In this document: piece after piece, positions 1-47,404 of the stretch
Numbering within the stretch: position 1 is the first letter of the stretch
Layout: every line of letters begins with the position of its first letter
From: Escherichia coli
Lineage (GTDB): Bacteria; Pseudomonadota; Gammaproteobacteria; Enterobacterales; Enterobacteriaceae
NCBI RefSeq assembly: GCF_003334335.1
Contig: NZ_QOWQ01000035.1
Direction: 5' to 3' (one strand)
DNA length: 47,404 nucleotides
Translations under genes and position numbers: made by a program
The notes under the pieces: model-generated
What the model was told of the DNA's origin: nothing
What the model saw: the letters and a program-made list of their open reading frames with translations, nothing else
Database searches by the model: none

Positions 1-20242: not shown

Positions 20243-21030
20243 ATGCAAACCATCACCATCGCCCCACCCAAGCGCAGCTGGTTCTCGCTTCTGAGCTGGG
20301 CCGTTGTACTCGCCGTGTTGGTCGTCTCGTGGCAGGGCGCGGAAATGGCCCCGCTTACGCTGATCAAAGACGGCGGCAACATGGCGACGTTCGCCGCCGA
20401 CTTCTTCCCGCCCGATTTCAGCCAGTGGCAGGATTACCTCACCGAAATGGCCGTCACGCTGCAAATCGCCGTCTGGGGCACCGCGCTGGCGGTGGTTCTC
20501 TCCATCCCCTTTGGCCTGATGAGCGCCGAAAACCTGGTGCCGTGGTGGGTTTACCAGCCCGTTCGCCGCCTGATGGACGCCTGCCGCGCCATTAACGAAA
20601 TGGTCTTCGCCATGCTGTTCGTGGTCGCCGTCGGCCTCGGCCCGTTCGCTGGCGTGCTGGCGTGCTGGCGCTGTTTATCCACACCACCGGCGTGCTCTCC
20701 AAGCTGCTTTCCGAAGCGGTGGAAGCGATTGAACCCGGCCCGGTGGAAGGCATTCGCGCCACCGGTGCCAACAAGCTCGAAGAGATCCTCTACGGCGTGC
20801 TGCCACAGGTGATGCCACTGCTGATCTCCTACTCCCTCTATCGCTTCGAATCCAACGTCCGCTCGGCGACCGTCGTCGGCATGGTCGGCGCAGGCGGGAT
20901 CGGCGTCACCCTGTGGGAAGCGATTCGCGGTTTCCAGTTCCAACAAACCTGCGCCCTGATGGTGCTTATCATCGTCACGGTCAGCCTGCTGGATTTCCTC
21001 TCTCAACGGTTGCGTAAGCACTTTATCTGA
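20243..21030 (+). pseudogene. phnE: phosphonate ABC transporter permease phnE, disrupted by frameshift within a tandem 8-bp repeat
   Basis: Permease reading frame is split between two overlapping ORFs (frame change near 20648-20671, where gctggcgt occurs twice then gctggcgc); known cryptic K-12 allele. Confidence 0.88.
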
Positions 21031-21050
21031 TAAGCGAGGCATTGATATCT

Positions 21051-21776
21051 ATGCACTTGTCTACACATCCGACCAGCTACCCAACACGCTATCAAGAGAT
21101 AGCCGCAAAACTTGAGCAGGAGCTTCGTCAACACTACCGCTGCGGCGACTATCTTCCCGCCGAGCAGCAACTGGCAGCGCGCTTTGAGGTGAATCGCCAC
21201 ACCCTGCGCCGCGCCATCGACCAACTGGTGGAAAAAGGCTGGGTACAGCGCCGTCAGGGCGTCGGCGTGCTGGTGCTGATGCGCCCGTTCGATTACCCGC
21301 TCAACGCCCAGGCGCGTTTTAGCCAGAATCTGCTGGATCAGGGCAGCCATCCCACCAGCGAAAAACTGCTTTCGGTATTGCGCCCCGCGTCCGGCCACGT
21401 CGCTGACGCACTGGGGATTACCGAGGGGGAGAACGTCATCCACCTGCGCACCCTGCGTCGTGTCAACGGCGTCGCGCTCTGTTTAATCGACCACTACTTC
21501 GCGGACCTCACCCTCTGGCCGACGCTGCAACGCTTCGACAGCGGCTCGCTGCACGATTTTCTGCGCGAGCAAACCGGAATTGCGCTGCGCCGCAGCCAGA
21601 CGCGGATCAGCGCCCGCCGCGCCCAGGCCAAAGAGTGCCAGCGTCTTGAAATCCCGAATATGTCGCCGCTGCTGTGCGTGCGCACCCTTAACCACCGTGA
21701 CGGTGAAAGCAGCCCGGCGGAGTACTCCGTCAGCCTGACGCGCGCCGACATGATTGAATTCACTATGGAGCACTGA
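21051..21776 (+). CDS. phnF: GntR-family repressor of the phn operon
   Basis: 241-aa ORF from MHLSTHPTSYPTRYQEIA; N-terminal GntR HTH, UTRA-like C-terminus. Confidence 0.93.
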   Translation: MHLSTHPTSYPTRYQEIAAKLEQELRQHYRCGDYLPAEQQLAARFEVNRHTLRRAIDQLVEKGWVQRRQGVGVLVLMRPFDYPLNAQARFSQNLLDQGSHPTSEKLLSVLRPASGHVADALGITEGENVIHLRTLRRVNGVALCLIDHYFADLTLWPTLQRFDSGSLHDFLREQTGIALRRSQTRISARRAQAKECQRLEIPNMSPLLCVRTLNHRDGESSPAEYSVSLTRADMIEFTMEH

Positions 21777-22229
21777 ATGCACGCAGATACCGCGACCCGC
21801 CAGCACTGGATGTCCGTGCTGGCGCACAGCCAACCGGCTGAACTGGCAGCACGCCTGAACGCGCTAAACATCACCGCCGACTATGAGGTGATCCGCGCCG
21901 CTGAAACTGGCCTGGTACAGATTCAGGCGCGGATGGGCGGCACCGGCGAACGTTTTTTTGCCGGCGACGCCACGCTGACCCGCGCCGCCGTGCGCCTGAC
22001 TGACGGCACGCTCGGCTACAGCTGGGTGCAGGGGCGTGATAAACAGCACGCCGAACGCTGCGCGCTGATTGACGCGCTGATGCAGCAATCTCGCCACTTT
22101 CAAAACTTATCAGAAACCCTTATTGCCCCGCTGGACGCTGACCGTATGGCACGCATTGCCGCACGCCAGGCCGAAGTGAACGCCAGCCGGGTCGACTTCT
22201 TTACGATGGTTCGCGGAGACAACGCATGA
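21777..22229 (+). CDS. phnG: C-P lyase core complex subunit PhnG
   Basis: 150-aa ORF; position and length in phn operon. Confidence 0.93.
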
Positions 22230-22810
22230 CCCTGGAAACCGCTTTTATGCTTCCCGTGCAGGATGCCCAGCACAGTTTTCGTCGCCTGTTAAAGGCCATG
22301 AGCGAGCCGGGCGTGATTGTCGCCCTGCATCAGCTCAAACGCGGCTGGCAACCGCTGAATATCGCCACCACCAGCGTGCTGCTGACGCTGGCCGATAACG
22401 ACACGCCGGTGTGGCTTTCTACCCCATTAAATAACGATATCGTCAACCAGAGCCTGCGTTTTCATACCAACGCGCCGCTGGTCAGCCAGCCGGAACAGGC
22501 GACCTTCGCGGTGACGGATGAGGCGATTTCCAGCGAACAGCTCAACGCCCTTTCCACCGGCACCGCCGTTGCGCCGGAAGCGGGTGCGACGCTGATTTTA
22601 CAGGTCGCCAGCCTGAGCGGCGGACGCATGTTGCGCCTTACTGGTGCGGGTATTGCCGAAGAACGAATGATCGCTCCGCAGCTGCCGGAGTGCATTCTGC
22701 ACGAACTCACCGAGCGCCCGCATCCGTTCCCGCTCGGCATCGACCTGATCCTGACCTGTGGCGAGCGCCTGCTGGCTATTCCGCGAACCACTCATGTGGA
22801 GGTGTGCTGA
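22226..22810 (+). CDS. phnH: C-P lyase core complex subunit PhnH
   Basis: 194-aa ORF; ATGA overlap with phnG stop. Confidence 0.93.
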
Positions 22811-23874
22811 TGTACGTTGCCGTGAAAGGGGGCGAGAAGGCGATCGACGCCGCCCACGCCCTGCAAGAGAGCCGACGCCGAGGCGATACCGATTTGCCCG
22901 AACTGAGCGTCGCCCAGATTGAACAGCAGCTTAACCTCGCGGTAGATCGCGTGATGACCGAAGGCGGCATTGCCGACCGCGAACTGGCGGCGCTGGCGCT
23001 GAAACAGGCCAGCGGCGATAACGTTGAAGCGATTTTCCTGCTGCGCGCCTACCGCACCACGTTGGCGAAGCTGGCGGTAAGCGAGCCGCTCGACACCACC
23101 GGGATGCGTCTCGAACGCCGTATCTCCGCCGTTTATAAAGACATTCCCGGCGGCCAGCTGCTTGGCCCAACCTACGACTACACCCATCGCCTGCTCGATT
23201 TTACCCTGCTGGCAAACGGCGAAGCGCCGACGCTGACCACCGCCGACAGCGAACAGCAGCCGTCGCCGCACGTTTTCAGCCTGCTGGCGCGTCAGGGGCT
23301 GGCGAAGTTTGAAGAGGATAGCGGCGCACAGCCGGATGACATCACCCGCACGCCGCCGGTTTACCCCTGCTCACGCTCCTCCCGTTTGCAGCAGTTGATG
23401 CGCGGCGACGAAGGCTATTTGCTGGCGCTGGCCTACTCCACCCAACGCGGTTACGGGCGCAATCACCCGTTCGCAGGCGAGATCCGCAGCGGCTATATCG
23501 ACGTGTCGATTGTGCCGGAAGAGCTGGGATTTGCGGTGAACGTCGGCGAACTGCTGATGACTGAGTGTGAAATGGTTAACGGTTTTATCGACCCGCCGGG
23601 TGAGCCGCCGCACTTCACGCGCGGCTACGGGCTGGTGTTCGGCATGAGCGAGCGCAAAGCGATGGCGATGGCGCTGGTCGACCGCGCTCTGCAAGCCCCG
23701 GAGTACGGCGAGCACGCGACAGGCCCGGCGCAGGATGAAGAGTTCGTGCTGGCACATGCCGACAACGTCGAAGCCGCAGGCTTTGTCTCACACCTCAAAC
23801 TCCCCCACTACGTCGATTTCCAGGCCGAACTGGAGCTACTCAAACGTCTGCAACAGGAGCAGAACCATGGCTAA
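22810..23874 (+). CDS. phnI: C-P lyase subunit PhnI (ribosyl-triphosphate forming nucleosidase)
   Basis: 354-aa ORF from [16 protein letters not shown]; ORF-track upstream extension rejected. Confidence 0.93.
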   Translation: MYVAVKGGEKAIDAAHALQESRRRGDTDLPELSVAQIEQQLNLAVDRVMTEGGIADRELAALALKQASGDNVEAIFLLRAYRTTLAKLAVSEPLDTTGMRLERRISAVYKDIPGGQLLGPTYDYTHRLLDFTLLANGEAPTLTTADSEQQPSPHVFSLLARQGLAKFEEDSGAQPDDITRTPPVYPCSRSSRLQQLMRGDEGYLLALAYSTQRGYGRNHPFAGEIRSGYIDVSIVPEELGFAVNVGELLMTECEMVNGFIDPPGEPPHFTRGYGLVFGMSERKAMAMALVDRALQAPEYGEHATGPAQDEEFVLAHADNVEAAGFVSHLKLPHYVDFQAELELLKRLQQEQNHG

Positions 23875-24712
23875 TCTGAGCGGCTACAACTTTGCCTACC
23901 TCGACGAGCAGACCAAACGCATGATCCGCCGCGCCATCTTAAAAGCGGTGGCGATCCCCGGTTATCAGGTGCCGTTTGGCGGGCGCGAGATGCCGATGCC
24001 GTACGGCTGGGGAACCGGCGGCATTCAGCTTACCGCCAGCGTGATTGGCGAAAGCGACGTGCTGAAGGTGATTGACCAGGGCGCGGATGACACCACCAAC
24101 GCCGTGTCGATTCGCAACTTCTTCAAGCGCGTGACCGGGGTAAACACCACGGAACGTACGGACGATGCGACGGTTATCCAGACGCGTCACCGCATCCCCG
24201 AAACGCCGCTGACCGAAGATCAGATAATTATCTTCCAGGTGCCAATCCCCGAGCCGCTGCGCTTTATCGAGCCGCGCGAAACGGAAACCCGCACCATGCA
24301 CGCGCTGGAAGAGTACGGCGTGATGCAGGTGAAACTGTATGAAGATATCGCCCGCTTCGGTCATATCGCCACCACCTACGCCTATCCGGTGAAGGTAAAT
24401 GGGCGCTACGTGATGGACCCGTCGCCGATCCCGAAATTCGATAACCCAAAAATGGACATGATGCCCGCCCTGCAACTGTTCGGCGCGGGGCGCGAGAAGC
24501 GCATCTATGCGGTGCCGCCGTTTACCCGCGTGGAAAGTCTCGATTTCGACGATCACCCGTTCACCGTTCAGCAGTGGGATGAGCCATGCGCCATCTGCGG
24601 ATCGACCCACAGCTATCTTGATGAAGTGGTGCTGGATGACGCCGGAAACCGCATGTTTGTCTGCTCCGATACCGATTATTGCCGCCAACAGAGCGAGGCA
24701 AAAAACCAATGA
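23867..24712 (+). CDS. phnJ: C-P lyase PhnJ (radical SAM-type, four-Cys cluster)
   Basis: 281-aa ORF from MANLSGYNFAYLDEQTKRMIRRA; C-terminal CxxCxxxxxC...C motif. Confidence 0.93.
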   Translation: MANLSGYNFAYLDEQTKRMIRRAILKAVAIPGYQVPFGGREMPMPYGWGTGGIQLTASVIGESDVLKVIDQGADDTTNAVSIRNFFKRVTGVNTTERTDDATVIQTRHRIPETPLTEDQIIIFQVPIPEPLRFIEPRETETRTMHALEEYGVMQVKLYEDIARFGHIATTYAYPVKVNGRYVMDPSPIPKFDNPKMDMMPALQLFGAGREKRIYAVPPFTRVESLDFDDHPFTVQQWDEPCAICGSTHSYLDEVVLDDAGNRMFVCSDTDYCRQQSEAKNQ

Positions 24713-25467
24713 ATCAACCGTTACTTTCGGTCAATAACCTGACCCACCTTTACGCGCCGGGCAAAGGCTTTAGCGATGTCTCTTTTGATTTATGGCCGGG
24801 GGAAGTGCTGGGCATTGTCGGGGAATCCGGCTCCGGGAAGACCACGCTGCTGAAGTCGATCTCCGCGCGCCTGACGCCGCAGCAGGGGGAAATTCACTAC
24901 GAGAACCGTTCGCTGTATGCAATGAGCGAGGCCGACCGCCGTCGCCTGCTGCGTACCGAATGGGGCGTGGTGCATCAGCATCCACTCGACGGCCTGCGCC
25001 GCCAGGTGTCGGCGGGCGGCAATATCGGCGAGCGGCTGATGGCGACCGGGGCACGTCATTACGGCGATATTCGTGCCACCGCGCAGAAGTGGCTGGAAGA
25101 GGTGGAGATTCCCGCCAACCGGATCGACGACCTGCCGACCACCTTTTCCGGCGGTATGCAGCAGCGTTTGCAGATTGCCCGCAACCTGGTGACGCATCCG
25201 AAGCTGGTGTTTATGGATGAACCGACCGGCGGGCTGGATGTGTCGGTGCAGGCCCGCCTGCTCGACCTGCTGCGCGGCCTGGTGGTGGAGCTGAACCTCG
25301 CGGTGGTGATTGTCACCCATGATTTAGGCGTCGCCCGCCTGCTGGCGGACCGTTTGCTGGTGATGAAGCAGGGGCAAGTGGTGGAGAGTGGGTTAACCGA
25401 CCGCGTGCTCGACGACCCGCATCATCCGTATACACAGCTGCTGGTGTCATCGGTTTTGCAGAATTGA
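24709..25467 (+). CDS. phnK: C-P lyase accessory ABC-type ATPase PhnK
   Basis: 252-aa ORF from [11 protein letters not shown]; Walker [10 protein letters not shown]. Confidence 0.93.
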
Positions 25468-25472
25468 GCCGG

Positions 25473-25556
<84 letters not shown>

Positions 25557-25577
25557 ACCCGAACCACGAGGCGAAAA

Positions 25578-26258
25578 ATGATTAACGTACAAAACGTCAG
25601 TAAAACCTTCATCCTGCACCAGCAAAACGGCGTGCGCCTGCCCGTCCTCAATCGCGCCTCGCTCACCGTCAACGCGGGCGAATGCGTGGTGCTCCACGGC
25701 CATTCCGGCAGCGGCAAATCAACTCTGCTACGCTCGCTGTACGCCAACTATCTGCCCGACGAAGGTCAAATCCAGATCAAACACGGTGACGAGTGGGTAG
25801 ACCTGGTCACCGCGCCAGCGCGCAAAGTGGTGGAAATCCGCAAAACCACCGTCGGCTGGGTGAGCCAGTTTCTGCGCGTCATCCCGCGTATCTCAGCACT
25901 GGAAGTGGTGATGCAGCCGCTGCTCGATACCGGCGTTCCGCGTGAAGCCTGCGCCGCTAAAGCCGCGCGTCTTCTCACCCGCCTGAACGTGCCGGAACGC
26001 CTGTGGCACCTGGCACCATCGACATTTTCCGGTGGCGAACAGCAGCGCGTCAACATCGCCCGCGGCTTTATCGTCGACTACCCCATTCTGCTGCTTGACG
26101 AACCTACCGCCTCGCTGGACGCCAAAAACAGCGCCGCGGTGGTGGAACTGATTCGCGAAGCCAAAACCCGTGGCGCAGCCATCGTAGGCATCTTCCATGA
26201 CGAAGCTGTACGTAATGACGTCGCCGACCGCCTGCACCCAATGGGAGCCTCTTCATGA
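25578..26258 (+). CDS. phnL: C-P lyase accessory ABC-type ATPase PhnL
   Basis: 226-aa ORF from [11 protein letters not shown]; Walker [10 protein letters not shown]. Confidence 0.93.
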
Positions 26259-27391
26259 TTATCAATAACGTTAAGCTGGTGCTGGAAAACGAGGTGGTAA
26301 GCGGTTCGCTGGAGGTGCAGAACGGCGAAATCCGCGCCTTTGCCGAAAGCCAGAGCCGCCTGCCGGAGGCGATGGACGGCGAAGGCGGCTGGCTGCTGCC
26401 GGGGCTGATTGAGCTGCATACCGATAATCTGGATAAATTCTTCACCCCGCGCCCGAAAGTTGACTGGCCTGCCCACTCGGCGATGAGCAGCCACGACGCG
26501 CTGATGGTGGCGAGCGGCATCACCACCGTACTGGATGCCGTGGCAATTGGCGACGTGCGCGACGGCGGCGATCGGCTGGAGAATCTGGAGAAGATGATCA
26601 ACGCCATCGAAGAGACGCAGAAACGCGGCGTCAACCGCGCCGAGCACCGTCTGCATCTGCGCTGCGAACTGCCGCATCACACCACGCTGCCGCTGTTTGA
26701 AAAACTGGTGCAGCGCGAGCCGGTGACGCTGGTGTCGCTGATGGACCACTCGCCGGGCCAGCGCCAGTTCGCCAACCGCGAGAAGTATCGCGAATATTAT
26801 CAGGGCAAATACTCCCTCACTGATGCGCAGATGCAGCAGTACGAAGAAGAGCAACTGGCGCTCGCCGCACGCTGGTCGCAGCCGAATCGCGAATCCATCG
26901 CCGCCCTGTGCCGCGCGCGAAAAATTGCGCTTGCCAGCCACGATGACGCCACCCACGCCCACGTTGCTGAATCTCACCAGCTTGGCAGCGTGATCGCCGA
27001 ATTTCCCACCACGTTCGAAGCGGCGGAAGCCTCGCGCAAGCATGGCATGAACGTGCTGATGGGCGCGCCGAATATTGTGCGCGGCGGCTCGCACTCCGGC
27101 AACGTGGCGGCCAGTGAACTGGCGCAGCTTGGCCTGCTGGATATCCTCTCTTCCGACTACTACCCCGCCAGCCTGCTCGATGCGGCATTTCGCGTCGCCG
27201 ATGACCAGAGCAACCGCTTTACGCTGCCGCAGGCGGTGAAGCTGGTGACTAAAAATCCAGCGCAGGCGCTTAATCTCCAGGATCGCGGGGTGATTGGCGA
27301 GGGCAAACGCGCCGACCTGGTGCTGGCGCATCGCAAGGACAATCATATTCATATCGACCACGTCTGGCGTCAGGGTAAAAGGGTGTTCTGA
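26255..27391 (+). CDS. phnM: PhnM, amidohydrolase-family RPnTP diphosphatase
   Basis: 378-aa [16 protein letters not shown]...; ATGA overlap with phnL. Confidence 0.93.
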
Positions 27392-27948
27392 TGATGGGAA
27401 AACTGATTTGGTTAATGGGGCCGTCCGGCTCCGGGAAAGACAGCCTGCTGGCGGAACTCCGCCTGCGGGAACAAACTCAGTTACTGGTGGCGCATCGCTA
27501 CATCACGCGCGATGCCAGCGCCGGAAGTGAAAACCATATCGCCCTGAGCGAGCAGGAGTTTTTTACCCGCGCGGGGCAAAATCTGTTGGCCTTAAGCTGG
27601 CACGCTAACGGTCTGTATTATGGCGTCGGCGTCGAGATTGATCTCTGGCTGCACGCCGGATTCGACGTGCTGGTCAACGGCTCACGCGCCCATCTGCCGC
27701 AGGCGCGGGCGCGCTATCAATCGGCGCTGCTGCCCGTCTGTTTACAGGTTTCGCCGGAGATCCTCCGCCAGCGCCTGGAAAACCGTGGCCGTGAAAACGC
27801 CAGTGAAATTAACGCCCGCCTGGCGCGCGCCGCCCGCTATACTCCACAGGATTGCCATACGCTCAACAATGACGGCAGCCTGCGCCAGTCGGTCGACACG
27901 CTGCTGACGCTGATCCATCAGAAGGAGAAACACCATGCCTGCTTGTGA
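27391..27948 (+). CDS. phnN: ribose 1,5-bisphosphate phosphokinase PhnN
   Basis: 185-aa ORF with P-loop GPSGSGKDS. Confidence 0.93.
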
Positions 27949-28369
27949 GCTTCGCCCGGCCACGCAGTACGACACCGACGCGTTTTACGCGCTGATTTGT
28001 GAGCTAAAACAGGCGGAGTTTGACCACCACGCGTTTCGCGTGGGTTTTAACGCCAATCTGCGCGACCCAAACATGCGCTACCATCTGGCGCTGCTTGATG
28101 GCGAAGTTGTCGGCATGATCGGCCTGCATTTGCAGTTTCATCTGCATCATGTCAACTGGATCGGCGAAATTCAGGAGTTGGTGGTAATGCCGCAGGCGCG
28201 CGGTCTGAACGTCGGCAGTAAGTTACTGGCGTGGGCAGAAGAAGAAGCCCGCCAGGCCGGGGCCGAAATGACCGAACTTTCGACCAACGTGAAGCGCCAC
28301 GACGCGCACCGTTTCTATCTGCGCGAAGGCTACGAGCAGAGCCACTTCCGCTTCACCAAGGCGCTGTAA
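27935..28369 (+). CDS. phnO: aminoalkylphosphonate N-acetyltransferase PhnO (GNAT)
   Basis: 144-aa ORF; GNAT-like. Confidence 0.92.
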
Positions 28370-28370
28370 C

Positions 28371-29129
28371 ATGAGCCTGACCCTCACGCTCACCGGCACC
28401 GGCGGCGCACAGGGCGTTCCGGCATGGGGCTGCGAGTGTGCGGCCTGCGCCAGAGCGCGGCGCTCGCCGCAGTATCGCCGCCAACCGTGCAGCGGCGTAG
28501 TGAAGTTTAACGACGCAATCACCCTGATCGACGCCGGGCTGCACGATCTCGCCGATCGCTGGTCGCCCGGATCGTTCCAGCAGTTTTTGCTGACGCATTA
28601 TCATATGGATCACGTCCAGGGGCTGTTTCCGCTGCGCTGGGGCGTTGGCGATCCGATCCCGGTTTACGGCCCGCCGGATGAACAGGGCTGCGACGATCTG
28701 TTTAAACATCCGGGCCTGCTTGATTTCAGCCACACGGTGGAACCGTTTGTGGTGTTTGATTTGCAGGGGTTACAGGTCACGCCCCTGCCGCTCAACCACT
28801 CAAAACTGACCTTCGGTTATCTGCTGGAAACGGCACACAGCCGGGTGGCGTGGCTGTCTGACACCGCAGGCTTGCCGGAAAAAACGCTGAAATTTTTACG
28901 CAATAATCAGCCGCAGGTAATGGTGATGGATTGCAGTCACCCGCCGCGCGCGGATGCACCGCGTAATCACTGTGATTTAAATACCGTGCTTGCGCTGAAT
29001 CAGGTTATCCGCTCGCCACGGGTGATTCTGACCCATATCAGCCACCAGTTTGATGCGTGGCTGATGGAAAACGCACTACCGTCAGGGTTTGAGGTGGGGT
29101 TTGATGGGATGGAGATTGGGGTGGCGTGA
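28371..29129 (+). CDS. phnP: phosphoribosyl 1,2-cyclic phosphate phosphodiesterase PhnP (metallo-beta-lactamase fold)
   Basis: 252-aa ORF with HxHxDH motif ([10 protein letters not shown]). Confidence 0.93.
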
Positions 29130-29151
29130 TGAGAGGGAATGTGCGCGCTGG

Positions 29152-29252
29152 CCCCCTCACCCTAACCCTCTCCCCAGAGGGGCGAGGGGACCGATTGTGC
29201 TCGATATTGAATATTGCGCTCGTTTTCTCCCTCTCCCCATTGGGGTGAGGGG
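29152..29252. repeat. two GC-rich palindromic elements (ccctcaccc..ccctctcccc aga ggggcgagggg and ctccctctcccc att ggggtgagggg)
   Basis: Nested inverted repeats read directly; first copy shares an 18-bp core with the element at 2042-2069; sits between convergent phnP and yjdP. Confidence 0.6.
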
Positions 29253-29275
29253 CGATGCCTGCTCCATACCCAACC

Positions 29276-29605
29276 TCATCGCCCATACTCATCTTCCATT
29301 CTCCGCTCTTCATCCTCCAGTTGCCGACGCTCCTGATCAAGCTGGCGCTGGCGATCGTCCAGCTGCCTGCGGCGATCTTCAAACTGGCGGCGGCGGTCGT
29401 CATATTGTCTGCGCCGATCGTCGCTCACTTCACGCTGCCAGCCGTCGTCGCGCGAATCTTCATAGTCTCGCCCACGGTCAGGGTTATAAGCGTCATTAAT
29501 CGCCTGCTGAATATTGCCAATGGTGTCGTCGATAATATCGGCCTGGGCCGGAACGGTGGACAGCGTGAGCAGGGTGAATAAAAGAAATAGCGGAAAGCGT
29601 TTCAT
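29276..29605 (-). CDS. yjdP: small secreted protein YjdP with Arg/Asp/Gln/Glu-rich repeats
   Basis: 109-aa ORF with signal peptide (MKRFPLFLLFTLLTLSTVPAQA) and repeated DDRRRQ/EDRRRQ blocks. Confidence 0.88.
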   Translation of the reverse strand: MKRFPLFLLFTLLTLSTVPAQADIIDDTIGNIQQAINDAYNPDRGRDYEDSRDDGWQREVSDDRRRQYDDRRRQFEDRRRQLDDRQRQLDQERRQLEDEERRMEDEYGR

Positions 29606-29673
29606 TAGCCAACCTCAAAAAGAAACTCTATCCACATTAATCATTACTCATCCATGCAAGTAGTGGATGAATC

Positions 29674-30123
29674 TCAATTTCTCCGCTGCTCTATTGCCGT
29701 AATCGCCTCCACGCGTTGTTGATGACGACCGCCTTCGTACTGTGCGCCCAGCCACGCATCCACAATCATTTTTGCCAGTTCGAGGCCAACCACTCGTGAA
29801 CCAAAAGCCAGCACGTTGGTGTCGTTATGCTGCCGCGAAAGTTGCGCGGAATAAGGTTCGCTACAGACGACCGCGCGAATTCCGGCAAACTTGTTCGCCG
29901 CTATCGAAATACCGACGCCAGTACCACAAATCAAAATCCCGCCATCAACCTCTCCGCCAGCAACAGCCAGTGCGACTTGACTGGCGTAATGTGGATAATC
30001 AGTACGCTCTGACGACCAGGTTCCTTTATCAATCACTTCAACGCCACGCTCAACTAAATGTGCCACTATTTCATGTTTTAAAATGAAACCGACATGATCA
30101 CAGCCAAATGCAATCTTTTTCAT
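29674..30123 (-). CDS. rpiB: ribose-5-phosphate / allose-6-phosphate isomerase B
   Basis: 149-aa ORF MKKIAFGCDHVGFILKHEIV... (RpiB/LacAB family). Confidence 0.95.
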   Translation of the reverse strand: MKKIAFGCDHVGFILKHEIVAHLVERGVEVIDKGTWSSERTDYPHYASQVALAVAGGEVDGGILICGTGVGISIAANKFAGIRAVVCSEPYSAQLSRQHNDTNVLAFGSRVVGLELAKMIVDAWLGAQYEGGRHQQRVEAITAIEQRRN

Positions 30124-30481
30124 TCATCTTCCCCGTCCGTGCAAAACTTCACAATCAAAAAACATTTGTGATGTTAATGAATTAAAAACACCCAAAATCG
30201 ATGAATTACGCCTTCCTGATCTGTTTTACAGAGTTACATCTGACAGCGCAATAGCGTTAAAGACACTCACCATCCAGCAACATCTATCATCTAAAAAACC
30301 AGAAAAACAAATAACATCATGTTTTTAAACTAATTAAATGAAATAAAATTTTAAGCCACTCGCCATTGTTCACAATAAAATAAACTTTATAAATTTTATT
30401 TTTTTGTGAAGTCGCCAGCATCTTTTCTGTTCTTGCTGTGGTGATATAGTGGCGTCTTCAATTCAAGGACAAGAGAACGTG

Positions 30482-31372
30482 ATGAGCCAGTCAGAGTTTG
30501 ATTCAGCGCTTCCGAACGGTATAGGGTTAGCGCCTTACCTGCGAATGAAGCAGGAAGGAATGACAGAAAATGAAAGCCGCATCGTGGAGTGGTTACTCAA
30601 ACCCGGTAACCTGAGTTGTGCACCCGCAATTAAAGATGTCGCAGAAGCTCTGGCGGTATCTGAAGCGATGATAGTTAAGGTATCAAAGCTGCTGGGGTTT
30701 AGCGGCTTTCGTAACTTACGCAGTGCGCTGGAAGATTATTTTTCTCAGTCAGAACAGGTATTGCCTTCCGAGTTGGCTTTTGATGAAGCGCCGCAGGATG
30801 TGGTGAATAAGGTATTTAACATCACTTTACGCACCATTATGGAAGGTCAGTCGATCGTCAACGTTGATGAGATCCACCGTGCCGCCCGCTTTTTCTATCA
30901 GGCCAGACAGCGGGATTTGTACGGTGCCGGAGGATCAAATGCTATCTGTGCTGATGTACAGCACAAGTTCTTGCGCATTGGCGTACGCTGTCAGGCCTAT
31001 CCTGATGCTCACATCATGATGATGTCCGCTTCGTTGTTACAGGAAGGAGATGTTGTGCTGGTAGTGACCCATTCCGGGCGAACCAGTGATGTAAAAGCGG
31101 CCGTAGAACTGGCAAAAAAGAACGGGGCAAAGATTATTTGTATAACCCATAGCTACCATTCACCGATAGCGAAACTGGCCGATTATATTATTTGCTCACC
31201 AGCCCCGGAAACGCCGTTATTAGGTCGTAATGCCTCGGCAAGAATATTACAACTAACTTTGCTGGACGCTTTTTTTGTCTCTGTCGCCCAGCTCAACATT
31301 GAACAAGCTAATATTAATATGCAAAAAACCGGCGCAATTGTTGATTTCTTCTCACCAGGCGCGCTGAAATAA
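30482..31372 (+). CDS. rpiR: RpiR/AlsR transcriptional repressor (HTH plus SIS domain)
   Basis: 296-aa ORF from MSQSEFDSALPNG; divergent from rpiB, upstream of alsB. Confidence 0.92.
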   Translation: MSQSEFDSALPNGIGLAPYLRMKQEGMTENESRIVEWLLKPGNLSCAPAIKDVAEALAVSEAMIVKVSKLLGFSGFRNLRSALEDYFSQSEQVLPSELAFDEAPQDVVNKVFNITLRTIMEGQSIVNVDEIHRAARFFYQARQRDLYGAGGSNAICADVQHKFLRIGVRCQAYPDAHIMMMSASLLQEGDVVLVVTHSGRTSDVKAAVELAKKNGAKIICITHSYHSPIAKLADYIICSPAPETPLLGRNASARILQLTLLDAFFVSVAQLNIEQANINMQKTGAIVDFFSPGALK

Positions 31373-31430
31373 GAAAAAGGTAATTCCGCCATCGCGGAGT
31401 TACCTGTCCCCTTACCGTGAGAACATTATT

Positions 31431-32366
31431 ATGAATAAATATCTGAAATATTTCAGCGGCACACTCGTGGGCTTAATGTTGTCAACCAGCGCTTTTGCTG
31501 CCGCCGAATATGCTGTCGTATTGAAAACCCTCTCCAACCCATTTTGGGTAGATATGAAAAAAGGCATTGAAGATGAAGCAAAAACACTGGGCGTCAGCGT
31601 TGATATTTTTGCCTCTCCTTCAGAAGGCGATTTTCAATCTCAATTGCAGTTATTTGAAGATCTCAGTAATAAAAATTACAAAGGTATCGCCTTCGCTCCA
31701 TTATCCTCAGTGAATCTGGTCATGCCTGTCGCCCGCGCATGGAAAAAAGGCATTTATCTGGTTAATCTCGATGAAAAAATCGACATGGATAATCTGAAAA
31801 AAGCTGGCGGCAATGTGGAAGCTTTTGTCACCACCGATAACGTTGCTGTCGGGGCGAAAGGCGCGTCGTTCATTATTGACAAATTGGGCGCTGAAGGTGG
31901 TGAAGTCGCAATCATTGAGGGTAAAGCCGGTAACGCCTCCGGTGAAGCGCGTCGTAATGGTGCCACCGAAGCCTTCAAAAAAGCAAGCCAGATCAAGCTT
32001 GTCGCCAGCCAGCCTGCCGACTGGGACCGCATTAAAGCACTGGATGTCGCCACTAACGTGTTGCAACGTAATCCGAATATTAAAGCGATCTATTGCGCGA
32101 ATGACACGATGGCAATGGGTGTTGCTCAGGCAGTCGCAAACGCCGGAAAAACGGGAAAAGTGCTGGTCGTCGGTACAGATGGCATTCCGGAAGCCCGCAA
32201 AATGGTGGAAGCCGGACAAATGACCGCGACGGTTGCCCAGAACCCGGCGGATATCGGCGCAACGGGTCTGAAGCTGATGGTTGACGCTGAGAAATCCGGC
32301 AAGGTTATCCCGCTGGATAAAGCACCGGAATTTAAACTGGTCGATTCAATCCTGGTCACTCAATAA
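31431..32366 (+). CDS. alsB: D-allose ABC transporter periplasmic binding protein
   Basis: 311-aa ORF with signal peptide; sugar-binding protein family. Confidence 0.95.
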   Translation: MNKYLKYFSGTLVGLMLSTSAFAAAEYAVVLKTLSNPFWVDMKKGIEDEAKTLGVSVDIFASPSEGDFQSQLQLFEDLSNKNYKGIAFAPLSSVNLVMPVARAWKKGIYLVNLDEKIDMDNLKKAGGNVEAFVTTDNVAVGAKGASFIIDKLGAEGGEVAIIEGKAGNASGEARRNGATEAFKKASQIKLVASQPADWDRIKALDVATNVLQRNPNIKAIYCANDTMAMGVAQAVANAGKTGKVLVVGTDGIPEARKMVEAGQMTATVAQNPADIGATGLKLMVDAEKSGKVIPLDKAPEFKLVDSILVTQ

Positions 32367-32376
32367 AACTGAATGA

Positions 32377-32460
32377 TGCCGGATGATGATGCTAATGAAG
32401 TGTCTTATCCGGCCAACAAAATAACCTGAACGTAGACCTGATAAATGTAGCCATCAGGCA
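32377..32460. repeat. degenerate REP-like palindromes between alsB and alsA
   Basis: gccggatgatgatgc...tcttatccggcc and cctgataaatgtagccatcagg. Confidence 0.6.
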
Positions 32461-32492
32461 ATAATACGATATTTCGTGCAGAGAGGTTATTT

Positions 32493-34025
32493 ATGGCCAC
32501 GCCATATATATCGATGGCGGGGATCGGCAAGTCCTTTGGTCCGGTTCACGCATTAAAGTCGGTTAATTTAACGGTTTATCCTGGTGAAATACATGCATTA
32601 CTAGGAGAAAATGGCGCGGGTAAATCCACGCTAATGAAAGTTTTATCCGGAATACATGAGCCGACCAAAGGCACCATTACCATTAATAACATTAGCTATA
32701 ACAAGCTGGATCATAAATTAGCGGCACAACTCGGTATCGGGATTATTTATCAGGAACTCAGCGTTATTGATGAATTAACCGTACTGGAAAATTTATATAT
32801 TGGTCGTCATCTGACGAAAAAAATCTGTGGCGTCAATATTATCGACTGGCGAGAAATGCGTGTCCGCGCCGCCATGATGTTATTACGCGTGGGCTTGAAA
32901 GTTGATCTAGATGAGAAAGTGGCGAATTTATCTATCAGCCACAAGCAGATGCTAGAAATTGCCAAAACGCTGATGCTCGATGCCAAAGTCATCATCATGG
33001 ATGAACCCACCTCCTCACTCACCAATAAAGAGGTGGACTATCTGTTTCTGATCATGAATCAGTTGCGTAAAGAGGGTACGGCCATCGTCTATATCTCGCA
33101 TAAGTTGGCGGAAATTCGCCGTATTTGCGACCGCTATACGGTGATGAAAGACGGCAGCAGCGTTTGCAGCGGCATAGTAAGCGATGTGTCAAATGACGAT
33201 ATCGTCCGTCTGATGGTAGGCCGCGAACTGCAAAACCGTTTTAACGCGATGAAGGAGAATGTCAGCAACCTTGCGCACGAAACGGTTTTTGAGGTGCGGA
33301 ACGTCACCAGTCGTGACAGAAAAAAGGTCCGGGATATCTCATTTAGCGTCTGCCGGGGAGAAATATTAGGCTTTGCCGGACTGGTCGGTTCCGGACGTAC
33401 TGAACTGATGAATTGTCTGTTTGGCGTGTATAAACGCGCTGGCGGAGAAATCCGTCTTAATGGCAAAGATATCTCTCCACGTTCACCCCTGGATGCCGTG
33501 AAAAAAGGGATGGCTTACATCACTGAAAGCCGCCGGGATAACGGTTTTTTCCCCAACTTTTCCATCGCTCAGAACATGGCGATCAGCCGCAGTCTGAAAG
33601 ACGGCGGCTATAAAGGCGCGATGGGCTTGTTTCATGAAGTTGACGAGCAACGTACCGCTGAAAATCAACGCGAACTGCTGGCGCTGAAATGTCATTCGGT
33701 AAACCAGAATATCACCGAACTCTCCGGGGGAAATCAGCAGAAAGTCCTGATCTCCAAATGGCTGTGCTGTTGCCCGGAAGTGATTATTTTCGATGAACCT
33801 ACCCGCGGCATCGACGTTGGCGCGAAAGCCGAAATTTACAAAGTGATGCGCCAACTGGCGGACGACGGAAAAGTCATCCTGATGGTGTCATCTGAACTAC
33901 CTGAAATTATCACCGTCTGCGACCGCATCGCCGTGTTCTGCGAAGGACGACTGACGCAAATCCTGACGAATCGCGATGACATGAGCGAAGAGGAGATTAT
34001 GGCATGGGCTTTACCACAAGAGTAA
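32493..34025 (+). CDS. alsA: D-allose ABC transporter ATP-binding protein (duplicated ABC domains)
   Basis: 510-aa ORF with two Walker A/ABC signature sets. Confidence 0.95.
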   Translation: MATPYISMAGIGKSFGPVHALKSVNLTVYPGEIHALLGENGAGKSTLMKVLSGIHEPTKGTITINNISYNKLDHKLAAQLGIGIIYQELSVIDELTVLENLYIGRHLTKKICGVNIIDWREMRVRAAMMLLRVGLKVDLDEKVANLSISHKQMLEIAKTLMLDAKVIIMDEPTSSLTNKEVDYLFLIMNQLRKEGTAIVYISHKLAEIRRICDRYTVMKDGSSVCSGIVSDVSNDDIVRLMVGRELQNRFNAMKENVSNLAHETVFEVRNVTSRDRKKVRDISFSVCRGEILGFAGLVGSGRTELMNCLFGVYKRAGGEIRLNGKDISPRSPLDAVKKGMAYITESRRDNGFFPNFSIAQNMAISRSLKDGGYKGAMGLFHEVDEQRTAENQRELLALKCHSVNQNITELSGGNQQKVLISKWLCCCPEVIIFDEPTRGIDVGAKAEIYKVMRQLADDGKVILMVSSELPEIITVCDRIAVFCEGRLTQILTNRDDMSEEEIMAWALPQE

Positions 34026-34984
34026 AAAGCGAAGCGAGCGAGAAGAAACCGTTCAACTTTGCGCTGTTCTGGGATAAATACGGCACCTTTTTTATCCTGG
34101 CGATCATCGTCGCCATCTTTGGTTCGCTGTCACCAGAATATTTTCTGACCACCAATAATATTACCCAGATTTTTGTTCAAAGCTCCGTGACGGTATTGAT
34201 CGGCATGGGCGAGTTTTTCGCTATCCTGGTCGCTGGTATCGACCTCTCGGTTGGCGCGATTCTGGCGCTTTCCGGTATGGTGACCGCCAAACTGATGTTG
34301 GCAGGTGTTGACCCGTTTCTCGCAGCGATGATTGGCGGTGTACTGGTTGGCGGCGCACTGGGGGCGATCAACGGCTGCCTGGTCAACTGGACGGGGCTAC
34401 ACCCGTTCATCATCACCCTTGGCACCAACGCGATTTTCCGTGGGATCACGCTGGTGATCTCCGATGCCAACTCGGTATACGGCTTCTCATTTGACTTCGT
34501 GAACTTCTTTGCCGCCAGCGTAATTGGGATACCTGTCCCCGTTATCTTCTCACTAATTGTCGCGCTCATCCTTTGGTTTCTGACAACGCGTATGCGGCTC
34601 GGGCGCAACATCTACGCACTGGGCGGCAACAAAAATTCGGCGTTCTATTCCGGGATTGACGTGAAATTCCACATCCTGGTGGTGTTTATCATCTCCGGTG
34701 TTTGTGCAGGTCTGGCAGGCGTCGTCTCAACTGCACGACTCGGTGCCGCAGAACCGCTTGCCGGTATGGGTTTTGAAACCTATGCCATTGCCAGCGCCAT
34801 CATTGGCGGCACCAGTTTCTTCGGCGGCAAGGGGCGCATTTTCTCTGTGGTGATTGGCGGGTTGATCATCGGCACCATCAACAACGGTCTGAATATTTTG
34901 CAGGTACAAACCTATTACCAACTGGTGGTGATGGGCGGATTAATTATCGCGGCTGTCGCCCTTGACCGTCTTATCAGTAAGTAA
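34004..34984 (+). CDS. alsC: D-allose ABC transporter permease
   Basis: 326-aa polytopic membrane ORF; overlaps alsA 3' end. Confidence 0.94.
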   Translation: MGFTTRVKSEASEKKPFNFALFWDKYGTFFILAIIVAIFGSLSPEYFLTTNNITQIFVQSSVTVLIGMGEFFAILVAGIDLSVGAILALSGMVTAKLMLAGVDPFLAAMIGGVLVGGALGAINGCLVNWTGLHPFIITLGTNAIFRGITLVISDANSVYGFSFDFVNFFAASVIGIPVPVIFSLIVALILWFLTTRMRLGRNIYALGGNKNSAFYSGIDVKFHILVVFIISGVCAGLAGVVSTARLGAAEPLAGMGFETYAIASAIIGGTSFFGGKGRIFSVVIGGLIIGTINNGLNILQVQTYYQLVVMGGLIIAAVALDRLISK

Positions 34985-34994
34985 GGAATTGAAC

Positions 34995-36603
<1,609 letters not shown>

Positions 36604-36609
36604 GTAAAA

Positions 36610-36646
36610 CGTTGGCACAGTAGCGCAATGTCCCGCTGTGCCAACG
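36610..36646 (+). other. 11-bp perfect inverted repeat hairpin after alsK (cgttggcacag...ctgtgccaacg)
   Basis: Read directly; no T-run, so terminator function is uncertain. Confidence 0.4.
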
Positions 36647-36875
36647 ACAGGTACAATATATATAATAAACACATAAAACGACTCATATTATTTTCTGCAA
36701 TGATAGTTTTACTGTAATTTTCCCTCTTCAGCACAAATGCCTAATAAAATGGCGCGTTCCGCTCACACTTCCACTTATTAAAGTCGCAATTTCCCAATTA
36801 TGATAACGCCAGCTTTAAATGACGTATTTTGCATGGATTACATATTTACGACATAAATGATAAATGGAGATTTAT

Positions 36876-38861
36876 ATGAATAACTCTCGGTTATTCCGTT
36901 TGAGCAGGATTGTTATTGCGTTAACTGCCGCCAGCGGCATGATGGTAAATACCGCTAACGCGAAAGAGGAAGCGAAAGCCGCCACTCAATATACCCAACA
37001 GGTTAATCAGAATTACGCCAAATCATTACCGTTTAGCGATCGTCAGGATTTTGACGATGCCCAGCGTGGATTTATCGCCCCGCTGCTGGATGAAGGTATT
37101 CTGCGTGATGCGAACGGTAAAGTTTACTACCGCGCGGACGATTACAAATTTGATATTAATGCCGCAGCGCCGGAAACCGTAAACCCCAGCCTGTGGCGTC
37201 AGTCGCAAATCAACGGTATTTCTGGCCTGTTCAAAGTCACCGATAAAATGTATCAGGTGCGCGGCCAGGATATCTCTAACATTACGTTCGTTGAGGGCGA
37301 GAAAGGCATTATTGTTATCGACCCGCTGGTGACGCCGCCTGCCGCAAAAGCCGCACTTGACCTTTACTTCCAGCATCGTCCGCAAAAACCGATTGTTGCC
37401 GTTATCTACACTCACAGCCACACCGACCACTATGGTGGCGTGAAAGGCATTATCTCTGAAGCCGATGTTAAATCCGGCAAAGTTCAGGTGATTGCCCCTG
37501 CAGGCTTTATGGACGAAGCCATCAGCGAAAACGTGCTGGCGGGTAACATCATGAGCCGCCGTGCGCTCTACTCTTACGGTCTGTTACTGCCGCACAACGC
37601 GCAAGGCAATGTGGGTAATGGCCTTGGCGTGACGCTGGCAACGGGCGACCCGAGCATTATTGCACCGACGAAAACTATCGTCAGAACTGGCGAGAAGATG
37701 ATTATCGACGGCCTGGAGTTTGACTTCCTGATGACCCCAGGTAGCGAAGCGCCAGCCGAAATGCACTTCTATATTCCGGCCCTGAAAGCCCTGTGTACCG
37801 CCGAGAACGCCACGCATACCCTGCACAACTTCTACACTCTGCGCGGCGCGAAAACCCGCGACACCAGCAAGTGGACCGAGTATCTGAACGAAACGCTGGA
37901 TATGTGGGGTAACGACGCGGAAGTGCTGTTTATGCCGCACACCTGGCCGGTCTGGGGCAATAAGCATATCAATGATTATATTGGTAAATACCGCGATACC
38001 ATCAAGTACATTCACGACCAGACCCTGCACCTGGCGAACCAGGGCTACACCATGAATGAAATCGGCGACATGATTAAGCTGCCGCCTGCACTTGCCAATA
38101 ACTGGGCCAGCCGCGGCTATTACGGTTCTGTCAGCCACAACGCCCGCGCGGTGTATAACTTCTATCTTGGCTATTACGACGGTAACCCGGCTAACCTGCA
38201 TCCGTATGGTCAGGTGGAGATGGGTAAACGTTACGTGCAGGCGCTGGGCGGTTCTGCCCGTGTCATCAACCTGGCGCAAGAAGCGAACAAGCAAGGTGAT
38301 TACCGCTGGTCGGCAGAACTGCTGAAACAGGTGATTGCCGCCAACCCGGGTGACCAGGTCGCGAAGAATCTGCAAGCGAATAACTTTGAACAGCTGGGCT
38401 ATCAGGCCGAGTCCGCCACATGGCGCGGTTTCTACCTGACCGGCGCGAAAGAGCTGCGCGAAGGGGTGCATAAGTTCAGCCACGGCACCACCGGTTCCCC
38501 GGACACCATTCGCGGGATGTCGGTCGAAATGCTGTTCGACTTTATGGCCGTTCGCCTCGATAGCGCGAAAGCTGCGGGTAAAAATATCAGCCTGAACTTC
38601 AATATGAGCAACGGCGATAACCTCAACCTGACGCTGAACGATAGCGTGCTTAACTACCGGAAAACGCTGCAACCGCAAGCCGACGCCTCTTTCTACATCA
38701 GCCGTGAAGATCTGCACGCCGTGCTGACCGGACAAGCCAAAATGGCGGATCTGGTAAAAGCGAAGAAAGCCAAAATTATTGGCAATGGCGCGAAACTGGA
38801 AGAAATTATCGCCTGTCTGGATAATTTCGATTTGTGGGTGAATATCGTAACCCCAAATTAA
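36876..38861 (+). CDS. yjcS: periplasmic alkyl/aryl-sulfatase-like metallo-beta-lactamase-fold hydrolase YjcS
   Basis: 661-aa ORF from MNNSRLF with signal peptide and HSHTDH motif. Confidence 0.92.
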
Positions 38862-38870
38862 TGTCACTCG

Positions 38871-38910
38871 CTTTTGGGGGCGCTGAAGCCCCCAAAAGTA
38901 TTTATTTTAA
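38871..38910 (+). terminator. rho-independent terminator after yjcS (cttttggggg cgctgaa gcccccaaaag then T/A-rich tail)
   Basis: Perfect 10-bp stem followed by tatttatttt. Confidence 0.65.
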
Positions 38911-39069
38911 AAATATATACAGCCAATTAATAAATAAAATATATAAGTTATGAATGCGGTGGCTGAATAAAGCTATTTTTATTCATCAAGAAAATAGCCA
39001 TACTGACGCCTTCAATGGATATTGATATTCACTACAGATATTGTTCGCAGCAGACAGGATGTATTTAAT

Positions 39070-39345
39070 ATGCCAACAGTTCTCTCTCGCATGGCGATGC
39101 AACTCAAAAAAACAGCCTGGATAATTCCCGTCTTCATGGTTTCGGGATGCTCATTATCTCCGGCAATCCCGGTGATCGGCGCTTATTATCCCAGCTGGTT
39201 TTTCTGCGCCATTGCCAGCCTTATTTTGACGCTCATCACGAGGCGAGTTATTCAGCGGGCAAATATCAATCTGGCATTTGTCGGAATTATTTATACCGCC
39301 CTTTTTGCTCTCTACGCCATGCTGTTCTGGCTGGCATTTTTCTAA
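39070..39345 (+). CDS. ytcA: small membrane/lipoprotein YtcA, first gene of the mdtNOP cluster
   Basis: 91-aa ORF from MPTVLSRMAMQLKKTAWIIPVFMVSGCSLSP (lipobox-like SGC). Confidence 0.85.
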   Translation: MPTVLSRMAMQLKKTAWIIPVFMVSGCSLSPAIPVIGAYYPSWFFCAIASLILTLITRRVIQRANINLAFVGIIYTALFALYAMLFWLAFF

Positions 39346-39363
39346 TCTATTTGAGACGCGCTC

Positions 39364-40395
39364 ATGGAAAGTACGCCGAAAAAAGCTCCTCGCAGTAAAT
39401 TCCCTGCTCTGTTAGTGGTTGCGTTGGCGCTGGTTGCCCTTGTTTTCGTTATCTGGCGCGTAGACAGTGCGCCATCAACTAATGACGCTTACGCGTCAGC
39501 AGATACCATTGATGTGGTACCGGAAGTCAGCGGCCGCATTGTAGAACTGGCGGTCACCGACAACCAGGCAGTCAAACAGGGCGATTTGCTGTTCCGCATC
39601 GACCCGCGCCCGTACGAAGCCAATCTGGCGAAAGCTGAAGCCTCCCTCGCGGCGCTGGATAAGCAAATTATGCTCACCCAGCGTAGCGTTGACGCGCAAC
39701 AGTTTGGTGCCGACTCGGTTAATGCCACGGTAGAAAAAGCCCGTGCCGCCGCGAAACAGGCCACAGATACATTACGCCGCACCGAGCCATTACTGAAAGA
39801 AGGTTTTGTCTCAGCGGAAGATGTTGACCGTGCAAGAACGGCGCAGCGCGCCGCAGAAGCGGATCTTAATGCCGTATTGTTACAGGCGCAGTCAGCCGCC
39901 AGCGCCGTCAGCGGCGTGGATGCATTAGTTGCCCAGCGTGCGGCGGTCGAAGCGGATATTGCCCTGACCAAACTGCATCTGGAAATGGCGACCGTTCGCG
40001 CGCCGTTTGATGGCCGGGTCATTTCCCTCAAAACCTCCGTCGGGCAATTTGCTTCTGCCATGCGCCCTATTTTTACCCTAATCGACACTCGTCACTGGTA
40101 TGTGATCGCCAACTTCCGCGAAACCGATCTGAAAAATATTCGCTCAGGTACACCCGCAACGATTCGCCTGATGAGTGACAGCGGCAAAACCTTCGAGGGT
40201 AAAGTGGATTCGATTGGCTACGGCGTGCTACCGGATGACGGCGGCCTGGTGCTGGGCGGCCTGCCGAAAGTGTCTCGTTCTATTAACTGGGTCCGCGTTG
40301 CCCAGCGTTTTCCGGTCAAAATCATGGTCGATAAACCTGACCCGGAAATGTTCCGCATCGGCGCTTCGGCAGTCGCTAATCTTGAGCCGCAATAA
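39364..40395 (+). CDS. mdtN: efflux membrane fusion protein (HlyD/EmrA family)
   Basis: 343-aa ORF with one N-terminal TM helix and coiled-coil periplasmic domain. Confidence 0.93.
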   Translation: MESTPKKAPRSKFPALLVVALALVALVFVIWRVDSAPSTNDAYASADTIDVVPEVSGRIVELAVTDNQAVKQGDLLFRIDPRPYEANLAKAEASLAALDKQIMLTQRSVDAQQFGADSVNATVEKARAAAKQATDTLRRTEPLLKEGFVSAEDVDRARTAQRAAEADLNAVLLQAQSAASAVSGVDALVAQRAAVEADIALTKLHLEMATVRAPFDGRVISLKTSVGQFASAMRPIFTLIDTRHWYVIANFRETDLKNIRSGTPATIRLMSDSGKTFEGKVDSIGYGVLPDDGGLVLGGLPKVSRSINWVRVAQRFPVKIMVDKPDPEMFRIGASAVANLEPQ

Positions 40396-42446
40396 TGAGC
40401 GCGCTCAACTCCCTGCCATTACCGGTGGTCAGGCTGCTGGCGTTCTTTCATGAAGAGTTAAGCGAGCGGCGACCAGGTCGCGTGCCGCAGACCGTGCAAC
40501 TCTGGGTAGGCTGCCTGCTGGTGATTCTGATCTCGATGACCTTTGAGATCCCTTTTGTGGCGTTATCGCTGGCAGTGCTGTTTTACGGTATTCAGTCGAA
40601 CGCGTTTTACACCAAATTTGTCGCGATCTTGTTTGTGGTTGCCACGGTGCTGGAGATCGGCAGCCTGTTTTTGATCTACAAATGGTCATACGGCGAACCG
40701 TTGATCCGATTGATCATCGCCGGACCGATCCTGATGGGCTGCATGTTTTTGATGCGCACCCATCGCTTGGGGCTGGTCTTTTTCGCCGTCGCCATTGTCG
40801 CTATTTACGGGCAAACCTTCCCCGCCATGCTCGACTATCCGGAAGTGGTCGTGCGCTTAACGCTGTGGTGTATCGTTGTTGGCCTCTATCCAACCTTGCT
40901 GATGACGTTAATCGGCGTGCTGTGGTTTCCCAGTCGTGCCATTTCGCAAATGCATCAGGCGCTTAATGATCGGCTTGATGATGCCATTAGTCACCTGACA
41001 GACAGCCTCGCACCGCTACCCGAAACGCGGATTGAAAGAGAGGCGCTGGCGCTACAAAAACTCAATGTCTTTTGCCTCGCGGACGATGCCAACTGGCGAA
41101 CTCAAAACGCATGGTGGCAAAGCTGCGTGGCAACGGTAACCTACATTTACTCGACGCTGAATCGCTACGATCCCACCTCTTTTGCTGATTCTCAGGCAAT
41201 TATTGAATTCCGACAAAAATTAGCTTCAGAAATCAACAAGCTGCAGCATGCCGTTGCTGAAGGTCAGTGCTGGCAAAGCGACTGGCGGATCAGTGAAAGT
41301 GAAGCGATGGCGGCACGGGAATGTAACCTGGAGAATATCTGCCAGACGTTGTTACAACTGGGTCAGATGGACCCGAATACGCCGCCAACGCCCGCAGCCA
41401 AACCGCCATCAATGGCCGCCGATGCTTTTACCAATCCAGACTATATGCGCTACGCGGTAAAAACGCTGCTCGCCTGTTTGATCTGTTACACCTTTTACAG
41501 CGGCGTGGACTGGGAAGGCATTCACACCTGTATGCTGACATGCGTGATCGTCGCTAACCCAAATGTCGGTTCGTCGTACCAGAAGATGGTGCTGCGTTTT
41601 GGCGGGGCCTTTTGCGGCGCGATTCTGGCGCTGTTATTCACGCTACTGGTCATGCCCTGGCTGGACAATATTGTCGAATTGCTGTTTGTGCTGGCACCGA
41701 TTTTCCTGTTGGGCGCATGGATTGCCACCAGCTCTGAACGCTCTTCTTATATCGGCACACAGATGGTGGTCACCTTCGCGCTCGCCACGCTCGAAAACGT
41801 TTTTGGCCCAGTGTACGACCTGGTGGAAATTCGCGATCGCGCCCTGGGTATCATCATTGGTACCGTGGTGTCCGCGGTGATTTACACCTTTGTCTGGCCT
41901 GAAAGTGAAGCGCGCACACTGCCGCAAAAACTGGCTGGCACGCTGGGTATGTTAAGTAAAGTAATGCGGATCCCACGCCAGCAGGAAGTCACGGCTCTGC
42001 GCACTTATCTGCAAATTCGTATCGGTCTGCATGCGGCGTTTAATGCCTGTGAAGAGATGTGCCAACGCGTGGCGCTGGAGCGTCAACTGGACAGCGAAGA
42101 ACGCGCATTACTGATTGAACGTTCGCAAACGGTTATTCGTCAGGGCCGCGATCTTCTTCACGCCTGGGATGCCACCTGGAACTCGGCGCAGGCGCTGGAT
42201 AACGCACTACAGCCGGACAGAGCAGGTCAGTTTGCCGACGCCCTGGAGAAATACGCTGCCGGTCTGGCAACCGCACTCAGCCGTTCTCCTCAAATAACGC
42301 TTGAAGAGACACCCGCCTCTCAGGCCATCCTGCCCACCTTATTAAAACAGGAGCAACACGTCTGCCAGCTTTTCGCCCGCTTGCCAGACTGGACAGCCCC
42401 GGCATTAACGCCCGCCACGGAACAGGCACAAGGAGCCACGCAATGA
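40395..42446 (+). CDS. mdtO: efflux inner-membrane component, fusaric-acid-resistance / AaeB-like family
   Basis: 683-aa ORF with two hydrophobic blocks separated by a soluble region; start overlaps mdtN stop. Confidence 0.92.
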   Translation: MSALNSLPLPVVRLLAFFHEELSERRPGRVPQTVQLWVGCLLVILISMTFEIPFVALSLAVLFYGIQSNAFYTKFVAILFVVATVLEIGSLFLIYKWSYGEPLIRLIIAGPILMGCMFLMRTHRLGLVFFAVAIVAIYGQTFPAMLDYPEVVVRLTLWCIVVGLYPTLLMTLIGVLWFPSRAISQMHQALNDRLDDAISHLTDSLAPLPETRIEREALALQKLNVFCLADDANWRTQNAWWQSCVATVTYIYSTLNRYDPTSFADSQAIIEFRQKLASEINKLQHAVAEGQCWQSDWRISESEAMAARECNLENICQTLLQLGQMDPNTPPTPAAKPPSMAADAFTNPDYMRYAVKTLLACLICYTFYSGVDWEGIHTCMLTCVIVANPNVGSSYQKMVLRFGGAFCGAILALLFTLLVMPWLDNIVELLFVLAPIFLLGAWIATSSERSSYIGTQMVVTFALATLENVFGPVYDLVEIRDRALGIIIGTVVSAVIYTFVWPESEARTLPQKLAGTLGMLSKVMRIPRQQEVTALRTYLQIRIGLHAAFNACEEMCQRVALERQLDSEERALLIERSQTVIRQGRDLLHAWDATWNSAQALDNALQPDRAGQFADALEKYAAGLATALSRSPQITLEETPASQAILPTLLKQEQHVCQLFARLPDWTAPALTPATEQAQGATQ

Positions 42447-43909
42447 TCAATCGTCAACTTTCACGTCTGCTGTTGTGCAGCATTCTCGGCAGCACGACGC
42501 TGATTTCCGGCTGTGCCCTGGTACGTAAGGATTCTGCACCTCATCAACAGCTCAAACCGGAACAAATCAAACTGGCCGACGATATTCATCTTGCCAGCTC
42601 CGGCTGGCCGCAGGCGCAGTGGTGGAAACAACTCAATGACCCGCAGCTGGATGCGCTGATCCAACGGACGCTAAGTGGTTCACACACCCTCGCCGAAGCG
42701 AAACTGCGGGAAGAAAAAGCGCAGTCCCAGGCCGATTTGTTAGATGCCGGTTCACAATTACAGGTCGCAGCGTTAGGGATGCTCAACCGCCAACGTGTCT
42801 CGGCGAACGGCTTTTTAAGCCCTTATTCAATGGATGCGCCAGCACTGGGTATGGACGGGCCGTACTATACGGAAGCCACAGTAGGTTTGTTTGCCGGACT
42901 GGATCTTGATTTGTGGGGTGTGCATCGCTCAGCGGTTGCCGCCGCCATTGGCGCGCATAATGCCGCGCTGGCAGAAACCGCAGCAGTAGAGCTATCGCTG
43001 GCCACGGGCGTAGCGCAGCTTTATTACAGTATGCAGGCCAGCTATCAGATGCTCGATCTGTTAGAACAAACTCACGATGTGATTGATTACGCGGTGAAAG
43101 CGCACCAGAGTAAAGTGGCGCACGGTCTGGAAGCGCAAGTGCCTTTCCACGGCGCGCGGGCACAGATTCTGGCGGTCGATAAACAAATTGTTGCCGTCAA
43201 AGGGCAAATCACCGAAACGCGAGAATCTCTGCGTGCATTGATTGGCGCGGGAGCCAGCGATATGCCGGAGATCAGACCGGTGGCATTACCGCAAGTCCAG
43301 ACCGGCATTCCGGCGACACTCTCTTATGAGTTGCTCGCCAGACGCCCGGATCTGCAAGCCATGCGCTGGTATGTTCAGGCGTCATTAGATCAGGTGGATT
43401 CCGCGCGGGCGTTGTTCTATCCGAGCTTTGATATCAAAGCGTTTTTCGGTCTGGACTCCATCCATCTGCATACCTTATTCAAAAAAACCAGTCGCCAGTT
43501 CAACTTCATCCCGGGTCTGAAATTGCCGCTGTTTGACGGTGGACGGTTGAATGCCAATCTCGAAGGCACGCGCGCCGCCAGCAACATGATGATTGAACGT
43601 TACAACCAGTCAGTACTGAACGCGGTGCGTGACGTTGCCGTCAACGGCACGCGTCTGCAAACGCTCAACGACGAGCGAGAAATGCAGGCTGAACGCGTGG
43701 AAGCCACGCGCTTTACCCAGCGCGCTGCCGAGGCCGCCTATCAGCGCGGCTTAACCAGCCGCTTACAGGCCACCGAAGCCCGGTTGCCAGTGCTTGCCGA
43801 AGAGATGTCATTACTGATGCTGGACAGCCGCCGGGTGATCCAAAGCATTCAGTTGATGAAATCGCTGGGCGGCGGGTATCAGGCAGGTCCCGTCGTCGAG
43901 AAAAAATAA
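42443..43909 (+). CDS. mdtP: outer membrane efflux factor (TolC/NodT family lipoprotein)
   Basis: 488-aa ORF with lipoprotein signal (LISGCAL); ATGA overlap with mdtO. Confidence 0.93.
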   Translation: MINRQLSRLLLCSILGSTTLISGCALVRKDSAPHQQLKPEQIKLADDIHLASSGWPQAQWWKQLNDPQLDALIQRTLSGSHTLAEAKLREEKAQSQADLLDAGSQLQVAALGMLNRQRVSANGFLSPYSMDAPALGMDGPYYTEATVGLFAGLDLDLWGVHRSAVAAAIGAHNAALAETAAVELSLATGVAQLYYSMQASYQMLDLLEQTHDVIDYAVKAHQSKVAHGLEAQVPFHGARAQILAVDKQIVAVKGQITETRESLRALIGAGASDMPEIRPVALPQVQTGIPATLSYELLARRPDLQAMRWYVQASLDQVDSARALFYPSFDIKAFFGLDSIHLHTLFKKTSRQFNFIPGLKLPLFDGGRLNANLEGTRAASNMMIERYNQSVLNAVRDVAVNGTRLQTLNDEREMQAERVEATRFTQRAAEAAYQRGLTSRLQATEARLPVLAEEMSLLMLDSRRVIQSIQLMKSLGGGYQAGPVVEKK

Positions 43910-43917
43910 AATGTCTG

Positions 43918-43950
43918 CCGCGTGATGGCTGTCACGCGGTATTTCGTTTC
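43918..43950 (+). terminator. hairpin after mdtP (ccgcgtga tggc tgtcacgcgg) with T-rich tail
   Basis: 8-bp perfect stem followed by tatttcgtttcg. Confidence 0.5.
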
Positions 43951-43990
43951 GTCACGTCAAAACTGACGACAGCCTGTTTTTCGTCAGAGT
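43945..43990 (+). promoter_or_regulatory. putative upstream activating sequence of fdhF (repeated tcgtca / tgacga motifs)
   Basis: Inverted repeat cgtca-aaac-tgacg and a further tttcgtca about 60-100 bp upstream of a sigma54-type promoter; assignment to FhlA is from prior knowledge of fdhF regulation. Confidence 0.4.
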
Positions 43991-44039
43991 TTTGAATAAA
44001 TAGTGCCCGTAATATCAGGGAATGACCCCACATAAAATG

Positions 44040-47404: not shown

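Follow-up and report, generated by a model that had tools for sequence, protein, structure and literature searches.

The closest described system is the cryptic phn locus of Escherichia coli K-12, in which the PhnCDE transporter is silenced by an 8-bp insertion in phnE and from which revertants arise by slippage (Stasi et al. 2019, PMC6469041). That article cites Makino 1991 and Iqbal 2004 for the K-12 allele and for its reversion by slippage. In the K-12 phnE the 8-bp unit is present three times instead of twice, resulting in a frameshift (PMC7566553, PMC3463581), and Hove-Jensen et al. 2012 and Moreau and co-workers 2016 are in agreement on the cryptic nature of the gene. K-12 strains with the three-unit allele are reported to be unable to take up phosphonates, and reversion is readily selected under phosphonate or low-phosphate conditions. 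In the spontaneous revertant RI57 the loss of 5′-GCTGGCGT was accompanied by the recovery of transport (Stasi et al. 2019, PMC6469041). The functional counterpart is the phnE of E. coli B and of most E. coli (phn(EcoB); WP_001193500.1 and variants), which has two units where the locus described here has three.

The contingency loci of Haemophilus, Neisseria, Campylobacter and the mycoplasmas are more distant relatives in kind. In these an intragenic tandem repeat, with a unit that is not a multiple of three, sets the ON or OFF state by its unit number, and close relatives differ in that number, all as in the present locus. Classical contingency loci have long tracts, are located in surface or restriction-modification genes and are found in mixed states, whereas the phnE tract comprises two to four units, lies within a nutrient-uptake gene and is nearly fixed OFF in the clade that carries it.

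The window (the whole stretch of DNA analysed, 47,404 nucleotides) contains a phnE gene in which positions 20648–20671 read GCTGGCGT GCTGGCGT GCTGGCGC, the full array being GCTGGCGTGCTGGCGTGCTGGCGC. The coordinates of this and the associated features are collected in Table 1. Tandem Repeats Finder delimits the array as 20648–20670, with a period of 8, 2.9 copies and 100% matches. Nowhere else in the 47.4-kb window does an exact run of period 8 reach 23 nt, and 300 simulations of the window under a first-order Markov model produced no such run. The unit, its position (nt 406–429 of phnE) and its flanks are those of the cryptic phn(EcoK0) allele of K-12 as described in the literature, and over the 4-kb phnC–phnH segment K-12 DHB4 differs from the window by one synonymous base. 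A reading made earlier from the sequence alone had named the locus as the classic cryptic allele, and it is indeed a correct re-identification of the published 8-bp-duplication allele. RefSeq applies the label 'phnE, frameshifted' to the identical sequence in K-12 DHB4, K-12 EMG2 and strain 300709, and the phnE of this window should be annotated likewise as a frameshifted pseudogene.

Table 1. Features of the phn region and of the left end of the window
Feature	Coordinates	Strand	Remarks
IS1414 end (IS256-like), terminal 77 bases, within melB	1-77		junction 77/78
Pho-box-like direct repeats CTGTTAGTCAC TTTTAATTAAC CAAATCGTCAC	18231..18263	+	5′ of phnC; read from sequence
phnC	18308-19096	+	ATPase of PhnCDE transporter; intact
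phnD	19121-20137	+	periplasmic binding protein of PhnCDE transporter; intact
phnE pseudogene, 788 nt	20243..21030	+	frameshifted after codon 140; intact form 780 nt, 259 aa
phnE N-terminal frame	20243..20812	+	ATG 20243; premature stop 20810-20812
Tandem array, three 8-bp units	20648..20671	+	nt 406-429 of phnE; two units in functional alleles
phnE C-terminal frame	20662..21030	+	listed from GTG 20662; open from 20596
phnF + phnG-phnP	21051..29129	+	regulator + C-P lyase pathway; 11/11 genes intact

The permease frame is split at the tandem repeat, as the same reading had proposed, with one frame stopping at 20812 and the other ending at 21030. The N-terminal frame encodes 140 residues of native PhnE and then 49 aberrant residues, while the C-terminal frame supplies the latter half of PhnE, in which the EAIEPG...LP cytoplasmic loop is located. 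As listed, the two ORFs overlap by 151 nt.

Deletion of one unit in silico generates a continuous ORF of 259 codons plus a stop, in keeping with the repair that the sequence-only reading had foreseen. The repaired 259-aa product is 100% identical to WP_001193500.1, annotated as the intact PhnE of two-unit strains. Against the NCBIfam equivalog model TIGR01097 the repaired protein scores 311.5 bits over profile positions 8–251 of 252, where the curated cut-off is a whole-protein HMM score of 216.7 bits. Taken alone, neither the N-terminal fragment (127.7 bits) nor the C-terminal fragment (176.5 bits, profile positions 131–251) reaches the cut-off, which is what a pseudogene should show. Residues 88–258 of the repaired protein match the transmembrane domain of ABC importers (Pfam PF00528 BPD_transp_1, E = 5.6e-26). 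Since the frame shifts after residue 140, this domain is cut in half. Varying the unit number in silico leaves the frame open with two or five units and closes it with one, three or four; the five-unit gene, which has two added units, is in frame with an insertion of eight residues.

Very probably, therefore, phnE in the window is in the OFF form of a switch governed by repeat length. Its product is the membrane subunit of PhnCDE, the phosphonate ABC importer. In the functional allele two octamers, GCTGGCGT GCTGGCGC, encode ..AGVLAL.., whereas here a third octamer shifts the frame after residue 140, so that translation ends at 20812. The truncated PhnE lacks the second half of the permease domain, so that PhnCDE would not assemble a channel. 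During replication, slippage between the direct repeats can remove or add a single unit. The gene is in frame when the unit count is two more than a multiple of three (two, five and so on), other counts being OFF; the two-unit allele is the known functional (ON) form. Slippage is probably the molecular route by which the unit number changes. High-frequency reversible ON/OFF switching was reportedly described for K-12 by Iqbal et al. in 2004. By analogy with the phenotypes of K-12 the present strain is presumably Phn-negative, with phosphonate uptake off. It is predicted to be without phosphonate import until one 8-bp unit is lost, and PhnCDE is likewise predicted to be unusable as a back-up phosphate importer until that occurs.

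The overlap of the two frames raises the question of translational bypass, whereby programmed ribosomal frameshifting or reinitiation would give either functional PhnE or a split permease. The frames overlap between 20596 and 20812, so that one −1 event there would join them, and GTG 20662 could start the C-terminal half. Yet K-12 strains with the same three-unit allele are phosphonate-uptake negative by report. No slippery heptamer of the form X XXY YYZ and no homopolymer run of five or more are present in phnE, there is no Shine–Dalgarno-like sequence 5′ of GTG 20662, and the RNA hairpin of the three-unit repeat does not exceed shuffled sequence in stability (z = +0.5). Bypass is rejected on the basis of these observations together with the K-12 phenotype, and is considered very improbable. 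The repeat was also flagged as an intrinsic terminator by a pattern scan; this too is rejected, because with two, three or four units its folding is no stabler than that of shuffled sequences (z from +0.5 to +1.4).

The unit number was surveyed in 5,426 complete E. coli genomes with a 104-nt query across the phnE repeat, alleles being called from the identity band and from how long a stretch was matched in a given record. Two units are found in about 3,900 records, three in about 1,009 (of which 991 are identical over the 104 nt) and four in 12, while no one-unit or five-unit allele occurs among the genomes searched. Some platforms can miscount short tandem repeats, and the third unit might in principle be an error of sequencing or assembly; an 8-bp unit is not, however, a typical homopolymer-type error, and an artefact is effectively excluded by the presence of three units in about 1,009 independently assembled records, many K-12 references included. 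The exact haplotype of the window, defined by an exact match spanning the repeat and position 20733, is present in 634 records from 632 genomes. All of the 60 carriers of this haplotype that were sampled are non-laboratory strains and none is labelled K-12. They derive from people, poultry, pigs, cattle, sheep, a frog, seawater and wastewater, and include NCTC86.

On the 1.1-kb haplotype of the window there are five two-unit records (ETEC1732, ETEC1734, Z217-2, Z217-4 and RI57), the next two-unit haplotype being 0.6% away. RI57 (CP032679) is the revertant mentioned above, and its genome has two units and an intact phnE, with exactly one unit lost. All five of the four-unit alleles that were sampled have exactly the same 1.1-kb haplotype. 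In O157:H7 PA20 and in ST2747 the two-unit repeat is broken by a synonymous SNP (GCTGGTGT GCTGGCGC and GCTGGCGT ACTGGCGC respectively), so slippage should be less likely in those lineages. Compared with the Chi site GCTGGTGG, the unit GCTGGCGT agrees at six of eight positions and the O157 variant GCTGGTGT at seven. A search of one genome per species (GTDB) with the three-unit 23-mer returned 45 unrelated loci, mostly in GC-rich bacteria; none of the 45 is enterobacterial and none encodes a PhnE-like protein. The GTDB loci with three or more octamers are often long arrays of 24-nt periodicity, with up to seven matches.

The distribution of the allele bears on the origin of the window, since the sequence-only reading had taken the allele to support a K-12 lineage. 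Its account of inactivation by a third unit, of repair by loss of a unit and of identity with the K-12 allele stands, but the inference of a K-12 lineage does not. The three-unit allele is widespread outside K-12, and both SNPs and insertion sequence positions also argue against K-12. As the broken allele is common to hundreds of wild E. coli, its presence does not make the window K-12 itself; with about 1,009 three-unit records, 634 of them with the haplotype of the window, it characterizes a K-12-like clade that extends beyond K-12. The three-unit allele should therefore not serve as a K-12 marker in strain typing, since it is found in hundreds of strains of human, farm-animal and water origin.

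Aligned with K-12 EMG2 over 78–47301 (47.2 kb), the window has 12 mismatches and no gaps. Position 20733, a synonymous site in phnE, is A in the window and G in six of six K-12-derived records examined. Among the strains compared K-12 stands alone at 9907 and 20733, and at both the window matches the non-K-12 strains; at 25014 K-12 keeps the outgroup base and the window has the derived base. Position 9907 lies in codon 29 of BasR, which is Gly in the window and in all 11 other non-K-12 strains and Ser in EMG2 alone. In the PmrA/BasR regulator, Ser29 is private to K-12. At seven positions (5643, 6682, 10812, 14599, 17118, 27983 and 33429) the SNP is found in the window alone among the 13 sequences compared, and other strains of this clade have similar numbers of private SNPs. 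Among the seven are V17F in PhnO, A27V in YjdM and D313Y in AlsA.

The ends of the window also set it apart from the cryptic phn(EcoK0) locus of K-12, in addition to the 12 SNPs. At the left end melB is truncated by insertion of IS1414. The K-12 derivative ER1709 contains the melB part only, with no match to IS1414, and the IS1414/melB junction of the window is absent from the complete E. coli genomes searched. In five complete genomes IS1414 is inserted in melB ∼65 bp away from this junction. The right end, from about 47302, is formed by the end of an IS4-like element of the IS421/IS186 family located downstream of yjcO, at a site that is absent in EMG2. With insertion sequence fragments at both ends, the 47-kb stretch looks like a whole short-read contig.

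The history of the unit number was followed by comparing SNPs at 28.7 kb of aligned positions (window 2600–38500) in 12 genomes and the window, which yielded three informative sites. The derived G at 25014 is present in the window, ETEC1706 and 300709, which have three units, and in Z217-2 (two units) and TB4019 (four units). The derived A at 26780 is shared by Z217-2 and TB4019, and the derived A at 28850 by NCTC86 (three units), VR50 and SW071611 (both four units). Two further four-unit strains have a mosaic background. The nesting of two- and four-unit strains within the three-unit clade suggests that slippage may have occurred in both directions outside the laboratory, on three informative SNPs only, a pattern that recombination could mimic. 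Starting from a three-unit ancestor, parsimony requires units to have been gained two or more times and lost in nature at least once. The two units of ETEC1732 could represent an ancestral state that preceded the expansion and not a reversion. The one mildly new element is that the allele is widely distributed in nature and has changed in length recurrently.

The same data may be read in terms of a decaying pseudogene fixed in one lineage, the unit having been gained once in a K-12-like ancestor and inherited clonally, with rare changes of length as noise that has no adaptive role. Several observations point in this direction. Nearly all three-unit alleles share one haplotype, 991 of about 1,009 being identical over the 104 nt. 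When the three-unit allele was placed on the flank haplotype with A at 20703 (a variant common among the sampled genomes), this synthetic query had no perfect match. On that shared haplotype the records that have two units number five, versus 12 that have moved farther from function to four units. One four-unit strain, YZ22PE244, has an annotated internal stop in phnJ (23268–24113). NCTC86 has an annotated frameshift in phnN (26752–27308); its record is also frameshifted in rdcB and crfC, so that assembly errors are possible there. Against long decay, the 13 remaining phn genes are undamaged both in the window and in most of the carriers sampled. An intact operon is unexpected under long relaxed selection, yet the clade is young, with few SNPs per 36 kb. 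The ready selection of K-12 revertants also speaks against a dead gene. The sole difference between a fixed pseudogene and a switch is whether reversibility matters in nature. We consider a fixed pseudogene unlikely overall; it is still a reasonable explanation for natural populations, because OFF is nearly fixed within the clade.

A switch that operates slowly offers another account of that near-fixation. Among natural carriers, with about 1,009 three-unit records against five with two units, OFF is so nearly fixed that in the wild the locus resembles a stable trait of the lineage more than it does a fast switch. Thus OFF phnE might be the standing state of a large wild clade and a slow natural contingency locus, favoured in gut or host habitats, a proposal that is tentative and that we rate somewhat below even chances. 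The wild OFF clade would be ∼12% of complete E. coli genomes, including Escherich's NCTC86, and the octamer tract would be one that has gained and lost units repeatedly in nature (two, three and four units). If this is true, cryptic phn would be no peculiarity of a laboratory strain, and would act as a slow switch for the uptake of phosphonate and phosphate. Among the papers searched, none ties phnE to phylogroup A or ST10. A major lineage of commensals, also associated with multidrug resistance, has the OFF allele commonly and stably, and the rare natural two- and four-unit derivatives provide raw material for testing whether the gut selects for lost phosphonate uptake.

All 14 phn genes (phnC-phnD-phnE, phnF and phnG-P) are present in the K-12 order, 13 of them intact, so that the use of phosphonate would be blocked at uptake only. 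The coordinates of phnF–phnP were mapped from the EMG2 annotation, and within this span the window differs from K-12 by one synonymous SNP in phnK (25014) and by V17F in phnO. The Pho-box-like repeats 5′ of phnC are presumably the PhoB-dependent promoter of the operon; a search of the window with the strict Pho-box consensus, allowing up to three mismatches, gave no match.

The gene order of the whole window is that of K-12 (melB'-melA-melR-adiAYC-eptA-basRS-proP-crfC-yjdMN-phnCDEFGHIJKLMNOP-rpiB-als-yjcS-mdtNOP-fdhF-yjcO). Between yjdM and yjdN (17386–17668) there are tandem copies of ∼100 bp each that are ∼95% alike. The yjdM–yjdN spacing differs among the strains examined, so the number of tandem copies varies. 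Downstream of yjcO (47040–47404) the window has fewer REP-type repeats than K-12 EMG2. The fdhF gene (44107–46254) contains one in-frame stop, identical to that of K-12, which is the expected selenocysteine UGA.

Follow-up and report, generated by a model that had tools for sequence, protein, structure and literature searches.

A known, unstable BoxC repeat pair between the convergent phnP and yjdP genes of Escherichia coli and its probable relation to mRNA 3' ends

The phnP-yjdP gap and its hairpins

The window analysed here is a stretch of 47,404 nucleotides from Escherichia coli (contig NZ_QOWQ01000035.1), in which phnP (plus strand) ends at 29129 and yjdP (minus strand) occupies 29276-29605. 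The two genes converge on a gap of 146 bp (29130-29275), as the first-pass annotation of this region had stated. Window coordinates were converted to MG1655 positions by subtracting them from 4343473, a conversion supported by an 801-bp stretch of the window that is the exact reverse complement of NC_000913.3 4313900-4314700. Features of the gap are as follows (window position, strand, description).

29130..29275, no strand: whole phnP-yjdP intergenic cassette (146 bp), consisting of a type-A BoxC copy, a spacer and a decayed type-B BoxC copy
29138..29152, plus: left flank AATGTGCGCGCTGGC, like the CAGCGCGCAC tail that adjoins the hrpB-mrcB and ilvC-ppiC BoxC copies
29152..29175, minus (yjdP-sense strand): canonical G-quadruplex motif, four runs of three or more G with loops of 1-7 nt
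29153..29165, plus: left arm of the outer pair, the third block of the type-A copy, pairing with 29240-29252
29153..29188, minus: 36-nt BoxC/PIT/TMECO core, type A 'mm', CCCTCGCCCCTCTGGGGAGAGGGTTAGGGTGAGGGG, identical to TMECO #22 and within HPGQ 51
29153..29209, plus: 57-bp BoxC unit, the core plus its tail (GACCGATTGTGCTCG...), the part that recurs elsewhere in the genome
29166..29189, plus: hairpin 1, CCCTCTCCCC-AGA-GGGGCGAGGGG, GC stem of 10 bp, a single T.C mismatch, loop of 3 nt
29179..29185, plus: GGGGCGA direct repeat, left copy, one end point of the 70-bp deletion in the O157:H7/O55:H7 allele
29192..29200, plus: predicted phn operon mRNA 3' end, placed 4-12 nt beyond hairpin 1 on the model of seven other genes
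29222..29228, plus: GTTTTCT, conserved 5' flank of type-B BoxC copies, upstream of hairpin 2
29229..29252, plus: hairpin 2, CCCTCTCCCC-ATT-GGGGTGAGGGG, one T.T mismatch
29240..29252, plus: right arm of the outer pair, the last G block of the type-B remnant
29247..29253, plus: GGGGCGA direct repeat, right copy, the other end point of the 70-bp deletion

The plus strand therefore reads from the left flank AATGTGCGCGCTGGC through the type-A copy in antisense and its tail GACCGATTGTGCTCG to a short spacer, followed by GTTTTCT, a two-block type-B remnant and a right tail (CGATGCCTGCTCC). The likeness of the left flank to the CAGCGCGCAC tails beside the hrpB-mrcB and ilvC-ppiC copies suggests that it probably belongs to the BoxC element as well.

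Two hairpin-forming elements framed by an outer inverted pair had been described in this gap, and all three were recovered, with loops AGA and ATT for the two hairpins and arms of 13 nt that are 92% complementary for the outer pair. Their description as palindromes holds for the hairpins as such and fails for perfect pairing, as each stem carries one central mismatch. The nesting was also borne out, the minimum-energy fold of the plus strand placing both hairpins within the outer pair. As isolated RNAs hairpins 1 and 2 had folding energies of -17.2 and -18.2 kcal/mol, respectively, while the RNA of the whole gap folded at -63.8 kcal/mol (z = -3.35) on the plus strand and -64.9 kcal/mol (z = -3.03) on the minus strand relative to shuffled controls. 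The hairpin pattern gave six matches (three sites on both strands) against none in 100 dinucleotide shuffles.

A degenerate BoxC-like two-block hairpin was seen in the melR-melA divergent regulatory region (window 2043-2067), reading GTTTTCA-CCCTCTTCCC-AGA-GGGGCGAGGGG-ACTC on the minus strand and lying about 80-100 bp upstream of the melR start (melA 507-1862 minus, melR 2145-3053 plus). A scan of the window with the REP consensus returned five matches and none in 29130-29275. Three of the REP elements were spaced at exactly 100 bp (17389-17622), another was at 25474-25507 inside the estimated span of the phn operon (about 18,200-29,129) and the last was near the window end (47082-47115). An Rfam scan of the phnP-yjdP region returned chance matches only, with E-values of 4.5 to 8.1 and scores far under the gathering thresholds.

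The neighbour of yjdP (window about 29606-30450) varied by strain, making the region that adjoins the repeat a variable spot. In K-12 it is rpiB (450 bp), in strain 504239 a shorter gene of the RpiB/LacA/LacB family (318 bp) followed by yjcS, in O157:H7 a hybrid histidine kinase/response-regulator gene and in XJ6-3 an N-acetyltransferase gene.

BoxC identity and the history of the gap

The palindromes of the gap consist of a copy of the dispersed repeat BoxC and a decayed partner copy, and the element is already known. The minus strand at 29153-29188 is TMECO #22 in both sequence and position (MG1655 4314285-4314320; Holder 2015, Table 1), and the same copy appears in Kaplan 2016 as HPGQ 51 of group HPG1, sited 'yjdP >>> ... 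<<< phnP'. The repeat family and this exact copy are thus catalogued in two Nucleic Acids Research papers, and the distribution of the family is already published. Holder 2015 treats TMECO, BoxC (Bergler 1992) and the PIT elements described by Hoyne & Maher (2000, 2002) as the same repeat, and the fabI (envM) copy, where BoxC was named, has the same 36 nt as the phnP-yjdP core. The three-block family consensus (CCCTCNCCC-N3-6-GGGNGAGGG-N3-GGGNGAGGG) matched the window a single time, at 29154-29188 on the minus strand, with 0 matches expected by chance.

Flanking sequences agreed with this assignment, and all 23 K-12 BoxC copies have the flank consensus found at phnP-yjdP. Type A copies have an upstream GYGCNC-N4-5-GGTC in common (GAGCACAATCGGTC at phnP-yjdP), an extended consensus that the tail of the 57-bp unit fits, while type B copies have GTTTTCT upstream and CATCAGCGCGCAC downstream. 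The G-rich strand of the type-A copy is the yjdP-sense strand. Hairpin 2 has two of the three consensus blocks in K-12 and does not match the three-block consensus, the middle block of 12 bp (GGGGAGAGGGCC) being missing. In strain MLI106K3, which has a gap of 158 bp, the type-B copy in second position is complete (CCCTCGCCCCATTGGGGAGAGGGCCGGGGTGAGGGGC), and hairpin 2 is therefore a decayed member of the family. The nested palindromes follow from the layout of BoxC, in which a C block and a G block flank a loop and another G block comes three bases later; the third block of the A copy can base-pair with the final block of its B partner. The structure of the gap is a product of the block architecture of a dispersed repeat and is not locus-specific.

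None of the 5426 complete E. coli genomes was without the 57-bp unit, which had a median of 16 places per genome (78,336 places on chromosomes and 37 of 78,373 on plasmids), and the K-12 copies that were fetched were all intergenic. At least eight alleles of the phnP-yjdP gap were found (158, 146, 143 (inverted), 95, 76, 42, 34 and 27 bp). Shares were estimated from a rank-spaced sample of 60 of 5,432 matching records together with fetched examples, and are given below by gap length.

146/158 bp: two hairpins; about 57%
143 bp: B and A copies oriented oppositely (cassette inverted); 23 E. coli genomes
95 bp: 63-bp deletion between G blocks, leaving a single nested palindrome with perfect pairing (-56 kcal/mol); about 3%
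76 bp: O157:H7/O55:H7, hairpin 1 destroyed by a 70-bp deletion that ends in the GGGGCGA repeats; about 7%
42 bp: without hairpin; about 2%
34 bp: without hairpin; about 12%
27 bp: without hairpin; about 18%

A hairpin-free gap (27-42 bp) was accordingly present in about 32% of E. coli genomes. The end points of the 12-, 63- and 70-bp deletions were within the repeated G blocks, and in Escherichia sp. E1V33 the interior between the outer arms was inverted relative to K-12. In this strain phnP was nearly deleted, some 40 nt of it being left immediately after phnO, and in E. coli 2018-06-4CC, which carries the 42-bp gap allele, yjdP was annotated as a pseudogene with an internal stop. A different convergent gene (...KQQPTQ*) with its own hairpin followed yjdP in E. 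whittamii and in E. coli SCPM-O-B-8794; phnP was not found within 1.5 kb in either, and the phn operon may be deleted there.

In Citrobacter and Trabulsiella phnP and yjdP were still convergent, with a gap of 0-3 bp or inserts of 69-871 bp, and no BoxC blocks were found at these junctions. Several Citrobacter species had in common an insert of about 610 bp at the junction and REP-like repeats were seen there in C. koseri and C. portucalensis, the same gap being filled by different elements in different genera. Because the cassette is absent from the Citrobacter and Trabulsiella junctions, it probably entered in the Escherichia lineage, and later erosion and flipping may have proceeded via recombination or slippage between its own near-identical blocks. 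This history of insertion and decay, including its direction, is what we infer from the sequences of the alleles; the same type of instability has been described across the whole family (Holder 2015). The 27-bp allele, taken here as phylogroup-B2-type (a tentative label), was considered as a virgin empty site and was rejected as it retains GGTAGGGGCCGGCGCGGG, a sequence similar to the last G block and the BoxC tail together. Since this allele keeps a BoxC-like flank, a clean empty site was not found within E. coli.

A recently mobile MITE-like element whose insertion made the cassette would account for a dispersed, multi-copy repeat that differs in presence between strains and is absent from the phnP-yjdP junction of the outgroups. 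We regard this origin as improbable. Apart from the blocks themselves there were no terminal inverted repeats, a target-site duplication around the cassette was looked for and none was convincing, and a clean empty site was lacking as noted. The repeat is almost never on plasmids, and we know of no dedicated transposase for BoxC. The loci of the family are furthermore mostly common to strains (62 conserved loci in 56 strains; Holder 2015).

The G-rich strand also raises the possibility of regulatory non-B DNA, in which a triplex or a G-quadruplex/hairpin switch would serve replication, transcription or protein binding. The G-quadruplex motif at 29152-29175 is the sole one within the 47-kb window, and single-stranded oligonucleotides of the family form a triplex (Holder 2015) and a G-quadruplex or hairpin (Kaplan 2016) in vitro. 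Against such a role, no triplex was seen in double-stranded DNA and no protection in in vivo DMS footprinting (Holder 2015), and there was neither an association with gene function nor a transcription-factor motif. Hairpin 2 is without the third block, so that neither a triplex nor a G-quadruplex is possible there, and a non-B DNA function for the cassette appears very improbable.

Transcript 3' ends at BoxC copies

It had been proposed from the sequence that the structure could terminate transcription from both directions. Part of this proposal stands, as 3' ends often occur at BoxC hairpins elsewhere in the genome (below), while the canonical signals of intrinsic termination are absent from the gap. 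The GC-rich stem-loop of an intrinsic terminator is present. No U-run followed the stems on either strand of the gap, where the 10 nt after the stems (ACCGATTGTG and CGATGCCTGC on the plus strand, AGAAAACGAG and TTAGGGTGAG on the minus strand) held at most three T, and a consensus terminator scan of the gap found no terminator-like site. The sole T-run, GTTTTCT, is upstream of hairpin 2, and the minus strand reads the hairpin and then AGAAAAC; being on the wrong side for both directions, the run is not a terminator tail. The arrangement of a bidirectional terminator, with an A-tract 5' and a U-tract 3' of one hairpin, was likewise not found. The cassette is thus not a canonical intrinsic terminator.

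Public 3'-end maps were compared with the BoxC copies, namely the Term-seq data of Adams 2021 and the TRS datasets (Nat Commun 2023, PMC10687069), in which termination and processing are not separable. The TRS termini were as follows (gene, MG1655 position, distance past the hairpin, copy).

hrpB, 164638, +7 nt, type A in phnP orientation
hemB, 388660, +4 nt, type A in phnP orientation
alx, 3239706, +8 nt, type A in phnP orientation
aaeR, 3390541, +12 nt, type A in phnP orientation
frlR, 3504903, +11 nt, type A in phnP orientation
pstA, 3908485, +10 nt, type A in phnP orientation
tldD, 3390499, +8 nt, type A in opposite orientation
ppiC, 3959463-7, +4 to +8 nt, type B in sense

The primary 3' end of lldD (3781065) was located 4 nt past a BoxC hairpin read in the phnP orientation (Adams 2021), and seven genes in this orientation (hrpB, hemB, alx, aaeR, frlR, lldD and pstA) therefore end 4-12 nt past the hairpin. 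Where a type-A copy is read in the phnP orientation, all of the expressed genes that could be checked had a terminus past the hairpin, seven of them within 12 nt and tusA 38 nt beyond its BoxC. Transcripts of adk read through their BoxC to a canonical terminator at 497941, 63 nt further, and together with the tusA end this indicates that the BoxC hairpin is not always the end point. The gcvP transcript ends at its own terminator before the repeat. Hairpin energies at phnP-yjdP equalled those at lldD (-18.4 kcal/mol) and ppiC (-17.5 kcal/mol). Ten other BoxC loci had no entry in the Adams Term-seq lists, several of them being present in the TRS lists.

In the fepB leader, a 3' end backed by very many Term-seq reads (MG1655 624680, minus) lies 4 nt before TMECO #8; it was rejected as an end made by BoxC, as its position before the element is unlike that expected of a hairpin stop. 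The last column of TRS supplementary file 6 (PMC10687069) lists positions for hrpB (164551), alx (3239603), adk (497850) and tusA (3608702) that are inside or at the start of the 5' arm of the BoxC hairpin. Should they be RNA ends, cleavage at the GUUUUCU flank may account for them.

Among the entries that could be searched, no 3' end was found for phnP, yjdP or positions 43142xx/43143xx in the Adams 2021, SMRT-Cappable-seq and TRS supplements, a result that is uninformative as the genes are essentially silent there; the empty gap is presumably due to both genes being silent in the media used.

These data bear on a bidirectional, Rho-independent terminator or insulator that would halt RNA polymerase between the phn operon and yjdP. 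Very stable GC hairpins on both strands are in keeping with it, as is the site between convergent genes, a setting found for 6 of the 16 HPG1 copies. The convergent aaeR and tldD genes have termini on either side of one BoxC, and hemB, which is convergent with tauD, ends at a BoxC, with no tauD terminus listed. Weighing against it, in addition to the missing U-tracts and the misplaced T-run, the equivalent lldD site is marked in Adams 2021 as a region of Rho termination, and its intrinsic-terminator score of 1.3 falls short of the 3.0 from which intrinsic termination is suggested. One copy is read through by adk transcripts and another, with an identical 36-nt core, is located inside the pst operon between pstA and pstB. 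Holder 2015 states twice that PIT elements were without promoter or terminator activity in the reporter assays of Hoyne & Maher 2002. The hairpins are also missing in about a third of the strains and in all outgroups examined, and a hairpin insulator is therefore not required for the convergent pair. The suggestion that the structure terminates from both sides and insulates the long phn operon from yjdP thus finds partial support at most, and intrinsic termination at the gap is considered a poor explanation with little chance of being correct. The cassette is likely not selected as a terminator for phnP and yjdP, any effect on their transcripts being incidental.

The repeat might instead be neutral or selfish and without effect on the flanking transcripts, its hairpins tolerated in a safe site between gene ends. 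The cassette is dispensable in the hairpin-free strains, the Citrobacter junction is occupied by other repeats (REP) or inserts, and no function for the family came out of three published studies. The termini past type-A hairpins described above run counter to this, since they lead to the expectation of some 3'-end effect once the phn operon is transcribed, and we consider full neutrality unlikely.

Proposed role and comparison with known systems

We favour with reasonable confidence the reading that the cassette is a known, unstable BoxC repeat and not a terminator selected for this gene pair, with hairpins that probably define and protect mRNA 3' ends. Marking of the 3' ends of both the phnP and yjdP transcripts is plausible because termini occur at BoxC hairpins elsewhere, including at the convergent aaeR/tldD pair; 3'-end formation at phnP-yjdP itself is what we infer by analogy with those loci. 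RNA from each strand would carry very stable GC hairpins that block trimming by 3'-to-5' exonucleases, possibly together with Rho-dependent termination. The route to the 3' end may accordingly be hairpin protection, Rho-linked termination or both, and would not be canonical intrinsic termination. With stable hairpins stopping the trimming, the phn operon mRNA should end a few nt past hairpin 1, at about window 29192-29200 by comparison with the seven genes, and the yjdP mRNA would end at or just past either hairpin. The phnP-direction RNA before the stem is C-rich and G-poor (17 C and 2 G in 27 nt), a composition that, speculatively, suits the loading of Rho.

A broader and more tentative proposal, which we would at present hold to be somewhat doubtful, is that BoxC type-A copies in general form the 3' ends of E. 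coli mRNAs in an orientation-dependent manner, with a probable link to Rho. RNA of the phnP orientation would present a hairpin preceded by a leader rich in C and poor in G, and the role may have been overlooked owing to the negative reporter assays of 2002. Were this true, the phnP-yjdP pair would set the 3' ends of both convergent transcripts, and the deletion and inversion alleles would alter the 3' UTRs of phnP and yjdP, possibly with effects on stability or antisense overlap.

The element itself is of little importance. The locus provides a clear natural allelic series of the erosion and flipping of a BoxC pair via its own blocks, comprising the intact pair, the K-12 form, the fused palindrome, truncations, the inverted form and loss. 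Comparison of the 3'-end maps with the catalogue of copies suggests that the BoxC family is REP-like at the RNA level, a role that was not reported in Holder 2015 or Kaplan 2016, and if it is true then strain differences at BoxC loci would be 3' UTR differences. The allelic series and the consistency with which mapped mRNA 3' ends fall at BoxC hairpins are only mildly new.

Relative to the rest of the BoxC family, unit 1 at phnP-yjdP has the same three-block core, flanks and intergenic position and is a catalogued member. Its pairing with an inverted type-B copy is seen at five other K-12 loci; the phnP-yjdP pair is head-to-head, like lldD-trmL, while the hrpB-mrcB, ygfF-gcvP, alx-sstT and fepB-entC pairs are tail-to-tail. 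The partner at phnP-yjdP, without its middle block, falls outside the family consensus in K-12. Bidirectional intrinsic terminators resemble the cassette in having a GC-rich hairpin common to two convergent units, and the 3' ends on both sides of one BoxC at aaeR/tldD are a further likeness; BoxC differs in being without the succession of A-tract, hairpin and U-tract and in the Rho-linked scoring of the equivalent lldD site.

The REP/BIME elements are similar to BoxC in being dispersed extragenic palindromes that favour gene 3' ends, and the RNA hairpins of both can set or stabilise the 3' ends of upstream mRNAs. The BoxC sequence is unrelated, numbers about 16 copies in a genome where REP has hundreds, and has a three-block form with triplex and G-quadruplex potential. 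Stem-loops that stop the 3' trimming of Rho-terminated transcripts also offer a parallel, as ends there fall a few nt past a stable stem without a U-tract and the BoxC site at lldD carries a Rho-termination flag. The phnP-yjdP stem-loop differs from these in coming from a repeat family instead of a locus-specific sequence, and the part played by Rho is putative.

Follow-up and report, generated by a model that had tools for sequence, protein, structure and literature searches.

The window analysed here, a 47,404-nucleotide stretch of Escherichia coli DNA taken as a whole, carries on its minus strand the gene yjdP, whose open-reading frame of 109 aa runs from ATG to TGA over exactly the interval given in the program-made ORF list (Table 1). 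The gene converges with phnP, and rpiB lies 68 nt upstream on the same strand. Over positions 29100-29700 the window is identical to E. coli K-12 MG1655 (601/601 nt), and its YjdP is identical to MG1655 b4487 (109/109 aa), the product being named 'DDRRRQL repeat protein YjdP' in RefSeq. The protein matches the NCBIfam profile NF041443 ('DDRRRQL_YjdP', an equivalog with a curated cutoff of 90 bits) at 147.9 bits across profile positions 1-101 of 101, and Pfam PF28054 is precomputed on all YjdP homologues. Written out, the product is MKRFPLFLLFTLLTLSTVPAQA followed by DIIDDTIGNIQQAINDAYNPDRGRDYEDSRDDGWQREVSDDRRRQYDDRRRQFEDRRRQLDDRQRQLDQERRQLEDEERRMEDEYGR; it possesses both the signal peptide and the DDRRRQL-type heptads of the family, as do 76 listed orthologues, and differs in nothing from the family as defined by NF041443/PF28054. 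The name YjdP, already given to it in a preliminary description made from the letters of the window, is therefore right, and yjdP is an already known, annotated gene of a named family to which no molecular job has been assigned. In the literature searched it occurs only in gene lists and tables or to mark a position on a map, and is nowhere studied for its function; a search by gene and family identifiers (b4487, EG14407, DDRRRQL, PF28054, NF041443) returned nothing relevant; the 'yjdP' of rice papers is an unrelated designation and was set aside.

Table 1. Genes, open-reading frames, protein segments and DNA elements at the yjdP locus (window positions).
Feature	Position	Strand	Description and basis
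phnP	ends at 29129	+	convergent with yjdP
Dispersed repeat pair, G/C-rich ('HPGQ' type)	29153..29252	.	between the yjdP and phnP stops
Intergenic direct repeat	29166-29189 and 29229-29252
Intergenic inverted arms	29153-29165 and 29240-29252
yjdP CDS	29276..29605	-	109 aa + stop; ORF list, MG1655 identity, NF041443 match
Signal peptide, residues 1-22	29540..29605	-	MKRFPLFLLFTLLTLSTVPAQA, cut before D23, no lipobox; rule-based reading
N-terminal amphipathic helix (predicted), residues 23-40	29486..29539	-	DIIDDTIGNIQQAINDAY; alignment, hydrophobic moment, AlphaFold2
Acidic linker, residues 41-55	29441..29485	-	predicted disordered; AlphaFold2, alignment gaps
Long charged helix (predicted), residues 56-109	29279..29440	-	six heptads h-[DE]-[DE]-R-[RQ]-R-Q; heptad statistics, AlphaFold2
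Shine-Dalgarno GAGG	29613..29616	-	7 nt before ATG, read from sequence
Putative transcription start	near 29627	-	from -10 position; MG1655 ~4,313,846
Putative -10 hexamer TAATGT	29634..29639	-	23 nt after box
RcsB-box-like site	29663..29676	-	TGAGATTCATCCAC; 7/8 consensus positions; its opening TGA doubles as the rpiB stop codon
rpiB	29674..30123	-	68 nt upstream of yjdP
Spurious antisense ORF	29255..29581	+	108 aa; ORF list
Second spurious antisense ORF	29089..29499	+	frame differs from 29255..29581
Third spurious ORF	29038..29403	-	alternative frame of the yjdP strand

Our ortholog scan, which drew on one genome per species, recovered at least 79 related yjdP loci among the matches listed, all of them in Enterobacteriaceae and spread over about 25 genera, including Escherichia, Citrobacter, the Klebsiella oxytoca group, Raoultella, Enterobacter, Leclercia, Lelliottia, Kosakonia, Kluyvera, Buttiauxella, Cedecea, Yokenella, Atlantibacter, Trabulsiella, Pluralibacter, Phytobacter and Pseudocitrobacter; a single Clostridium match was spurious. 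Intact yjdP ORFs of 101-116 aa with a common architecture were present in 76 listed loci. Across the orthologue alignment the codon-position entropy of the yjdP frame was 0.64/0.42/1.39, dN/dS against Escherichia and Citrobacter orthologues was 0.06-0.10, and the indels between alleles and species were in-frame. Judged by these comparisons yjdP is a genuine protein-coding gene under strong purifying selection, and selection of this kind, acting at the level of the protein, implies that the gene is translated. The contrary case, that yjdP is not a genuine translated protein gene, had been provided for in the preliminary description and could be argued from its repetitive, GC-rich DNA, in which several frames are open, as well as from the literature searched, where we found no published protein-level detection of YjdP. 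We regard it as extremely improbable, since third-position variability and low dN/dS are restricted to the yjdP frame, whereas the antisense frame behaves quite differently (below), and since the signal-peptide cleavage motif is kept in the orthologues and the indels preserve the reading frame.

The overlapping ORFs on the plus strand carry the opposite signature. In the frame of ORF 29255..29581, dN/dS was about 1 or above (0.98-1.93) and variability was highest at codon position 1, with the frame free of stops in only 11 of 76 listed orthologues; by the codon-position and dN/dS tests both this ORF and ORF 29089..29499 are non-coding. They are open because the codon set of yjdP is poor in TTA, CTA and TCA. 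The claim that the low-complexity DNA creates long spurious ORFs on the other strand (29089-29581) therefore stands as to spuriousness but not as to span, which merges two ORFs lying in different frames.

The N-terminus of YjdP reads as a Sec-type signal peptide, consisting of MKR, a 15-residue hydrophobic core and PAQA, then D. The call was made by rule-based reading of the n-, h- and c-regions; the n-region, the h-region, the residues at -3 and -1 and the absence of a lipobox Cys all agree with a substrate of Sec and signal peptidase I. Among the listed orthologues, position -3 is A or V, position -1 is A and position +1 is D, each in 75/75, which bears out the signal peptide first noted in the window, and the orthologous signal peptides combine a basic n-region with an uncharged core of at least 11 residues. 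Every mature YjdP sequence among the listed orthologues is without Cys and the protein is therefore not a lipoprotein. Mature YjdP would thus be periplasmic, having passed through Sec and been cut by signal peptidase I.

Past the cleavage site come an amphipathic segment, an acidic linker and a long, highly charged region (Table 1), and it is the first of these that is most strongly conserved. Residues 23-43 (ADIIDDxIGNIQQAIxDAYxPD) form the most invariant stretch in the Escherichia/Citrobacter alignment, and this N-terminal block is visibly conserved in wider alignments too. The hydrophobic moment of the N-terminal helix is 0.52, compared with 0.21 +/- 0.10 in shuffles (p=0.003), and AlphaFold2, run on an alignment of mature sequences, places a helix at mature residues 3-18 with low confidence (pLDDT ~55). 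On this modelling the helix is probably a docking surface. The Asp-rich linker that follows is a variable, gap-rich region of the alignment, differing in both length and sequence between genera; AlphaFold2 leaves mature residues 19-31 disordered, with pLDDT <50 for mature residues 21-30.

The remainder of the protein is organised in heptads, which from residue 65 read RRQYDDR / RRQFEDR / RRQLDDR / QRQLDQE / RRQLEDE / ERRMEDE, the conserved positions being h (Y/F/L/M), D/E, D/E, R, R/Q, R and Q. Lag-7 identity in this C-terminal region was 0.574, against 0.168 +/- 0.05 when shuffled, a value reached by 0/20000 shuffles, and Tandem Repeats Finder reported a 21-nt period in 3.5 copies at 29350-29422. 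In the AlphaFold2 prediction mature residues 32-86 form a single helix (pLDDT 83-96). Pairs of opposite charge are over-represented at i+3 and i+4 (18 and 19, compared with ~10.7 +/- 2.4 shuffled) and under-represented at lags 1, 6 and 7, a spacing that fits a helix zipped by salt bridges. Basic residues are almost exclusively Arg, with 0.29 Lys and 18.6 Arg per mature YjdP across the orthologues. One hydrophobic residue per heptad (Y68, F75, L82, L89, L96 and M103) forms a six-residue i,i+7 stripe, present in 72/76 listed orthologues, with Y68, L89 and L96 invariant. Orthologues down to ~42% identity keep six heptads, whilst the common Escherichia alleles of 102, 109 and 123 aa differ from one another by whole heptads. 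The preliminary description had called YjdP a protein made almost entirely of Arg/Asp/Gln/Glu repeats with predicted helical or coiled-coil character, and had held that a repeat pattern not conserved in homologues would count against it. The repeat is real and conserved and its helical character is supported by structure prediction; its extent was overstated, as D/E/R/Q make up 80% of residues 56-109 (the C-terminal 54) but 67% of the mature protein, and residues 23-55 are a non-repeat helix and linker. What that reading missed is, by the alignments, the most conserved part of YjdP, which is the non-repeat N-terminal helix and not the repeat.

YjdP has only one hydrophobic position per heptad and a conserved Arg at residue +3 from it, an arrangement other than that of a canonical coiled coil, and the charge pattern is that of a single alpha-helix (SAH), yet an SAH should have no seam and here the conserved six-residue stripe is present. 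With one hydrophobic position per heptad, the region fits neither type in its standard form: SAH segments have none and coiled coils have two (a and d). It resembles SAH (ER/K) segments and coiled coils such as Lpp and streptococcal M protein in its 7-residue charge period, in its predicted rod-like helix and in weak profile hits to coiled coils, M protein among them, and is unlike these comparators in that its basic residues are Arg only. A search of PDB sequence profiles returned no relative of solved structure (best, M protein, E=0.018), Foldseek against the PDB with the monomer and with a tethered-dimer model gave nothing usable, and the Pfam-A scan detected no domain at E<=0.001 (best, DUF7900, i-Evalue 0.048). 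The same scan produced no match to the CpxP/Spy (LTXXQ) family profile. The tethered dimer, in which two copies were joined by a Gly/Ser linker, was modelled by AlphaFold2 with helix pLDDT 78-92, no gain over the monomer, and pTM 0.46, a value uninterpretable without coordinates.

It is possible, though we think it rather doubtful, that the C-terminal region is a monomeric SAH of the ER/K type, a stiff spacer fixing the distance of the N-terminal motif. The density of opposite charges at i+3/i+4, ~3 sd above shuffles, speaks for this, as do the single uninterrupted, high-confidence helix of the AlphaFold2 monomer, the lack of any confidence gain from tethering two copies, the presence of Arg and not a hydrophobic residue at heptad position d, and the tolerance of alleles with more or fewer heptads. 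However, a hydrophobic residue recurring once per heptad, six times over and in nearly all listed orthologues, is unexpected in an SAH and points to an interaction seam, and the acidic residues of YjdP are mostly Asp and the basic ones only Arg, whereas typical SAH segments are built of Glu and Lys. From the alignment and the predicted structure, the Leu/Tyr/Phe/Met stripe is most likely a seam for self-association or partner binding.

We next consider the DNA upstream of yjdP, where a single conserved block emerged. In a 160-nt upstream alignment this block, A-TTGAGATTCCTCCGCTAC, was present whichever gene lay upstream, and it resembles the box bound by the RcsB homodimer, with consensus TN(G/A)GAN4TC(T/C)NA (PMC7913699). 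The yjdP box fits 7/8 specified positions of the consensus; where the consensus ends in A every orthologue has C or G, and the strict consensus accordingly matches 0/77 listed loci. The pattern TG[AG]GA-N4-TC[CT] occurs at -70..-75 from the ATG in 77/77 listed loci, and 75/77 of them also have a TAnnnT hexamer, at a distance of 23 nt or, in four loci, 24 nt past the 14-nt box. Two more orthologues, of 46-48% identity, showed the same layout of box and -10, giving 79 promoters in all. Aligning the loci on the box gave a mean top-base frequency of 0.95 inside it and 0.79 inside the hexamer, against 0.48 upstream and 0.53 across the spacer; beyond these two elements the upstream alignment showed no conserved element. 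As a single match the box carries no significance, the pattern occurring 4 times in the window against 12.9 expected, and it is conservation and spacing that carry the argument.

The same geometry is seen in rprA. In MG1655 the rprA box, TGAGACGAATCTGA, occupies -49..-36 of the annotated RprA 5' end and is followed after 23 nt by TACTAT; yjdP is like such RcsB-only promoters in its 14-nt pseudo-palindromic TGAGA-N4-TC box, its 23-nt spacing and its TAnnnT -10, and differs from them in the last box position, which is C or G and not A. The box would adjoin or overlap the -35 region, as in RcsB-only promoters, if transcription starts at the putative site in Table 1. The sequence TTGAGA was tried as a sigma-70 -35 and rejected, its distance from the conserved TAnnnT being 32 nt and not 17. 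Apart from the rpiB promoter and some chance hairpins within the CDS, a scan for consensus promoters and terminators returned nothing. At the RNA level, the 22-nt yjdP leader is unstructured (fold -4.1 kcal/mol, z=+1.1), an Rfam scan of 28900-30500 detected no RNA family, and RNAalifold gave no consensus structure for the orthologue 5' leaders. As a separate observation, a hand-specified 5'-leader hairpin holds in most non-Escherichia orthologues.

Published expression data point in the same direction as the box. In RNA-seq of cells treated with a LolCDE inhibitor, yjdP mRNA rose 9.5- and 10.6-fold, and osmB, bdm, wca, ivy, mliC, yjbEFGH and rcsA rose with it; the authors attributed the response to Rcs, Cpx and sigma-S and put yjdP in no regulon (PMC5105897). 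Known Rcs targets rise under the same condition as yjdP, which activates Cpx and sigma-S as well. The literature and supplements searched contained no RcsB ChIP, delta-rcsB or start-site data for yjdP; a CsiR ChIP peak with 3.5-fold repression has been reported (PMC5217608) and is too weak to build on. Taken with the box, the induction suggests that yjdP is switched on by RcsB rather than by phosphate or phosphonate. The preliminary description had proposed checking expression under phosphate or envelope stress, and of the two it is envelope stress that the transcriptome and the box favour.

The phosphate alternative arises from the position of the gene, described at the outset as next to the phn operon on the opposite strand. 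This is correct as to position. A convergent phnP lies downstream of yjdP in 66/76 listed orthologous loci. The gap between the two genes has a median of 69.5 nt, and at 12 listed loci their stop codons overlap by 4 nt, so that their 3' ends must overlap. In the window the two stops are separated by the repeat pair in Table 1, an element found between yjdP and phnP in a published listing (PMC5100583); the intergenic RNA has a fold z=-3.2, and the pair is likely to form a 3' hairpin or bidirectional stop. A tie of YjdP to phosphate starvation or to the C-P lyase operon phn, for example as a periplasmic phosphonate-uptake helper or through antisense interplay between the converging transcripts, could draw on this conserved convergence with its occasional overlap, and on the fact that the upstream neighbour of yjdP varies while the phnP junction stays. 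Against it, the phn genes are wholly or partly deleted in eight listed loci, among them loci from an E. coli strain, from Phytobacter and from one Kosakonia species as well as Atlantibacter-like loci, yet yjdP and its promoter are intact in all eight, adjoining yjdM/phnA or a phnH remnant. The functional half of the phn association accordingly falls away, and the link is positional. Co-transcription with phn is also at odds with the opposite strands of yjdP and the operon. Upstream of yjdP no element is conserved beyond the RcsB-like box and the -10 hexamer, and a Pho-box scan detected nothing near yjdP, a weak result as the phn operon promoter region also gave no site. Gene order is in any case broadly conserved in Enterobacteriaceae. 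We judge a functional tie to phn to be very unlikely, and conclude that the adjacency of yjdP and phnP is inherited gene order and not functional coupling, though some overlap of transcripts at the 3' ends may occur.

A different neighbour offers a second alternative, in which rpiB and yjdP form an operon, yjdP being transcribed mainly as its distal gene and hence belonging to allose/ribose metabolism. The two genes share a strand and are closely spaced, rpiB is followed by no U-tract terminator, a simple scan detected no sigma-70 consensus promoter in the gap, and rpiB is also upstream in loci of the Klebsiella oxytoca group, Raoultella and some Enterobacter. However, rpiB is upstream in only ~14/80 listed loci, and the pair of box and -10 is kept in all listed loci irrespective of the upstream gene. 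An activator-dependent promoter with a poor -35, such as the one proposed here, would be missed by a consensus scan. This reading too is unlikely, if a shade less so than a tie to phn.

The explanation that we consider best, and which we hold to be probable though well short of certain, is that yjdP has its own RcsB-activated promoter and encodes an exported periplasmic helical rod that acts in the stressed envelope. Judging from sequence and from one transcriptome, damage to the outer membrane, to lipoproteins or to peptidoglycan would be sensed by the Rcs phosphorelay and yield RcsB~P. An RcsB dimer would then occupy the box, centred near -42.5 and overlapping the poor -35, and recruit RNA polymerase. 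Translation from the short leader with its GAGG, followed by export through Sec and cleavage by signal peptidase I, would by sequence rules release a soluble, acidic protein of 87 residues; mature YjdP has a net charge of -8. Its predicted rod, a ~55-residue helix of roughly 8 nm, would be stiffened by i/i+3 and i/i+4 salt bridges of Asp/Glu with Arg. As a conjecture, YjdP may act by binding through its N-terminal helix, through the one-residue-wide Leu stripe or through both, and it may serve as a structural or protective rod, as a self-associating element or as a binding adaptor in the stressed envelope. The searches above yielded no relative, by structure or by sequence, whose function is known, and any biochemical role given to YjdP is a guess.

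Other small envelope proteins provide a frame for this guess. CpxP and Spy (Cpx/Bae) and Ivy, MliC, YpeC and YmgD (Rcs) are, like YjdP, small and mostly helical; they are exported through Sec, as YjdP is predicted to be, and their mRNA likewise rises on envelope damage. YjdP shares no detectable homology with CpxP, Spy or Ivy. CpxP feeds back on CpxA, and we know of no Rcs counterpart of such feedback. A bolder version of our preferred account, which we would call a long shot, is that YjdP is a core periplasmic arm of Rcs throughout Enterobacteriaceae, its invariant N-terminal helix docking on IgaA, RcsF or an outer-membrane/peptidoglycan-associated protein and its rod serving as a ruler or feedback modulator.

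The gene itself is not news, being named for its repeat in RefSeq, NCBIfam and Pfam alike, and the modest value of the analysis lies in making an orphan gene testable, through a specific regulator and specific residues. What is added here is the geometry of the RcsB box, the positional nature of the phn link and the variation in heptad number between Escherichia alleles. For the function of yjdP the phn neighbourhood can be set aside, whilst the promoter signature common to all listed orthologues points to RcsB and envelope damage as the condition under which to search for a phenotype, and the N-terminal helix and Leu stripe are the obvious targets for mutation and crosslinking. Should YjdP turn out to act as an effector of Rcs or to exert feedback on it, a conserved periplasmic player would be added to a stress pathway relevant to tolerance of antibiotics and antimicrobial peptides.

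Convergent yjdP and phnP open-reading frames share 4 nt across their stop codons at 12 orthologous loci, L002 and L089 among them (one genome per species); this leaves no room for terminators, and both transcripts must therefore overlap at their 3′ ends. At the orthologous locus L003, the overlap partner of yjdP is a phnH remnant in place of phnP. In the window the two stop codons are separated by a spacer in which a G/C-rich dispersed element occurs twice, together with a pair of inverted arms (see table). The predicted RNA fold of this spacer has z = −3.2, and PMC5100583 catalogues an element of the ‘G-quadruplex-hairpin’ (HPGQ) type for the yjdP–phnP interval. A 39-nt piece of it also matches other sites in E. 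coli genomes. The spacer itself varies among strains, its matches spanning just 74–78% of the query.

Coordinates of features in the yjdP–phnP spacer and upstream of yjdP
Feature	Coordinates	Location	Strand	Basis
G/C-rich dispersed element, 2 copies (CCCTCTCCCC..GGGG.GAGGGG)	29166-29189 + 29229-29252	spacer between yjdP/phnP stop codons		
Inverted arms of G/C-rich element pair	29153-29165 + 29240-29252	yjdP-phnP spacer, window 29153-29252		
7-bp hairpin	TCATCCA 29670-29664 with TGGATGA 29654-29648	window 29648-29676	-	sequence pairing

Most yjdP orthologues outside Escherichia possess a leader hairpin, (A)AGCCAG...CTGGCTT (for example, at 3972-4003 in orthologous locus L023), with a GAGA ribosome-binding site immediately 5′ of its 3′ arm. 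For this pairing, which was specified by hand, 82.9% of cells were paired, six of eight pairs exhibited two-sided changes, and none of 500 shuffles matched the covariation score; RNAalifold itself predicted no consensus structure for the yjdP 5′ leaders. The hairpin is absent from the window and missing from E. coli and Citrobacter leaders, the E. coli leader being unstructured.

Within Escherichia, the number of heptads in YjdP is polymorphic (window 29350-29422; homologous proteins P0039, P0025 and P0038): alleles of 109 aa and of 102 aa, the latter shorter by one heptad, are both common, and in E. albertii there is a 123-aa allele with two extra heptads. Indels of one to two codons also occur in the CGC-rich repeat, less frequently. 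Lysine is almost fully avoided in mature YjdP, both in the window (29279-29539; 20 Arg vs. 0 Lys) and in all orthologues (mean 0.29 Lys vs. 18.6 Arg per mature protein, 75 orthologues), and the first heptads favour Asp over Glu.

In MG1655, a CsiR ChIP-seq peak is reported to lie within yjdP, and yjdP mRNA to be 3.5-fold lower upon CsiR induction (PMC5217608). At the proposed RcsB site in the yjdP promoter of E. coli, the TGA stop codon of rpiB forms bases 1–3 of the RcsB-like box, the right half of which is overlapped by the 7-bp hairpin TCATCCA/TGGATGA. This structure may be a 3′ hairpin of rpiB which has sequence in common with the yjdP promoter.

Follow-up and report, generated by a model that had tools for sequence, protein, structure and literature searches.

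The ytcA-mdtNOP locus of Escherichia coli very probably forms a self-contained, four-gene operon for efflux across the whole envelope, which is built around an inner-membrane protein of the FUSC/ArAE ('putative efflux transporter') type and is paralogous to aaeXAB, with an outer-membrane channel of its own in addition. The stretch of DNA analysed (47,404 nucleotides, hereafter the window) is 100% identical to E. coli K-12 MG1655, and four of its open reading frames match the MG1655 RefSeq CDSs ytcA, mdtN, mdtO and mdtP identically (Table 1). The locus, for which yjcP, yjcQ, yjcR and sdsP are old gene names, is already annotated as ytcA-mdtNOP of E. coli K-12; the initial annotation had read it correctly, and the finding is not new. 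The span of 39070–43909 that it had assigned is exact, since its coordinates equal those of the four RefSeq CDSs, and the gene order that it had described (small lipoprotein, membrane fusion protein, 683-aa FUSC-type protein, outer membrane factor) is confirmed. Assignment of the genes by chance is rejected on the basis of NCBIfam equivalog scores far above their cut-offs for MdtN (NF007785, 535 bits versus 376), MdtO (1370 versus 821) and MdtP (NF007390, 1024 bits, more precisely 1023.7, versus 597), together with the match of YtcA to the Pfam family Ytca (PF17090; 1.7e-15).

Table 1. Features of the ytcA-mdtNOP locus, in window coordinates.
Feature	Position	Strand	Basis or description
Intrinsic terminator of upstream yjcS	38870..38899	+	terminator scan: 12-bp stem, then T-run
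AT-rich intergenic region	38900..39069	+	27.6% GC
ytcA	39070-39345	+	91-aa ORF, equal to RefSeq CDS
YtcA lipobox Cys27 codon	39148-39150	+	V-S-G-C27
mdtN	39364-40395	+	343-aa ORF, equal to RefSeq CDS
mdtO	40395-42446	+	683-aa ORF, equal to RefSeq CDS; inner-membrane FUSC/ArAE-family protein
MdtO N-terminal transmembrane bundle (residues ~26-180)	40470..40934	+	hydropathy, AF2 helices, conservation
MdtO first cytoplasmic helical domain (residues ~181-330)	40935..41384	+	
MdtO C-terminal transmembrane bundle, FUSC_2 core (residues ~347-503)	41433..41903	+	Pfam, conservation, GmALMT12 alignment
MdtO second cytoplasmic helical domain (residues ~504-661)	41904..42377	+	
mdtP	42443-43909	+	488-aa ORF, equal to RefSeq CDS
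MdtP lipobox Cys24 codon	42512-42514	+	L-I-S-G-C24
Intrinsic terminator closing the operon	43916..43941	+	terminator scan: 11-bp stem and T-rich tail

Operon organization

Judged from sequence, the four genes have the layout of a single operon: they lie on one strand, are bounded by terminators on both sides and are joined at mdtN/mdtO by TAATG (1-nt overlap) and at mdtO/mdtP by ATGA (4-nt overlap). Both of these gene pairs are predicted to be translationally coupled. A strong Shine-Dalgarno sequence for mdtP (AGGAG) is located within the 3' end of mdtO, and ytcA is preceded by AGGA, 8 nt upstream. The initial annotation had assigned overlapping stop and start codons to the genes in general, which is true for two of the three junctions; ytcA and mdtN do not overlap and are separated by an 18-nt spacer. 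This junction is its sole error.

The upstream terminator sets yjcS apart from the operon, and the AT-rich region that follows must contain the operon's own promoter. A promoter scan upstream of ytcA showed no good sigma-70 consensus on the + strand and identified no promoter or regulator of the operon; a published review likewise describes the mdtNOP promoter as lacking experimental confirmation (PMC11762307). The downstream terminator sits upstream of the fdhF control region. A functional tie between the pump and the alkyl sulfatase yjcS is unsupported and was dropped: yjcS adjoins the cassette in Escherichia, Citrobacter and Salmonella salamae and is missing beside it in Kluyvera and in all five distant cassettes, and a strong terminator lies between the two.

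Classification and fold of MdtO

The only Pfam matches of MdtO are FUSC (PF04632; 1.3e-17, residues 170–537), FUSC_2 (PF13515; 1e-7, residues 364–495) and, faintly, ALMT. RND, MFS and ABC profiles gave no Pfam match, the NCBIfam models gave no RND match either, and the nucleotide-binding domain and Walker motifs of ABC exporters are absent from the protein. This profile classification, which had been set in advance as the result on which the initial reading would stand or fall, upholds it. The description of MdtO as 'AaeB-like' is correct at the level of the family, within which MdtO and AaeB are no more than distant paralogues (24% identity over 157 aa, E 1e-4).

The high-confidence AlphaFold (AF2) model of MdtO (pLDDT 90.7, pTM 0.88) leads to the same family relationship. 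Its only real structural neighbours are the plant ALMT anion channels, and the top nine Foldseek matches are all ALMT1, ALMT12 or ALMT9, with a probability of 1.0. Matches to MFS proteins reach a probability of at most 0.16 with TM-scores of 0.08–0.13; the structural search returned no AcrB-like match and no real ABC match, and the model contains no large periplasmic domain. Published lists have nonetheless assigned MdtO to the MFS (PMC11762307 and a table of PMC8277102) or have labelled it 'RND, homologous to acrB' (PMC8672772), and the resemblance of its adaptor MdtN to EmrA, the partner of an MFS pump, would agree with the former. Taking into account both the Pfam profile search and the structural neighbours, which refute these assignments, the probability that MdtO is an MFS or RND pump is practically negligible.

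At the sequence level the relationship with ALMT is remote. A search with the single MdtO sequence found no homologue among PDB sequences, and only the MdtO family profile reached ALMT, matching the GmALMT12 sequence with an E-value of 1.7e-5. In this alignment, MdtO K397, R401, Y452, D481 and R482 correspond to GmALMT12 K109, R113, Y169, D197 and R198, of which K109, R113, R198 and Y169 are pore-lining or pore-network residues (PMC8890709). Alignment and model together show that the C-terminal half of MdtO keeps, as putative pore residues, the Lys, Arg, Tyr and Asp that line the ALMT pore, on a fold shared with ALMT and with the basic residues conserved. All five are among the conserved residues of the C-terminal bundle, which also include W373, G454 and Q456; in the N-terminal bundle R105 is invariant, and R121 and R154 are conserved.

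The two halves of MdtO are related to one another. Profile–profile comparison with hhalign aligns them over 292 collinear columns (probability 89%, E 2e-6), whereas BLASTP detects no significant match between them, so that the duplication is visible only at the profile level. These comparisons and the model show an ancient internal duplication, in which each half comprises a membrane bundle of about six helices and a cytoplasmic helical domain; AF2 helices and hydropathy both support this two-repeat FUSC/ArAE architecture. The tail (residues 671–683) is disordered. One MdtO chain thus corresponds to a plant ALMT homodimer. K397 and R401 have no counterparts in the N-terminal half, which would make the pore asymmetric.

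YtcA, MdtN and MdtP

YtcA is indeed a small lipoprotein, as first described: its lipobox reads V-S-G-C27, and G26-C27 is invariant in nine homologues. Beyond the lipobox lies a two-helix membrane module homologous to AaeX/DUF1656. The similarity to AaeX is detected by BLASTP (38% over 63 aa, E 8e-6) and by hhalign with the YtcA profile (probability 69%, E 4.4e-5, 60 of 67 residues), and the match to DUF1656 (PF07869) has a Pfam i-E-value of 0.0016 over 32 residues only. Homology between YtcA and AaeX is likely, although YtcA is no DUF1656 member by Pfam's own criteria. Sequence comparison suggests that YtcA is likely a lipoprotein version of AaeX, with moderate homology, and a conserved fourth subunit. 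DUF1656 genes have been found to be co-fit with neighbouring MFP and FUSC genes in transposon fitness data (bioRxiv 10.1101/072470).

MdtN is identified by profile search as an EmrA/EmrK-type membrane fusion protein, a periplasmic adaptor (TIGR00998; 419.7 bits, cut-off 390.8). Hydropathy indicates a single N-terminal transmembrane anchor (residues 13–31), and the protein is 29% identical to AaeA (E 2e-35). MdtP is an outer-membrane factor lipoprotein of the NodT subfamily (TIGR01845; 272.8 bits, cut-off 210), with a lipobox at Cys24. The whole operon is paralogous to aaeXAB, in that the pairs MdtN/AaeA, MdtO/AaeB and YtcA/AaeX all match.

Conservation and selection

Purifying selection on the cassette is strong: for divergent E. 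coli strains (dS about 0.09–0.14 for the pairs compared), dN/dS is 0.032 for mdtN, 0.050 for mdtO and 0.083 for mdtP; the value for ytcA is not computable, with two non-synonymous and zero synonymous differences. Of 5426 complete E. coli genomes, 5414 (99.8%) contain the operon. In each of eight other loci, the Ytca, adaptor, FUSC and OEP genes occur in the same order, with MdtO identities of 28–74%, and the flanking genes differ around the distant cassettes.

These data bear on the view that the operon is silent in E. coli, a leftover of evolution that no longer has a function there. Shortened mdtO products (for example 379 aa from residue 305), which are found on long contigs of many isolates, could be taken in this sense, as could the lack of a sigma-70 consensus promoter upstream and the appearance of phenotypes mainly after promoter-capturing deletions (PMC8672772). 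Such a remnant is nevertheless hard to reconcile with the low dN/dS of mdtN, mdtO and mdtP, with near-universal presence in complete genomes and with a cassette kept intact down to 28% identity, all of which make this view very improbable.

Proposed mechanism and substrates

In the mechanism that we propose for the four-gene pump, MdtO would accept the anionic forms of lipophilic aromatic weak acids from the cytoplasm or the inner leaflet; the anions would cross an electropositive central pathway into an MdtN tube docked to MdtP, and would thus exit the cell without re-entry from the periplasm. As there is no ATPase, transport would be powered by the proton-motive force, most likely in the form of the inside-negative membrane potential, which would act on the anion. 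YtcA may stabilise or regulate the contact between MdtO and MdtN in the inner membrane. A weak promoter in the AT-rich region would result in poor expression, with a phenotype appearing mainly when expression is raised.

The initial remark that such systems are less studied and their substrates poorly defined agrees with the literature (PMC11762307, PMC8277102). Members of the family export p-hydroxybenzoate and fusaric acid (PMC7682875). In a tolC mutant, raised mdtOP expression increases resistance to pyrrolomycin and armeniaspirol more than 8-fold (PMC8672772); both compounds are phenolic protonophores, and deletion of mdtOP removes the resistance (PMC8672772). The knock-out phenotypes listed in reviews concern puromycin, acriflavine and tetraphenylarsonium, which are cationic (PMC11762307, PMC8277102) and fit poorly with an anion pathway.

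Antiport explains the cationic compounds more easily, and it is possible, though less likely than not, that MdtO works as an ordinary secondary carrier. It would then swap substrate against protons by alternating access, which is what the transporter classification of the ArAE family implies, and would have no ALMT-like electrophoretic anion pathway. The protein has no ATPase domain, which leaves the proton-motive force as the only available energy. Although the ALMT proteins to which MdtO is related are channels, carriers can arise from related folds. On the other hand, the nearest solved relatives have a single central pore (PMC8890709), the basic residues lining it are conserved, and the invariant MdtO columns include no conserved membrane-embedded acidic pair of the kind typical of proton relays.

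The same resistant mutants raise the question of subunit composition. Resistance to pyrrolomycin and armeniaspirol still appears when ytcA and mdtN are deleted (PMC8672772), suggesting that MdtO and MdtP are able to function when their own adaptor and small subunit are missing, or that they can borrow others. Strain EP676, without ytcA and mdtN, is still fully resistant (MIC >64 µg/ml), and further loss of mdtOP restores its sensitivity (PMC8672772). MdtO and MdtP could accordingly constitute the functional core, with MdtN and YtcA dispensable or swappable with paralogues such as AaeA/AaeX, YdhJ/YdhI or EmrA, and with no obligate four-part machine; paralogous small-subunit/adaptor pairs do exist in E. 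coli. We consider this rather unlikely, given that all four genes stay together in the same order in all eight other loci, that mdtN is under the strongest purifying selection in the operon (ytcA being non-computable), that mdtN-mdtO and mdtO-mdtP show the signs of translational coupling, and that some of mdtN may survive in the published deletion. For the published 8855-bp alsR-mdtN deletion, the only microhomology at that offset is a 6-nt match, which is uninformative.

In a more speculative reading, which is less likely than not, MdtO and its relatives would represent a fourth kind of inner-membrane engine for efflux across the envelope, beside RND, ABC and MFS: an ALMT-type pseudo-dimer through which the membrane potential might drive lipophilic weak-acid anions, protonophores included, into an adaptor/OMF duct, with the lipidated, AaeX-like YtcA as an obligatory assembly or gating factor.

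The locus belongs to the E. coli core genome and its annotation is textbook knowledge, so that it constitutes no new discovery. The value of the analysis is corrective, as widely read reviews and resistance-gene papers list MdtO as MFS or RND, which the profile and fold evidence says is wrong. Concrete targets for mutation follow from the model of an ALMT-like pseudo-dimer, from the conserved basic pore residues and from the conserved lipidated small subunit, and the system could matter for how cells tolerate aromatic acids and protonophore antibiotics.

Comparison with known systems

AaeXAB shares with the mdt operon the order of small membrane protein, adaptor and FUSC protein, all three homologous, and AaeB has the same two-repeat architecture as MdtO. 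However, identity between MdtO and AaeB is only ~24%, over one membrane bundle, AaeX lacks the lipoprotein signal peptide that YtcA has acquired, and the alpha-hairpin insert of MdtN is longer than that of AaeA. In addition, the mdt operon includes a gene for an outer-membrane factor, and no LysR regulator comparable to AaeR lies next to it.

The same four components are found in Burkholderia Bucl8-FusCDE and Stenotrophomonas FuaABC, the FusC-type 'tetrapartite' fusaric acid pumps, which consist of an OMF lipoprotein, a FUSC protein, a ~67-aa protein and an adaptor (PMC7682875). In these pumps the OMF gene comes first, whereas in the mdt operon it is last; their small subunit is a plain DUF1656 protein rather than a lipidated Ytca variant, a LysR regulator is encoded next to them, and fusaric acid or pHBA acts as their inducer.

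EmrAB-TolC has an adaptor of the same subfamily (TIGR00998) with an N-terminal helix anchor, which presumably connects one transporter in the inner membrane with an OMF trimer. Its engine is an MFS protein, to which the FUSC protein MdtO is unrelated, and the mdt system differs further in having a dedicated OMF instead of TolC and an extra small lipoprotein subunit.

The ALMT channels (AtALMT1, GmALMT12, AtALMT9) have the six-helix bundle and cytoplasmic helical domain seen in MdtO, with detectable sequence similarity and with the K/R/Y/D/R pore residues conserved in MdtO; a link between the ALMT and FUSC_2 families has been published (PMC10490231). ALMTs are homodimers of ~400-residue cores that work alone as channels, with gating by malate, Al3+ or voltage. 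In MdtO the two copies have diverged and are fused into a single chain, which couples to an adaptor and to a duct in the outer membrane and whose channel activity is putative.

Organization of the ytcA-mdtNOP operon

The window is sequence of E. coli K-12 MG1655. Its bases 38900–44000 show 100% identity with MG1655-type chromosomes, and a match to this segment is present in 5420 of the 5426 complete E. coli genomes. Stop and start codons share one base at the mdtN/mdtO junction (TAATG) and four at the mdtO/mdtP junction (ATGA), whereas ytcA and mdtN lie 18 nt apart; the overlapping stop and start codons described for this operon in the initial annotation are therefore found at two of its three junctions, and mdtNOP display translational coupling. 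Intrinsic terminators located after yjcS and after mdtP delimit ytcA-mdtNOP as a bounded four-gene unit. The 170 bp 5′ of ytcA have a GC content of 27.6%, and a promoter scan of their + strand revealed no good sigma-70 consensus.

Features of the window, with position, strand and basis of assignment
Feature	Position	Strand	Basis or description
STnc630 sRNA family	11561-11726	-	full-length match, 181.8 bits
naRNA4/CssrE-type repeat cluster	17392-17668	+	RF02564
naRNA4/CssrE-type repeat cluster	20144-20224	-	RF02564
phnE	20243-21030	+	annotated frameshifted pseudogene
yjcS	36876-38861		alkyl sulfatase gene
Strong intrinsic terminator after yjcS	38870-38899		terminator scan
ytcA	39070-39345	+	91-aa ORF, base-for-base the RefSeq CDS
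mdtN	39364-40395	+	343-aa ORF, base-for-base the RefSeq CDS
mdtO	40395-42446	+	683-aa ORF, base-for-base the RefSeq CDS
Substitution run, MdtO residues 2–9	40395-40425		armeniaspirol-resistant tolC mutant
mdtP	42443-43909	+	488-aa ORF, base-for-base the RefSeq CDS
Intrinsic terminator after mdtP	43916-43941		terminator scan
fdhF	44107-46254	+	called as two ORFs, 44107-44526 and 44575-46254
SECIS_2 (bacterial SECIS element)	44519-44573		Rfam, 87 bits
naRNA4/CssrE-type repeat cluster	47042-47225	-	RF02564

An armeniaspirol-resistant tolC mutant is reported to carry the MdtO changes S2K, A3T, L4I, N5G, S6T, L7E and L9C (PMC8672772). Since these residues sit at the coupled TAATG junction, the substitutions may act on coupling or expression rather than on protein function.

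On the 3′ side of the operon, the ORF finder reads fdhF as two ORFs owing to an in-frame UGA that encodes selenocysteine, and the SECIS element lies right at this UGA, in line with known biology. Elsewhere in the window, the phnE lesion is the known K-12 defect, the RF02564 copies (69–111 bits) comprise a tandem triplet with 100-nt spacing in the yjdM–yjdN interval, a single copy in the phnD–phnE interval and a pair after yjcO, and the match to STnc630, an enterobacterial sRNA family, falls within the coding region of proP, in its 3′ part.

Protein families of the four components

All three Mdt proteins score far above the curated cut-offs of their NCBIfam equivalog profiles (MdtN, 535 bits for a cut-off of 376; MdtO, 1370 for 821; MdtP, 1024 for 597). 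MdtN, which has a single N-terminal hydrophobic anchor, also matches the EmrA/EmrK adaptor subfamily (419.7 bits versus 390.8), and MdtP, which bears the lipobox LISGC24, the NodT outer-membrane subfamily (272.8 bits versus 210). YtcA matches the Pfam family Ytca (1.7e-15) and, weakly, DUF1656 (0.0016). A domain search of MdtO, as proposed in the initial annotation, returned FUSC (1.3e-17), FUSC_2 (1e-7) and a faint ALMT match, and the Pfam profiles gave no RND, MFS or ABC match. The observation made in the initial annotation is confirmed, and its interpretation of MdtO as AaeB-like is supported by profile and fold evidence. The identity and family of all four genes are already present in public annotation.

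MdtO resembles a pair of ALMT protomers

An exhaustive search found 1648 relatives (E 0.001 or better). When 71 full-length sequences were aligned (alignment A1), R105, W373, R401, G404, Y452, G454, Q456, R482 and G485 were invariant. When A1 was cut at residue 340 and its halves were compared by hhalign, 292 columns aligned collinearly (probability 89%, E 2e-6), which argues for an old internal duplication; similarity between single MdtO halves was not detected by BLASTP. On this profile evidence, the repeat unit of MdtO, a membrane bundle followed by a helical domain, is anciently duplicated.

The AlphaFold2 model of MdtO computed from A1 is confident (mean pLDDT 90.7, pTM 0.88). Its nine best Foldseek matches in the PDB are the plant anion channels ALMT1, ALMT12/QUAC1 and ALMT9 (probability 1.0, ~370 columns), with a TM-score of ~0.5 per target, corresponding to a single half of MdtO on each ALMT protomer; in the same search all MFS entries had a probability ≤0.16 and RND proteins gave no match. 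The A1 profile also reaches GmALMT12 at the sequence level (E 1.7e-5), pairing K397, R401, Y452, D481 and R482 of MdtO with K109, R113, Y169, D197 and R198 of ALMT12. The cryo-EM study of ALMT12 describes two symmetrically arranged protomers that share a single electropositive pore at the centre, in which K109, R113 and R198 are basic pore-lining residues and Y169 belongs to the pore network (PMC8890709). The N-terminal half of MdtO lacks equivalents of K397 and R401, so any MdtO pore would be asymmetric. The modelled structure shows a pseudo-dimeric ALMT-like fold, and the basic residues are conserved; a link between ALMTs and the fusaric-acid-resistance domain has been published previously (PMC10490231).

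MdtO has been labelled an MFS pump (PMC8277102, table; PMC11762307, text) and an RND component 'homologous to acrB' (PMC8672772, text). Profile and fold evidence rules out both assignments and contradicts these classifications.

Proposed mechanism of export

We propose that MdtO would conduct the lipophilic anions of aromatic weak acids, taken from the cytoplasm or the inner leaflet, into an MdtN tube docked to MdtP, that the proton-motive force would drive export, most simply through the effect of the membrane potential on the anion, and that YtcA may be a membrane assembly or gating subunit. This substrate class is supported by relatives, which handle p-hydroxybenzoate and fusaric acid (PMC7682875), by a tolC mutant in which deletions place mdtOP under the als promoter, with MICs >64 µg/ml for pyrrolomycin and armeniaspirol, both phenolic protonophores, and sensitivity brought back on removal of mdtOP (PMC8672772), and by transposon fitness data in which DUF1656 genes are co-fit with the adaptor and FUSC genes next to them (bioRxiv 10.1101/072470).

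However, the same pyrrolomycin- and armeniaspirol-resistant strains lack ytcA and mdtN (PMC8672772), and the phenotypes that reviews cite for knock-outs involve the cations puromycin, acriflavine and tetraphenylarsonium (PMC8277102, PMC11762307). That MdtO is instead a proton-antiport carrier is a serious rival explanation. The proposal that in MdtO an ALMT-type channel fold is the engine of a trans-envelope pump is put forward as tentative and rather doubtful; if true, it would be the potentially interesting point of this locus.

Conservation of the four-gene cassette

Five distant MdtO homologues (42, 35, 31, 29 and 28% identity) are encoded among unrelated neighbours in loci that keep the order Ytca, adaptor with Beta-barrel_AAEA, FUSC and OEP, and the Citrobacter, Kluyvera and Salmonella salamae orthologues lie in the same cassette, upstream of fdhF. 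The cassette is therefore found in all eight other loci examined. The E. coli operon encodes no ATPase. yjcS directly precedes it in Escherichia, Citrobacter and Salmonella salamae and is absent from Kluyvera and the distant loci; since yjcS adjoins the cassette in some enterics only, and is set apart from ytcA by a terminator, no link between yjcS and the pump was drawn.

Comparison of K-12 with a strain whose mdtO is 96.3% identical gives dN/dS values of 0.032 (mdtN), 0.050 (mdtO) and 0.083 (mdtP), and 5414 of the 5426 complete E. coli genomes carry mdtO. These low ratios and near-universal presence lead us to reject a relic: the operon is under selection, despite truncated mdtO alleles in a minority of isolates. 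Many natural E. coli assemblies, including 5 Mb contigs, encode a 379-aa MdtO starting at residue 305 or other fragments (records P0118, P0282, P0283 and P0272), which points to recurrent disruption near codon 304 in some lineages. The records further include a 1070-aa ORF that fuses MdtO to MdtP (P0018).

Relation to AaeXAB and other FUSC systems

The ytcA-mdtNOP system belongs to the FUSC/ArAE efflux systems and is paralogous to AaeXAB. In a gene-by-gene comparison with MG1655 aaeX, aaeA and aaeB, AaeA and MdtN share 29% identity (E 2e-35), AaeB and MdtO 24% across a 157-residue stretch of the second membrane bundle (E 1e-4), and AaeX and YtcA 38% across 63 residues (E 8e-6). When nine YtcA homologues, in which the lipobox G26-C27 is invariant, are combined into a profile, it covers nearly all of AaeX (60 columns, E 4.4e-5, probability 69%). 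Because the start of AaeX aligns with the predicted start of mature YtcA, directly after G26-C27, YtcA is likely an AaeX homologue with an added lipoprotein signal peptide. In E. coli the operon is the equivalent of the Burkholderia FusC pumps termed 'tetrapartite'. It differs in its gene order, its lipidated small subunit, its own outer-membrane factor and the absence of an adjacent regulator.
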